Shown here piece after piece: positions 1 through 64,000 of a stretch of 64,000 bases of DNA (within the stretch, counting starts at the first letter, position 1; each line of letters begins with the position of its first letter). A model generated the notes under the pieces. The model saw only the letters and a list, made by a program, of their open reading frames with translations, was not told where the DNA came from and searched no databases. This DNA comes from an uncultured Actinomycetes bacterium. GTDB lineage: Bacteria > Actinomycetota > UBA4738 > JBBDTT01. The stretch spans positions 1,408,001 through 1,472,000 of the forward strand of contig CAVUMN010000004.1 of the NCBI GenBank assembly GCA_963742735.1. Reading direction: 5' to 3'. A program made the translations under genes and the position numbers.

Positions 1-1
1 G

Positions 2-1105
2 GACCTCGGCGGCCACGCCATCAAGGCCGCCGTGGAGCGGGCGGGCGTCGACGGCGCCTCGATCGACTACGTCCTGATGGGACAGGTCCTGCAGGCCGGC
101 GCCGGCCAGATCACGGCCCGCCAGGCGGCGATCCTCGCCGGCCTTCCGAAGGAGGTCCCGGCGATCACGATCAACAAGGTCTGCCTGTCGGGGCTCAACG
201 CCATCGCCCTGGCCGACCAGCTGATCCGCGCCGGGGAGATCTCCACGGCCGTGGCCGGGGGCATGGAGTCGATGACCAACGCCCCGTACGTGCTGCCCTC
301 GGGCCGGTACGGCGCTCGAATGGGCAACGCCCAGCTCGTCGACTCGATGATCTACGACGGCCTGTGGTCGACGTTCACCGACATGCACATGGGGGAGTCC
401 TCGGACGAGGTCAACGTGGACCTGAAGATCGGCCGCGAGGAGCAGGACGCGTGGGCGGCCCGCAGCCACCAGCGCGCGGCCGAGGCCCAGAAGAACGGCG
501 TGTTCGACGACGAGATCGTCAAGGTGCAGATCCCCCAGCGCAAGGGCGACCCCATCGAGGTCGCGGCCGACGAGGGTATCCGCCCCGACACGACCGAGGA
601 GTCGCTGGCGAAGCTCCGGCCGGCGTTCAAGGTGGACGGGACGATCACGGCGGGCAACGCGTCGCAGATCTCCGACGGCGGGGCGGCCACGTTGGTCATG
701 AGCCGGGAGCGGGCCGAGGAGCTCGGCCTGGAGCCGATGGTCGAGATCGTCGCGCACGGCATGAGCGCCGAGCGCTACGCCTACCTGCACACCGTCCCGG
801 CCATCGCCCTGGAGAACGCGCTGAAGAAGGCGGGGCTGCAGGCGAGCGACCTGGGCCTGGTGGAGTTCAACGAGGCGTTCGCCGCGGTGTCCCTGAACGC
901 CGCGCGCCAGATGGGGTTCGACGAGGGGATCGTCAACGCCAACGGCGGCGCGGTCGCCGTGGGACACCCCATCGGGATGAGCGGGGCGCGGCTCGTGTTG
1001 CACCTGGCCTACGAGATGAAGCGCAAGGGCGTGAAGTACGGGGCGGCGGCCCTGTGCGGCGGCGGCGGCCAGGGCGACGCCCTGATCGTCAAGCTGCCCG
1101 ACTGA
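2..1105 (+). CDS. acetyl-CoA C-acetyltransferase (thiolase), 5' truncated by window edge
   Basis: INKVCLSG active-site Cys, NEAF, GHPIGMSG and CGGGG motifs; frame is open upstream of the GTG at 32. Confidence 0.95.
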   Translation, partial: DLGGHAIKAAVERAGVDGASIDYVLMGQVLQAGAGQITARQAAILAGLPKEVPAITINKVCLSGLNAIALADQLIRAGEISTAVAGGMESMTNAPYVLPSGRYGARMGNAQLVDSMIYDGLWSTFTDMHMGESSDEVNVDLKIGREEQDAWAARSHQRAAEAQKNGVFDDEIVKVQIPQRKGDPIEVAADEGIRPDTTEESLAKLRPAFKVDGTITAGNASQISDGGAATLVMSRERAEELGLEPMVEIVAHGMSAERYAYLHTVPAIALENALKKAGLQASDLGLVEFNEAFAAVSLNAARQMGFDEGIVNANGGAVAVGHPIGMSGARLVLHLAYEMKRKGVKYGAAALCGGGGQGDALIVKLPD

Positions 1106-1418
1106 TCGGAGGCCGGGGACGCGCCGGGTCGGAGCGCCGCTCCTCCTGACATTCCTGCTGAGCCTCCTGGCGGCGGGGTGCTCCTCGGACCCCCCTCCCT
1201 CGCCGTCGCCCGAGCCGAGCTTCGACTCGAACCTGCCGGCCTGCGAGGTGGGCGAGGAGTTCCCCTTCGCCGGCGAGACGATCGTCATCCCCGAGCCCGG
1301 GCACTCCTCGACGATGTTCTGGACCGGGCCGCAGGACGCGGGCCAGCGAAGGGTGACCACGGATGAGGACGGGAACGTCAGCGTCGACGACGAACCCGCC
1401 TGCCGCGTCCGGGGCTAA
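1104..1418 (+). CDS. putative small lipoprotein (not in ORF track; start uncertain)
   Basis: Frame reads RRVGAPLLLTFLLSLLAAGCSSDPPPSPSPEP...ACRVRG*; hydrophobic stretch plus LAAGC lipobox; no in-frame ATG/GTG before it (CTG at 1102 would fit with one indel). Confidence 0.6.
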   Translation, partial: DRRPGTRRVGAPLLLTFLLSLLAAGCSSDPPPSPSPEPSFDSNLPACEVGEEFPFAGETIVIPEPGHSSTMFWTGPQDAGQRRVTTDEDGNVSVDDEPACRVRG

Positions 1419-1431
1419 CGCCGGTCCCCGG

Positions 1432-2325
1432 TCAGCTCGGTGCCCGGCCCTCCCAGGGCAGGGGGGCTCGAGCGGCGCGCTTGAGCTTCCAGAACACGCC
1501 CCACACCTCGAGCAGCTTCGTCTGGGCGTCGCGCTCGTCGGCGACGCCCTTGCCCTCGGGTGAGTAGGCCTCGTCGCGGGCCTCGAACACCGCGTTGAAC
1601 AGCGTCTCGACGCCGGCGTGGGCGCGCTCCGCCTCGATCTTCGCCTCGTCGGCCTGCTGCCGGTAGCGCGGGTCGTTGCCGCGCTCGAACATGCCCTCCC
1701 AGTACGCGGCCTCGCGCAGGGAGCGCTCCAGGTCGTCCAGCAGGTCGTCGGCCTGCTCGGCGACCTGCTTCGCCGACGCCTCGACCTGCAGGAACAGGTC
1801 GCCGTAGAACTCCGGGGTGATCGGCCAGGCCTCGATGATCCACCGGTCCTCGTCGAGGTTCCACGCCGAGTACGGGCGTTCGGACTTCACCTCGTCGTCC
1901 GTCCCGGTCCCGGGCTTGATGTAGTACTGGACCTGCATCGTCCCCGCGCAGTCGTCGGTCGTCAGGCCCAGGCTCGCCACGGTCGGGTAGTTCACCGGCC
2001 CGCACGCCGCACGCAGCCGCTTCACCAGGCCGTCCGGATCGGTGCCGCCGCCGGCGGCGTAGGCCTCGGTGTCCACCCACACCTGGACGTCCAGGTCCCC
2101 GCCCTCGTCCCAGTTGTAGGACGCCCCGGAACCGATCACGCAGAACGAGATCCAGTCACGGGCGCCGGGGGCCGCGGACTCGAGGACCGGGAGGATGTGG
2201 CCGAGGAGCCGGTCGCGAGCCTCGGGCTTCACGCCGTTCGCCTCGAACACGCACGGATACAGCGTCGGGTGCGGGTCGGTGAGGAACGGGACCTGCGGCG
2301 CGGCCGGCGTCTCGTCGTCGGGCAT
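1432..2325 (-). CDS. Pol-beta superfamily nucleotidyltransferase, phage-like
   Basis: C-terminal part of ORF 1432..2970 starting at ATG 2325 (MPDDETP); hG[GS]...DxD motif IGSGASYNWDEGGDLDVQVWVD; helical C-terminal region. Confidence 0.75.
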   Translation of the reverse strand: MPDDETPAAPQVPFLTDPHPTLYPCVFEANGVKPEARDRLLGHILPVLESAAPGARDWISFCVIGSGASYNWDEGGDLDVQVWVDTEAYAAGGGTDPDGLVKRLRAACGPVNYPTVASLGLTTDDCAGTMQVQYYIKPGTGTDDEVKSERPYSAWNLDEDRWIIEAWPITPEFYGDLFLQVEASAKQVAEQADDLLDDLERSLREAAYWEGMFERGNDPRYRQQADEAKIEAERAHAGVETLFNAVFEARDEAYSPEGKGVADERDAQTKLLEVWGVFWKLKRAARAPLPWEGRAPS

Positions 2326-2349
2326 GGGCCCGTATCCTGCCATCTGCCG

Positions 2350-3510
2350 ATGAGCGACGACGCGTTCGCGCTGCCCGATGAGCTGGAGACGTTCCGCAAG
2401 GTGGTGCGCGACCTGGCCGAGCGCCACGTCGAGCCCCGGGCGGCGGAGATCGACGCGACCGACGAGTTCCCCGAGGACATCCATCGCCTGCTGGTCCAGA
2501 ACGAGCTGATGGCCGTGGGCTATCCGGAGGAGCACGGCGGATCGGGTGGCGGGTCGCTGACGTTCTGCGTCCTGTCCGAGGAGCTGGCGCGGGTCTCCGC
2601 CGGCGCCTCGCTGATCCCGCTCGTCTCCCGGCTGGGCGCGACCCCGGTGATGCTCGCCGGGAGCGACGACTTGAAGCGAGAGCTCTTCGGAGGGATCGCC
2701 CGGGGCGAGCACCAGATGTCGTACTGCCTTACCGAGCCGGCCGCCGGATCGGACGCGGGGTCCATGCGGACGAAGTACGAGGTGACCGACGACGGCTTCC
2801 GGCTGAACGGAACGAAGCGATTCATCACGAACGCCGGCGTCTCCGACGCGTACACGGTGTTCGCCACGCGCGACCCCGCGCTCGGCACGTCCGGGATCTC
2901 CTGCTTCCTGGCGATGCGCGACGACCCCGGGGTGAGCTTCGGCAAGCTCGAGCACAAGATGGGCATCCACGGCTCGCCGACCCGCGAGGTGTACTTCGAG
3001 GACGCGGAGCTCCCGGCCGACCGGCTGATCGGGGAGGAGGGGGAGGGCTTCACCTACGCGATGCGCACCCTGGACTACTCGAGGCCGACGATCGGGGCGC
3101 AGGCCCTCGGCATCGCCCAGGGGGCGTTCGACTTCGCGGCGCGCTACGCCACCGAGCGCGAGCAGTTCGGCCAGCCGATCGCCCGCTTCCAGGGGCTGCA
3201 GTTCATGATCGCCGACATGGCGATGCGCATCGAGGCCAGCCGGCTGCTCGTCTACAAGGCCGCCTCGCTGGTGGAGCGGGCCGATCCCTCGATGACGAGG
3301 TTCGCGGCGATGGCGAAGTGCTTCGCGAGCGACACCGCGATGGCCGTGACCACCGACGCCGTGCAGATCCTGGGTGGCTACGGCTACATGCGCGACTACC
3401 CGGTCGAGCGGATGATGCGCGACGCGAAGATCACCCAGATCTACGAGGGGACCAACCAGGTGCAGCGGATCGTGATCGCCCGACAGGTGCTGAAGGCGAT
3501 GGGGGCATGA
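2350..3510 (+). CDS. acyl-CoA dehydrogenase
   Basis: CLTEPAAGSD, LNGTKRFITN, QILGGYGY and IYEGTNQVQR motifs; ATG at 2350. Confidence 0.95.
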   Translation: MSDDAFALPDELETFRKVVRDLAERHVEPRAAEIDATDEFPEDIHRLLVQNELMAVGYPEEHGGSGGGSLTFCVLSEELARVSAGASLIPLVSRLGATPVMLAGSDDLKRELFGGIARGEHQMSYCLTEPAAGSDAGSMRTKYEVTDDGFRLNGTKRFITNAGVSDAYTVFATRDPALGTSGISCFLAMRDDPGVSFGKLEHKMGIHGSPTREVYFEDAELPADRLIGEEGEGFTYAMRTLDYSRPTIGAQALGIAQGAFDFAARYATEREQFGQPIARFQGLQFMIADMAMRIEASRLLVYKAASLVERADPSMTRFAAMAKCFASDTAMAVTTDAVQILGGYGYMRDYPVERMMRDAKITQIYEGTNQVQRIVIARQVLKAMGA

Positions 3511-4016
3511 CGGATCGGCCCGGCAAGCCGGTCTCGGAGTCCCAGGTGGTGCTCACCGTGCCCATGGAGCTCGAGCACTCGAACCTGGCCGGGAACGTCC
3601 ACGGCGGCGTGATCATGCGCCTGGCCGACACCGCGGCCGGGCTCGCGGCGGCCCGCCACTGCGGCGGGCTGGCGGTGACCGTGAGCATGGACGACATGTC
3701 GTTCATGGAGCCGGTGTTCCTGGGCGACATCGTCACCGTCAAGGCCATGGTGAACGAGGCCTGGCACACCTCGATGGAGGTCGGCGTGCGGGTCGAGGCC
3801 GAGAACTTCCGCTCCGGGCGGCACGCCCACACGTCCAGCGCGTACCTGGTCTTCGTGGCCCTCGACGACATGGGCCGGCCGCGCGAGGTTCCGGCCGCCG
3901 TGGCCGAGAACGACGAGGAGCGCCAGCGTCAGACCGAGGCCAAGCTCCGCCGCGAGGCCCGCCTGGCCCGCAAGCGGGCCATCCTGGCCACCCGCGAGCG
4001 CGAGGGCGATAGCTGA
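3507..4016 (+). CDS. acyl-CoA thioesterase (hotdog fold)
   Basis: NLAGNVHGGVIMRLAD motif; ATGA overlap with upstream stop. Confidence 0.9.
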   Translation: MTDRPGKPVSESQVVLTVPMELEHSNLAGNVHGGVIMRLADTAAGLAAARHCGGLAVTVSMDDMSFMEPVFLGDIVTVKAMVNEAWHTSMEVGVRVEAENFRSGRHAHTSSAYLVFVALDDMGRPREVPAAVAENDEERQRQTEAKLRREARLARKRAILATREREGDS

Positions 4017-4029
4017 CGGTCCGTCAGAT

Positions 4030-4758
4030 TCAGGCGGCGGGATCCAGGAACCGCACCGAGTCGAGCAGCCCGTCCACGTGCGGCTTCAGGGTCGACCAGT
4101 TGTCCCTCGTGGTGTCCACCAGCACCACCAGGGGACCCGAGTCGAGGTCGAACACGCGGATGACGAGCAGCTGCCCCTTGGGGATCCACAGGGGGTCCGT
4201 CGACTCGTCGATCGTGAGCAGCGGCAGGCACGGCACCTCGCAGTAGGCGGGCTGGTCGTCCAGGACGTCGGTGACGGTGGCCTCGATCAGCGTCCCGTCC
4301 AGCCCGGCCAGGTGGGCCTCGCCGGTGGCTCGGACGTCGAGCTCCTCGCGGCCGGCGAACCAGCTGGCCAGATCGGCCGGGACCTTGCCCGGGTCGCCGG
4401 CCTCGTCGTGGACGGACACCGGCCGGAGGAACAGCAGGGCGCTCTCCTCGCTGTGGAACTCGACCCAGCCCGGCTCGTTGACCTCGCCGAACCACGGGAA
4501 GGGCATGCCGGGCTGTCCCTCGAACGTGAAGACGGGATCGAATCCCGTCGCGGCGTAGCGCTGGTTCTCCTGCGACGCGACGCCCAGGGGGAAGGGGTTC
4601 ACGCCCTCGGGGAGCTCGACCTCGGGGGTCGGCGACTCGGCGGGAGTGGTGGCGGTCGCCGGGGCCGGTGACGCCCCCGTCGCGGCGGGCTCCGGGTTGC
4701 CGGAGCAGGCGGCGAGGGCCAGGAGCATCGACAGGCTCAGGATGATCGATCGGCGCAT
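4030..4758 (-). CDS. lipoprotein of unknown function
   Basis: MRRSIILSLSMLLALAAC lipobox, Pro/Thr linker, GAGGAGG RBS. Confidence 0.8.
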   Translation of the reverse strand: MRRSIILSLSMLLALAACSGNPEPAATGASPAPATATTPAESPTPEVELPEGVNPFPLGVASQENQRYAATGFDPVFTFEGQPGMPFPWFGEVNEPGWVEFHSEESALLFLRPVSVHDEAGDPGKVPADLASWFAGREELDVRATGEAHLAGLDGTLIEATVTDVLDDQPAYCEVPCLPLLTIDESTDPLWIPKGQLLVIRVFDLDSGPLVVLVDTTRDNWSTLKPHVDGLLDSVRFLDPAA

Positions 4759-4787
4759 GGGGCTTCCTCCTCGGGGTCTTTCAGGGA

Positions 4788-4816
4788 GACAGACCGAAGC
4801 CCGGTCCAGGGTTTAC
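4788..4816 (-). promoter_or_regulatory. putative ECF promoter GTAAACC-N17-CTGTC for the lipoprotein gene
   Basis: Same elements and spacing as the copy at 5964-5992 upstream of the ECF sigma gene. Confidence 0.7.
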
Positions 4817-5403
4817 CCGCGGTCGCGAACCCAGGGGCCCCCGGTGAAGACCAGGCGGCGGAAGCCGCAGGCGTCCGCCCCGGTCAGCGACAGCGTGAGG
4901 GTGTCCCCGGAGACGCGCCACCGGTAGGCCATCGGCTCACCGCAGTGGTCGAAGAACGCGCCGGAGGTCAGCACCTCGCCCTCCACCCGGAAGGCGGTGT
5001 CGAGGGCGTCGCCGTACTGCCGGCCGAACCCGGGAGTGGTCAGGAGCTCCATGCGCCCGTCCGCGCCGAGCCGAAGCGTGAAGGCTCCGGCCAGGACGGG
5101 CACGGGAGCGTCTTCCGGCGCGATCGTCCGCCGCCACGTCCCCACCAGCTCCGTCGGGATCACCGCCGGCGCCGGAGCCGTCGGCGAGACGGCGGGGACC
5201 GTGGGCGCCTCCACGACCAGGGCGCGGACGCCGAGGACCGAGGCCGGCACGAGCACGGCGGCGGCCACGGCCACCGAAACCCGGCGCGCGATCCGGCGAC
5301 GGTGCTCGATCCGGACCGTCGCGGTCAGCCGGGGCTCGATCCGCGGATCCACCTCGCCCGCGGCGGCGCGAAGCTCGCGGCGCACGCGCGACTCAACGCT
5401 CAT
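4813..5403 (-). CDS. single-pass membrane protein, putative anti-sigma factor
   Basis: Overlaps the ECF sigma 3' end; short cytoplasmic helix, Arg-rich patch, TM segment, extracellular domain with two Cys. Confidence 0.7.
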   Translation of the reverse strand: MSVESRVRRELRAAAGEVDPRIEPRLTATVRIEHRRRIARRVSVAVAAAVLVPASVLGVRALVVEAPTVPAVSPTAPAPAVIPTELVGTWRRTIAPEDAPVPVLAGAFTLRLGADGRMELLTTPGFGRQYGDALDTAFRVEGEVLTSGAFFDHCGEPMAYRWRVSGDTLTLSLTGADACGFRRLVFTGGPWVRDRG

Positions 5404-5950
5404 CGTCGTCCTCCTCGCCGAGCAGCTCCTTCAGCCGGGCTCGCGCCCGGTGCAGGTGCACCTTCGCCGTGTTCACCGAGCAGTCGAGCAGGTCGGCCAC
5501 CTCCACGACCGGACGGTCCTCGAAGTAGAACAGCACCACCGCGGCCCGCTGCTTCGCCGGCAGCCGGCTCACGGCGCGCAGGGCGTCCAGGTCCCTCCCC
5601 GGCGCCGTGGCGGGCTCCCTCGCCCCGGCCTCCAGGTCTCGCCGCCGCCACTCGCGCCGGGCGTTGCGCACCGCCAGGCGGATGGCCACCCGTCGGACCC
5701 ACGCGTCCGGCATCTCGTACCGGGAGACCTTCTTCCAGTGCCGGAGGAGCTGGACGAAGGCCTCCTGGGCGACGTCCTCCGCCCGCCCACGATCCCGCAC
5801 CACCAGGAAGACGGTCCGGACCACGGCCGCGAACTCCTCGCGGAAGAACCACGCGAACTCCTCGTCGGGGTCGGGCTCGGACGCGCCCCCCTCCACCGCC
5901 GAACGCCGGCGGCCGAGGCGATCTCCGAGCGCGTTCGTCGGGTCAGTCAT
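5393..5950 (-). CDS. ECF RNA polymerase sigma factor (SigE-like family)
   Basis: AEDVAQEAF region 2; LPAKQRAAVVLFYFED...NTAKVHLHRAR region 4. Confidence 0.9.
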   Translation of the reverse strand: MTDPTNALGDRLGRRRSAVEGGASEPDPDEEFAWFFREEFAAVVRTVFLVVRDRGRAEDVAQEAFVQLLRHWKKVSRYEMPDAWVRRVAIRLAVRNARREWRRRDLEAGAREPATAPGRDLDALRAVSRLPAKQRAAVVLFYFEDRPVVEVADLLDCSVNTAKVHLHRARARLKELLGEEDDDER

Positions 5951-5963
5951 CTCCCCGAACCAT

Positions 5964-5992
5964 GACAGGCCCGGGAGGCCGGGGAGGTTTAC
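5964..5992 (-). promoter_or_regulatory. putative autoregulatory ECF promoter GTAAACC-N17-CTGTC
   Basis: Immediately upstream of the ECF sigma ATG; duplicated at 4788-4816. Confidence 0.7.
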
Positions 5993-5999
5993 CGCGGAG

Positions 6000-6662
6000 C
6001 TAGCCGGTGGTCGCCGAGGCGATCGGGTCGCTCGTCGGCCGGTCGCTGCCGCCGGCCGGCTCCTCGGTGACGGCCACCAGGTCGAAGTCGGTGCTCGCCA
6101 GCTGGAAGGGCACGACGCCGTCCCGGAAGAGCCCGGAGGGCACCATGCGCCCGTCCTCGCGGAGCCACAGCTCGTACACCCGTCCCGCCGGCGGCGCGGG
6201 GGCCTCGCTCACCAGGAGCGCGCCGTCGCTCCCGGGGACGTACGCCAGGGTGAAGTTCCCCTGAGGGCCGTGCATGACCGCGAGCTCCAGGCCGCCGGCC
6301 GGCCGGTCCCGGGTCACCAGCAGCGTCGCGCCGACCGAGCCCACGATCAGGATCACCGCGGCCGCCGCCCCCAGGACCGCTCGCCGCCACCGGGGCGCGG
6401 TGGTCCGGGCGGCCCGGCCGAGGTGCCGGCCTCCGGCGAGGGCGGCGATGCGGTCCTCGAGGTCGGCGGGGGGCTCGATGGGCGGCGTGGCCAGGGCCAG
6501 GCGCGCGGCGACCTCGGCGAAGTCCCCGTACAGGGCCAGGCACACCTCGCACCCGGGGCGGTGCTCCTCGAACTCCGTCTCGAAGGCGGCGCGCTCGATG
6601 GGATCCATGCCCCCGAGCACGTAGACGACGATGCGCTCCTCGATGACGGCGTGATCGATCAT
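6000..6662 (-). CDS. rskA: anti-sigma-K factor RskA-like
   Basis: N-terminal HxxxCxxC (HRPGCEVC), TM helix, YELW and AVTEEPAGGSDRPT RskA motifs; ATG at 6662. Confidence 0.85.
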   Translation of the reverse strand: MIDHAVIEERIVVYVLGGMDPIERAAFETEFEEHRPGCEVCLALYGDFAEVAARLALATPPIEPPADLEDRIAALAGGRHLGRAARTTAPRWRRAVLGAAAAVILIVGSVGATLLVTRDRPAGGLELAVMHGPQGNFTLAYVPGSDGALLVSEAPAPPAGRVYELWLREDGRMVPSGLFRDGVVPFQLASTDFDLVAVTEEPAGGSDRPTSDPIASATTG

Positions 6663-7285
6663 GGGGCGTCCCTTCCGACGAGCGCGGCCCGCAGCCGGCG
6701 CATGGCCAGCAGGCAGCGGCTCTTCACGGTCCCGAGCGGCAGCGCCAGTCGCTCGGCGATCTGGGCCTGCGACAGGCCCCCGAAGTACATGAGGGTCACG
6801 ACCTCGGCCTGCTCGGCGGGAAGATCCTCCAGGGCCTCGCGGACCTGGGCCCGGTCGCCGGCGAGGTCCATGGTGCGCGCCACGTCGTCGGCGATGTCCG
6901 CGGCGGGGATGGTCTCGTGCTGGACGCGCTGGGCGCGCCGGGTGTGGGCCTCCTCGCGGCGGACCCCGTCCACGGCCCGGTGGTGGATCGAGGACAGGAG
7001 CCAGGTCCGGACCGTGCCGCGCGACGGGTCGTAGGCGCCAGCGCCCCTCCACAGCGCCAGGAAGGTCTCCTGCACGATCTCCTCGGCGAGGAACTCCTGC
7101 TTCACGATCCGCACCGCCAGGCCGAAGGACGCGGCCGCGTACCGGCGGTACAGCCCGCGAAAGGCGTCCTCGTCTCCCGCCGCGATACGGCGCAACAGGT
7201 CGCCGTCGCGGGCCTCGGACAGGCTAGCGACGGACAGGGGCTCCACCTCCTCGCGGAGGCGAAGCGGCAGGACGGATGCCGTCAT
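6659..7285 (-). CDS. sigK: ECF sigma factor, SigK-like
   Basis: ECF regions 2 and 4 (AEEIVQETF, YDPSRG, PLGTVKSR); coupled to rskA. Confidence 0.8.
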   Translation of the reverse strand: MTASVLPLRLREEVEPLSVASLSEARDGDLLRRIAAGDEDAFRGLYRRYAAASFGLAVRIVKQEFLAEEIVQETFLALWRGAGAYDPSRGTVRTWLLSSIHHRAVDGVRREEAHTRRAQRVQHETIPAADIADDVARTMDLAGDRAQVREALEDLPAEQAEVVTLMYFGGLSQAQIAERLALPLGTVKSRCLLAMRRLRAALVGRDAP

Positions 7286-7317
7286 GGGGACCTCGTGCCG
7301 GTGGTCGATGCCCCTGC

Positions 7318-7344
7318 ATTCGCACGCGGGGGGCCCTCGGATGA
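7318..7344 (-). promoter_or_regulatory. SigK-type promoter TCATCC-N15-GCGAAT
   Basis: Resembles the mycobacterial SigK consensus (CATCC...CGAA) and lies upstream of the sigK-like gene. Confidence 0.65.
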
Positions 7345-7352
7345 GTCACGGC

Positions 7353-9302
7353 TCAGACGAGCTCGCGAACCCGCTCGAGGGCGGAGGGGTTCTCCAGGCT
7401 CGAGAGGTCGCCGGGGTCCTCGCCCAGGGCCGTCGCCCGCAGGGCCCGGCGGAGGATCTTGGCCGACCGCGTCTTCGGAAGCTCGTCCACGAACACGATG
7501 CGCGAGGGCCGGAACGACTTGCCAAGCTGCTCGGCGACCAGGTCCTTCAGCTCGTTCGCGAGCGGTTCGTCCGGCTCCGTCCCGGGGATGGTGACGACGA
7601 AGCACCAGATCGCCTCGCCCTTGACCTCGTGGGGGACGCCCACCGCCGCGGACTCGGAGACGGCGGGGTGGTCGACCAGGGCGCTCTCGACCTCGGCCGG
7701 GCCGAGGCGCTTGCCGGCGATGTTCATCGTGTCGTCGGAGCGGCCGTGGAGGAACCAGAAGCCGTCCGCGTCGACGCTCGCCCAGTCCCCGTGCACCCAG
7801 ACGTCCGGCCACCGGCTCCAGTAGGTCTCCAGGTAGCGGTCGGGGTCGCGGTACAGCCCGCGGGTCATACCGGGCCAGGGCTTCGTGCACACCAGCTCGC
7901 CGACCTCGCCCTGGGCCACGGGCTTCCCGTCCGGCCCCCACACATCGATGGCCATGCCCAGCGACGGGCCCCGCAGGGTGCAGGCCTTCAGCTCGCTGAC
8001 GGGATAGCAGGACAGGAAGCAGGCCCCCACCTCGGTGCCGCCCGAGATGTTGATGATCGGGACGCGACCCTCGCCGACGCGGTCGAGGAGCCACAGATAG
8101 GGGTCGGGGTTCCACGGCTCGCCGGTCGAGCCGAAGATCCGCAGGCTCGAGCGGTCGTGGCTCGTGGCGTGCTCGTCGCCGGCCGGGATCAGCGCGCGGA
8201 TCAGGGTGGGGGAGACGCCGAGCACGGTGATCCGGTGCCGCTCGACCATGTCCCAGATGCGATCGGGGCCCGGGTGGTTGGGCGCGCCGTCGTAGAGGAA
8301 CACCGTCGCGCCGAGGGCGCCGGCGCCGACGATCTGCCATGGGCCCATGATCCAGCCGAGGTCGGTGAGCCAGAACAGCGTGTCCTCGGGATGCACGTCG
8401 GTCTGGTACGCGACCTCGCTGGCGATCTTCACCAGGAAACCGCCGTGGACGTGGACCGAGCCCTTCGGCCGCCCGGTGGTGCCGCTCGTGTAGGCGACGA
8501 ACAGCGGCGTCTCGGGGTCCAGGCGCTCGGTCTCGAACCGGGCCGGCTGCGCGCCGGCGAGCTCGTCCCACCGGAGGTCGCGGGCGTCGTTCCACGGCAG
8601 CCCGGTCCGTCCAAGGCGCGACCACACGACGACCTTCTCGACGGTGGGAGCGCGGTCCGCGGCCTCGTCGGCCGTCTCCTTCATCGGGACGACGTTGCCG
8701 CGCCGCGTGAAGCCGTCGGCCGTCAGCAGCACCTTCGCGCCGGCGTCCTGCAGCCGCGTGGCCACGGCCTCCGCGCCGTAGCCGCTGAAGATCGGGAGGT
8801 AGATCGCCCCCAGCTTCGCGCAGGCGAGGGTGGCCGCCACGATCTCCGGGGCCATCGGCATGAAGATGCCGACGGCGTCGCCTCGTCCCACGCCGAGCGA
8901 GCGGAGGCCGTTCGCCAGCCGGTCGGCCATCTCCCGGAGCTCGGCGTACGTCACCGAGCGGGTGACGCCCTCCTCGCCCTCCCACAGGATCGCGACCTTC
9001 TCGGGGGTGGCGGCCGCCCACCGGTCGACGGTGTTGTGGGCCAGGTTGACCGAGCCGCCCGCGAACCACGTCGACCAGGCGATCCCCCGGGAGTCGTCGA
9101 GGACCCGGTCGTACGGCTCGTAGAACTCGATGCCGAGGTCCTTCACGACCGCGTCCCAGTACCACTCGATGTCGTCCTGGGACCGGCGGAGGAGCTCGTC
9201 GAAGGACTCGATGCCGTGGGCGCGCATCAGCCGGGTGACGTTGGCGTGCTCGACGTGCGCGGCGCTCGGCCGCCACACGATCTCCACATCGGGCTCCGGC
9301 AC
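7353..9302 (-). CDS. acetate--CoA ligase / acyl-CoA synthetase
   Basis: YTSGTTGRPKG, GRSDD and PKTRSAKILRR motifs; likely GTG start at 9302 after GGGGAG. Confidence 0.9.
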   Translation of the reverse strand: MPEPDVEIVWRPSAAHVEHANVTRLMRAHGIESFDELLRRSQDDIEWYWDAVVKDLGIEFYEPYDRVLDDSRGIAWSTWFAGGSVNLAHNTVDRWAAATPEKVAILWEGEEGVTRSVTYAELREMADRLANGLRSLGVGRGDAVGIFMPMAPEIVAATLACAKLGAIYLPIFSGYGAEAVATRLQDAGAKVLLTADGFTRRGNVVPMKETADEAADRAPTVEKVVVWSRLGRTGLPWNDARDLRWDELAGAQPARFETERLDPETPLFVAYTSGTTGRPKGSVHVHGGFLVKIASEVAYQTDVHPEDTLFWLTDLGWIMGPWQIVGAGALGATVFLYDGAPNHPGPDRIWDMVERHRITVLGVSPTLIRALIPAGDEHATSHDRSSLRIFGSTGEPWNPDPYLWLLDRVGEGRVPIINISGGTEVGACFLSCYPVSELKACTLRGPSLGMAIDVWGPDGKPVAQGEVGELVCTKPWPGMTRGLYRDPDRYLETYWSRWPDVWVHGDWASVDADGFWFLHGRSDDTMNIAGKRLGPAEVESALVDHPAVSESAAVGVPHEVKGEAIWCFVVTIPGTEPDEPLANELKDLVAEQLGKSFRPSRIVFVDELPKTRSAKILRRALRATALGEDPGDLSSLENPSALERVRELV

Positions 9303-9337
9303 GGCCTCGCTCTCCCCGTTACGCTGGCGGACCAACC

Positions 9338-10648
9338 ATGCCACAAGCCTCTTCCCTTCGGAAACCAGGATCGCGCCGTCTGCGGCGCCCCGCGATCGTG
9401 CTGGCGGGCGTGCTGTCGGCGCTGATCGCGCTGGGCTCCACCTACGCGTTCGGCTACCTGTGGTACCTCCAGTCCAGCCTGAAGCGGGCGGAGGTGGAGA
9501 GGCTCCCCGAGGCGTTCGACGGCCCCCAGAACATCCTGATCCTGGGCAGCGATTCGCGGGCCAACCTGACCCCCGAGGAGCAGGAGGCCCAGGGAAGCGA
9601 GGACGACGTCCCCGGCCACCGCGCCGACACGATCATCCTGCTGCACGTCGATCCGGCGACCGGCAAGTCGGTCGTGATCCACTTCCCGCGGGACCTTCGG
9701 GTCGCGATCGCCGGGACCGGCGCGCTCAACAAGATCAACACGGCCTTCGAGGGCGGGCCCCAGCGGATGATCGACACGATCGAGGACTTCTCGGGCCTGA
9801 CCATCAACCACTACGTCGAGGTCGACTTCGCCGGGTTCAAGGGCATCGTCGACGCGATGGGCGGAGTCGACATCTGCATCGACCGGCCGTTGGTCGACCG
9901 CATCGCCGAGCTGTACCTGCCCGAGGTGGGGTGCTACCTGCTCGGCGGGAAGATGGCCCTGGCGTTCGTCCGCGCGCGCAGCGTCGAGGGCGACCTGATC
10001 CCGGACTTCTCCAGGATCGCCCGGCAGCAGCAGTTCCTGCGGGCCGTGCTGAACCGAACGTCGATCTTCAGCCTGCCCGGCGTGGCCCGGGCGGTCATCG
10101 ACAGCATCTCGGTCGACCCCGGGATCACGGTCACCGACATGTACGACATCTCGAAACGCCTGGGGAAGATCGGCACGCCCGACGTGGACTTTCGCGTGGT
10201 ACCGGGAACCCCCCAGACGATCGACGAGATCAGCTACGTGGTGCCCTACGCGGACCTGGCCGATGAGCTGTTCGCGCGGCTCCGGGAGGGCCGGCCCCTC
10301 GGGAAGGTGGGGCTCGAGCTGCCCCTGACCGAGCCCCACGCCAGCGTGAAGGTCCGGGTCCTCGACGCGGGGGGCGACGTCGAGCTGGTTCGCCAGCGGC
10401 TGATCAACGGCGGTTTCGACGTCCTGCCCACGATCCCGGCGCCTGCGGGGGATACGACCTCCGGACTCCTGTACGCGAAGAGCCGTGAGCCGGCCGCGGC
10501 GCTGGTCGCCCGATACCTGGGCAGCCTGTTCGCGTTCGAGTCGGCGCCCTCCGTCGAGCCCGCCGCGAAGGGCTTCCTGCAGGATGCCCACGTGGGCATC
10601 GTGGTCGGACCCGACTTCCCCGAGCCGGTGCGGCGGGTGGACGCATGA
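9338..10648 (+). CDS. LCP family glycopolymer transferase with LytR_C-like C-terminus
   Basis: N-terminal TM, NILILGSDSR, RADTIIL, FPRD and RIARQQQFL motifs. Confidence 0.92.
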   Translation: MPQASSLRKPGSRRLRRPAIVLAGVLSALIALGSTYAFGYLWYLQSSLKRAEVERLPEAFDGPQNILILGSDSRANLTPEEQEAQGSEDDVPGHRADTIILLHVDPATGKSVVIHFPRDLRVAIAGTGALNKINTAFEGGPQRMIDTIEDFSGLTINHYVEVDFAGFKGIVDAMGGVDICIDRPLVDRIAELYLPEVGCYLLGGKMALAFVRARSVEGDLIPDFSRIARQQQFLRAVLNRTSIFSLPGVARAVIDSISVDPGITVTDMYDISKRLGKIGTPDVDFRVVPGTPQTIDEISYVVPYADLADELFARLREGRPLGKVGLELPLTEPHASVKVRVLDAGGDVELVRQRLINGGFDVLPTIPAPAGDTTSGLLYAKSREPAAALVARYLGSLFAFESAPSVEPAAKGFLQDAHVGIVVGPDFPEPVRRVDA

Positions 10649-11708
10649 AGGCCCTGGTGCTGTCCGGCGGCGAGGGCTCGCGGCTCCGGCCGATCACCCA
10701 CACTCAGGCGAAGCAGCTCATCCCCGTGGCGAACAAGCCGATCCTGTTCTACTGCCTGGAGGCGATGCGGGACGCGGGCATCCGCGAGGTCGGCATCGTG
10801 GTCGGCCAGACCGCCGGCGAGATCCGGCACGGCCGTCGGCGACGGCTCCGCGTGGGGCCTGGAGGTCACGTATCTCCCGCAGGAGGCGCCCCTCGGCCTG
10901 GCCCACGCCGTGAAGATCGCGCGGGAGTTCATCGGCGACGAGCCGTTCGTCATGTACCTGGGCGACAACGTGCTGCTGGAGGGCGTGGCCGGCTTCGTCA
11001 AGGAGTTCGAGGCCCACTCGGCCGAACGCGCAGATCTTCCTGGCGAGGGTTCCCGAGCCGGAGCGGTTCGGCGTGGCCGTCGTCGACGGCGACCGTGCGG
11101 TGCGGCTGGTGGAGAAGCCGAAGGAGCACATCTCCGACCTGGCGCTGGTCGGCGTCTACATCTTCGACGCGACGGTGTTCGAGGCGGTCGACGCGATCGA
11201 GCCGTCGGGCCGGGGCGAGCTCGAGATCACCGACGCGATCCAGCACCTGATCGACTCCGGCCGAACCGTGCGCACGCACATGGTCACCGAGTGGTGGAAG
11301 GACACCGGCCGGCTCGAGGATCTGCTCGAGGCGAACCGGATCATGCTGGGCACGCTGGCCGGCCGGGTCGAGGGCGAGGTCGACGGGGAGTCCCGGCTGC
11401 TCGGCCCGGTGATCGTCGAGAAGGGCGCGAAGGTCGTCCGCTCCGCGATCCGCGGGCCGGCGATCATCGGCGAGGACACCGTCATCGAGGACTCGATCCT
11501 CGGGCCGTTCACGTCGATCTACTACGGCTGCCGCGTGACGGCCTCGGAGATCGAGAACTCCATCGTCATGGAGCAGTGCGTGATCCAGGACGTCCGCGCC
11601 ATCACCGACTAGCTGATCGGCAAGCGCGTCGAGGTGCGCAAGGGCGCCGAGCGCCCCGCCGCCTACCGCCTGATGCTCGGCGACCAGTCCCAGGTCCAGG
11701 TCTTCTGA
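10645..11708 (+). CDS. rmlA: glucose-1-phosphate thymidylyltransferase (long form); apparent frameshifts near 10828 and 11022, in-frame TAG at 11610
   Basis: GGEGSRLRPIT...KQLIPVANKP, YLGDN, EKP, GELEITD and WKDTG spread over three frames. Confidence 0.88.
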
Positions 11709-11761
11709 GCGTCGTTCGCGCAACCGGATCGAGCCGAGTGGGCTGTTACGCTTCGGGCACC

Positions 11762-13339
11762 GTGCGTGAGTTCCTGAAGAAGGCCCTTCCTCGCCCGCTG
11801 GTCGACTGGATCCGCCGCCGTCTGGCGGTGCGCCGGTACCTGCGGGCGATCTCGTACGAGCTGCTGGCGCGGGACACGCGGCTGGACGATCTGGAGGCGC
11901 AGATCGCGGCCCGGCGCGACGGCTTCTACGACCGGCTGGTCCTCGACGTGCTCGACCGGACCGACCTGGTCATGCAGCAGCTCGACCGCAAGATCGAGGG
12001 CGTGAACGCGCGCCACGGCGAGCGGATCGCCGACCTGGAAGCGGCCTCCGCCGAGCTGACCGAAGCCATCGGAGCGGCTGCGAACCGCCATGGAGGCGCC
12101 GGCCCGGCCGGCCTGAGCGGCGTGCGCCTGGCCTGGCTGTCGCCGCTCCCGCCGATCCCCTCCGGCATCTCCGACTACTCGGCGGAGATCCTTCCGTTCC
12201 TCGCCGAGCGGGCGGACGTCACGGCGATCTCGCCGAAGCCCAAGGGACTCTTCACCCGCCTGCATCCGCCGGAGGGCATCGCGGTGCGCCGTCCGGGTGA
12301 CGTACCGGCCCGAGGACTTCGACGCGTCGCTACTTCCACCTGGGGAACAACCCCTGGCACGAGTTCGTGTACGAGGCGTTCCTGCGCTCGCCCGGCATCG
12401 CGGTCTTCCACGACTTCGTCACCCACCACCTGGTCGCGCACCTGATGGTCGAGGCGAACCACCAGGAGGACCGCTACCTGGACATCCTGGAGGACGAGCA
12501 CGGCGAGGCCGGCACCAAGCTGTTCCGGCTGAAGCGCTACGGCGTGGCCACGGACTTCGAGAAGTTCCTGTTCCCGCTCGCCGGCTACGTGGCTCGCCGT
12601 GCGCCGGGGATCGTCGTCCACAACGCCGACTCCGCGCGAGAAGATGGCCGAGCTCGCGCCGGGCATGCCCCTGGAGGTGATCCCGCATCACGCCGGCGCC
12701 CCGCCCGCGGCGGTGGCCGGCGTCACTCGCGAGGAGGCCCGGCGGCGTCTGAAGCTTCCGACCGACGGCTTCCTGGTCGGCCACTTCGGCTTCATCACCC
12801 GCCCCAAGCAGCCCGAGGCGGTCGTGAAGGGCTTCGCCGTCCTGCATGCCGAGGATCCCTCCGCGAAGCTGGTCCTGGTGGGCGCCGACAACACCGGCGG
12901 CGGCCTGGAGCGACTGATCGATCGCGTCGGGGTGCGCGACGCGGTCCGCCACGCGGGCTTCGTGGACCTCGAGCGCTTCTACCTGTACCTGCGCGCCGTG
13001 GACGCGGTCGTCAACCTGCGCTACCCGAGCGCGGGGGAGTCAGTCCGGAACGTTCGCCCGCGCGCTGGCCGAGGGCAAGCCGACGATCGTGAACAACTAC
13101 GGCTCGTTCGCGGAGGTCCATCGCGACGTCACGCTGAAGGTCGAGATCGACGGGCCACAGGCGGAGCAGGTGGGCGAGCACCTCCTGCACCTCCGGCGCG
13201 AGCCGGCCTACCGGGCCGAGATCGCGGCGAACGCGCGGAGCCGTACGCGACCACGGTGCTCGACCCCGTCCGGTGCCGCGACCTGTACGTCGACTTCGCC
13301 GCGCGGGTGGCCGGGACGGACGTCCGGCAGCCCGTGTGA
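11762..13339 (+). CDS. GT4 glycosyltransferase with N-terminal coiled-coil; several apparent frameshifts
   Basis: SPLPPIPSGISDYS, HLGNNPWH, GFITRPK and NLRYPSAGE motifs across frames. Confidence 0.8.
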
Positions 13340-13392
13340 AGGCCCTGTGAAGGCCTCCTGACCAGCCAGGATCGGCCGGAACACCGGTCTAG

Positions 13393-14357
<965 letters not shown>

Positions 14358-14361
<4 letters not shown>

Positions 14362-15203
14362 GGATCGCGGTCACCGGCTCGAACGGCGGCCTCGGCCGGG
14401 CGTTCCTGGAGCAGGTCCCGGCGCATCACCAGGTTCACCCGTTCTCTCACGCCGAGCTCGCCGTCGAGGACTTCCACGCCGTGATGCAGACGCTGGTGCC
14501 GATCGCCCCGGAGGCGATCCTGCACTTCGCCGCGATGACCGGGGTGGACGCCTGCGAGACCGACGAGGCCCGGGCGTTCGCCGTGAACGCTGCCGGCGCG
14601 CGCAACGTCGCCGACGCGGCCCGGAGGACCGGCGCCCGCCTGCTGGCGGTCTCCACCGACTACGTGTTCGACGGGACGAAGGGCGCGGCGTACCACGAGT
14701 TCGATGGGCCGAACCCGCTCAGCGTGTACGGGCGGAGCAAGCTCGCCGGCGAGGAGGCCGTCCGCGAGCTGGCTCCCGAGGCCTGCGTCGTTCGGACCGC
14801 GTGGGTGTTCGGGGCCGGGGACGACTTCGTGACCGGGGCCGTGCGGAAGCTGGCGGCCGGCGAATCGGCGGCGGGGATCGTCGACCTGCACGGCACGCCG
14901 ACGTACGTGCGGCACCTGGCCGCGCGGCTGCTCCCCCTGCTGCGCTCGGGGCGGTCGGGGACCTTTCACCTCGGCGGGCCGGAGCGGCTGTCGTTCCACG
15001 AGCTGCTGTCGAGGGCGAAGGCGCTCGGCCATCTGGCGGGCGAGCTCACCGAGCAGAAGGCGGGCGACCTGGACCGGCCGGCGCCGCGTCCCGTGGACTC
15101 GTCGCTCGCCAGCCTGCGCGCGGACGAGGCGGGCGTGGCGCCGATGCCGCCGGTCGACGAGGCCCTCACCGACCTGCTGGAGCGGATCCGTGGCGGCGAC
15201 TGA
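14358..15203 (+). CDS. rmlD: dTDP-4-dehydrorhamnose reductase
   Basis: TGSNGGLG, STDYVFDG, YGRSKLAGE and APRP motifs. Confidence 0.9.
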
Positions 15204-16116
15204 GCTCGAGCCCGAGGTCCTGGTCCGGACCAGCGAGCCCCCGAAGCTCCGCGTCCGCCGGCGTCTGCGCGAGCTCGCCGGCCACCGCGAGATCCTCGTC
15301 AACCTGGTTCGCAAGGAGCTGAAGGTGCGCTACGCGACGAGCGCCCTCGGCGTGGCCTGGTCGATGCTCAACCCGCTCCTGTACCTGGCGGTGTTCGGCG
15401 TCGTCTTCACGTTCTTCCTGAAGTCGGGGATCCCCGACTTCCCGGTGTTCCTGCTGTCGGGGATCGTCGCCTGGACCCTGTTCTCCACGGCCGTCGGGCA
15501 GGCGACGACGTCGATCGTGGGCAACGCGAACCTGGTCTCCAAGGTGGCGTTCCCGAGAGAGATCCTTCCGCTCGCCAGCATCGGGGCCGCGTTGGTCAAC
15601 TCGGCGTTCCAGCTGCTGGTCCTGTTCGCGTTCATCCTCGTCATCGGGCACCCCGTCCTCGGCTGGAATCTCGTCCTGCTCCCGCTGGCCTTCGTGGTCC
15701 TCCTGCTGTTCACCGCCGCGATGGCGTTCCTCGTCTCCGCCTTCAACGTGCGCTATCGCGACACCCAGCATCTGGTCGAGCTCGGACTCCTCGCGTGGTT
15801 CTGGGTAACCCCGATCGTGTACCCGGCCGGAGCCATCGCGACCAGGTTCGCCGACGCCGGTTGGTCCTTCGACCTCTACCTGATCAACCCCATGACGGAC
15901 ATCGTCATGGGGTTCCAGCGCGCGCTGTACGGCGCGACCGCCGTCGGAACCGAGGGGGGCAAGTTCGCCGAGAAGGGACAGGCGATCCTGCCGAACGGCA
16001 CACTCGACTACTACGCGGTGCGGCTGGGGATCGTCGGTCTGGCGTCCCTCGTGCTGCTGTTCCTGTCCTGGCGGTTCTTCTTCAACCGGTCGGGCGACTT
16101 CGCGGAGGAGCTGTGA
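15190..16116 (+). CDS. wzm: ABC-2 polysaccharide exporter permease
   Basis: KVRY...LGVAWSMLNPL, KVAFPRE and TPIVYP motifs; multiple TMs. Confidence 0.9.
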   Translation: MAATELEPEVLVRTSEPPKLRVRRRLRELAGHREILVNLVRKELKVRYATSALGVAWSMLNPLLYLAVFGVVFTFFLKSGIPDFPVFLLSGIVAWTLFSTAVGQATTSIVGNANLVSKVAFPREILPLASIGAALVNSAFQLLVLFAFILVIGHPVLGWNLVLLPLAFVVLLLFTAAMAFLVSAFNVRYRDTQHLVELGLLAWFWVTPIVYPAGAIATRFADAGWSFDLYLINPMTDIVMGFQRALYGATAVGTEGGKFAEKGQAILPNGTLDYYAVRLGIVGLASLVLLFLSWRFFFNRSGDFAEEL

Positions 16117-17294
16117 GCCCGCCGACCATCGCCATCGAGGGCATCTCCAAGCGCTTCAACCTGTACGCCGAGAAGGCCTCGAGCCTGAAGGAGCGCATCG
16201 TCCGGCTTCGGCGCTCGAAGGCCCGCGAGTTCTGGGCCCTGCAGGACGTCTCCTACGACATCCCCGCCGGGCGCACCGTCGGGCTTGTCGGCGCGAACGG
16301 GTCCGGCAAGACCACGCTCCTCAAGGTGATCGGCGGGATCATCCGGCCCACGGCCGGGACGGTGACCACGCGTGGCCGCATCGCGGCCCTCCTGGAGCTC
16401 GGGGCCGGCTTCCATCCGGAGCTCACCGGCCGCGAGAACGTCTACCTGAACGCGTCGATCCTCGGCCTCACCAAGAAGGAGACCGACCGGCACTTCGACG
16501 AGATCGTCGCCTTCGCCGAGCTCGAGTCGTTCATCGACCAGCAGGTCAAGTACTACTCGAGCGGCATGTTCGTGCGGCTCGGCTTCGCCGTGGCGGTCCA
16601 CGTCGACCCACAGATCCTGCTGGTGGACGAGGTCCTGGCGGTCGGCGACGAGGGGTTCCAGCGCAAGTGCATCGAGCGCGTCAAGCAGTTCCAGGCCGAG
16701 GGCCGCACGATCGTCTTCGTGACCCACGCCGTGGACCTGGTCCGGCGCATCTGCGACGAGGCGATCATGCTCGACCACGGCAAGGTCGCGGCCTCCGGCG
16801 AGGTCGACTCGGTGATCTCTGAGCTGCGAACCATCCTGTTGCAGCAGCACGCGTACTACGCCGGCGAGGAGGGCACCCGCGACCTGGAGATCGTGAGCGC
16901 CGAGGTCTACGACGAGCAGGGCCGCACCGGCGCCGCCTTTCACCCCGGCGACACCGTCGTCGTCCAGGTCGACCTGAAGGCCAACAAGCCCGTGGAGAAC
17001 CCGGTCATCTCCATCGGGCTCACCGACGGCGACGACCAGTTCGTGTTCGGCACCAACACCGACTGGCGGCAGCAGCGGTGGCCCGTGTTCGAGGGCAAGC
17101 AGCGGGTGAAGTTCATCCTTCGCGGCATCCCGTTCGTCGAGGGCCGGTATTCGGTGACCCTGGGGGCGCACTCGCGCGACGTGAGCACCGTCTACCACTC
17201 CCTGGAGAACCGCTTCTTCTTCGACGTGTCCCGCGGCGAGGAGAACACCGGCCGGGTGTTCATTCCCGTCGAGGTTCAGGTCGAGCCCCTGTGA
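16113..17294 (+). CDS. wzt: polysaccharide ABC exporter ATPase with C-terminal Wzt_C carbohydrate-binding domain
   Basis: GANGSGKT, YSSGM, DEVLAVGD; about 150-aa beta-rich C-terminal extension. Confidence 0.92.
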   Translation: MSPPTIAIEGISKRFNLYAEKASSLKERIVRLRRSKAREFWALQDVSYDIPAGRTVGLVGANGSGKTTLLKVIGGIIRPTAGTVTTRGRIAALLELGAGFHPELTGRENVYLNASILGLTKKETDRHFDEIVAFAELESFIDQQVKYYSSGMFVRLGFAVAVHVDPQILLVDEVLAVGDEGFQRKCIERVKQFQAEGRTIVFVTHAVDLVRRICDEAIMLDHGKVAASGEVDSVISELRTILLQQHAYYAGEEGTRDLEIVSAEVYDEQGRTGAAFHPGDTVVVQVDLKANKPVENPVISIGLTDGDDQFVFGTNTDWRQQRWPVFEGKQRVKFILRGIPFVEGRYSVTLGAHSRDVSTVYHSLENRFFFDVSRGEENTGRVFIPVEVQVEPL

Positions 17295-18289
17295 GGGTCC
17301 TCGTCGTCGCCCCGTACCCGCCCCGGCGGGACGGCATCGCCTCCTACGCCGCGGTCCAGGTCCAGCGCCTGCGCGAGGCCGGGCACGCCGTGACCGTCCT
17401 CTCGCCGCCGGACGGCGGCGGCGACGTGAAGGCAGAGTTCGTGGGGGGCGACGCGTTCCGTCGGGCCGCCGCCCTGGCCCCGGGCCACGACCGGGTCCTG
17501 GTGCACTTCCAGCCGAGCCTCTACTACCGCCCTCGCGCGCCGCTCTCGAAGATCGCCACGTCGCGCGCGCTGCTCTCGCTGTGCCGCCGCCGGAACGTCG
17601 AGGTCCTGGTCCATGAGGCCGATCCGCCGAAGCTGTGGCGTCCGGATTACGCCCTGCTGGCGGCGGCGTTTCGCCGGGCCCCGCGGCTGTGGTTCCACAC
17701 GATCGCCGAGCAGGCGGCCCTGGAACGCGGCTACCGCGTGCGAACCCGCGGCGCCCTGGTTCGGCATCGGGACGGCATCCGCGTGCAGGCGATCGGCCGC
17801 GACGAAGCCCGCCGCCGGCTCGGGCTCGACCCGGACGAGCCGCTGTTTGTGTGCCCGGGGTTCGTCCACTCGGACAAGGGGTTCGACCGAGCGGTCGAGG
17901 CCTTCGCCCGGGCGGGGGAGGGGACGCTGGTCGTCGTCGGCTCGGTGCGGGAGGCCACGCCCGCCAACGTCACGTACGCTTCCAGGCTTCGCGAGGCGTG
18001 CGCGGCCACGCCGGGGGCGTCGTGGCGCGAGGGGTTCGTCTCCGACGCCGACCTGGACGCGTGGATCGTCGCCGCCGACGCGGTGGTGTTGCCGTACCGC
18101 CGGTCGTGGTCGTCCGGCATGCTGGCGAGGGCCCAGGCCCTGGGGACGCCGGCGATCGTGGCTCGCGTCGGGGGGCTGCCCGAGCAGGCGGAGGATGCAG
18201 ACGTGGTGTTCGACACGGACCGGGAACTGGAGATCGCCCTGCGCGACGCCGTGGCCCGGGCCACCGGCCGCCTTCGGGAGGCGCGTTGA
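17291..18289 (+). CDS. GT4 glycosyltransferase
   Basis: PYPPRRDGIASY, GFVHSDKG, LPY and VGGLPE motifs. Confidence 0.85.
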   Translation: MRVLVVAPYPPRRDGIASYAAVQVQRLREAGHAVTVLSPPDGGGDVKAEFVGGDAFRRAAALAPGHDRVLVHFQPSLYYRPRAPLSKIATSRALLSLCRRRNVEVLVHEADPPKLWRPDYALLAAAFRRAPRLWFHTIAEQAALERGYRVRTRGALVRHRDGIRVQAIGRDEARRRLGLDPDEPLFVCPGFVHSDKGFDRAVEAFARAGEGTLVVVGSVREATPANVTYASRLREACAATPGASWREGFVSDADLDAWIVAADAVVLPYRRSWSSGMLARAQALGTPAIVARVGGLPEQAEDADVVFDTDRELEIALRDAVARATGRLREAR

Positions 18290-18741
18290 GCGACCCGATG
18301 GCGTTCGACTTCGAGGCGGCCGAACGCCATCCGGAACCCGACCCACACCAACGGAGGAGACGAATCGTGCTGATCGTCCTGATCCTTTTCTCGGTGACCC
18401 TGGCGGCCACGGCGCAGCTCGTTCTGAAGGCCGGGATGGACAAGGTCGGCGCGATCGGCAAGGCCGACGTCGCCAGCCCGCTCACCACCATCGCCCGCGC
18501 CGCGCGGTTCCCCCAGGTGTGGATCGGCCTGGCGCTGTTCGGGGTGTCGGCGGCGTTCTGGCTGGTCGTGCTGTCGCGGGCGTCCCTGTCGTTCGCCTAC
18601 CCGTTCGCCGCGCTCACGTACGCCCTGATCCTGTTCGCCGACAAGTTCATCCTGGACAACCCCGTCCCCGGGCTGCGGTGGGTCGGCGTGGTGTTCATCG
18701 CCACCGGGATCATCCTGGTCTCGCGGACTCCCCACACATGA
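18286..18741 (+). CDS. small 4-TM DMT/EamA protein (ArnE/F-like flippase)
   Basis: AQLVLKAG and LSRASLSFAYP motifs; four hydrophobic helices. Confidence 0.8.
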   Translation: MSDPMAFDFEAAERHPEPDPHQRRRRIVLIVLILFSVTLAATAQLVLKAGMDKVGAIGKADVASPLTTIARAARFPQVWIGLALFGVSAAFWLVVLSRASLSFAYPFAALTYALILFADKFILDNPVPGLRWVGVVFIATGIILVSRTPHT

Positions 18742-19607
18742 CCGAGTCGCCTCGGCGGCCGTCGGTCTCGGTCGTCGTCGTCAACTTCAACGCCGGCGAC
18801 CACCTGCGGCGGTGCCTTCGCTCGGTGCTGGAGTTCTCGGGTGACGCACCCGTCGACGTGGTGGTCGTGGACAACGCCTCCATCGACGGCAGCGCCGACG
18901 CCGCGGAGTCCGGGTTCCCGGGGGTGCGCGTCATCCGCAACGACGTGAACGTGGGGTTCGCCACGGCGGCCAATCGGGGGATCCAGGCAACGGCCACCCG
19001 GTACGTCTTCCTGCTCAACCCCGACGCGGAGGTCCACGCGGGGACCCTCGCCGGGCTGGTGAAGGTGGCCGAGGAACGTCCTCGCGCGGGCGCGATCGGC
19101 GTCCTCGTCCGGACCCCGGAAGGAGAGATCTATCCGTCGGCGCGCCGGACCCCCTCGCTGGTGACGGGGCTCGGGCACGCCTTCCTCGGCCTGTTCGATC
19201 CCGACAACCGGTTCACCCGCGCCTACACCATGGCCGACTGGGACCGCGGCTCGGAGCGCGAGGTCGACTGGGTGAGCGGCTCCGCCGTCTTGCTCCGTCG
19301 CGAGGCCCTCGACCGCGTCCGCGGCTTCGACGAGGGCTACTTCATGTACGTCGAGGATCTCGACCTGTCCACGCGCCTGCGCCGGGCCGGCTGGGAGATC
19401 CGGTTCTCCCCGGAGCTGGAGGTCGTCCACGTCGGAGGGGTCTCCACCGGGCGCTCCCGCCGGATGTTCCTGGAGCACGGCCGCAGCGCGTACCGGTACT
19501 TCGTGAAGTTCCGGTCGCCGGGGCCGATGGCCCTCCTGCGCCCGCCGGCCCGGCTGGCCTTCTGGCTGCGGGCCCGGCTCGCCGCCCGGAAGCTGGGCCG
19601 TCCGTGA
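18738..19607 (+). CDS. GT2 rhamnosyltransferase, WbbL-like
   Basis: VVDNASIDGS, NVGFATAAN, LLNPD, WVSGS and FDEGYFMYVED; precedes the GDP-mannose synthase as in actinobacterial synteny. Confidence 0.85.
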   Translation: MTESPRRPSVSVVVVNFNAGDHLRRCLRSVLEFSGDAPVDVVVVDNASIDGSADAAESGFPGVRVIRNDVNVGFATAANRGIQATATRYVFLLNPDAEVHAGTLAGLVKVAEERPRAGAIGVLVRTPEGEIYPSARRTPSLVTGLGHAFLGLFDPDNRFTRAYTMADWDRGSEREVDWVSGSAVLLRREALDRVRGFDEGYFMYVEDLDLSTRLRRAGWEIRFSPELEVVHVGGVSTGRSRRMFLEHGRSAYRYFVKFRSPGPMALLRPPARLAFWLRARLAARKLGRP

Positions 19608-20620
19608 AGGCCGTGGTGCTCGTCGGCGGCGAGGGCACGCGCCTGCGCCCGCTGACCGAGACCATCCCCAAGCCGCTGCTGGAGTTCCTGCATCGGCCGT
19701 TCCTGCACACGGTGCTGGACCATCTGGCGGCCCACGGGGTCGAGGAGGCGGTCCTGTCCTCCCCGTATCTCGAGGAGCGGTTCGCGGGGTTCCTCGCGTC
19801 GCGCGAGGGTCACGCGCCGGCGGTCACGTGGATCACGGAGGACCAGCCGCTGGGGACGGCGGGGGCGATCGCCCACGCCCTGCCACACCTGGACGGCCCG
19901 ACGTTCGTCCTGAACGGCGACATCCTCACGGACCTGGATCTCGGCGCCCTGCTGGCGCTGCATCGAGACACCGAAGCCGTCGCCACGATCGCGCTCACCC
20001 CGGTCGAGGACGCCCGCCCCTACGGGTTGGTGACCACGCGGGGAACGCGGGTCCGCGCGTTCCGCGAGAAGCCCCAGGACCCCATCCCCGGCAACGTCAA
20101 CGCCGGCACCTACGTGCTGGAGCCCGAGGCCCTCGACGGCGTCCCCGCCGGCCGGACGATCTCGATCGAGCGGGAGGTGTTCCCGGCGCTCATCAAGGCG
20201 GGCCGGATCGTCTCCGCGTTCGCGTCCGACGCCTACTGGCTGGACCTCGGGACCCCCGAGCGTTACCTGCAGGCGCACTTCGACGTCCTGGAGGGACGCG
20301 TGCGCGGCTTCGACGTCCCCGCCCCGTTCGTGGCCGAGGGCGCGCGGGTGGACCTGCGGGCTCGCCTGGGGCGGTGGGTGGTGGTCGGGCCCGACGCCGA
20401 GATCGCCCGGGACGCCGAGGTCGAGGACTCCCTGGTCCAGCGGGAGGCCTCCGTCGAGGCCGGCGCGCGGGTGCGGAACTCCATTCTGGGCCCGGACTCC
20501 GACGTCGGCGCCGGGGCGGTCCTGACCGGCGCGGTGCTGGCCGAGGGCGCTCGCGTGGCTCCCGGCGTGGTCGCCGACGGAGCCCGGGTGGGCCCCGAGG
20601 AGCTGTTCACCGGCCCCTGA
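19604..20620 (+). CDS. NDP-sugar synthase, likely mannose-1-phosphate guanylyltransferase
   Basis: GGEGTRLRPLT..PKP, LGTAGA, NGD, EKP, WLDLGTP; hexapeptide C-terminus. Confidence 0.88.
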   Translation: MKAVVLVGGEGTRLRPLTETIPKPLLEFLHRPFLHTVLDHLAAHGVEEAVLSSPYLEERFAGFLASREGHAPAVTWITEDQPLGTAGAIAHALPHLDGPTFVLNGDILTDLDLGALLALHRDTEAVATIALTPVEDARPYGLVTTRGTRVRAFREKPQDPIPGNVNAGTYVLEPEALDGVPAGRTISIEREVFPALIKAGRIVSAFASDAYWLDLGTPERYLQAHFDVLEGRVRGFDVPAPFVAEGARVDLRARLGRWVVVGPDAEIARDAEVEDSLVQREASVEAGARVRNSILGPDSDVGAGAVLTGAVLAEGARVAPGVVADGARVGPEELFTGP

Positions 20621-20700
20621 GCCCGCAGGCAGGATTCCCTGAATCGGCCAAATCGCTGTGCTACCTTGGGGGTCCACGCCCCCGACACCTGAAGGGACCG

Positions 20701-22410
20701 ATGCGTAGGACCGCGCTCGTGATCGCGCTCGTCGCGGGCCTCCTGATGGGAGGCTCCGGCGCCGCGCGGGCCGCCATCGACTTCGACCTGTACGGCGGCG
20801 GCTACGGCCATGGCCTCGGCCTGTCGCAGTACGGGGCGTACGGCCTGACGCAGAAGGGGTGGACCCGCAACGGGATCCTCCAGCGGTTCTACACGGGCAC
20901 CACGGTCGCCGCCGCCACCGCCCCGCCGTCGAGCATCCGGGTCGGCCTCATCCAGGGCTTCGTGTCGACGCGGGTCAAGGCCGTGGGCGGCGCCGTGAAC
21001 GTGAAGATCGGCGGAACCGCCCTTCCGAACGTGGCCACGATCCCCGAGGGCGAGACGTGGACGATCTCGGTGTGCGCCGGCAAGTACTGCGTGAAGCGTC
21101 CCGACGGGACCCAGGCCGCGACCGGGGGCGGCACCGGCTCGCACCTCTTCCTCACCTACCAGCCCTCGGGGAACTCGGTGTTCCTCTACGGCACGAACCA
21201 CACCTACGACCGGGGCTGGATGGAGTTCAACATCTACGCCCCGTGCACGGGGTGCGCCCTCGACTTCCGGGTGATCAACGTCGCGGGCCTTCAGGGATAC
21301 CTGTACGGCCTGGGCGAGGTCCCCAGCTCGTGGCCGGCGACGACCCTCCAGGTGCAGGCCGTCGCCGCCCGGACCTACGCGCTCTACAAGGTCAACACGA
21401 GCGGACAGAACCGGCCGGTCTGCAACTGCGCCGTCTACGCCAGCACGCTCGACCAGGTCTACGTGGGCGCCGACAAGGTGAACGCGGCGTTCGGCGCCAA
21501 CTGGAAGGCCGCGGTCGACGCCACCAACAACCTGATCGTGAAGAAGGGCACGTCGCCGATCGGGGCCTTCTACCACTCGTCCTCGGGCGGGTTCACCGAG
21601 AACAACGAGAACGTGTGGGGCGGCGCGCCGCTCGACTACCTGCGCGGACGGTGCGACCCCGGCGACTACACGACCGCGAACCCCAACCGGACCTGGACCT
21701 CCACCTTCACCGGGGCGGCGATCGGGAACCTCCTGGCCTCGTACACCGGGACCGACATCGGCGACGCCACGAGCTTCTCCGACACCAGCCGCGGCGTGTC
21801 GGGACGGATCATCGAGACGAAGGTCAACGGGACGAACGGGTCGGTCACCGTGTCCGGCTCGACCCTTCGGCGCGCGCTCGGGCTGAAGGACCACCACGTC
21901 TGGATCAACAGCAACCGGAACGTCACCGGGACCATCCGCACGACCTACGACAGCCGAATGTGCGCCCCGGGGCTCCCGACCTCCGTCTCGATCACCGTCA
22001 CCGGCGGCCGGTACCAGGCCTTCAACGACGGACGGATCTACGCGAACAATGCGCTCGGCGGCGCGTACTGGACCCACGGGCCCATCGGCGACAAGTACAT
22101 CGCCATGGGTGCGCACACCAGCGTCCTCGGCATCCCCCGGGAGGGGATCGTCGCGGTTGGCTCCACCGGCGGCAGCCGTGAGAACTTCGAGGGCGGAACG
22201 ATCTACTACAAGGCCGCGACCGGCGCCCACGAGGTCCACGGCCGCATCTACAACGTGTACCTCAGCAAGGGTGGCGCCACCAGCTCGCTGGGCTACCCCA
22301 AGACGGACGTCGTGAATCAGGGGAACGGGACGCTGAAGTCCACCTTCGAGCACGGCACGATCACGTGCCCGAACTCCGACACCGGCTCCTGCACGACCGT
22401 CGTCAGCTAG
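20701..22410 (+). CDS. secreted SpoIID/LytB-domain protein with C-terminal LGFP repeats
   Basis: Signal peptide, GYGHGLGLSQYGA, EVPSSW, QAVAARTYA, DQVY; repeats with LGIP/LGYP...FEGG. Confidence 0.88.
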   Translation: MRRTALVIALVAGLLMGGSGAARAAIDFDLYGGGYGHGLGLSQYGAYGLTQKGWTRNGILQRFYTGTTVAAATAPPSSIRVGLIQGFVSTRVKAVGGAVNVKIGGTALPNVATIPEGETWTISVCAGKYCVKRPDGTQAATGGGTGSHLFLTYQPSGNSVFLYGTNHTYDRGWMEFNIYAPCTGCALDFRVINVAGLQGYLYGLGEVPSSWPATTLQVQAVAARTYALYKVNTSGQNRPVCNCAVYASTLDQVYVGADKVNAAFGANWKAAVDATNNLIVKKGTSPIGAFYHSSSGGFTENNENVWGGAPLDYLRGRCDPGDYTTANPNRTWTSTFTGAAIGNLLASYTGTDIGDATSFSDTSRGVSGRIIETKVNGTNGSVTVSGSTLRRALGLKDHHVWINSNRNVTGTIRTTYDSRMCAPGLPTSVSITVTGGRYQAFNDGRIYANNALGGAYWTHGPIGDKYIAMGAHTSVLGIPREGIVAVGSTGGSRENFEGGTIYYKAATGAHEVHGRIYNVYLSKGGATSSLGYPKTDVVNQGNGTLKSTFEHGTITCPNSDTGSCTTVVS

Positions 22411-22413
22411 GGC

Positions 22414-23157
22414 TCAAGCCGCGCCGGGCTCCGGCGCGTGGTTCTCGCCTCTGAACGCCTCGATCCAGCCGTTGGCGATGGTGGTGGCCTGGGCCGGCTC
22501 AATGGTGGACGGGCAGGTCATCAGGTAGTTCCACGCCGCGAACGCGACCGAGGTGCCCTCGGGAAGCCCGGCGTAGGGGGCCAGGATGACCTTCTCCTCG
22601 TCGGTGGCGGCCTCGGTGAGGGCACCGACGACCTCCTCCGGCGTCGCGTCCGGTTCCTCGGCCGTGTAGTACATGACGGCGTAGGCGTGCTCCATGCTGT
22701 GGACGAGCTTCGCCTCCTCCTGCGGGGACTCGTACACGCCTGCGTCGAGCGGCGACGGGTCGTGGCGCCCGGACGTCGCCGGGACGTCCTCGTAGGCGTA
22801 CGGCTGCTCGTGCCCGCCGCCGAAGTCCTGCTGCCGTTCCATGGGCGAGCACCCGGCGGCCTCGGCCGCGGCGACCGTCTCCTCCGAGAGCTCCGGCGTG
22901 CCGACCCGGGTCAGGAACCAGAAGATCCCCGCGATCAGGGCCGCGATCCCCACCACGGTCACGACCCGGCGGATGGCCGCACGGCGCCGGTAGCTCTTGA
23001 TCGCCCGCTCCCGCGCCCGCCGGGCCTCCTCCTTGTACTGGCGGCGCTGCGGGGGAGCGGCCTTCGCCGGCGCCTTGGTCTCGGACGCGCTCGCGGCCGC
23101 CGACGGCTTGGCCGCCGGGGGCGTGTAGGGGCGCTTCCGCTTGCGTTTCTTGGCCAT
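22414..23157 (-). CDS. DUF3105-family membrane-anchored protein
   Basis: Basic N-terminus, TM, PATSGRH, LVHSMEH, AAW and APE motifs. Confidence 0.8.
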   Translation of the reverse strand: MAKKRKRKRPYTPPAAKPSAAASASETKAPAKAAPPQRRQYKEEARRARERAIKSYRRRAAIRRVVTVVGIAALIAGIFWFLTRVGTPELSEETVAAAEAAGCSPMERQQDFGGGHEQPYAYEDVPATSGRHDPSPLDAGVYESPQEEAKLVHSMEHAYAVMYYTAEEPDATPEEVVGALTEAATDEEKVILAPYAGLPEGTSVAFAAWNYLMTCPSTIEPAQATTIANGWIEAFRGENHAPEPGAA

Positions 23158-23160
23158 GCG

Positions 23161-23487
23161 TCAACCCTTGGGAGTGCCGGGAAACTTGAACTCTACCGGC
23201 TGGGTTCCCAATCGAGCTGCGAGGCGGCCGAGGTACACGATCACCAGCACACCGAGGAAGGTGACGGTCAGCGCATAGACGAAGAGCGCGGCGACCTGGC
23301 CCGCCGTCCCGAACAGCTGCTCGAACCACTTCTGGATCGCCGTGTTCCAGGCGAGGGCGACCACGACGCCGAACGCGGTGCTGACCAGCGAGATGACGGT
23401 GGCCAGGAACTCCTTGGAGAACCGGCCCGCCTGCTTCGTCACCAGGTCGATCGGCTTCAGGTCCTCGTTCTCGGTCTCGTCTGCCAT
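23161..23487 (-). CDS. small 2-TM protein, DUF5654-like
   Basis: MADETENEDL...TAFGVVVALAWNTAIQ...YAL; GGGAGG RBS. Confidence 0.75.
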   Translation of the reverse strand: MADETENEDLKPIDLVTKQAGRFSKEFLATVISLVSTAFGVVVALAWNTAIQKWFEQLFGTAGQVAALFVYALTVTFLGVLVIVYLGRLAARLGTQPVEFKFPGTPKG

Positions 23488-23536
23488 CGGGTCCTCCCTG
23501 TCGACGGGTCCACGGATGCTAACCAGGCGCCGCGAA

Positions 23537-23565
23537 TTGAGTCCGGGGCTCCGGCTCCCTATGCT
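23537..23565 (+). promoter_or_regulatory. sigma-A-type promoter TTGAGT-N17-TATGCT for the NCS2 permease
   Basis: Consensus-like hexamers with 17-bp spacer. Confidence 0.6.
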
Positions 23566-23613
23566 TCGCGTGCCTTCCCCGCCGGGCTTCCCCCTGGGGA
23601 AAGGAGCGCGCGT

Positions 23614-25018
23614 ATGGCGACGGAGACACGCCCGTCGACCTCCGCGTCGGGCCTCGACCGCTTCTTCCACATCTCCGAGCGCGGGTCGACCGTGCGAACG
23701 GAGCTGCTGGCCGGGGTCGCCACGTGGCTCACGATGGCCTACATCCTGTTCGTCAACCCCGCGATCCTGGGGGCGGTCGCGGATCGCGACGGCGTCCAGC
23801 TGGCCTTCCCGCAGGTCCTGACGGTGACGGCGCTGGTCGCCGGGGTCATGTGCCTCCTGATGGGCCTCTACGCGAACTACCCGTTCGCGCTGGCGGCGGG
23901 GCTCGGCCTGAACGCGTTCGTGGCGTTCACGCTGGTGCTCGGCAACCAGCTGACGTGGCCCGAGGCGATGGGGGTGATCCTCATCGAGGGGCTGGCCATC
24001 ACGGTCCTGGTCCTCACCGGGTTGCGGGAGGCGATCCTCAACGCGATCCCCATGGACCTGAAACGGGCCATCGGGATCGGCATCGGCCTGTTCATCGCGT
24101 TCATCGGCCTCGAGGAGGCCGGCGTGGTGATCCGGCCGGAGAGCGCCGACCCGATCGTGACCCTCAGCCGGGATCTCACGACCCTGCGGATGCTGGTGTT
24201 CGCGTTCGGGCTCGCGTTGACGGGGATCCTCGTGGCCCGCAAGACGCGGGGAGCCCTGCTGATCGGGATCCTCGGAGCCACCGCGCTGGCCCTGGTCCTG
24301 AACTACGGCTGGGTGGACAAGGGCCTGTACGAGCTGCCCGGCGTCGGCCTGTTCCCCAGCGACGTCGTCCAGGGCCCGGACTTCTCGCTCCTGGGCAACG
24401 TGTCGTTCAACGTGTTCGAGGTCCTGGGGTGGGCGACGGCGCTCGCCGCCATCCTGTCGGTGATGCTCTCCGACTTCTTCGACACGATGGGGACCGTCGT
24501 CGGCCTGGGCGGCGAGGCGGGGCTGCTCGACAAGGACGGCAAGCTCCCGAGGATCAAGCGGGTGCTGCTCGTCGACTCGCTGGCCGCGGCGGCCGGCGGG
24601 GCCGCGTCGGCCTCCTCGAACACCACGTACATCGAGAGCGCCTCGGGCATCGCCGAGGGCGGCCGTACCGGGTTGACCTCGGTGGTCGTCGGCGTGCTGT
24701 TCCTGCTGTCGCTGTTCCTCTCGCCGATCGCGGGGATGATCCCGCCCGAGGCGACGGCGCCGGTCCTGGTCATCGTCGGCTACTTCATGATGACGCTGGT
24801 CAAGGACATCGACTGGGCCGACCCGCCGGATCGGCATCTCGGCCCTGCTGACGATGGTCATGATGCCGTTTACCTTCAGCATCACGAACGGCGTGGCCGC
24901 CGGGTTCGTGGCGTACACGGTCCTCAGTGTCGGGGCCGGGAAGTGGAAGGAGGTCCACCCGCTTCTGTACGGGGTCTCGGCGGTGTTCGTCTGGTACTTC
25001 CTGCGCGGCGTGGTCTAG
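23614..25018 (+). CDS. NCS2/AzgA-family purine permease; apparent frameshift near 24825
   Basis: TMAYILFVNPAIL, DFFDTMGT, TTYIESASG and GGRTGLT motifs; C-terminus continues in another frame to TAG 25018. Confidence 0.9.
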
Positions 25019-26292
25019 CCGCGGCGCAGGTGGTCCTCGATGGCGAGCGGTGACCGCTCGGGTGGGCCCTCCGCGGGTGGAGGGCCCACCGCGATCGCGC
25101 CCATCGGGATCCACTCGGGCCCGAGGCCGAGGGACTCGCGCGCCTCGTCCTTGCAGAACAGGGTGGAGGAGACCCAGCACGAGGCGAGGCCCTGGGCGTG
25201 GAGCGCGAGCATGAAGCTCTGCACCGCGGCGCCGCCGGAGAGCAGGAACATCTCGCGCTCGGCCGCCGTGCGCTCGTCGTCCGCGTAGGCCTGTGCCCCG
25301 TCCGGCCGGAGGGCGGGGATCACCAGCAGGGGGGCCTCGCCGAGCAGCGCGTCCGAGCGCGCCAGGCGGCGGGCGATGACCGCCTCGTCGGTCCCGTCGG
25401 TTCGCAGGTCGGCCGCCCAGGCGTCGGCCATCGCCGAGAGCAGCCGCCGGCGGCCCGCCGGGGACTCGAGCGCCAGGAACAGCCACGGGCGCGTGTGGTG
25501 GGGGGCCGGCGCCGTGCACGCCGCCCGGACCGCCTCCTCGACGGCCTCGCGAGGGACGCCCCCCTCGCCGAAGGACCGGATGGAACGACGGGCGTGGATG
25601 GCCTGGAGCGGCGACTCGCGGAACAGGTCCTCCTCGGGCGGGCGGACCAGGTCGCGGCCGGTCCCGTCGGGGGCGGACCACTCGAGTCCGCGGACGATCG
25701 CCACCGGGATCCCCTCGGCCTTGCCCATCACCAGCCCGCCCGCGGCCGCGACCTCGTCGGCCAGGGCGACCTCGGTGACCTCGAGCTCGCGTCCGCCCGC
25801 GTCCGACGTCCCCCGCAGATCCACGGACGCCGGCATGCCGGCGACGCCGATCGCCACGTTCACGAGCCCGGTCCGCCACGGCCTCCCGAAGGTGTCGGTG
25901 ACGACCACGGCGACCCGCGCGCCGGTCCGGGCCTCGAGTCCCTTGCGGATGCCCTCGGCCGAGCCATCCGGGTCCTCGGGGAGCAGGGAAAGGAACCCCT
26001 CTGCCACGTTCGACGCGTCCACGCCCGCGTTCGCGCAGACGAACCCATGGCGCGTCTCGGCGATGACCAGCTCGCCGCGGCGGGCGACGGTGCGAACCGA
26101 CTCCCGCGCGACCCAGCGGTCTCGGCCCTCGGCGTCGGGCACCACGCGCCCCTCCGCCTTCGACACCACCTTCTGGGTGACCACCACGACGTCGCCGTCG
26201 CGCAGATCCTCGTGGGCGGCGATCAGCTCGGCGAGGTCGTCGCCCTTGCGGACCTCGGGGAGCCCGGCGACCGGGATGAGCTCGACGCGCAC
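25015..26292 (-). CDS. fbiB: coenzyme F420-0:L-glutamate ligase with C-terminal nitroreductase domain
   Basis: TQKVVSKAEG, ANAGVDASN, DTFGRPWR, then RRSIRSF and APAPHHTRPW. Confidence 0.95.
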   Translation of the reverse strand: MRVELIPVAGLPEVRKGDDLAELIAAHEDLRDGDVVVVTQKVVSKAEGRVVPDAEGRDRWVARESVRTVARRGELVIAETRHGFVCANAGVDASNVAEGFLSLLPEDPDGSAEGIRKGLEARTGARVAVVVTDTFGRPWRTGLVNVAIGVAGMPASVDLRGTSDAGGRELEVTEVALADEVAAAGGLVMGKAEGIPVAIVRGLEWSAPDGTGRDLVRPPEEDLFRESPLQAIHARRSIRSFGEGGVPREAVEEAVRAACTAPAPHHTRPWLFLALESPAGRRRLLSAMADAWAADLRTDGTDEAVIARRLARSDALLGEAPLLVIPALRPDGAQAYADDERTAAEREMFLLSGGAAVQSFMLALHAQGLASCWVSSTLFCKDEARESLGLGPEWIPMGAIAVGPPPAEGPPERSPLAIEDHLRRG

Positions 26293-26293
26293 G

Positions 26294-27225
26294 TCAGCTC
26301 ACCAGCGCGAGCGCGGTACGGGCGATCGTCTCGGAGACGTCGTCGTCGGCCATGATCGTGTCGGTCACGGCGACGTTGATCCCGAGGCCCTCGACGTCCG
26401 GCGCGAGCGCGCGGTCGGCCTCGTCGATGACCCATCCGCCGAGCAGCCCCTCGTACGCCCGCGCCGCCCCCACGGCGGTCACGTCGAGCCCGGCCGCCGG
26501 CATGAGCTTGTCCGCCATGCCCGCCACGGGCGCGCCGCCCACGATCGGGCTGACCCCGACGACCGTGTCCCGGCGTGCGGCGAGGGCGTCGCGGACGCCG
26601 CCGAGGGCCAGGATGGGACCGAGCGACACCACCGGGTTCGACGGGCACAGCACCACCGCGTCGGCCTCGGCGATCGCCTCGAGGACCCCGGGCGACGGGC
26701 GCGCGTCGGCGATGCCGGCGAACATGATGCCGGTCACCTCGTCCCGGGCGTGGCGCGCAACCCAGTACTCCTGGAAGTGGAGGTCCTCGCCGCCGGTCGT
26801 CTGGATTCGCGTGGTGACCGACGTGTCGGACATGGGCAGGAGCTGCGATCCGACGCCGAACGCGCGGCGCACCGCGTCGGTGGCATCCGAGAGGGTCGCG
26901 CCGGCGCCCAGCAGCCGGGTCCGCATCTGGTGGGTCGCCAGGTCGAGATCCCCGAGTGCGAACCAGCCGCCCTCGGGATCGATCCGCTTCAGCTCCTCGA
27001 ACGCACGGAACGTCTCCCCGCCCCGGCCCCACCCACGCTCGCGGTCGAACACGTCGCCCAGCCAGTAGGTGACCGAGTCCAGGTCGGGGGAGACGTGAGC
27101 CCGTTCAGGACGAGGTCGTCGCCGGTGTTCACCACTACCGTGACGTCCTCGGGCGGAACCGCGCGGACCAAGCCGCGCAGGAACTTCCCCGCGCCGATCC
27201 CGCCCGCCAGCGCCGTGACCTTCAT
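26294..27225 (-). CDS. fbiA: 2-phospho-L-lactate/PEP transferase CofD; apparent frameshift near 27097
   Basis: MKVTALAGGIGAGKFL, VNTGDD, WFALGDLD, HFQEYWV and PSNPVVS motifs. Confidence 0.93.
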
Positions 27226-27277
27226 GCCGGGAACCCTATCCGCAGGTGGCGAGTGGACGAGGGCCGAACGAGTAGCC

Positions 27278-29851
27278 ATGCTCCGTCGCGTTCTCGTCCC
27301 GATCGCCGTGCTCGCGCTGCTCGGCCTCCCATCGCCGGTCGCCGCGCAGCCCGGCACGGAGATCCGGTCCGGAAACCTCCTGCTGAGGGTCGACCCGGAT
27401 CCGTTCGCGCTGGAGTTCGTCGACGCCGCGGACGGGGACGTGCTCCGAACGCTGGGTGGAGAGCTCGCGGACCCCTCCGCGCCGCACGCCCGGTACGGGC
27501 CGCTCGGGTACTCCTTCGACCTCCGCGTCCCGGTGGTCAACAACGCGTTCCTGGGGTACTACGTCGCCGCCGAGGCCGAGACGGTGTGGTTCCACGCGGC
27601 GCGCCTGCTCGAGGCCCGGCGTGATGCCCGGGGGACGACCCTCCGCGTGGAAACGAACGACCCGCTCGGCCACGAGCTCGAGGTGCGGATCGCGCGGGCG
27701 GGGTCCGGCGGGCTCTCGGTCGCGTCGCGGATCGCGCCGGGCTCCGGCCCGCTGGCGGACCTGGCCTCTGTCTCGGGAGCGGCATTCCGGGCCGACCCGG
27801 CCGAGCGCTACCTGGGATTCGGCGAGCGGTCGAACGCCGTCGACCAGACGGGCAACCGCGTGTTCTCGTGGGCCGAGGAGGGGCCGTTCTCCTCGGGCGA
27901 CGGCGAGGCCCTTCTTCGTCCGCTGGTTCCGGGGTTCACCTTCCCGACCGGGCCCACGACGTCGAACTTCCCGATCCCGTGGCTCGTCTCGACGCGCGGC
28001 TTCGGGGTGCTCATCGACCAGACCGAGCGCTCGGCGTTCAACCTGCGCAACCACCGCGACGACGCCTGGCAGGCCGAGGCGGAGTCCGCACGGCTGCGCC
28101 TGACCGTCTTCGCCGGGCCGGACCCCGCCGACGTGGTCCGGCGGTACTCGGCGTACGCGGGTCGCCAGCCCGCGCCGACCCCCTGGATCTTCGGGCCGTG
28201 GTTCCAGCCGACCCTCGAGGCCGAGCCGTACGAGGTCGCTGACCGGTTCCGGGCCGAGGACGTCCCCGTGAGCGTTGCGCAGACCTACACGCACTACCTG
28301 CCCTGCGGCGCGCACGTCGGTCAGGCCGATCCGGAGCGTGACCGCGTTCGCGGCTACCACGCCCGCGGATATCGCATCACCACGTACTTCAACCCGCACG
28401 TCTGCACGACGTACCAGCCGGTGTACGACGAGGCGGCGGCGAACGGCTGGTTCGTGAAGGACCGGCTCGGCGAGCCCTACGTGGTGTCGAACCCGTTCAC
28501 CGCCGACGAGCAGGTCGCGCTGATCGACTTCACCGATCCCGGCGCCGTTCGCTTCTTCGGCCGGCTGCTCGACGAGGCCGTCGCGGCCGGCTACGACGGG
28601 TGGATGGAGGACTTCGGCGAGTACGTTCCGACGGACTCGGTGTTCTCGAACGGCGCGTCCGGGCTGGTGATGCACAACCGGTACCCGGTGCTCTACCACG
28701 GCGCGTCCACCAGGCATACGGGCTCCCGCACGCCGGCCGTGTTCGTGCGTTCCGGGTTCCACGGTGTTCAGCCCCACGCGCGAGTGGTGTGGGGCGGCGA
28801 TCCCACCGAGGACTGGTCCTGCGCCGACGGGCTCTGCGCCGCGGTTCACCAGTCGTTGTCGACGGGCCTGTCCGGCGTGGCGTACTGGGGCTCGGACATC
28901 GGCGGGTTCCACGCGGTGGTAAACGACCGCACCGACGACGAGCTGAACATCCGTTGGCTCCAGTTCGGGGCGGTGAGCGGCGTGATGCGGACCCAGGCGA
29001 ACGGGTTCAGCGTCCAGGACGACCGCGCCGATCGTTCACAGGTCTGGCACCCGGAGGTCCTGCCGGTCTGGCGGCGCTACGCGAAGCTGAGGACCCAGCT
29101 GTATCCGTACCTTCGCGCCGCCTCGCGCGAGTACCAGCGATCGGGGCTGCCGATCGCCCGGCACCTCGCCCTGGCCTACCCGGAGGATGCGCGCGCCGTC
29201 GCCCAGCAGGAAACGTTCCTGTTCGGCCCGGATCTGCTGGCCGCGCCGGTGATCGAGCCCGGGGTGCGCGAACGCTCCGTCTATCTCCCGCCGGGAAGCT
29301 GGATCGACCTGTGGCGGTCCGCCGCCTACGTCGCCTCGACGGGGTCCCTGCGGCTGGGCCGGGCCCGGATCCTGGAGGGCGGATCGGCCGCGGTCCTGCC
29401 GGCTCCGCTCGAGGAGCTTCCGCTCCTGGTCCGCGCCGGCGCGGTCCTGCCGATGCTCTCCCCGGACGTCGACACCCTGGCGGGGGTGGGGGCGGGCCGC
29501 GGAATCGTCGACCTCGCCGATCGCACGGGCCGGCTCCACCTGCTGGCCCTTCCCAGGGGTCCGAGCTCCAGCACCTTCCTCGACGGCGAGCAGCTCCGGT
29601 CGCGGGAGGGCCGCGGGCGCTGGACCCTCGAGATCCGCGGCGGACGGACGCGGACCTACGAGCTGCAGGCCAGCCTGCGAACGCTGTCGCGGCCCTTCGC
29701 GCCCTGCTCCGTGACGCTCGGGGGCCGCCCCGTGACGCGGTGGTTGTACGATCGATCCACCGGCGTCCTGCGAGCCACCTTCAAGACCGCCGTGGGCTCG
29801 CTGATCGTCGCGAGCTGCCCACCCCCGAGCGCCTTCGCACGCGTTGCCTAG
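27278..29851 (+). CDS. secreted glycoside hydrolase family 31
   Basis: Signal peptide, GFGER, GWMEDFGE nucleophile, WGGD acid/base, SDIGGF, RWLQFG, FGPDLLAAPV. Confidence 0.9.
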   Translation: MLRRVLVPIAVLALLGLPSPVAAQPGTEIRSGNLLLRVDPDPFALEFVDAADGDVLRTLGGELADPSAPHARYGPLGYSFDLRVPVVNNAFLGYYVAAEAETVWFHAARLLEARRDARGTTLRVETNDPLGHELEVRIARAGSGGLSVASRIAPGSGPLADLASVSGAAFRADPAERYLGFGERSNAVDQTGNRVFSWAEEGPFSSGDGEALLRPLVPGFTFPTGPTTSNFPIPWLVSTRGFGVLIDQTERSAFNLRNHRDDAWQAEAESARLRLTVFAGPDPADVVRRYSAYAGRQPAPTPWIFGPWFQPTLEAEPYEVADRFRAEDVPVSVAQTYTHYLPCGAHVGQADPERDRVRGYHARGYRITTYFNPHVCTTYQPVYDEAAANGWFVKDRLGEPYVVSNPFTADEQVALIDFTDPGAVRFFGRLLDEAVAAGYDGWMEDFGEYVPTDSVFSNGASGLVMHNRYPVLYHGASTRHTGSRTPAVFVRSGFHGVQPHARVVWGGDPTEDWSCADGLCAAVHQSLSTGLSGVAYWGSDIGGFHAVVNDRTDDELNIRWLQFGAVSGVMRTQANGFSVQDDRADRSQVWHPEVLPVWRRYAKLRTQLYPYLRAASREYQRSGLPIARHLALAYPEDARAVAQQETFLFGPDLLAAPVIEPGVRERSVYLPPGSWIDLWRSAAYVASTGSLRLGRARILEGGSAAVLPAPLEELPLLVRAGAVLPMLSPDVDTLAGVGAGRGIVDLADRTGRLHLLALPRGPSSSTFLDGEQLRSREGRGRWTLEIRGGRTRTYELQASLRTLSRPFAPCSVTLGGRPVTRWLYDRSTGVLRATFKTAVGSLIVASCPPPSAFARVA

Positions 29852-31179
29852 ACCCCCGCGACCGAGAACAGCCTCCACTCGCCGGGCACGCCGCGGAGCT
29901 CGTGCATCCCGCGGTCCTCGAACGAGATCCCGCTGCCCACGGTGAGGTCCTTCACGGTAGAGCTGGCGAGAACCTCGCCGCGGCCCGCCAGGTCGGCCAC
30001 CCGGGCGCCCACGTGGACCGCGAGGCCGCCCACGTCCTGGCCCATCGACCTCGCACTCGCCGGTGTGGACCCCGGCGTGGACCTCCAAGCCCAGCGCGCC
30101 GACGCCATCGGCGACCGCCCGCGCGCATCGAACGGCCCGGGCCGGCCCGTCGAACGTCGCCAGGACGAGTCGCCCACGGTCTTGACCTCCCGTCCCCGGA
30201 ACCGCTCGAGCTGCCGGCGGACCAGGCCGTAGTAGTCCTCCAGGACGCCCCGCCAGGCGCGGTCGCCCAGGCGGGCGGCGTGGCCCGTCGAGTCCACGAT
30301 GTCCGCGAAGACGACCGTGGCCAGGACCCGATCGGGATCGGTGGGAGGCCGGGTGCCGGTCACGAACTCCTGGATCTCGTCGAGCAGCGGGGCCGTCTCG
30401 CCCACGAACGGGACGTGGTCGATACCGGGAAGCTCGACCAGCCGCGCCCCCGGGATGTGCTCTGCCAGGTACCGGGAGTGGCCGATCTCCCGGAAGGCGT
30501 CCCCGACGCGGTGCAGGACCAGGGTCGGGACTCGGATCGAGCCGAGGATCGCGCGGACGTCGGTCTGGCCCCACATCTCGATGAGTCGCTTGACCTCGCC
30601 GGGGCTCGCGGTGGCTCGCTGGAAACGCACGAACCACTTCAGGTACTCGGGATCCTGCGACTTGCTCGGGGAGATGAGGTCGGAGAGAACCTCGGTTCCC
30701 CACGCGTTCTCGACCATGCTCATGAGCGCGGCCCAGATCTCCGGCCGCCGCCCCCACGGGTAGTCCGGCGCCCACAGGGTCCGCGCGTACGAGCCGTACA
30801 ACATCAGCGGCGAGAACCGCTCCGGATACGTCGCGGCGAGCAGGCACCCGAGCGGCCCGGCCTGGCTGTACGCCAGCAGGCCCGTTCGCTGCGACCCCGC
30901 CGCGTCGAGGACCGCCAGGGCGTCGTCCATCTGGTGCTCGAACGCCGGCACTTCGCCCGTCCGGTCGGACAGGCCCGATCCGCGAAGGTCGTACACGATC
31001 AGCCGGGAGAACGACGCCAGGCGGGTCAGGAACCGAGCGAACCCGGACTCCTCCCACTGCAGGTCCGCGTGGTTGCCCCCCGCCACCAGGAACAGCAGGT
31101 CGGTGGGCCCGTCGCCCACCACCTGGTAGGCGAGATGGACGTCGCCGTTCTTCGCGTAGTGGGTCTGGGGCGCGTCCAT
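29848..31179 (-). CDS. alpha/beta-hydrolase fused to class III adenylate/guanylate cyclase (LipJ-like); compensating frameshifts near 30170 and 30045
   Basis: LAYQVVGDG and YDLRGSGLSD, then LATVVFADIVDST, GLAVHVGARV and LRGVPGEW. Confidence 0.88.
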   Translation of the reverse strand: MDAPQTHYAKNGDVHLAYQVVGDGPTDLLFLVAGGNHADLQWEESGFARFLTRLASFSRLIVYDLRGSGLSDRTGEVPAFEHQMDDALAVLDAAGSQRTGLLAYSQAGPLGCLLAATYPERFSPLMLYGSYARTLWAPDYPWGRRPEIWAALMSMVENAWGTEVLSDLISPSKSQDPEYLKWFVRFQRATASPGEVKRLIEMWGQTDVRAILGSIRVPTLVLHRVGDAFREIGHSRYLAEHIPGARLVELPGIDHVPFVGETAPLLDEIQEFVTGTRPPTDPDRVLATVVFADIVDSTGHAARLGDRAWRGVLEDYYGLVRRQLERFRGREVKTVGDSSWRRSTGRPGPFDARGRSPMASARWAWRSTPGSTPASARSMGQDVGGLAVHVGARVADLAGRGEVLASSTVKDLTVGSGISFEDRGMHELRGVPGEWRLFSVAGV

Positions 31180-31261
31180 GGGGCGGAAGTCTGACGCGGA
31201 ACGCCCGTTCCGGACAATCGGACGATCGGCCGATCTTTCGGCCCGTTGTACGCTGCCCGCG

Positions 31262-33757
31262 ATGACGATCGAGCATCGCGTCGGGCGCGCCCTGGCCCGG
31301 GCCCGCGGGGGGAAGACGCTCACGGTCGACGAGGCCGAGGCGCTCATGTCCGCGCGCGGCCACGCGCTTCGCGACCTGATGGAGATCGCCGCGGGCCTGC
31401 GGGACCTCGGCCACGGCCGGACGGTCACCTACTCCCGGAAGGTGTTCATCCCGCTCACGATGCTGTGCCGGGACCACTGCCACTACTGCACGTTCGCGAA
31501 GCCGCCGGCGAAGCTCGACGCCCCGTTCCTGACCCCCGAGCAGGCCGTCGCCATCGCGGAGGCCGGGCGCGTCGCCGGGTGCAAGGAGGCGCTGTTCACG
31601 CTGGGGGACAAGCCCGAGGAGCGCTACGCCGAAGCCCGGGAGTGGCTCGCGGCCCGCGGCTACGCCACGACCCTCGACTACGTCCGCGCGGTGGCGATCC
31701 GGGTCATCGAGGAGACCGGCCTGCTGCCCCACCTCAATCCTGGGGTGATGAGCTGGGAGGAGATGGCCCGGCTCAAGCACGTCAGCGCCTCGATGGGGCT
31801 GATGCTCGAGACGTCCTCGGACCGGCTGACCGAGCGGGGGATGGCCCACTTCGGCTCTCCGGACAAAGTGCCGGCGGTGCGCCTGCGAACGATCGAGGAC
31901 GCCGGCCGCTTGTCGATCCCGTTCACCACCGGGATCCTGGTCGGCATCGGCGAGAACGCCCGAGAACGGGCCGAGTCGCTGTTCGCCATCCGCGACCTCC
32001 ACCGCAAGTACGGCCACGTGCAGGAGGTCATCGTCCAGAACTTCCGGGCCAAGCCGAGGACCGCGATGCACGCGCACCCCGAGCCGGCCGAGGAGGAGTT
32101 CCTGGCCGCGGTCGCGGCGGCCCGGGTCATCCTCGGCCCCCGGATGCACCTGCAGGCCCCGCCCAACCTCTCCGATCCGGACTACCCGCGCCTGCTCGAC
32201 GCCGGCATCGACGACTGGGGCGGCGTCTCGCCGGTCACGATCGACCACGTGAACCCCGAGGCGCCGTGGCCGAAGCTCGACGCCCTCCGCGCCCGCTCGG
32301 CCGAGCGCGGCCACGAGCTCCGCGAGCGGCTGACGATCTACCCGGAGTACGCGACGCGTCCGGACCCGTGGCTGTCCGGAAGGATGCACGCGCCGGTGGC
32401 CGCGCTGCTCGGGCCCGGCGGCCTGGGGGTCGAGGGACAGGTACCCGAGCCCATCGCGTGGCAGGACCCCGACGTCACCTGGAAGCCACGGGAGATCGCC
32501 CTCACGTTCGCGAAGGGCGCCGACGCGGGACTGCGGGAGGACGCCGCGGACGTGTACGGAGACGTCCACGCCTTCGAGGTCCCGGTGACCGAGGCGTGGG
32601 CGCGCGAGACGCCGGAGCCCGCGCGGATCGACGCCGAGATCCGCTCGGCGCTCGCGAAGGCGGCCGACGGACGGACCGGCGCGATCACCGACGACGAGGC
32701 GCTCGCGCTGTTCCGCGCGGAGGGCGCCGCGCTGGAGGCGCTGTGCCGCGTGGCCGACGACCTTCGCCGCGACGTGAACGGCGACGAGGTCACCTACGTC
32801 GTGAACCGCAATATCAACTTCACCAACGTCTGCTACACGGGCTGCCGCTTCTGCGCGTTCGCCCAGCGGGAGGTCGACCCCGAGTCCTACACCCTCACCC
32901 TGCGTGAGGTCGGCGACCGCGCGGTGGAGGCCCGCGAGTACGGGGCGACCGAGGTGTGCATCCAGGGGGGCCTGCACCCGGACCTGCCGGGGACCTTCTA
33001 CTTCGACCTGCTCGACGAGATCCGGACGCGCGCGCCAGAGCTGCACGTCCACGCGTTCAGCCCGATGGAGGTGCTGAACGGCTCGGCCCGCCTTGGGATC
33101 TCCTTCGCCGAGTTCCTGCAGGAGTGCCGCGATCGCGGCCTGGGGAGCATCCCCGGGACGGCCGCGGAGATCCTCGACGACGACGTTCGGTGGGTGCTGA
33201 CGAAGGGGAAGCTCCCGGCCGACACCTGGGAGGAGGTCGTGAAGACCGCCCACGGCCTGGGGATCCGGTCGTCCTCCACGATCATGTACGGCCACGTGGA
33301 CGCGCCGCCGCACTGGGTGGGTCACATCCGCCGGCTCGGCCGGATCCAGTCCGAGACGGGAGGGTTCACCGAGTGGGTGCCGCTCCCGTTCGTTCACCAG
33401 AACTCGCCGATCTACCTGGCCGGCAAGGCCCGTCCCGGTCCCACCCTGGAGGACAACCGGCGGATGCACGCGGTCGGGAGGATCCTGCTCCACGGGCTGA
33501 TCTCGAACGTCCAGGTGTCGTGGGTGAAGATGGGCCTCGAGTACTGCCAGCTCATCCTGCAGGGCGGCGCGAACGACTTCGGCGGGACGCTGATGGAGGA
33601 GACGATCAGCCGGATGGCCGGCGCCGAGTGGGGGATCCGCAAGGAGCCCGAGGAGCTTCGGGAGGCGATCCACGCGATCGGCCGCGTCCCCGCCGAGCGC
33701 ACCACGACGTACGGCCGCGTTCTCCGAGAAGGGGAACTCGTCAAGCTCCCTGACTAA
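31262..33757 (+). CDS. fbiC: bifunctional FO synthase (CofG-CofH)
   Basis: Two radical SAM CxxxCxxC motifs (CRDHCHYC, CYTGCRFC). Confidence 0.96.
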   Translation: MTIEHRVGRALARARGGKTLTVDEAEALMSARGHALRDLMEIAAGLRDLGHGRTVTYSRKVFIPLTMLCRDHCHYCTFAKPPAKLDAPFLTPEQAVAIAEAGRVAGCKEALFTLGDKPEERYAEAREWLAARGYATTLDYVRAVAIRVIEETGLLPHLNPGVMSWEEMARLKHVSASMGLMLETSSDRLTERGMAHFGSPDKVPAVRLRTIEDAGRLSIPFTTGILVGIGENARERAESLFAIRDLHRKYGHVQEVIVQNFRAKPRTAMHAHPEPAEEEFLAAVAAARVILGPRMHLQAPPNLSDPDYPRLLDAGIDDWGGVSPVTIDHVNPEAPWPKLDALRARSAERGHELRERLTIYPEYATRPDPWLSGRMHAPVAALLGPGGLGVEGQVPEPIAWQDPDVTWKPREIALTFAKGADAGLREDAADVYGDVHAFEVPVTEAWARETPEPARIDAEIRSALAKAADGRTGAITDDEALALFRAEGAALEALCRVADDLRRDVNGDEVTYVVNRNINFTNVCYTGCRFCAFAQREVDPESYTLTLREVGDRAVEAREYGATEVCIQGGLHPDLPGTFYFDLLDEIRTRAPELHVHAFSPMEVLNGSARLGISFAEFLQECRDRGLGSIPGTAAEILDDDVRWVLTKGKLPADTWEEVVKTAHGLGIRSSSTIMYGHVDAPPHWVGHIRRLGRIQSETGGFTEWVPLPFVHQNSPIYLAGKARPGPTLEDNRRMHAVGRILLHGLISNVQVSWVKMGLEYCQLILQGGANDFGGTLMEETISRMAGAEWGIRKEPEELREAIHAIGRVPAERTTTYGRVLREGELVKLPD

Positions 33758-33922
33758 ACTCGTCAAGGTACTTGACCATTTACACACGCGCACTTTTTCG
33801 CGCGAAACCCTTGCACTCGTTACATGCACCCACGACCATCGTTCTTCGAGGTATCGCGTATGGAACTGCCTTTCCAGATTTCGACGATTGCCCCCTTGCG
33901 CGCGAGGCCGCAACTCCTGTTG

Positions 33923-33940
33923 AATTACAAGAATGTAATT
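33923..33940. promoter_or_regulatory. AT-rich palindrome AATTACA-N4-TGTAATT upstream of whiB
   Basis: Perfect 7-bp inverted repeat just 5' of the whiB RBS. Confidence 0.6.
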
Positions 33941-33956
33941 TGGGGGAGGGGCGGTC

Positions 33957-34184
33957 ATGCACCATTTCATCCCGTGGCAGGAACGGGCCCGATGCCGCGA
34001 GTACGACCCGGAAGTCTTCTTTCCAGAGAAGGGCGGGTCATCGCGGGAGGCCAAGCGGATCTGCGCGGAGTGCCCTGTGAGGGTCGAGTGCCTGAACTAC
34101 GCGCTGCGCCGCGACGAGCGGTACGGGGTGTGGGGGGGCATGAGCGAACGGGAGAGGCGACGCCTGAAGCGTATGGCGTCCTGA
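33957..34184 (+). CDS. whiB: WhiB family Fe-S transcription factor (WhiB/WhiB2 type)
   Basis: WQERARC, DPEVFFPEKGGSSREAK, four Cys, GVWGGMSERERR. Confidence 0.95.
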   Translation: MHHFIPWQERARCREYDPEVFFPEKGGSSREAKRICAECPVRVECLNYALRRDERYGVWGGMSERERRRLKRMAS

Positions 34185-34204
34185 CGGGAGAGAGGGGGTG
34201 AGCG

Positions 34205-34564
34205 ATGGCGACCGCAAAGAAACGTCCTGCGAAGAAGCGCACGGCGAAGAAGTCGGCGGCTCGTAAGAAGCCGGCGGCGAAGAAGCGCACGGTGAAGAAG
34301 ACCGCGGCGCGCAAGCCGGCGACGAAGAAGCGCACGGCGAAGAAGTCGACGGCTCGCAAGCCGGCGGCGAAGAAGCGCACGGCGAAGAAGCGCACGGCGA
34401 AGAAGTCGACGGCACGCAAGCCGGCGGCCAAGAAGCGCACCGCCAAGAAGGCCACGGCGAAGAAGCGGACGGCGAAGAAGTCGACCGCGAAGAGGCGCCC
34501 GGCCAAGAAGCGGGCAGCGAAGAAGACGACGGCGAGAAAGAAGGCCACAGCCCGGAAGAAGTAG
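34205..34564 (+). CDS. histone-like Lys/Ala/Arg-rich repeat protein
   Basis: Tandem AKKRT/AKKST/ARKKP pentapeptides; GAGGGG RBS; hairpin follows. Confidence 0.85.
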   Translation: MATAKKRPAKKRTAKKSAARKKPAAKKRTVKKTAARKPATKKRTAKKSTARKPAAKKRTAKKRTAKKSTARKPAAKKRTAKKATAKKRTAKKSTAKRRPAKKRAAKKTTARKKATARKK

Positions 34565-34583
34565 CCGTCGACCGGGAACCACT

Positions 34584-34610
34584 CGGAGGGGGGCCGTAGG
34601 CCCCCTTCCG
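34584..34610 (+). terminator. stem-loop after the whiB/histone-like pair
   Basis: CGGAGGGGGGCC-GTA-GGCCCCCTTCCG, 12-bp stem; no clear U-tract. Confidence 0.65.
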
Positions 34611-34689
34611 TGCGTCCGGGGCCGGTTCGAAGTGAGCCGGTTCGGGCCTTGGCAACCCCGGGCGGTAAGATGCGAGCTTCATCCGCTCG

Positions 34690-37600
34690 ATGGCCAAGAC
34701 CAAGACCACATCCGGCTCCACCGCGAGCCGCACCCGGAAGGCGCCGAGCGTCCTGGTCATCCTCGTGGTGAAGGACGGCGAAGCCTGGGTGCGCGGAACG
34801 CTCGCCGCGCTGTCCAAGCAGCGCTACCCCCGCCTGGGCATCATTGCCGTCGACAACGGCTCTCGCGACGGGTCGGCCCAGATCCTGCGGACGATGCTCG
34901 GCGAACCCCGCGTGGTGTCCCTGCCCACCAACCGAGGGTTCCCCGCCGCGGTGGCCGAGGCGCTGCGCCGTGCCGGCAACGCCGCGGAGGCCGACTACCT
35001 GCTGATGCTGCACGACGACGCGGTCCTGTCCCCGGGCTCGCTGGCCAGGATGGTGGAGACCGCCGAGCGCATCGAGGGGGTCGGCGTGGTCGGGCCGAAG
35101 GTCGTGGACTGGGACGACCCCACGATCCTGCGCGAGGTCGGCCTGTCGACCGACCGGTTCGGCTATCCCTTCTCTCCCCTGGAAGAGGAGGAGCTCGACC
35201 AGGGCCAGTACGACCGGGCCCGGGACGTCCTGTACGTGTCCTCCTCGGCCATGCTCGTCTCCCGCGAGGCGCTCAAACGGGTCGGCCTGCCCGACGAGCG
35301 CTACGGCAGCTACTTCGAGGACATGGACTTCGGGTGGCGTTCCCGGCTCGCGGGTTTCCGCGTGGTGATGACGCCGCGCGCGGTGGTCCGCCACCGGCAG
35401 GCCTCCTTCCGCGACGAGCGGCCGGGGAGCGCCGCGGCGAAGCGGAGCCGCTACTACACGGAGCGCGCCAGCCTGGCCAGCCTGCTCAAGAACTACTCCG
35501 TCCTCACCCTGTTGTGGGTCCTGCCGCTCTACGCCGCGTTCGGGTTCGTGCGGCTGCTTCTGTTCCTTCTGGAGCGCCGCTTCGCCGAGGCCACGCAGAT
35601 CCTCGCGGCCTGGGGCTGGAACCTCGCCCACCTTCCGGGCACCGTCCGACGGCGGGTCCGTGCCCAGGCCGTCCGCGCCGTCCCCGATCGTGAGATCCGC
35701 CGCTTCATGGCCCCGGCCGGCATCCGGATCCGCCGATGGCTCCAGGCCGGCGCGGCGGTCCTGTTCGGCCGGGGTCAGATGGAGGAGGAGGACATCATCG
35801 AGCGGCCGCCGCTGCGCCAGCGGGCCGGCTCGTACGCCCTGTCCCACCCCGTCGGCGTGGCGTGGGGGGTCTTCGCCCTGGTCGCGCTGTTCGCGTACCG
35901 GACCGTGTGGGGGGCCGACCCGCTCACCGGCGGCGCGCTCGGAGAGCTCCCGGCGGGATCGAGGGGGTTCCTGACCGCGTTCGTCTCGGGGTGGCGGGAC
36001 ACCGCCCTGGGCGGAGCGCAGTCCGCCAGTCCCGCGGTGGGGATGTGGTGGGTGGGATCGTTCCTCTCGTTCGGCAGCGCCGAGCTGTTCCAGAAGATCG
36101 CGCTCATGGCCCTCCCCCCGCTGGCCGGGGCCTCCGCCTACCGGGCCACCTTCCTGATCGGCGGGCAGCGGGGACCGGCGGTGCTGTCGGGGGCGACGTT
36201 CGCCCTGTCCTCGGGCGTGCTGTACGCGTTCTCCCAGGGGCGGATCGACCTGCTGGTGGTCATGGCCCTGACACCGTGGATGGCCCACCGTCTGTGGTCG
36301 TTCTTCGACCGGGCCGTCCCGGCGCATCCCCTGCGATGGCTGGTGGGAGGCGGGCTGGGCCTGGCCCTGGGGGCGGCGTTCCATCCCGGGATCGTCCTCA
36401 GCGCGGCGCTGTGCCTGGGCGTCGGCGTCCTGGTGCGGGGGAGCGACGGGAGCATCTGGCGCGGCCTTCGCTACGGGCTCGGGGCCGGCGCGGTAGCCGC
36501 CGCGCTGCTGTTCCCGACCGTCATCGAGTACCTCGGTGCCCCGGGGGCCCTGGCCGACGGGTCCGGCCAGGCCGACGTCTTCGAGCTGCTACGCGGCTCG
36601 CTCGGCCCGTCGCCCGGCTCGTGGGTGCTGGGGGCGTTCCTGCCGCTGGCGGCCGTGGTGGCCCTCGCGTTCGTCGACCGGCGGTTCATCCGGTGGGCGG
36701 CGCGGGCGTCGCTCGCCGCCCTGACCGGCACCGGGCTGGCGTGGGCGGGCGCCGCGGGCTACCTGCCCCCCGTCGTGTCTGACCCGGCCGTCTTCGTCGC
36801 GCTGGCGTTGTTCTGCTACGCGTTCGTCCTGGGGCTGGCGCTGTCCTCGATGGTCCTCGACGTCGAGCGCCACGCGTTCGGGGCCCGCCAGCTCGCGATC
36901 GGCCTGATCGGCGCGCTGGTCACCTTCGGCCTGATCGGCCAGACCTTCGAGACGATCCGCGGCGCTTGGGCCATCGGCGAGGACAAGCGTCCCGCGGCGT
37001 GGCCCGTCGTGTCCGAGGACGGATCCGAGGGGCCCTTCCGTGTCCTGTGGCTGGGCCGTCCGCTGGGGGCGGAGTTTCCGGCACCGGGCGGGCTTCCCCA
37101 GGGGATCCTCCAGGACGGGCGGTCGCTGCGGTTCGCGGTGACCGGGCGCGATGGGTCGAGCGCGGTCGACCTCGCCCGGCCGGGAACCGGCCCCGGGTAC
37201 GACTATCTGCGCGCGGCCCTGGCGGAGGCCATGTCCGGACGGACCCGCCATCTGGGGGCCATGCTCGCCCCGCTCGGCGTGCGGTACCTGGTCGCCGGGC
37301 AGGGCGACCTCCCCAAGGGCGCCGGGAGCCGTATCGACGCGCAGGTCGACCTGGACCTGGTGCAGTCGGCGGGCGGCCTGGTGATCTTCCGCAACGCCCG
37401 CGCGGTTCCGCCGCCGGCGGTGATCTCCGACGACGAGTGGGCGATCCTGTCGGCGGGCGGCCTGGACGACGCGGCCCGGGCCCTGAACCCCCGGGCCACC
37501 CTCCTGGCCGGGGGCGAAACGGAGTACCGCGGGCGCGCCGACGGCGGTGACGTGGTGTACCTCTCGGCGCAGGCGGCCAGCTGGGTCCTGGAGCCCGAGG

Positions 37601-37788
37601 GCGGCGAGGCGATCCGGCCGCGGGCCGCGTTCGGCTGGGCGATGGCCTTCGAGCCCTCGGAGCCCGCGGCGTTCGTGGCTCGCTTCGACGGACAGTGGGC
37701 CCGCCGCCTCGAGCTGCTGCTGCTCACGTTGCTGTGGGGCGCCGCCCTGTTCATCACCCGGCGCCTGCCGAGGGCGCCTCGCACGTGA
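34690..37788 (+). CDS. large GT2 glycosyltransferase with multi-TM C-terminal region
   Basis: VDNGSRDGS, LHDD, DQGQYD and YFEDMD; many TMs; conserved position after whiB. Confidence 0.88.
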   Translation: MAKTKTTSGSTASRTRKAPSVLVILVVKDGEAWVRGTLAALSKQRYPRLGIIAVDNGSRDGSAQILRTMLGEPRVVSLPTNRGFPAAVAEALRRAGNAAEADYLLMLHDDAVLSPGSLARMVETAERIEGVGVVGPKVVDWDDPTILREVGLSTDRFGYPFSPLEEEELDQGQYDRARDVLYVSSSAMLVSREALKRVGLPDERYGSYFEDMDFGWRSRLAGFRVVMTPRAVVRHRQASFRDERPGSAAAKRSRYYTERASLASLLKNYSVLTLLWVLPLYAAFGFVRLLLFLLERRFAEATQILAAWGWNLAHLPGTVRRRVRAQAVRAVPDREIRRFMAPAGIRIRRWLQAGAAVLFGRGQMEEEDIIERPPLRQRAGSYALSHPVGVAWGVFALVALFAYRTVWGADPLTGGALGELPAGSRGFLTAFVSGWRDTALGGAQSASPAVGMWWVGSFLSFGSAELFQKIALMALPPLAGASAYRATFLIGGQRGPAVLSGATFALSSGVLYAFSQGRIDLLVVMALTPWMAHRLWSFFDRAVPAHPLRWLVGGGLGLALGAAFHPGIVLSAALCLGVGVLVRGSDGSIWRGLRYGLGAGAVAAALLFPTVIEYLGAPGALADGSGQADVFELLRGSLGPSPGSWVLGAFLPLAAVVALAFVDRRFIRWAARASLAALTGTGLAWAGAAGYLPPVVSDPAVFVALALFCYAFVLGLALSSMVLDVERHAFGARQLAIGLIGALVTFGLIGQTFETIRGAWAIGEDKRPAAWPVVSEDGSEGPFRVLWLGRPLGAEFPAPGGLPQGILQDGRSLRFAVTGRDGSSAVDLARPGTGPGYDYLRAALAEAMSGRTRHLGAMLAPLGVRYLVAGQGDLPKGAGSRIDAQVDLDLVQSAGGLVIFRNARAVPPPAVISDDEWAILSAGGLDDAARALNPRATLLAGGETEYRGRADGGDVVYLSAQAASWVLEPEGGEAIRPRAAFGWAMAFEPSEPAAFVARFDGQWARRLELLLLTLLWGAALFITRRLPRAPRT

Positions 37789-39164
37789 ACGTCCGCGCAC
37801 GACTGCTGCTTTCGGGGATCGTGGCGATCCTCGTCGTGGGCGCGGGCGCGGTGCTCCAGACGCGGGTCGGCCCCGATGAGTCCGCGGTACCCCAGCCCGT
37901 GTCCGCGGAGACGGGCGCGTGGTTCTGTCCCCACGGCGGCCTGTGGAAGACGTGGGTCACGGTGGGCAACCCCGGGGTGGAGACGGCCACGGTGCGGCTG
38001 ACGACCTACGGGGGAGAGGGCGTGGCGGGACGGGAGGACTTCGACCTCGCCGGGGGCGAGCAGCGCTACGTGCTGGTGCCCACCCCGAACGCCGGCACCG
38101 GCACCGTGGTGGAGTTCTTCGGGGCCGAGGTGGCGGCGGGCTGGATCTCGGAGGGCGACGGCGGGGTGGCCGCTGAGTCCTGCCGGGCCTCCGCCGGCCG
38201 CACCTGGTACGTCGCGGACGGCATCACCGAGCTCACCCAGGGCCAGCTGGAGCGGACGTCCTGGCTGGTGGTGATGAACCCGTTCGCGGTGGACGCCGCG
38301 TTCGACGTGACCCTGCTCACGGCCGAGGGCGCGCCCACGCGGGTCGGCGCGCTGCGCGGGTACGTCCTGAAGGCCCACCGCTCGATCGCGTTCAACCTCA
38401 ACCGCTACCTGCTGGGAGAGACGTCCATCGCCGCGAGCGTGAACGCCTCCCTCGGGTCGGTGTCGGTTTCCCAGCTCGGCCGGACCGAGAGCGTGGGCAT
38501 CCGCGCGGTCACGGCCGTCCCGCACCCGTCCCGGCGATGGGTGTTTCCCGCCGCTCTCGGTGCCGACGACTCGGCCCTGGTCGTCGCCGACCCGTTGGAG
38601 CAGAGCGCTGCGTTCAGCGTCCGCCAGCAGGGCCTCGAGGAGCAGCGGCCGGTGGACGACCTCACCGAGGCCAGCCTGCGAGGGCTGTCCGTGCAGACCT
38701 TCGAGGTGGCGACGGACCCGGGACCGTCGGGGATCGTGGTCGACGCCAACGCGGACGTGCCGGTGGTCGCGGCCCGGCGGACCGACGGCCACCGAGGCGA
38801 CGTGGGGGCGGTCTCGGGCGCCTCGTCCGTGGCCGCCGCGTGGGTGGTCCCGCCCACGGTCCCACCCACCGGGGGAGGCCAGCAGCGGCTGCTGCTCGAG
38901 AACCCCGGGCTGCAGGACATCACGGTGAGCGTCCGGGTGTTCGGCGACGCCGACCAGGACCTGGGGACGGTCGAGGTCCCCGCGGGCCGGACCGTGGCGG
39001 TCGGGCTGGACGAATCCTCGGACGGCGCTCCGGCGTGGGCCTACGTCGAGTCCCAGGATGGAACGTTCGTGGCCGGATCCGCGTCTTTGTCTCTGGAGGG
39101 TGCGTACGCGCTCTCGATCGGCCTGCCACTCGGGGGCGAGCGAGCGGTGATCCCGGAGTCGTGA
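37785..39164 (+). CDS. DUF5719-like secreted protein
   Basis: GTGA overlap, signal/TM, WFCP and repeated NP beta domains; usual neighbour of the GT2. Confidence 0.7.
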   Translation: MNVRARLLLSGIVAILVVGAGAVLQTRVGPDESAVPQPVSAETGAWFCPHGGLWKTWVTVGNPGVETATVRLTTYGGEGVAGREDFDLAGGEQRYVLVPTPNAGTGTVVEFFGAEVAAGWISEGDGGVAAESCRASAGRTWYVADGITELTQGQLERTSWLVVMNPFAVDAAFDVTLLTAEGAPTRVGALRGYVLKAHRSIAFNLNRYLLGETSIAASVNASLGSVSVSQLGRTESVGIRAVTAVPHPSRRWVFPAALGADDSALVVADPLEQSAAFSVRQQGLEEQRPVDDLTEASLRGLSVQTFEVATDPGPSGIVVDANADVPVVAARRTDGHRGDVGAVSGASSVAAAWVVPPTVPPTGGGQQRLLLENPGLQDITVSVRVFGDADQDLGTVEVPAGRTVAVGLDESSDGAPAWAYVESQDGTFVAGSASLSLEGAYALSIGLPLGGERAVIPES

Positions 39165-39167
39165 CCT

Positions 39168-40244
39168 ATGATTCGATCGAGACAGATGAGGCGAGGCAGA
39201 CACCGTAGGAACGGGCAACGCTCGCTGAGGATCGTCGTCCTGACGCTCCTCGTCCTCGGGCTGGCCTTCTCCGGGACCGCCTACGCCGGATACCGCTACG
39301 ACCTCGCCCGCGCCGACCGGATCCTTCCCGGCGTGTCCATCGACGGGGTGGACGTGGGCTGGCTCACTCGCGACGAGGCGATCTCCGCGCTCCGCAGCCG
39401 GGTGGAGGACCGCCTGGGCCGGGAGATCGAGGTGCAGGCGGGCGGCGCAACCCTGACGGTCACCCCCGGCGACCTGGGCTCCGCCGCCGACGTGGCGGCC
39501 GCGGTGGACGACGCGCTGGACGTCTCCCACTCCTACTCCTGGGTCAGCCGGGTGCTGGCCCGCCTGTGGAACCGCCCGGTCGGTCGCGAGGTGCCGATCG
39601 CCTACCAGCACGACGAGGCGAGCGTCGCCGCGTGGCTGGAGCGGGTCGCGGGCGAGCGCAACGTCTCCCCGAGGAGCGCCTCGGTCGACTGGATCGACGA
39701 CCACGTCGCCATCACCCGGTCCCGGCAGGGGCGGGCCCTGAAGCGTGCCCTGGCGGCCGAGGCCGTCCTGAAGGCGCTCGACGAGAGCGCCTCGGCCTTC
39801 ACGCTGCCGTTCAAGCGGCTGGCGCCGGCGGTGACCGAGGAGACGCTCGGCCACACCATCGTGGTGCGCACCGGGGTCAACAAGCTGATGCTGTTCGACG
39901 GGCTGAAGATGGTGAAGGAGTACGCCGTGGCCACCGGGACGCCGGGGTATCCCACCCCGCACGGACACTTCGAGATCATCAACAAACGCATGAACCCGAC
40001 CTGGGTGAACCCCGCGCCGAACGGATGGGGCGCCAGCCTGCCGGCCTCGATCGGGCCCGGTCCGGGGAACCCCCTGGGCACGCGCGCGCTGGATCTGGAC
40101 GCCCCCGGCATCCGCATCCACGGGACCTACGCGGACGACTCGATCGGGTCATGGGCCTCCCACGGCTGCATCCGCATGCACATCCCGGAGAGCGAGGAGC
40201 TGTTCGGGATCGTGGACGTGGGCACGTCCGTCGTCATCGTCTAG
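39168..40244 (+). CDS. L,D-transpeptidase with N-terminal peptidoglycan-binding (PG_binding_4-like) region
   Basis: NPLG, IRIHGT and SHGCIRM YkuD motif; start could be 39186. Confidence 0.9.
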   Translation: MIRSRQMRRGRHRRNGQRSLRIVVLTLLVLGLAFSGTAYAGYRYDLARADRILPGVSIDGVDVGWLTRDEAISALRSRVEDRLGREIEVQAGGATLTVTPGDLGSAADVAAAVDDALDVSHSYSWVSRVLARLWNRPVGREVPIAYQHDEASVAAWLERVAGERNVSPRSASVDWIDDHVAITRSRQGRALKRALAAEAVLKALDESASAFTLPFKRLAPAVTEETLGHTIVVRTGVNKLMLFDGLKMVKEYAVATGTPGYPTPHGHFEIINKRMNPTWVNPAPNGWGASLPASIGPGPGNPLGTRALDLDAPGIRIHGTYADDSIGSWASHGCIRMHIPESEELFGIVDVGTSVVIV

Positions 40245-40305
40245 ACCCCTCCGGGCCCCCACCCCGGATTTGGCACTCTTTCTTGCCCGGAACGGCCCTC
40301 TCGGC

Positions 40306-40334
40306 TTGCATGTTCTGCGTGGCAGCGGTAGTCT
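40306..40334 (+). promoter_or_regulatory. sigma-A-type promoter TTGCAT-N17-TAGTCT
   Basis: Near-consensus hexamers; predicted TSS about 40341 coincides with the first base of a hairpin. Confidence 0.65.
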
Positions 40335-40340
40335 GGTGGG

Positions 40341-40437
40341 GTACCTCGCAGAGACCGGAAGGGTTCGCCCGGAAGGCCACTGCGGGGTACATCTCTATAT
40401 CGGAAGGCGCGGGAAACCCGCGTCTTCCTGCGGTTTT
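40341..40437 (+). ncRNA. candidate orphan small RNA (hairpin with symmetric GGAA/GGAA loop plus terminator-like hairpin)
   Basis: 11-bp stem 40341-40351/40380-40390, UUCG apical loop, second 12-bp stem 40402-40428 followed by TTTT. Confidence 0.5.
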
Positions 40438-40484
40438 AGGTTCAGGGGGCCTCGAGGGCGGACCCCCGGATCCTCGTTCACGTG

Positions 40485-40509
40485 CTTAGGTAACGATCCG
40501 TTACACAAG
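40485..40509. promoter_or_regulatory. imperfect palindrome CTTAGGTAAC-N5-GTTACACAAG
   Basis: Same half-site recurs at 40805-40826. Confidence 0.55.
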
Positions 40510-40560
40510 ACCCTCGCGGGGAACTTGAGAACGACATGAGTGTGATTTAGGGTATCGGCC

Positions 40561-40809
40561 GTGCGAACCTGTTCGAAGAGCACCTGCAGCGAGCCGTCGG
40601 TGGTCACGCTCGTGATGCGCTACGAGCGGCGGCAGGTAGCCATGGTCGCCCGGCTCCCCGAGTTCGACCCCAACCACCTGGAGCTGTGTGCCGACCACGC
40701 CGCCCGGCTGGTCCCGCCCATCGGCTGGTCCGTCCAGGACGAGCGCACGGGGGTGCGGTCCGCCGATCCCCTCGCCGAGCGCGGATTCGAGGAGTCGCTG
40801 CAGTCTTAG
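40561..40809 (+). CDS. DUF3499-family small protein
   Basis: RTCSKSTC...LCADHAARLVPPIGW; TAGGGT -10 seven nt before GTG. Confidence 0.8.
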   Translation: MRTCSKSTCSEPSVVTLVMRYERRQVAMVARLPEFDPNHLELCADHAARLVPPIGWSVQDERTGVRSADPLAERGFEESLQS

Positions 40810-40826
40810 GTACGCTGTTACCTAAG
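40805..40826. promoter_or_regulatory. palindrome CTTAGGTA-N6-TACCTAAG over a TACGCT -10 and the start codon of the next gene
   Basis: Perfect 8-bp inverted repeat. Confidence 0.6.
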
Positions 40827-41116
40827 TGGGACTCTCCAAGGATCTGATCCGCGAGGTACGGCACCTCGATGAGTACGACCTCCGCCGGCTGACGATCTTC
40901 ATCCGTGGGCTCCTAACGGCGCGCGGGGTCGACGAGCCCGCCGTCGAGCAGCTGATCGAACGCCCCGCCAACGTCACCTACCGGCAGGAGCGGGTCCGGT
41001 GCGGGCGCGAGGGATGCTCCCGATGTCCGCACGGCCCGTACTGGTACGCGTACTGGCGAGAGGGCGGGCGCCTGCGCTCCCGGTACATCGGCAAGGAGAT
41101 GCCCTCCCGCGCGTAG
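40826..41116 (+). CDS. small Zn-finger basic protein (DUF6788-like)
   Basis: CGREGCSRCPHGPYWYAYWREGGRLRSRYIGK. Confidence 0.75.
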   Translation: MGLSKDLIREVRHLDEYDLRRLTIFIRGLLTARGVDEPAVEQLIERPANVTYRQERVRCGREGCSRCPHGPYWYAYWREGGRLRSRYIGKEMPSRA

Positions 41117-41212
41117 TCAGGGAGGACTATCCCGGTCTGGCCCGTTGAGCAACTCCGAAACCATCCCGGCGAGCCATGTGCCAAACCGTCCCGAAATGCC
41201 GAGAACCGAACC

Positions 41213-41410
41213 ATGAGCATGAACGTGAACGTGACCACCGAGAACCGGTGCCCCACGTGTGGATCCCGCGAGCTGCTGCGCGTCGACCTGGCGGTCGAGC
41301 ACGAGCCCATGGCGTTCACGACGTGTCCGCACTGCGAGAGTCGCTGGTGGGAGCGGGACGGCAACCCGCTTCCGCTCGAGGCCGTCCTGAAGGCCGTCGG
41401 CCGCAAGTAA
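41213..41410 (+). CDS. small zinc-ribbon protein
   Basis: CPTCGS...CPHCESRWW. Confidence 0.75.
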   Translation: MSMNVNVTTENRCPTCGSRELLRVDLAVEHEPMAFTTCPHCESRWWERDGNPLPLEAVLKAVGRK

Positions 41411-41428
41411 GTCCGTAGACTCGGGCGG

Positions 41429-42766
41429 GTGCAGCGCGACCTGTCCCGGATCTTCAAGGCGTACGACGTCCGCGGGGTCGTCCCCGACGAGCTCGACGAG
41501 GACGCGGCGCGCCGCATCGGCGCCGCCACCGTCGAGTTCCTGGGCGCCGACCGGCTGCTGATCGGCCGCGACTGCCGTCCCTCCTCGCCCGGCCTGGCCG
41601 GCGCGTTCATCGACGGAGCGACGGGCCGCGGGGCCGACGTCGTGGACATCGGCCTCGCCTCCACCGACCTCATCTATTTCGCCTCCGGGGCCCTCGGGCT
41701 GCCCGGAGCCATGTTCACGGCCAGCCACAACCCACCCCAGTACAACGGCATCAAGCTGTGCCGTGAGCGGGCGGGCCCGATCGGCGAGGAGTCCGGCCTG
41801 CCGGAGATCCAGGCGCTGGCCGAGGCCGGCCTGCAGCCCGGCCCGAACCGTGGCTCCGTGCGCGTCGAGGTGGTGCTTGACCGCTACGTCGAGCACCTGC
41901 TCGGCATGATCGACGTCTCGGCCCTGCGTCCGCTCTCGGTGGTGGCCGACGCCGCGAACGGGATGGGCGCGCTGACGATCCCGGCGGTGTTCGAGCGGCT
42001 GCCGTTCAAGCTCATCCCGCTCTACATGGAGCTCGACGGGACCTTCCCCAATCACCCGGCCGACCCGATCGTCCCCGAGAACCAGGCGGACCTGCGCCGG
42101 GCGGTGCTCGAGCACGGCGCGGACGCAGGCCTGGCGTTCGACGGCGACGCCGATCGCGTGTTCTTCGTGGACGAGCGCTCCGAGGGCGTGAGCGGGTCGC
42201 TGATCACGGCCCTGGTCGCCGAGGTGATGCTCGAGCGCGAGCCGGAAGCCAGCGTCATCCACAACCTGATCTGCTCCCGGGTCGTCCCGGAGGTGATCCG
42301 CGAGCACGGGGGAACGCCGATCCGCTCGCGCGTCGGGCACTCGTTCATCAAGCAGCTCATGGCCGAGACGGGCGCGATCTTCGGCGGAGAGCACTCGGGT
42401 CACTTCTACTTCCGCGACCTCTACCGGGCCGACTCGGGCCTCGCGGCCGCGCTGGTGGTGCTCGAGCGGCTGTCGAAGGCCGACGTCCCCCTCTCCGAGC
42501 TGCTGCAGCCGTATCGGCGCTACGAGGCGAGCGGGGAGATCAACACCGCCGTCGACGACCCGGCGGCGGTCATCGAACGGGTGGCCGCGACGTTCGCCGA
42601 CGGCGAGCAGGACCGCCTGGACGGACTGACCGTCGAGTACGAGGACTGGTGGTTCAACGTCCGCGCCTCGAACACCGAACCCCTGCTTCGGCTCAACGCC
42701 GAGGCGAGCACGCCCGAGCTGCTCGAGCGCACGTCGGCCGAGGTGCTCGAGGTGATCCGCGCGTGA
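41429..42766 (+). CDS. manB: phosphomannomutase/phosphoglucomutase
   Basis: FKAYDVRG, TASHNP, FDGDADR, GGEHSGH and RASNTEP motifs. Confidence 0.95.
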   Translation: MQRDLSRIFKAYDVRGVVPDELDEDAARRIGAATVEFLGADRLLIGRDCRPSSPGLAGAFIDGATGRGADVVDIGLASTDLIYFASGALGLPGAMFTASHNPPQYNGIKLCRERAGPIGEESGLPEIQALAEAGLQPGPNRGSVRVEVVLDRYVEHLLGMIDVSALRPLSVVADAANGMGALTIPAVFERLPFKLIPLYMELDGTFPNHPADPIVPENQADLRRAVLEHGADAGLAFDGDADRVFFVDERSEGVSGSLITALVAEVMLEREPEASVIHNLICSRVVPEVIREHGGTPIRSRVGHSFIKQLMAETGAIFGGEHSGHFYFRDLYRADSGLAAALVVLERLSKADVPLSELLQPYRRYEASGEINTAVDDPAAVIERVAATFADGEQDRLDGLTVEYEDWWFNVRASNTEPLLRLNAEASTPELLERTSAEVLEVIRA

Positions 42767-42796
42767 GAAGGTATGCGGGACCCGAAAGGAGACTCC

Positions 42797-42979
42797 GTGG
42801 CCGCTGAGACCGTCGACAAGGAGCTGCTGGCGATCCTGGCCTGCCCGAACTGCCGCGGCGACGTCGAGTACCACAAGGATCAGAACGTCATCGAGTGCGT
42901 CGGCACCTGCCGCTACCGCTATCCGGTCCGCGACGGCATCCCCGTGATGCTCATCGACGAGGCCGAGAAGCCCCAGTAG
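42797..42979 (+). CDS. Trm112 family protein
   Basis: LLAILACPNC...YPVRDGIPVMLIDEA; AAGGAG RBS before GTG 42797. Confidence 0.9.
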   Translation: MAAETVDKELLAILACPNCRGDVEYHKDQNVIECVGTCRYRYPVRDGIPVMLIDEAEKPQ

Positions 42980-43027
42980 CCTGCGCCTTCGTATGTCCCC
43001 GGCACGGCTCGCGGAGGGATCGGTCGC

Positions 43028-44042
43028 ATGAGCATGCTCGCCGCGATCGGTTCGGTGGGCGAGCATCTGGTGGTCGGCTACCGACGGGGCCTGGGCGCGG
43101 CCGACCTTCCCGCCGCCGACGGCGTCCACTCGATCGCCATCTGCGGGATGGGTGGGAGCGGCGTCCCCGGCGACGCGGTCCAGTCGATGCTCGGTCACCG
43201 CCTCGGCGTGCCGATCGTCGTCTCGAAGGGCTATCGGCTCCCCGAGTTCTGCCACACCGACACGATGGTGTTCGCCGTCTCCTACTCCGGGAACACCGAG
43301 GAGGTCCTGGGGATGTACCGGGAGGCCGGCGTCCGCGGGTGTCGCGTCGTGGCGATCACCTCCGGCGGCGAGCTCGCCGCGACCGCCCGGGAGGAAGGGG
43401 TGGCCGTGGTGCAGGTCCCCGAAGACCTCCCCGCGCCACGGGCGGCGATCGGCTACCTGACCGGCGCCCTGCTCGGCGTCCTGGAGGCGACCGGGCTCGG
43501 CCCCGCCGTCGGCGCCGACGTGGACCACGCGGTCCGCGTGGTCGGGGCCGCGGCGAAGCGCGAGGGCCCGGAGGCGGACCGGCCGCCGCGCGCGGGAGCT
43601 CGCGCGGCGGATCGGCGCGCGCATCCCGATCATCTGGGGCTCCGAGGGGGTGGCCCAGGCCGCGGCCCTTCGCTGGAAGACCGAGTTCAACGAGAACGCG
43701 AAGCGGCCGGCGTTCCACGCCTCGTTCCCCGAGCTCGACCACAACGAGATCGAGGGCTGGAGCCGCTCGGCCGGCAAGGGCTTCTTCCTGATCGTGCTTC
43801 GGAGCCCGGACGAGCACGGCTCGGTCGCCCCACGGGTCGAGGCGACCCTGAGCGCGATCGCGGACGCGGGGCTCGACAGCGAGCAGGTGCACGCGGAGGG
43901 CACCCAGCCCCTGGCCAACCTGTTGTCGCTGGTGCAGGTGGGCGGCTTCGTGTCGTGCTACGCGGGCCTGGAGGCGGGGGTGGACCCCACCCCGATCGAG
44001 CGGATCGAGGCGATGAAAGCCCGGTTGAAGGAGCTCGGGTGA
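43028..44042 (+). CDS. bifunctional phosphoglucose/phosphomannose isomerase; apparent frameshift near 43600 (true start may be 42993)
   Basis: GMGGSG, SYSGNTEE and TSGG, then RWKTEFNENAK and PELDHNE in the next frame. Confidence 0.88.
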
Positions 44043-44875
44043 GCGAACGGCGGTTCCCGGGGCCGGGGGACGACCACGCCGAGCGGGGGGCGGCGCTCGT
44101 CCGGGAGCGGACCGAGGTGGCCCCACGGATCGGGATCATCCTCGGCTCGGGCCTGGGGGACGCGGTCGGCGAGGACCTGGAGGTGGCGGCCGAGCTCGCG
44201 TTCGACGAGCTCCCCGGGTTTCCTGCGGCGGCGGTTCCCGGCCACGCCGGGCGGCTCGCGCTGGGGCAGATCTACGGCGCCCCGGCGGCGGTCATGTTCG
44301 GACGGGTCCACCTGTACGAGGGGCATCCCATGGCCGTGGTCACCCTGCCGGTCCGGCTGCTCGGCGCGCTGGGGGTGGACACCCTCATCCTGACCAACGC
44401 GTCGGGCGGGACGGATCCCGACATGGAGCTCGGGCTGCTGGTGCTGATCCGGGACCACATCAACTTCATGGGGGTCAACCCCCTGATGGGGTGGCGGTAC
44501 CCGGACGGTGCGCCGGCGTTCGTGGACGTGTCCTCGGTCTGGGACCCCGGCCTGCGCGAGATCGTCGCCGACGTCGCGGCGGCCGAGGGGGTCCATGTGC
44601 GCGAGGGTGTGTATGCGGCGGTCAGCGGGCCGTCCTACGAGACGGCGGCGGAGACGTCCATGCTCGCCGCCTGGGGGGCCGACACCATCGGGATGTCGAC
44701 CGTCCCCGAGGCGGTGGCCTCGGCCGCCCTGGGCATCCGCTGTGTGGGGATCTCGTGCGTGACCGACGTCGCCGGGACCGAGCTGACCCACGAGGACGTC
44801 GTTGCGGTAGCCTCCGGCGCCGCCCCGAACGTGCGACGACTACTCTCCGGGGCGATCCCGAAGTTCGACTCGTGA
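44039..44875 (+). CDS. purine-nucleoside phosphorylase
   Basis: ILGSGLG, GRVHLYEG, TNASGG, GPSYET and GMSTVPE motifs. Confidence 0.92.
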   Translation: MSERRFPGPGDDHAERGAALVRERTEVAPRIGIILGSGLGDAVGEDLEVAAELAFDELPGFPAAAVPGHAGRLALGQIYGAPAAVMFGRVHLYEGHPMAVVTLPVRLLGALGVDTLILTNASGGTDPDMELGLLVLIRDHINFMGVNPLMGWRYPDGAPAFVDVSSVWDPGLREIVADVAAAEGVHVREGVYAAVSGPSYETAAETSMLAAWGADTIGMSTVPEAVASAALGIRCVGISCVTDVAGTELTHEDVVAVASGAAPNVRRLLSGAIPKFDS

Positions 44876-46457
<1,582 letters not shown>

Positions 46458-46461
<4 letters not shown>

Positions 46462-46955
46462 TCCACGAGATCCCGCTCCCCGAGGGGATCCCGGGGGCGC
46501 TGTTCGCCTCCCGGATGCCGGGGTTCCTCCACTGGCCGCTCGACGCGGCGTTCGCCCAGATCGCCGAGCGGGACATCGGCCGGGTGATCTGCCTGGAGCC
46601 CGGGGAGACGATGCACGATCGCTCGCCGTCGTACTGGGGCGCGCTCCAGCGAGAGGAGACGCCGGCGCCGGTGACCTGGCTGCCGGTTCCCGACTACGGC
46701 GTGCCCGAGGACCTCGAGGCCTACCTGGCCGTGGTCCGGGAGATCGCCGCGGCGCTGCGAACGGGGGAGCGCATCCTGGTGCACTGCGCCGGCGGGTGCG
46801 GGCGGGCCGGTACGTTCTCGGGGATGGTGCTGGTGGCCCTGGGGATGGACCCCGAGGCGGCCGAGGCGACGTACTGGGCCGCCCGCGGCTGCGGTCCCGA
46901 GAGCCCCGCCCAGCGCGAGCTCCTCCGCGGCTCGGCCTCCCTGCTCCGAAGCTGA
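46458..46955 (+). CDS. protein-tyrosine/dual-specificity phosphatase-like protein
   Basis: PVPDYGVP loop and HCAGGCGRAG; frame extends 5' to a CTG overlapping the upstream TGA. Confidence 0.85.
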
Positions 46956-46985
46956 CCTGTCAGCACCACGGGCTAGGGTTCGGGC

Positions 46986-47666
46986 GTGCGCCGGGGGGTG
47001 CTGGCCGATCTCCCCTATCCCGCCGGGTGCGTCTCGTGTGGCGCGCCCGGATGGCCGTGGTGCGCCCCGTGCGAGACGAGGGTGGAGGTCCTGGAGCCGC
47101 CGTGGTGCCTGCGGTGCGGCCGGCCACTGACGGTCGCCGCGAGCTCCTGCCGCGACTGCCCGCCGGGCGAGGTGGCCTCCCTGCGGGCGCCGTTCCGGTT
47201 CGAGGGGCCGGTCCGCGACGCGCTGCTGCAACTCAAGTTCGCGGGGGTCCGCGCCCTGGCCGGGCCGCTGGGACGGGCCATGTTCGCGGCCGCCGGGCCC
47301 GGCGACCTCCAGGTGACCTGGGTGCCGCTGTCCGCGCGCCGGCGGGCGACGCGCGGCTACGACCAGGCCGAGGCGCTGGCCCGCGCCGTGGCCGCGGCGT
47401 CCGGCCGGCGGCCGGTGCGCACGCTGGCCCGCGCCGTCGACGGGGGGCCACAGGCGCGGCGGGCGCGGGAGGAGCGGCTCGACGCGCTGCGGGGCGCGTT
47501 CCGCCCGGTGGGCTCGGTGCCGGGGGAGCTCATCCTGGTCGACGACGTCGTCACCACGGGCTCGACCGCGGCCGAGTGCGCCCGGGTCCTGCGCCGCGCG
47601 GGGGCGCGGCGCGTCCACGTGCTGGCGGCGGCCCGCACGCTCTCCGGGCCCCTTCCCGGCCGGTGA
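46986..47666 (+). CDS. comF: ComF family protein (double zinc ribbon + PRTase)
   Basis: Four CxxC pairs, RGYDQA and LVDDVVTTGST motifs. Confidence 0.92.
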   Translation: MRRGVLADLPYPAGCVSCGAPGWPWCAPCETRVEVLEPPWCLRCGRPLTVAASSCRDCPPGEVASLRAPFRFEGPVRDALLQLKFAGVRALAGPLGRAMFAAAGPGDLQVTWVPLSARRRATRGYDQAEALARAVAAASGRRPVRTLARAVDGGPQARRAREERLDALRGAFRPVGSVPGELILVDDVVTTGSTAAECARVLRRAGARRVHVLAAARTLSGPLPGR

Positions 47667-47680
47667 TAGACTCGGGTCTT

Positions 47681-47897
47681 GGTGCCGTCTGGGTCTGTGG
47701 TTGCTCGGGGATGAGGGCCATGTTCGCGTCCCCGATAGTCGATGCCAGTCGCAGGCGAAACGACCCACGTAAGGTGACCCTTGGTCGCCGAGCATGGTGC
47801 GACTTAGATGTAAGTCCTGCGCCGGGAGGCGCCGCGAACGCGACGCATTCCCTGCAGGCGGGTGTGGGGTCAAAGACCAGGTCAGCCGGACGACACC
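47681..47897 (+). ncRNA. raiA motif RNA
   Basis: Conserved blocks GGTCTGTGGTTG, AGTCGATGCCAGTCGCAGGCGAAACGACCCACGTAAG, GAGCATGGTGCG, CTTAGA.GTAAGTCCTGC, GCAGGCG.GTGTGGGGTCAAAGACCAGGTCA; closing stem; comF-raiA location; TAGACT -10 at 47667. Confidence 0.92.
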
Positions 47898-47902
47898 ACC
47901 GT

Positions 47903-47931
47903 GAGGGGCCGGGAGCGATCCCGGCCCCTTT
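47903..47931 (+). terminator. terminator-like hairpin after the raiA RNA
   Basis: GAGGGGCCGGGA-GCGA-TCCCGGCCCCTT with short T tail. Confidence 0.7.
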
Positions 47932-47958
47932 CGCGTCCATCGGCCGAGAGGAGCACGC

Positions 47959-48333
47959 ATGGACCTCGTCCTGAAGAGCAGGGATGGCAGGATCCCCGAC
48001 GCCGTGAAGCGGCTCGCCGAGCACAAGCTCGCCAAGTTCGAGCGGATCGATCCCCGGGTCGTTCGGGTGGAGGTGGAGCTCCACGAGGAGCGGAACCCAC
48101 GCGTGGCGGGCCATCAGAAGGTCAAGGTGGTGGCCAGGACGCCGCGTCGCTCGTTTCGTGCGTCCGGGGCCGGTCAGGATGCTTCTGCGGCATTCGATCA
48201 AGTCGTGGACCGTATCGACCGACAATTAACCAGATACCGGACGAGATTTCGGGCTCGGCTGCTTGCCGGGGGCAATCGGCTAAGGTTGGGTCGCCGGCGT
48301 CCCGAGCCCGAAGGATGGGAGCCGACGGAGTGA
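47959..48333 (+). CDS. raiA: ribosome hibernation factor RaiA/HPF, short form
   Basis: S30AE-like domain (EHKLAKFER, ERNPR, AAFDQVVDRIDRQL); GAGGAG RBS; between comF and secA. Confidence 0.85.
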   Translation: MDLVLKSRDGRIPDAVKRLAEHKLAKFERIDPRVVRVEVELHEERNPRVAGHQKVKVVARTPRRSFRASGAGQDASAAFDQVVDRIDRQLTRYRTRFRARLLAGGNRLRLGRRRPEPEGWEPTE

Positions 48334-48362
48334 CGGGCACACCAGGACTGAGGGTCGTCGAG

Positions 48363-49049
48363 ATGGCCGAAGCCAAAGGCACGAAGCCGGACTCGCTCAG
48401 GGTCCTGATCGCGGACGACCACGCCCTCTTCCGGCGTGGCCTGCAGATGGTCCTGGAGGACGAGGACGACCTCGACGTCATCGGCGAGGCCGGCGACGGG
48501 GTCGAGGCCGTGCAGATGGCCCTGGAGCTCATGCCCGACGTGGTGCTCATGGACGTCCGCATGCCCAAGCACTCCGGGATCGAGGCCACCGAGCAGATCA
48601 AGGACTCGCTGCCCCACGTCAAGATCCTCATGCTCACGATCTCCGACGAGGAGGCCGACCTCTACGACGCGATCAAGGCGGGGGCCTCAGGCTACCTGCT
48701 GAAGGAGATCTCGATCGAGGAGGTCGCCGAGGCCATCCGCTCCGTGTGGGCCGGCCAGTCGCGGCTGTCCCCGTCCATGGCGTCGAAGCTCCTGCAGGAG
48801 TTCCAGGCGATGAGCAAGCGCGCCGAGGAGCCCGAGGAGCCCCGCGTCCCTCGACTGACCGAGCGGGAGATGGAGGTCCTCCGCCTGGTGGCGCAGGGTC
48901 TCAACAACCGGGACATCTCCAAGGAGCTGTTCATCTCCGAGAACACGGTGAAGAACCACATCCGGAACATCCTGGAGAAGCTCCACCTGCACTCGCGCAT
49001 GGAGGCGGTCGTCTACGCCGTTCGCGAGAAGCTGCTCGAGATCAAGTAG
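48363..49049 (+). CDS. NarL/LuxR-family response regulator
   Basis: ADDHALFRRG, MDVRMP, GYLLKE, LTEREMEVL and TVKNH motifs. Confidence 0.93.
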   Translation: MAEAKGTKPDSLRVLIADDHALFRRGLQMVLEDEDDLDVIGEAGDGVEAVQMALELMPDVVLMDVRMPKHSGIEATEQIKDSLPHVKILMLTISDEEADLYDAIKAGASGYLLKEISIEEVAEAIRSVWAGQSRLSPSMASKLLQEFQAMSKRAEEPEEPRVPRLTEREMEVLRLVAQGLNNRDISKELFISENTVKNHIRNILEKLHLHSRMEAVVYAVREKLLEIK

Positions 49050-49070
49050 CAACCCTCTAGGCTTCCCGGC

Positions 49071-50295
49071 GTGGACCGGGAGTCGGCCGTACGGCGCAAC
49101 ACCCACCGGCTCATGGTCGCCGAGCCGATGAACCGCGCCATCCTCACCCTGGCGTTCACCGTCGGGGTCGTCGCGGTCGTCGACTTCTCGGGGCGCGACT
49201 TCTTCGCCGGCCTGTACGTCGCCCTGAACGGCGCGCTGGTCGCGCTCGGGGCGTTCCTGACCGGCCGCGCCATGGACCGATGGGGCCGCCGTCCCGGCCT
49301 GGCCGCCGGCTACGTCGTCATGATCGTCGCCTCCGGCTCGTCGCGATGGCCGCGTTCGCCGGCCGGTCGACGCCTCCTGCTCATGGCGGCCGTCGGGGCT
49401 GATCGGGTTCGCCTCCGGCGCGGCCAACCTGGGGCGCGCGGCGGTGGCCGACATGTATCCGCCGGAGCGCCGGGCGCGGGCCGTGGGAATCGTCTTGGCC
49501 GTCGGAACGGTGGGGGCCGTCGGCGGCCCGTTGCTGGCCGGGCTCCTGGCCCGGATCGACCCCTCGGATGAGTCGCCGCTGCCCTGGGTGGCCACCGCCG
49601 TCCTGGCCGGGATCGCCCTGGCCGCCGTCGGCCTGCTGCGGCCGGACCCGCGCGAGCTCGCGGCGGCGCCGCCGCCGGGGCAGGCCCAGACGGGCCGCCG
49701 GGCCGTCGGCGTTCTTCTGCCCAGCCGCGCGTTCCGGGCGGCGGTGGCCGCGATCGGCGTGGCCCAGGCGGCGATGGTCGCGGTCATGGGCGCGACCCCC
49801 GTGGAGATCACGCACCACCACGGCAGCGCGCTCGTCGTGGGGACCACGGTCAGCCTGCACGTGGCAGGGATGTTCGCCTTCTCGCCGCTGATCGGCGCCG
49901 CACTCGATCGATGGGGGCGCCGTCTCGGGCTGCTGGCCGGGTCGCTGGTCGCGGCCGGCGGGGCGATCGTGACCGCGGTGGCCTCCGGCTCGACCCCGGT
50001 GCTCGCGACCGGGCTGTTCTTCGTGGGACTCGGCTGGTCGTCGGTCTACCTCGCCTCCACCGCGGTGATCAGCGACGTCACCACCGCCGCCGAGCGCGCG
50101 GGAGCGCTCGGCTTCGTGGATCTGGTGGCCGCGCTCTCGGCGGCGGCCGGCGCCCTGGTGGGCGGCGTGCTGCTCGAGTCGGTGGGGTTCGGCTGGGTCG
50201 GCGCGGGGTTCGCGCCGCTGCTGGTGGCCGTCCTGGTGCTCGTCGTTCCGCTGCGGGAGTCCGAGCCGGGCCGATGGGCCCCAGCCCCCGCCTAG
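49071..50295 (+). CDS. MFS transporter; apparent frameshift(s) near 49340-49400
   Basis: Two DRWGRR motif-A copies; about 12 TMs across two frames. Confidence 0.85.
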
Positions 50296-50331
50296 CGGCC
50301 GGGCCCTTCGGCACTCCCGGATTCCCGACGC

Positions 50332-51369
50332 CTACCGGCCGGGCTCGACCACCAGCCGGACGATCGACTCGTCCTTGCGCGTCAGGCGGTCGACGCCCTC
50401 GTTGACCCGGTCGAGCGGCAGGCGATCGGTGATGCTGCCGGACAGATCGAGCCGGCCCGACGCCACGAGCTGCAGGATCTCCTCCAGGTGGTGCTTGCGG
50501 TACCCCAGGTGTCCCAGGATCGACACGCCCCGGAAGGACAGGCCGAGCAGCGGTCCGGCGTCGAGCGACTGCAGCGACTGGCCGCACACCACAACGCGCC
50601 CGCCCCGCTCCAGCGACGCCAGTCCCTGCTGCGTGGCGGCGGGGTTGCCCACCATGTCGGCGGCCAGGTTCAGGCTCCGCCCACCCGTCGCGGCCTTGAT
50701 CGCGCCTCGCACGTCCTCACCGGGGTCCAGCGCGACGTCCGCGCCGAGGGCCAGGGCTCGCTCGCGCGCCGCCGGAAGGGGATCGATCGCGGCGATGAAG
50801 GCCGCCCCGGCCATCCGCGCGATCTGGATCCCGTGCGTCCCCAGCCCGCCGATCCCCCAGATCCCGACGCGTTCGCCGGGCCGGAGGTTCGCCCGGTCGA
50901 GGAGCGCCGCGTACGGAGTGCCGACCGAGTCGCTGGCGATCGCCGCGTGCTCGAAGGAGACGGCGTCGGGCACCCGGGCCAGCGTGTACCAGCGGGTGGC
51001 CATCAGCGGCGCGAACGCGCCGTCGTAGTAGACGCCCATGACCTCGGGCCGCAGGCATTCGTCGAGGGCGCCGGAGATGCACCGCTCGCACCGTTCGCAC
51101 GATCTCCCGGCGTTGATCGCGACTCGGTCGCCCTCGACCCAGCCCTGGACGGCCTCACCGACGGCCACGATCGTGCCGGCCGCCTCGTGGCCCATGGTCA
51201 CCGGCGGCGGGACCGGCATGGGCATCTCGCCGTGGATGAAGTGCAGATCCGAGGCGCAGATCCCGCACGCGGCGATCTCGACGACCACGTCCAGCGGTCC
51301 CGGCGTTGGGTCGGGGACCTCGTCGACCGACAGCGGCTGGTTCGGGGCGTGGAACCGGGCGGCACGCAT
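50332..51369 (-). CDS. zinc-dependent alcohol dehydrogenase (MDR)
   Basis: CGICASD, GHE, CxxCxxC...C and GIGGLG motifs. Confidence 0.92.
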
Positions 51370-51443
51370 CCGCGCAGTCTAGCGATGGGCCCTTCGAACG
51401 CGAGGTCCTCGCCTACAATCGAGTGGTCCCCCGAAAGGCGAAC

Positions 51444-54141
<2,698 letters not shown>

Positions 54142-54172
54142 CTCGGACGCCTCCGCTCCCTCGTGAGGCGCC

Positions 54173-55287
54173 ATGAGTGAGTACACGGAGCGGCTCGAGG
54201 ATCTGGCGCGCAGGTTGGACTCCGCGAAGGAGTACCTTTGACCTGCCGGCGAAGCAGCGCGCCCTCGCCGAGCTCCAGTCGGAGCTGAACGCTCCGGATC
54301 TCTGGAACGACCAGGAGAACGCGCAGCGCATCACGCAGCGCGCGTCCCGGCTCCGCGGTGAGATCGACCGCGACGTCGAGCTCGTCAAGGAGCTCGACGA
54401 TCTGCGGGCGATCGACGAGCTGGTCTCCGAGGCTCCCGACCCCGAGCTGCTGAAGGAGCTCACCGACGGCCTCCGGACCCTGTCCTCGAAGATCGACCGG
54501 CTCGAGCTCGCGTCGCTGCTGTCGGGGGAGTACGACGCGAACGACGCGATCGCCAGCATCCACGCCGGCGCGGGCGGTACCGAGAGCCAGGACTGGGCGG
54601 AGATGCTCCTGCGCATGTACCTGCGATGGGCCGAGCGCGAGGGCCTGGAGGCCGAGCTCGACGAGGTCCAGCCCGGGGAGGAGGCCGGCATCAAGAGCGC
54701 GACGTTCATGGTTCGGGGGACGAACGCGTACGGGCTGCTCCAGGCCGAGCGCGGCGTCCATCGGCTCGTGCGGATCTCGCCCTACGACGCGAGCAAGCGG
54801 CGGCACACCTCCTTCGCGTCGCTCGACGTGGTCCCGCTGCTCGGAGGACGACGCGGAGATCGATATCGACCCCAAGGACCTCCGCGTGGACACGTACCGC
54901 TCGAGCGGCGCCGGCGGCCAGCACGTGAACGTCACCGACTCGGCCGTGCGCATCACCCACATCCCCACGGGGATCACCGCGGCCTGCCAGAACGAGCGCA
55001 GCCAGATGCAGAACCGCGCGGTGGCCATGCGCATCCTCAAGGCCCGGCTGATGGACCTCGCCCGCGAACAGCGCCAGGACAGGATCGAGAACCTCCGCGG
55101 CGAGCGCCGCGACATCCAGTTCGGCTCCCAGATCCGCTCCTACGTCCTGCACCCCTACCGGATGGTCAAGGACCACCGGACCGGCGTGGAGATCGGCGAC
55201 GTCGACCGCGTGCTCGACGGCGACCTCGGCGAGCTCATCGACGCCGCGCTGCGGCAGCGCGCCGGCGCCGAGGCGGCCTCCTCCTAG
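54173..55287 (+). CDS. prfB: peptide chain release factor 2 with programmed +1 frameshift; extra apparent indel near 54843
   Basis: MSEYTERL...KEYL, then CTT-TGA-C; [18 protein letters not shown] and QIRSYV motifs. Confidence 0.95.
54228..54242 (+). promoter_or_regulatory. prfB autoregulatory +1 frameshift cassette
   Basis: Internal SD AGGAG, 3-nt spacer, CTT TGA C. Confidence 0.92.
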
Positions 55288-55314
55288 CAGCCCGGTCACC
55301 GCACACACATTGAG

Positions 55315-55330
55315 CGTGACCGAGGTCACA
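55315..55330. promoter_or_regulatory. CRP/GlxR-like site CGTGA-N6-TCACA
   Basis: One mismatch from TGTGA-N6-TCACA; intergenic, upstream of the FecR-domain genes. Confidence 0.55.
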
Positions 55331-55446
55331 GCTTGAAAAGGTTGTCCATTTCGCGTGTTGTCTAGGAGAATGACCGTGGATCGGGCGCCCCCCTCACTTC
55401 GCTGAGAGTGCTCGGGACCGTGTGGGCGACTGGAGGCGGGTGACGG

Positions 55447-58400
55447 ATGGCGAAGGCGGGCAAGAGCCGGTGGGCGATCGTGATCGCCATCCTGGCCGTC
55501 GTCGCGGTCGCCGCCGGGATTCTCATCTTCACCGGAGGCCAGTCCGAGGCGAAGCAGTTCGCCACCCTCCAGGTCCGCGAGGGACAGGTCGACGTCCGGA
55601 AGGCCGGCGCCGGGTTCCAGCCCGGCCGTGACGGCCAAGCGCTCGCCCAGGGCGACCTGGTTCGAACCGGACCGGACGGCATCGCGGAGATCACCTACTT
55701 CGATGGATCGCTGACCCGTCTGGGCCCCGACACCGAGTTCACGATCGAGGAGCTGTCCAGCCTCGACAACGACGCGAAGTCGAAGCGGATCAAGGGGTCG
55801 CACGACCGGGGCCGCACGTGGAATCGCGTCGAGAAGCTCGCGGACTCGGCGAGCCGGTTCGAGATCGAGACGCCGGTGGCGACGGCCGCGGCGCGCGGGA
55901 CCGTCTTCGCGACCTTCTGCGACTTCTTCGAGAACTGCACCATCGTCGCCATCGAGGACACCACCGAGGTCCTGATGGCGGACGGAACGGTCATCACCCT
56001 GAACGCCCTGGACGCGGTGACGATCAACGCCGACGGGACGCCGGGTGAGGTCATCCACTTCGACTCCCTCGACGCGTTGATCGAGGCGTTCGAGTGGGTC
56101 GACGAGAACGCGTGCGACATCGAGGAGATCGTCGACTGCGAGCCGGCCGAGCCCGAGCCCACGCCGACCGTGACGCCTCTTCCCGGTCCTTCGCCGACCG
56201 ACGGCACGTCGCCGGAGCCGATCGTCGAGCCGGCCGCCGAACCGCCGTCGAACTCGGTACCCGCTGCCGACTTCGCGCCGGCCTCGGCCACGGGCGGCGC
56301 GCCCCTGACCGTCGAGTTCACGAACCTCTCGTCCGATCCGGACGGCGACGCCCTGACCTTCGTGTGGGACTTCGGCGACGGCACGCCGCTGTCCGCGGCC
56401 GTGAACCCCTCGCACACCTTCGGGCTCGGCACGTGGAACGTGACCCTCACCGCGCGCGACGGCGCGGGCGCGACCGACTCGGCGACCCACACCATCTCCG
56501 CACTCGACATGACGGCGCCGGCCCCGCCGGTCATCACGTCACCGAGCGGCGCCGGCGTCATCGGCTCGGTGCCGATTACCTTCTCCGGCGACGCCGAGCA
56601 GGGCTCGGTCGTCAGGCTCTTCGACGGCGGGAGCCAGATCGGGTCGGACCAGGCGAACTCGCCGTTCGTGATCGTCGCGTCCCTCGCCGACGGGTCCCAC
56701 TCGATCACGGCGACGGCGACGGACGGCGCGGGGAATGAGAGCGGCCCGAGCGACCCGCTCCTCCTGGACGTCGAGGCCGTGAACGATCCACCGACCGCGT
56801 CCCTGTCCGTGGCGCCGGGCTCGGGGACACTCCCGCTCGCCGTGTCGTTCGACGGCTCCGGTTCTTCGGACAGCGACGATCCGCTCGACTCCTGGGTGCT
56901 CGCCTTCGGTGACGAGTCCACGGACGCGTCCGGCTCGGGAACGCCTCCCGCCTCGATCCCGCACACCTACTCGCCGGCCGGGCAGTTCGTGGCCACCCTC
57001 ACCGTCATCGATGCCCGTGGCGCGACCGACACCGACACCGCCACGGTCGATGTCAGCGAACCTCCGAACGCCGAGCCAAACGCGGTCAACGACACCGCCA
57101 CGACCGATGAGGACGACGCGGTCACGATCGATGTCCTCCTCAACGACACGGATTCGGACGGCGACACCCTCGACATCACGTCGGTCGGGACGCCCGCCGA
57201 CGGGGGCGCACAGATCGTCCTGGGCGACGCCGGCGAGGAGATCCAGTACACGCCCGACTCCGACTTCAACGGGGCGGACTCGTTCACCTACGCGATCTCG
57301 GACGGCAACGGCGGGACCGACTCGGCGACCGTCAACCTGACTGTCGATCCCGTCGACGACGAGGGTTCGGCCTCGCTCACCGCGGACGAGCCGGAGGGGA
57401 CCGCGCCCCACGAGGTCACCTTCACCATCGACGGCGAGGATCCCGACGGCCTGGTGAGCTGGTCGCTGGTCTTCGGCGACGAGGACACGGAGGGCGTCTC
57501 CGTCGCGTCGACGAACGGGGCGTGGCCGCCTCCCGCCGCGGGCGTGGCGCACACCTACGAGCTCCCCGGCGAGTACACCGCAACCCTGACGGTCACCGAC
57601 TCCGAGGGCGGTACCAGCCAGGCGACGACCGGCGTGACCGTCAACGCCCCGAACGCCGGGCCGACCGCTGTGCTGCTCCCCGAGACGGATACGGGTCACT
57701 GGCCGTACACCGTCTCCTTCGACGGGTCGGGCAGCAGCGACCCCGACGACGGGATCGCGTCCTGGTCGCTCGACTTCGGCGACGACAGCACTGACGCGTC
57801 CGGCACGGGAACGCCGCTGGCCTTGATCCTGCACGAGTACGAAAACCCGGGCGTGTACACCGCGACGCTCACCGTGACCGACGGCGAGGGTCTGACGGAC
57901 ACCGACACGTCCGCGATCACGGTCACCAACACGGCTCCGAACGCCGACGACGACACCCAGGTGACTGAGGAGAACAACTCCGTGTTCGTCGATGTCCTCG
58001 ACAACGACGAGGACCCTGACGGCGACGAGCTGACGATCGTCTCGGTCGGTGACCCCGCGAACGGCTTCGCCGAGATCGTCGAAACGGAGAGTGGGGGGCA
58101 GGCGGTCGAGTACACGCCGGACGAGGGGTTCGTCGGCAACGACACCTTCACGTACACGATCAGCGACGGCCAGACGACGGACAGCGCGAATGTCTCCGTG
58201 ACCGTCAACGCCCCGCCCGACGCGGTGGAGGATGCGTACCTGACCACGGATGACGAGGACACGGATGCGCCCGGGATCAACATCGGCGCCGAGAACGGCG
58301 TTCTCGCCAACGACGTGGACGACGAGGCGATCACCGCGACGCTGGTGGGCGACCCGTCCGGGGTGACTCTAAATGCGGACGGGTCGTTCACCGTGCTGTT

Positions 58401-61095
58401 CGCGTCCCCGTACGAAGACCTCCCCGTGCAGTTCGCGTACTCGGCGTGTGACCCGCTTGGCGCCTGCGACACGGCCACCGTCACCGTGAGCGAGCCGGCC
58501 GTCGAACTCGACGCGGTGAACGACACGGCCTCGCAGACCGGCGAACCGATCTACATCGACGTGCTCGAAAACGACCATGGCACAGGGATCTTCGTGGAGA
58601 GCTTCACCCAGCCGGGGTCCTCGCCGACCCAGGGCGAGGGCGCCGACGTCCACCGCAGCGAGGCCGAGGACAACAGCAACACCCTCGTCTACGCCCCGGG
58701 CGGAGGCTTCAGCGGTACCGACTCGTTCACCTACACGATCGAGGACGAGAACGGTGACCGGGATACGGCGACGGTGACGATTGAGGGCAGCGCGGATTCG
58801 GTAACGATCGTCCTGCATTGGCCGGCGGTCGGACGGGACCTGGATCTTCACGTGCAACCACCCACAGGGCTGCAGCTCTACTACGGCCTCCGGTGTCTGG
58901 AAGGCGCCACCCTGCCCTGCTGGGCCGAGCAGGACATCGACGTCACCCAAGGCCCCCCCGGAACCGAGACCGACACGATCTACACGCTCGATCCGAACTA
59001 TCAGACGGGCGGGTACGTCATCTACATCGACAACTTCTCCTGCGGCCAGCACACGTACGAGGGAACCGGGGCGACGGTGACCGTGAACACCGCCTCGGGC
59101 AGCCAGACCTTCAGCCTTCCGACTGGAGATCAGACGCTCCGGCAGTGGAACGTCGGAACGCTCACGCTCGGCGCCGCCGGCGCTGGCTCGGTGACCCCGG
59201 CGCAGACGTTCTCCGGCGGGTTCTGTGGGAACAATCCTCCAGTGGCGGTGGACGATGAGCTGCAGACGGCTCCCAACACGCCGCTGACGTTCTCGACCGG
59301 CGATCTCGAGGTCAACGACTACGACCTCGAGTTCGACGACTTCCACGTGGCCTCGATCGATGCGAGCTCGGCTCAGGGGGGCATCATCCAGGAGCAGTTC
59401 TGCGAAGGGAGCTACTGCGAGTACATCTACACGCCACCGGCCGACATCGAGAGCGACTCCTTCGACTATGTGCTGGTGGACGACAACTTGAACTCCGGCG
59501 AGGAGAGCGTGGGCACGGTGACCGTGCTGGTCGGGAACTCGGCGCCGGTCGCGGAGGACGACGAGATCACCGCGTCGATCGATCGGCCCAAGACCTTCTC
59601 GCCCTTCGAGCTGCTCTGGAACGATGTCGACCCCGAGGAGGACGAGATCCGCGTGCTCGAGGTGGACCCGGCCTCGACCGAGGGGGGCACGGTCGTGTTG
59701 CTGAACGGGGAGGATCCGGAGAACGCGCAGATCGAGTACACGCCGCCGGCGGAGTACACGGGACCCGATTCGTTCACCTACACGGTCGTGGATGTATACG
59801 GCGCAACGGACCCGGGGAGCGTTGGAACCGTGAACGTGACGGTCCTGGGCGAGGAGCCGCCGGTGGCTGTGGACGATCCCGACCCGGAGGTTCGGGGGGA
59901 GTTCGTCGTTCCGCCCGGGGCCCCGACGGAGCTCGCCAGCTCCCTGCTGACGATCAACGACCACGACCCCAACGACGATCCGTTGTCGATCATCTCGGTC
60001 GACGGATCGTCCTCTCTGGGGACGGTCGCGATGGCGGGATCTGGAGGCGTGCTGTACACGCCCCCCGATGATTTCCAGGGCCTCGACACCTTCACCTACA
60101 CGATCGGGGACGGGACGGGATTTACCGACAGCGCGACCGTCACCGTGGCCGTCGACGACAACCCCTGCACGGAGTTCGGCTGCGTAAACGAACCGCCGGT
60201 GGCCGGGCCAGATTTCGCCAGTACCCCAGAGGGCACACTCCTGACCCTGTCTCAGGAGGACCTGTTCGTAAACGACTTCGACCCGAACGGCGACGCCTTC
60301 TTCATCCTAGGAGTGGACGCCGCTTCGGTCGAGGATGGTGGGGAACCCGGCGTGCATCAGGTAAACGGGGTCACGTTCGTCACCTACAGGGCGAACGCGG
60401 GTTTCACCGGGATCGACTCGTTCTCGTACTACCTGGTGGACGAGTGGGGGAACGGCTTCGATGAGGACACAGGCGTCTCTGAGAGCGCAGGCCTGATCAC
60501 CGTCACCGTCGGGTCCGAGTTCGCTGGGTTGGCAGCCCCGGAGGGTTCCGACGAACGACTCCCGCGGTCGAGGCGCCACGGGGGAGATGCGGCGTCCACG
60601 GGTTCGGGCGCCACCCTCTCCCGGCTGCGCGCGGAGCTCTCCGGTACGAGCGCAACGCTCACCTGGGACGAGGGGATCGAGGGCGTGGCGCGGTGGTCCA
60701 CGACCGAGTACCCGACGCGGCCCACGGCGGGGACCGAGGGCTGCCGGGGAGTCGGGGAGTGTCGGATCGACGGCCTGCCCGGGGGCTCGACCGTGTACGT
60801 GACGGTGTTCAGCGAGCGGGGGCGGGTGACGCCGGTGGTCGACGTGAACGCGGTCCAGGTGGCCGTCCCGGCCTCGACGGAGCCCATTCCGACGGAGCCC
60901 ACTCCGACCGAGCCGACCCCGATCGAGCCGACCCCGACGGAGCCCGCCCCGACGGAGCCCGCCCCGACGGAGCCCACTCCGGCGGAGCCGCCGCCGCCCG
61001 AGCCGCTGGAACCGGCGCCGGCCGACGAGGCCACCCCGCCTCCTGAGCCGGTGGCCACCGAGCCGCCTGAGGACCCGGTGGAGGTCCCCGACTAG
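55447..61095 (+). CDS. 1882-aa exported protein: FecR-like domain, PKD and Ig/cadherin-like (Big_9) repeats, DLDLHV domain, C-terminal TEP repeats
   Basis: Signal/TM; GDLVRTG, DGS..RLGPDT, IETPVATAAARGT; WDFGDG PKD motifs; repeated P.A.DD...ND.D...YTP...G.DSFTY. Confidence 0.85.
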   Translation: MAKAGKSRWAIVIAILAVVAVAAGILIFTGGQSEAKQFATLQVREGQVDVRKAGAGFQPGRDGQALAQGDLVRTGPDGIAEITYFDGSLTRLGPDTEFTIEELSSLDNDAKSKRIKGSHDRGRTWNRVEKLADSASRFEIETPVATAAARGTVFATFCDFFENCTIVAIEDTTEVLMADGTVITLNALDAVTINADGTPGEVIHFDSLDALIEAFEWVDENACDIEEIVDCEPAEPEPTPTVTPLPGPSPTDGTSPEPIVEPAAEPPSNSVPAADFAPASATGGAPLTVEFTNLSSDPDGDALTFVWDFGDGTPLSAAVNPSHTFGLGTWNVTLTARDGAGATDSATHTISALDMTAPAPPVITSPSGAGVIGSVPITFSGDAEQGSVVRLFDGGSQIGSDQANSPFVIVASLADGSHSITATATDGAGNESGPSDPLLLDVEAVNDPPTASLSVAPGSGTLPLAVSFDGSGSSDSDDPLDSWVLAFGDESTDASGSGTPPASIPHTYSPAGQFVATLTVIDARGATDTDTATVDVSEPPNAEPNAVNDTATTDEDDAVTIDVLLNDTDSDGDTLDITSVGTPADGGAQIVLGDAGEEIQYTPDSDFNGADSFTYAISDGNGGTDSATVNLTVDPVDDEGSASLTADEPEGTAPHEVTFTIDGEDPDGLVSWSLVFGDEDTEGVSVASTNGAWPPPAAGVAHTYELPGEYTATLTVTDSEGGTSQATTGVTVNAPNAGPTAVLLPETDTGHWPYTVSFDGSGSSDPDDGIASWSLDFGDDSTDASGTGTPLALILHEYENPGVYTATLTVTDGEGLTDTDTSAITVTNTAPNADDDTQVTEENNSVFVDVLDNDEDPDGDELTIVSVGDPANGFAEIVETESGGQAVEYTPDEGFVGNDTFTYTISDGQTTDSANVSVTVNAPPDAVEDAYLTTDDEDTDAPGINIGAENGVLANDVDDEAITATLVGDPSGVTLNADGSFTVLFASPYEDLPVQFAYSACDPLGACDTATVTVSEPAVELDAVNDTASQTGEPIYIDVLENDHGTGIFVESFTQPGSSPTQGEGADVHRSEAEDNSNTLVYAPGGGFSGTDSFTYTIEDENGDRDTATVTIEGSADSVTIVLHWPAVGRDLDLHVQPPTGLQLYYGLRCLEGATLPCWAEQDIDVTQGPPGTETDTIYTLDPNYQTGGYVIYIDNFSCGQHTYEGTGATVTVNTASGSQTFSLPTGDQTLRQWNVGTLTLGAAGAGSVTPAQTFSGGFCGNNPPVAVDDELQTAPNTPLTFSTGDLEVNDYDLEFDDFHVASIDASSAQGGIIQEQFCEGSYCEYIYTPPADIESDSFDYVLVDDNLNSGEESVGTVTVLVGNSAPVAEDDEITASIDRPKTFSPFELLWNDVDPEEDEIRVLEVDPASTEGGTVVLLNGEDPENAQIEYTPPAEYTGPDSFTYTVVDVYGATDPGSVGTVNVTVLGEEPPVAVDDPDPEVRGEFVVPPGAPTELASSLLTINDHDPNDDPLSIISVDGSSSLGTVAMAGSGGVLYTPPDDFQGLDTFTYTIGDGTGFTDSATVTVAVDDNPCTEFGCVNEPPVAGPDFASTPEGTLLTLSQEDLFVNDFDPNGDAFFILGVDAASVEDGGEPGVHQVNGVTFVTYRANAGFTGIDSFSYYLVDEWGNGFDEDTGVSESAGLITVTVGSEFAGLAAPEGSDERLPRSRRHGGDAASTGSGATLSRLRAELSGTSATLTWDEGIEGVARWSTTEYPTRPTAGTEGCRGVGECRIDGLPGGSTVYVTVFSERGRVTPVVDVNAVQVAVPASTEPIPTEPTPTEPTPIEPTPTEPAPTEPAPTEPTPAEPPPPEPLEPAPADEATPPPEPVATEPPEDPVEVPD
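60877..60996 (+). repeat. 8 x 15-bp degenerate tandem repeat encoding TEPxP
   Basis: ACGGAGCCCATTCCG / ACGGAGCCCACTCCG / ACCGAGCCGACCCCG ... units. Confidence 0.9.
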
Positions 61096-61215
61096 CTCGG
61101 AGTCGCTCCACCCGCCAGACCCCAACTCGCTCGGCGTCTTGTCCGGATCGCTCCGGTCGGGGAGAATCATCCTTCCGTGCGCCGGGATGTCCCGGCGAGC
61201 CGGAAGGAGACAGCG

Positions 61216-64000
61216 TTGTCGAAGGTGCGCAGACGCCGCCTGGCCCTTCTGTCCGGCATCGTGGTTCTGGCGCTGATCGGCGTCGGCCTTTTCGTGTTCC
61301 TCGGCGGCGACGCCTCGGCGAAGCAGTTCGCGACGCTCACCGTCCTGGAAGGCCAGGTCGAGGTGGCCGAGGACGGGGGAGACTTCGGGCCTGCCCGCGA
61401 CGGCCAGCCCCTGTCCCAGGGCGACGTGGTTCGCACGGGCGACGACGGCCGCGCCGAGATCGAGTACTTCGAGGGTTCGCTCACCCGGCTGGACTTCGAC
61501 ACGGAGTTCGAGCTCGAGGAGCTCGCCACCCTCGACGGGACGAGCACGCGGATCGTCGGGAACAAGACCAAGGGCCAGACCTGGAATCGCGTCACCAAGC
61601 TCGCCGACGCGGACAGTCGCTTCGAGATCAAGACCCCGAATGCGACGGCCGCGGTCCGGGGCACGCTGTTCCTCACGCGGTGCGACCCGACCGGCTGCAC
61701 GTTCGTCTCGCTCGAAGAGGCCATCGAGGTCTGCGTCGACGAGGAGTGCGTGACGTTGAACCCGTTCGACGTCGTGTTCGTCTCGGCCGACGGGGAGATC
61801 GGCCCGGTGACCCAGACGACCGAGGCGGAGCTCGCCGAGCTCGAGTGGGTCGTCTACAACCAGTGCGAGCTGGGGGATCGGGCGTTCCTCGTCGTCTTCG
61901 TCCTGTGTCCACCCGAGGAGCCGCCGACGCCGGAGCCGACGCCGCTGCCGGAACCGAGTCCCACCCCGACCGAGACGCCGGACGAGGGCGACGGCGTCAC
62001 CCCGCCCGAGGGCGAGACCCCGGGTGACGAGGGGACACCCGACGGCGACGGCGACGGGGGCGGCGGCGGTCCGGGCCCGGTCACTCCGCCGGGCGACGAC
62101 GATGCTCCCGCGCCGCCGGTGATCCTGGAGCCGGACCCCGGCGACACCGTGACGGGCAACCCGGTGACGATCCAGGGCCTGGCCGAGTCGGGCTCGACCG
62201 TTGGTGTCCTCGAGGGCTCCGAGCTGCTCGGGGTGACCCCGGTCAACTCGCCGTGGCAGATCGACCTTCGCTTCGCGCCGGGGACGCACACGATCCGGGC
62301 GACGGCGACCGACGCCGCGGGGAACCGCAGCAAGCCGAGCGACCCCGTGACCTTCGTCCTGGAGCTGATGCAGCCGCCGCCTCCACCGCCACCTTCAGCG
62401 GACCTCGCGGTGGAGAAGTCCGGACCCTCGTCGATCTTCGACGACGAGATCGCGAACTACGTCGTCACCGTGACCAACCGCGGCCCGGACGTCGCCGCCG
62501 ACGTCGTCCTCACCGACCGGGTCGAGGGCGGCCGCACCGAGAGCTTTGCGGGACCCGGCGACTGCACCCTCTCCGACTCGGAGCGGCGCGTGGTGTGTCG
62601 CCTCGGCGATCTCGAGCCCGGTGAGTCCGTGGGCCTCGGGGTGGACGTCGCCCCGGGTCCGCTCGCGGGCTCCATCGTCAACACCGCGTCGGTGGACTCC
62701 GACACGGACGACCCGCGGACGGGCAACTCGTCGGCGACCGCGGTCACGAGCATCACCCGTCGCGCGGCCAACCTGTCGCTGGTCAAGACCGGGCCGGCCT
62801 CAGCGGACGAGGGGGACTCGGTCGTCCATACGCTGACCGTGTCGAACGCGGGTCCCGACGACGCGATCGGCGTCACCACCACCGACACCGTCACGGGCGG
62901 CACGGTTTCCTCCGTCTCGGATCCCGCGGGTACGAGCTGTACCTTCGCCGGCTCGCAGGTCGACTGCTTCACCGCGGTCCTTCCCTCGGGGACGCAGGCG
63001 GTCATCCAGGTGACCGTCATGCCCAACGAGGGCGTTGCCGTCGTGCGCGACTCGGCCGTGACGTCGTCGGAGACCCTCGACCCGAACGAGGCGAACAACG
63101 ACGACACGTTCACCACCGCGATCATCCCCGACGTCGCGAACCTCTCCATCCAGAAGACCGGTCCGAGCACCATCGACGCGGATGGGGTGGCGGTGTACAC
63201 GATCACCGTCACCAACAACGGTCCGGCGGCCGCGGAGAACCTGGTGGTGGAAGACGTGGTCTCCGGCGGATTCATCGTGGGGATGTCCTCGGCGTCCGCG
63301 GGCGTCGACTGCCCGGACTTCGAGACCACCGGCGGAGGGCCCAGCTCCGAGACCTGCACGCTGGCCTCGCTCGGCGTGGGGCAGTCCATCCACATCCAGG
63401 TCGAGGTGCAACACGACGGCTCGTCGTCCTCGATCGTCGACTCCGCCACCGCGTCCGCGGACAACGCCGAGCCGAAGTCCGACGGCGCGACGACCAACGT
63501 GGACTTCCCCGCCCCGGATCTGTCCATCAACAAGTCCGGCCCGAACGCCATCGAGTCGGGAGACGAGGCGACCTACACCATCACGGTGAGCAACGACGGG
63601 GACGCGGCGGCGACCAACGTCGTGGTGACCGACACCGTGCAGTTCGGTGGGTTCATCGACTCGATGTTCTCCGAGTCGCCGGGTGTGGACTGTCCCGGCG
63701 GAGGCGACGAGGTCACGGCCGCGTTCGATCAGGCGGCCTGCACCATGGAGTCGCTCGATCCCGGCGAGACGATCGAGATCGAGGTCGAGGTCGATCACGA
63801 CGGCGAGTCGCCGGCGATCCTGAACACGGCGAACGCCTCGGCCGACAACGCGCAATCGGTCTTCGACGGCAAGGTCACTCAGGTGAACGAACCGGCCGGA
63901 GCAGACCTCGAGGTGACCAAGACGGGGGACACCCTCATCGGAGAGTTCGACGACGCGGAGTACACCGTGACGGTTACGAACAACGGACCCGAGACGGCGA
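61216..64000 (+). CDS. second exported FecR-domain protein with Ig domain and DUF11 repeats; runs off the window (absent from ORF track)
   Basis: AAGGAG RBS and TTG start; LSKVRRRRLALL...DASAKQFATL, GDVVRTG, IKTPNATAAVRGT; repeats of DLxVxKxGP...VTNxGP. Confidence 0.85.
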   Translation, partial: MSKVRRRRLALLSGIVVLALIGVGLFVFLGGDASAKQFATLTVLEGQVEVAEDGGDFGPARDGQPLSQGDVVRTGDDGRAEIEYFEGSLTRLDFDTEFELEELATLDGTSTRIVGNKTKGQTWNRVTKLADADSRFEIKTPNATAAVRGTLFLTRCDPTGCTFVSLEEAIEVCVDEECVTLNPFDVVFVSADGEIGPVTQTTEAELAELEWVVYNQCELGDRAFLVVFVLCPPEEPPTPEPTPLPEPSPTPTETPDEGDGVTPPEGETPGDEGTPDGDGDGGGGGPGPVTPPGDDDAPAPPVILEPDPGDTVTGNPVTIQGLAESGSTVGVLEGSELLGVTPVNSPWQIDLRFAPGTHTIRATATDAAGNRSKPSDPVTFVLELMQPPPPPPPSADLAVEKSGPSSIFDDEIANYVVTVTNRGPDVAADVVLTDRVEGGRTESFAGPGDCTLSDSERRVVCRLGDLEPGESVGLGVDVAPGPLAGSIVNTASVDSDTDDPRTGNSSATAVTSITRRAANLSLVKTGPASADEGDSVVHTLTVSNAGPDDAIGVTTTDTVTGGTVSSVSDPAGTSCTFAGSQVDCFTAVLPSGTQAVIQVTVMPNEGVAVVRDSAVTSSETLDPNEANNDDTFTTAIIPDVANLSIQKTGPSTIDADGVAVYTITVTNNGPAAAENLVVEDVVSGGFIVGMSSASAGVDCPDFETTGGGPSSETCTLASLGVGQSIHIQVEVQHDGSSSSIVDSATASADNAEPKSDGATTNVDFPAPDLSINKSGPNAIESGDEATYTITVSNDGDAAATNVVVTDTVQFGGFIDSMFSESPGVDCPGGGDEVTAAFDQAACTMESLDPGETIEIEVEVDHDGESPAILNTANASADNAQSVFDGKVTQVNEPAGADLEVTKTGDTLIGEFDDAEYTVTVTNNGPETA

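Follow-up and report, generated by a model that had tools for sequence, protein, structure and literature searches.

The window analysed here is a 64,000-nt stretch of the genome of an uncultured Actinomycetes bacterium. The element of interest lies on the + strand between a gene encoding a YkuD-type L,D-transpeptidase (ykuD; 39168-40244) and a gene encoding a DUF3499 protein (40561-40809, start codon GTG at 40561). The latter is followed on the same strand by a gene encoding a 96-aa protein (40826-41116) and, beyond it, by genes for a 65-aa zinc ribbon, a phosphomannomutase (PMM) and a Trm112-like protein. The corynebacterial DUF3499 gene is given in one account as the first gene of a mannose-6-phosphate synthesis operon (PMC7775120).

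The 96-aa protein matched nothing in Pfam or NCBIfam, and the ESM Atlas assigns it to DUF6788. It is 60-72% identical across at least three classes and carries an invariant tail, CPHGPYWYAYWRE..G..SRY.G. Its predicted structure (mean pLDDT 76.4) is composed of two helices and a three-stranded sheet. A Foldseek search of the PDB with this model gave no match at E ≤ 0.001; the weak rows include some dsRBDs at E >1.5, which do not constitute evidence of relatedness. The DUF6788-like protein was rejected as an obligatory partner of the RNA described below, as it was found in 0/80 members of family f5, against 16/80 for the RNA. Upstream of ykuD there is a 489-aa ORF (37695-39164) that belongs to no Pfam or NCBIfam family. 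Weak relatives of this ORF occupy the same position in many loci of the window's order, and are also found upstream of the RNA in a third class, in which ykuD is missing. Two copies of an inverted repeat were noted downstream of the element: CTTAGGTAAC-GATCC-GTTACACAAG (40485-40509), located upstream of the DUF3499 promoter, and CTTAGGTA-CGCTGT-TACCTAAG (40805-40826), which spans the DUF3499 stop codon and the start of the 96-aa gene. The repeat CTTRGGTA...TACCYAAG is also present in relatives (loci L003 and L006-L008, and L063, L065, L066 and L067 of the class of genome G217) and looks like either the operator of a regulator or an RNA hairpin.

The initial annotation had described at this site a promoter, a stem with its loops, a linker, a second hairpin with a T run, and three copies of CGGAAGG, and all of these parts were confirmed to the base. 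The RNA promoter, P1, consists of the -35 hexamer TTGCAT (40306-40311) and the -10 hexamer TAGTCT (40329-40334), separated by a 17-nt spacer. The -10 hexamer ends 6 nt 5′ of the stem, and GGTGGG fills the interval up to the first base of the stem, G40341. The conserved core of the RNA is hairpin 1 (40341-40390, 50 nt, + strand), supported by RNAfold, covariance model (CM) matches and covariation. Its outer stem of 11 bp, including one U-G pair, is formed by the 5′ arm GTACCTCGCAG (40341-40351) and the 3′ arm CTGCGGGGTAC (40380-40390), which enclose, in this order, AGA, CC, GGAA, GGG, UUCG, CCC, GGAA, GG and CCA. Above the outer stem lie an A/A mismatch (A40352/A40379), an inner helix (G40353-C40378, C40355-G40376 and C40356-G40375), a GGAA/GGAA internal loop (40357-40360 with 40371-40374) and a GGG/CCC helix (40361-40363 with 40368-40370) capped by UUCG (40364-40367). 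Directly 3′ of hairpin 1 there is a U-rich tract, ATCTCTATAT (also written AUCUCUAUAU; 40391-40400, + strand), and then hairpin 2 (40402-40428, + strand), whose arms GGAAGGCGCGGG and CCCGCGTCTTCC form 12 bp with one G-U pair around an AAA loop (ΔG = -22.1 kcal/mol). Hairpin 2 and the tail that follows it up to position 40437, TGCGGTTTT (also given as UGCGGUUUU), make up a GC-rich stem-loop with a T run, and are thus predicted to be an intrinsic terminator. The copies of CGGAAGG start at 40356, 40370 and 40401.

RNAfold predicts both hairpins (-51.8 kcal/mol, z = -3.79; 1 of 200 shuffled sequences folded as well). The minus strand folds too (z = -4.69), so folding energy alone does not distinguish the strands. 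A generic promoter scan of positions 39800-41200 reported no site; it missed P1 because TTGCAT/TAGTCT fails the 9-of-12 rule. A terminator scan selected a shorter, 5-bp register of the second hairpin (40418-40433) followed by TTTT. It is therefore conservation, and not the fold or scans of the single sequence, that marks the element as more than a product of chance.

In the first comparison, a BLASTN search of 40 relatives, hairpin 1 was found in seven. A covariance model, R1, was built from these seven sequences and that of the window (8 sequences, alignment A2). The CM searches were carried out on samples of 150 genomes per group with strict filters. R1 matched 44/151 genomes of the window's order, each with one sense match (41.7-88.1 bits); read in antisense, these places reached at most 32 bits. 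Genome G085 has, on a different contig, a further match that is weak (28.1 bits). The RNA of the window itself scores 70.6 bits with R1 and 69.5 bits with model R3. Model R2 matched 39/151 genomes of the window's class, all 39 of them from the window's order, and 19/151 genomes of a phylum sample. With R3 the RNA was detected in 89/113 genomes of a second class, that of G217 (50/61 among the high-quality genomes), in 17/21 genomes of the third class, that of G252, and in 23/151 genomes of the phylum sample, in which this model adds divergent members from families f40, f37 and f14. Carrier genomes have one copy, rarely two. The near-universal presence in the second class suggests a housekeeping role. 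Within genus g14 the RNA is patchy, with carriers amounting to 9/13 genomes in the R1 search and 14/19 in the R2 search, and since this is so even within one genus, the RNA is dispensable. In two other genera, g91 and g166, carriers number 1/9 (one weak match of 33.6 bits) and 0/5. In two genomes, G440 and G234, the sequence of the outer stem is wholly different, and the fold, the loop core and the promoter are kept.

A pattern scan of one genome per species matched 98 stretches, and 68 of the 80 that were checked were confirmed by the model. All 68 come from metagenome-assembled genomes (MAGs) labelled Actinomycetota, Actinobacteria or Actinomycetes, apart from one labelled "uncultured bacterium". 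The 12 matches that failed, which come from other phyla or are due to chance, were rejected; they belong to archaea, Myxococcota-type and Bacteroidota-type bacteria, Treponema, and one record each of Mycobacterium and Propionibacterium. One of them (L128) had a 25.7-bit match and was dropped as weak. The only pattern match on viral contigs scored 16.4 bits with broken pairs and was attributed to chance. Several of the genome tallies include genomes flagged as unpublished, and alignments A1-A8 contain unpublished rows (G014, G027, G031, G039, G049, G052, G073, G187, G231 and G324). The majority of the alignment rows and of the tallied genomes are public, and we expect the conclusions to stand without the unpublished ones.

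The predicted fold is supported by covariation. Alignment A8 comprises 91 distinct sequences with 1523 pair cells, of which 98.2% are paired; compensatory (both-side) changes are seen at 11 of the 17 pairs, in 185 cells. For the outer stem these counts lean toward structure, because all the alignments follow the model and 68 loci were collected with a pattern that fixed parts of this stem. None of 500 shuffles reached any of these values, and when the pairing partners were slid by 1-3 columns only 37-56% of cells were paired. The smaller sets gave similar pictures, with 97.8% of cells paired and 4 compensatory pairs among 8 sequences, and 97.4% and 9 pairs among 30. About 134 of the 1523 pair cells (summed from the per-pair table) are G-U or U-G; these favour the + strand, since wobble pairs become A-C mismatches on the other strand. 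Together with the asymmetric interior of the hairpin and the gap between sense (37-88 bits) and antisense (≤32.5 bits) CM scores, they bear out the + strand RNA that had been suggested on the basis of the window alone. The model matches are 55 to 66 nt long, and the region is not coding, because the length differences are not multiples of 3. Two small overlapping ORFs, of 89 aa on the + strand (40270-40539) and 52 aa on the - strand (40234-40392), were rejected on account of the compensatory changes and the non-triplet length differences.

Several features of the interior of hairpin 1 are conserved. The A/A mismatch (at times A/G) follows the outer stem, and the internal loop is symmetric, ranging from 3x3 to 5x5. 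The loop nucleotides that adjoin the apical helix, three per strand, fall mainly into two classes, GAA/GGA in 31/91 sequences, including the window, and GUA/GAA in 27/91. The middle positions of the loop (columns 24 and 43) covary, the combinations being A-G (47 sequences), U-A (32), U-G (5) and A-A (2). The exchange between GAA/GGA and GUA/GAA offers a natural experiment on mutually replaceable non-canonical modules. The apical cap is a GNRA tetraloop in 61 sequences, YNCG in 26 and another sequence in 4; the UUCG of the window is the only YNCG cap within the GAA/GGA class. Because stable tetraloops are freely exchanged, the cap is not a contact site, and selection acts on the internal loop and the geometry of the helix. 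The outer stem has the form GUAC...GUAC in at least 84/91 sequences. This conservation could result from a constraint on the bases transcribed first, or from a site in the DNA, instead of a protein contact.

All 97 non-identical loci for which 50 nt or more of upstream DNA was available have a promoter of the P1 type, in which TTGnnn and TAnnnT are 17 nt (36 loci) or 18 nt (61 loci) apart and the -10 hexamer stops 5-7 nt short of the first stem G. The commonest form of the -35 hexamer is TTGCGC. In the -10 profile, T has a frequency of 0.82 at -12, A of 0.90 at -11 and T of 0.85 at -7. Further upstream, at -57 to -49, there is an A-rich tract with an AT content of up to 0.77, compared with about 0.33 nearby. 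P1 therefore agrees with a sigma-70-type promoter, which has TTGnnn and TAnnnT elements 16-19 nt apart and at a fixed position, and since its position is fixed relative to the stem, transcription should start at the base of the helix.

At the other end, at least four T residues occur in the 9 nt after hairpin 1 in 96/96 loci. In 18 of these loci there are 7-8 T, and in such lineages hairpin 1 itself is terminator-like. A second terminator-like hairpin, varying in sequence across lineages, lies within 130 nt in 58/96 loci. In the window the first tract, AUCUCUAUA, is weak and hairpin 2 looks like the real end, so the RNA is predicted to be about 97 nt long; in the lineages with long U runs it would be about 55-60 nt.

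No known RNA family accounts for the element. A search of the whole window with the 4227 models of Rfam 15 at gathering thresholds yielded only the raiA motif RNA at 47684-47894, 7 kb downstream (132.9 bits against a gathering score of 101.3). Positions 40200-40600, searched at E up to 10, gave no match to Rfam 15, and neither did seven related loci. The initial proposal of an orphan + strand small RNA that has a promoter and a terminator of its own is supported. SRP RNA and 6C RNA, two of the identities denied in that proposal, were rejected here as well. The locus has no match to the SRP RNA model RF00169, even at E up to 10, and the SRP RNA of this genome is encoded elsewhere (G000:C4:496058-496157, 78.5 bits). 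6C RNA consists of two hairpins with C-rich loops; the apical loops here are UUCG and AAA, and there was no Rfam match, be it to 6C RNA or to any other known actinobacterial small RNA. A search with R2 over the 23S/5S rRNA region of the genome, with filters off, gave nothing significant: the best match (11.5 bits, E = 0.16) lies about 115 nt into the 23S rRNA and covers only the apical GGGG-NNA-CCC part, and 5S rRNA gave nothing. By this search, the RNA is no recognisable copy of an rRNA hairpin from the same genome. The 23S rRNA match of this genome (G000:C3:787534-791446, locus L172, outside the window) spans 3913 nt, against 2925 positions in the model, so this gene carries an insert of about 1 kb, e.g. 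an intervening sequence or intron.

Candidate protein partners were sought in the genome (G000), which is 89% complete. CsrA, L7Ae and TROVE/Ro family proteins were not found in it; in the control search, CsrA was present in 3 and L7Ae in 7 of 14 reference genomes. In so far as an 89%-complete genome allows, a Ro/Y-RNA system was rejected on this ground. In a kink-turn, one strand has a 3-nt bulge that adjoins tandem G-A pairs, and L7Ae-family proteins bind it. This identity was also rejected, as the loop is symmetric and L7Ae was not found in the 89%-complete genome.

We consider it very probable that the element represents a real, independently promoted family of structured RNAs. The arrangement of the neighbouring genes bears on whether it also serves as a leader of the DUF3499 operon. 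In 30 of 30 loci fetched from the window's order, ykuD, the RNA, and the DUF3499, zinc-ribbon and PMM genes follow one another on one strand, with the RNA 60-150 nt after the ykuD stop codon; tblastn with the window's proteins identified YkuD in 30 of these loci, DUF3499 in 28, the 96-aa protein in 24, the zinc ribbon in 30 and PMM in 29. The third class has lost the upstream ykuD and keeps the downstream genes in 7/7 complete loci; G248 and G440 also keep the downstream gene context, including, in G440, the zinc-ribbon and PMM genes. This constant synteny in the order and the third class is the main point in favour of a role in cis, in which transcripts from P1 would read into the DUF3499, zinc-ribbon and PMM genes, and hairpin 1, together with hairpin 2 where there is one, would be a conditional terminator tuned by a protein or a small ligand at the internal loop. 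The U-rich tract that always follows hairpin 1 is consistent with such a device, and aptamers of hairpin type are known in which a conserved internal loop forms part of a terminator. However, in 36/47 non-identical loci the DUF3499 gene has a promoter-like sequence of its own (TTGnnn, 16/17 nt, TAnnnT) ending 6-9 nt before the start codon; in the window this is TTGAGA-17-TAGGGT (40525-40530 and 40548-40553), which ends 7 nt before GTG 40561, and the DUF3499 mRNA would therefore be leaderless. Close relatives possess the operon without the RNA: in G005, G016 and G020, all members of family f5 like many carriers and two of them (G016 and G020) of the carrier-rich genus g14, the ykuD stop codon leads straight to the DUF3499 promoter, and CM searches of these loci with filters off found nothing above 6.1 bits. 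Promoter, hairpin and U tract thus make up one discrete cassette, which a genome has as a whole or lacks. There are also copies outside any untranslated region. Some genomes of the class of G217 have a second copy in unrelated surroundings, beside genes for a subtilase and the ribonucleotide reductase small chain, or beside a trypsin-like gene; one such copy lies 3′ of the subtilase gene, facing the ribonucleotide-reductase gene, and another 3′ of the trypsin-like gene. At locus L055 a copy has no co-directional downstream gene, and at L061 (G245) the RNA, again with a promoter of its own and with a U7 tail, is found on the strand opposite to ykuD and DUF3499, between which it lies. Moreover, the 11-bp GC-rich outer stem is too stable to switch, and no conserved alternative antiterminator pairing was found. 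The promoter of DUF3499, the close relatives without the cassette, and the extra and inverted copies together make the RNA independent of the DUF3499 gene, and the attenuator of the downstream Zn-finger genes that had been offered as an alternative in the initial annotation is unlikely, as is a riboswitch. Two side observations concern these regions. A TCACA-N5-TGTGA palindrome is present between the hexamers of the DUF3499 promoter in many loci and may be the site of a repressor. The sharp contrast between loci without the cassette and loci with it (L169-L171 versus L039-L049) points to a unit of about 110 bp that has been lost or gained repeatedly.

For an RNA acting in trans, other modes of action have to be weighed. 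Pairing of the CUCC-containing 5′ arm or of the U-rich tail with Shine-Dalgarno or other sites in mRNAs would find suitable sequences, since the 5′ arm has CUCC or CCUC, the 3′ arm and loop have GGAG and GGAAGG, and the U-rich tail is conserved. We regard it as quite unlikely, as the candidate seeds sit within a stem (97.8% paired), no single-stranded stretch other than the U tract is conserved, and the outer stem is fully replaced in G440 and G234 with the fold kept, so that structure, and not the sequence of a seed, is under selection. It is extremely unlikely that the RNA is a CsrB-like sponge which titrates a GGA-binding protein by means of its CGGAAGG motifs, as first surmised: the window has three exact copies, but none of the GGA triplets is in an apical loop, as they belong to the internal loop and a stem, the loop is GUA/GAA in 27/91 relatives, and the third copy is an arm of a lineage-specific terminator. 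Only the two copies of GGA in the strands of the internal loop are conserved, many relatives having GUA/GAA in their place, and the sponge finds no support, because CsrA, which the control search detected in 3/14 reference genomes, was not found in this 89%-complete genome. The locus might also have no RNA-specific function at all, being a terminator or insulator of ykuD with a fortuitous promoter, or a palindromic DNA operator. The arms do form an inverted repeat in the DNA, the minus strand folds well, and the element follows the ykuD stop codon closely (60-150 nt) in the order; nevertheless this is very unlikely in view of the asymmetric and conserved internal loop with covarying non-Watson-Crick positions, the tolerance of wobble pairs on one strand only, the large sense-to-antisense score gap, the promoter present in 97/97 loci and the copies away from ykuD. 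Two more specific versions of protein binding, taken together, are very improbable as well. VapC/PIN-kind toxins cut the sarcin-ricin loop in actinobacteria, and a free, strongly transcribed minihelix that displays a purine module of the sarcin-ricin/loop-E type beside a stable tetraloop might be an rRNA-like decoy for a protein whose usual site on the ribosome is such a module, for instance a toxin of this kind, a translational GTPase or a ribosomal protein. In the other version, the RNA would form an RNP with the neighbouring proteins (DUF3499, the DUF6788-like protein and the 65-aa ribbon), tying them to GDP-mannose and cell-envelope synthesis. Either would be a new regulatory principle for Actinomycetota.

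The reading that we prefer, with a probability of about one half for the statement as a whole, is that of an independent small RNA that acts in trans through protein binding. Recognition by a protein is favoured because the structure is selected, the stem is replaceable, the purine loop is invariant and there is no conserved single-stranded seed. According to this model, transcription from a sigma-70-type promoter with an UP-like tract would start at G40341, where the hairpin begins, or at a neighbouring base, giving a blunt-ended and very stable hairpin. The transcript would be about 55 nt long if it ends in the U-rich tract, and about 97 nt if, as is more likely here, the second terminator stops it near 40437. 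Hairpin 1 would be the functional part, in which two covarying helices and the A/A mismatch hold a purine-rich internal loop whose form in other lineages (GUA/GAA) matches a bulged-G or loop-E module in sequence, and which any stable tetraloop could cap. The surface presented to the protein would consist of the internal loop and the conserved end of the helix, and the RNA would act neither by base pairing nor as a leader.

Irrespective of its mode of action, this is a well-supported new family of structured RNAs with a defined promoter, fold and strand. It is carried by more than 150 genomes, in classes of Actinomycetota that are known only from MAGs and whose non-coding RNAs have hardly been studied. 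Since close relatives differ sharply in having the cassette or not, they provide a basis for finding its partner by phylogenetic profiling.

Compared with known systems, the RNA resembles the CsrB/RsmZ sponges in its small size, its repeated GGA motifs and the possession of a separate promoter and terminator. It differs from them in that the GGA motifs are not apical, that the two conserved ones are replaceable, and that CsrA was not found in the 89%-complete genome. With the small SRP RNA (4.5S, RF00169) it shares the form of one long irregular hairpin with a purine-rich symmetric loop near a short GNRA-capped helix, but it has no RF00169 match and its cap may also be YNCG. The bulged-G module (loop E or sarcin-ricin type) has the consensus 5′-AGUA-3′/5′-GAA-3′, set between Watson-Crick helices. 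The GUA/GAA loop of 27/91 family members, usually preceded by A, is similar to it in sequence, and is oriented toward its nearby tetraloop-capped helix in the same way as the module of the ribosomal sarcin-ricin hairpin. In contrast, the GGAA/GGAA loop of the window belongs to the GAA/GGA class (31/91), the tetraloop is three base pairs away from the loop, the hairpin extends for about 15 more pairs, and the CM recognised nothing above 11.5 bits (E = 0.16) in the rRNA operon of the same genome. Further counterparts are the orphan hairpin-type motif RNAs of Rfam, such as raiA, which were likewise found through intergenic conservation and covariation and are restricted to particular lineages. 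The present RNA is much smaller than raiA and has no Rfam model. In the literature searched and in Rfam 15, on which the claim of novelty rests, nothing describes it. The family is new and belongs to a known kind, the orphan structured small RNAs, among which it stands out by an unusually clear conserved promoter placed exactly at the end of the helix.
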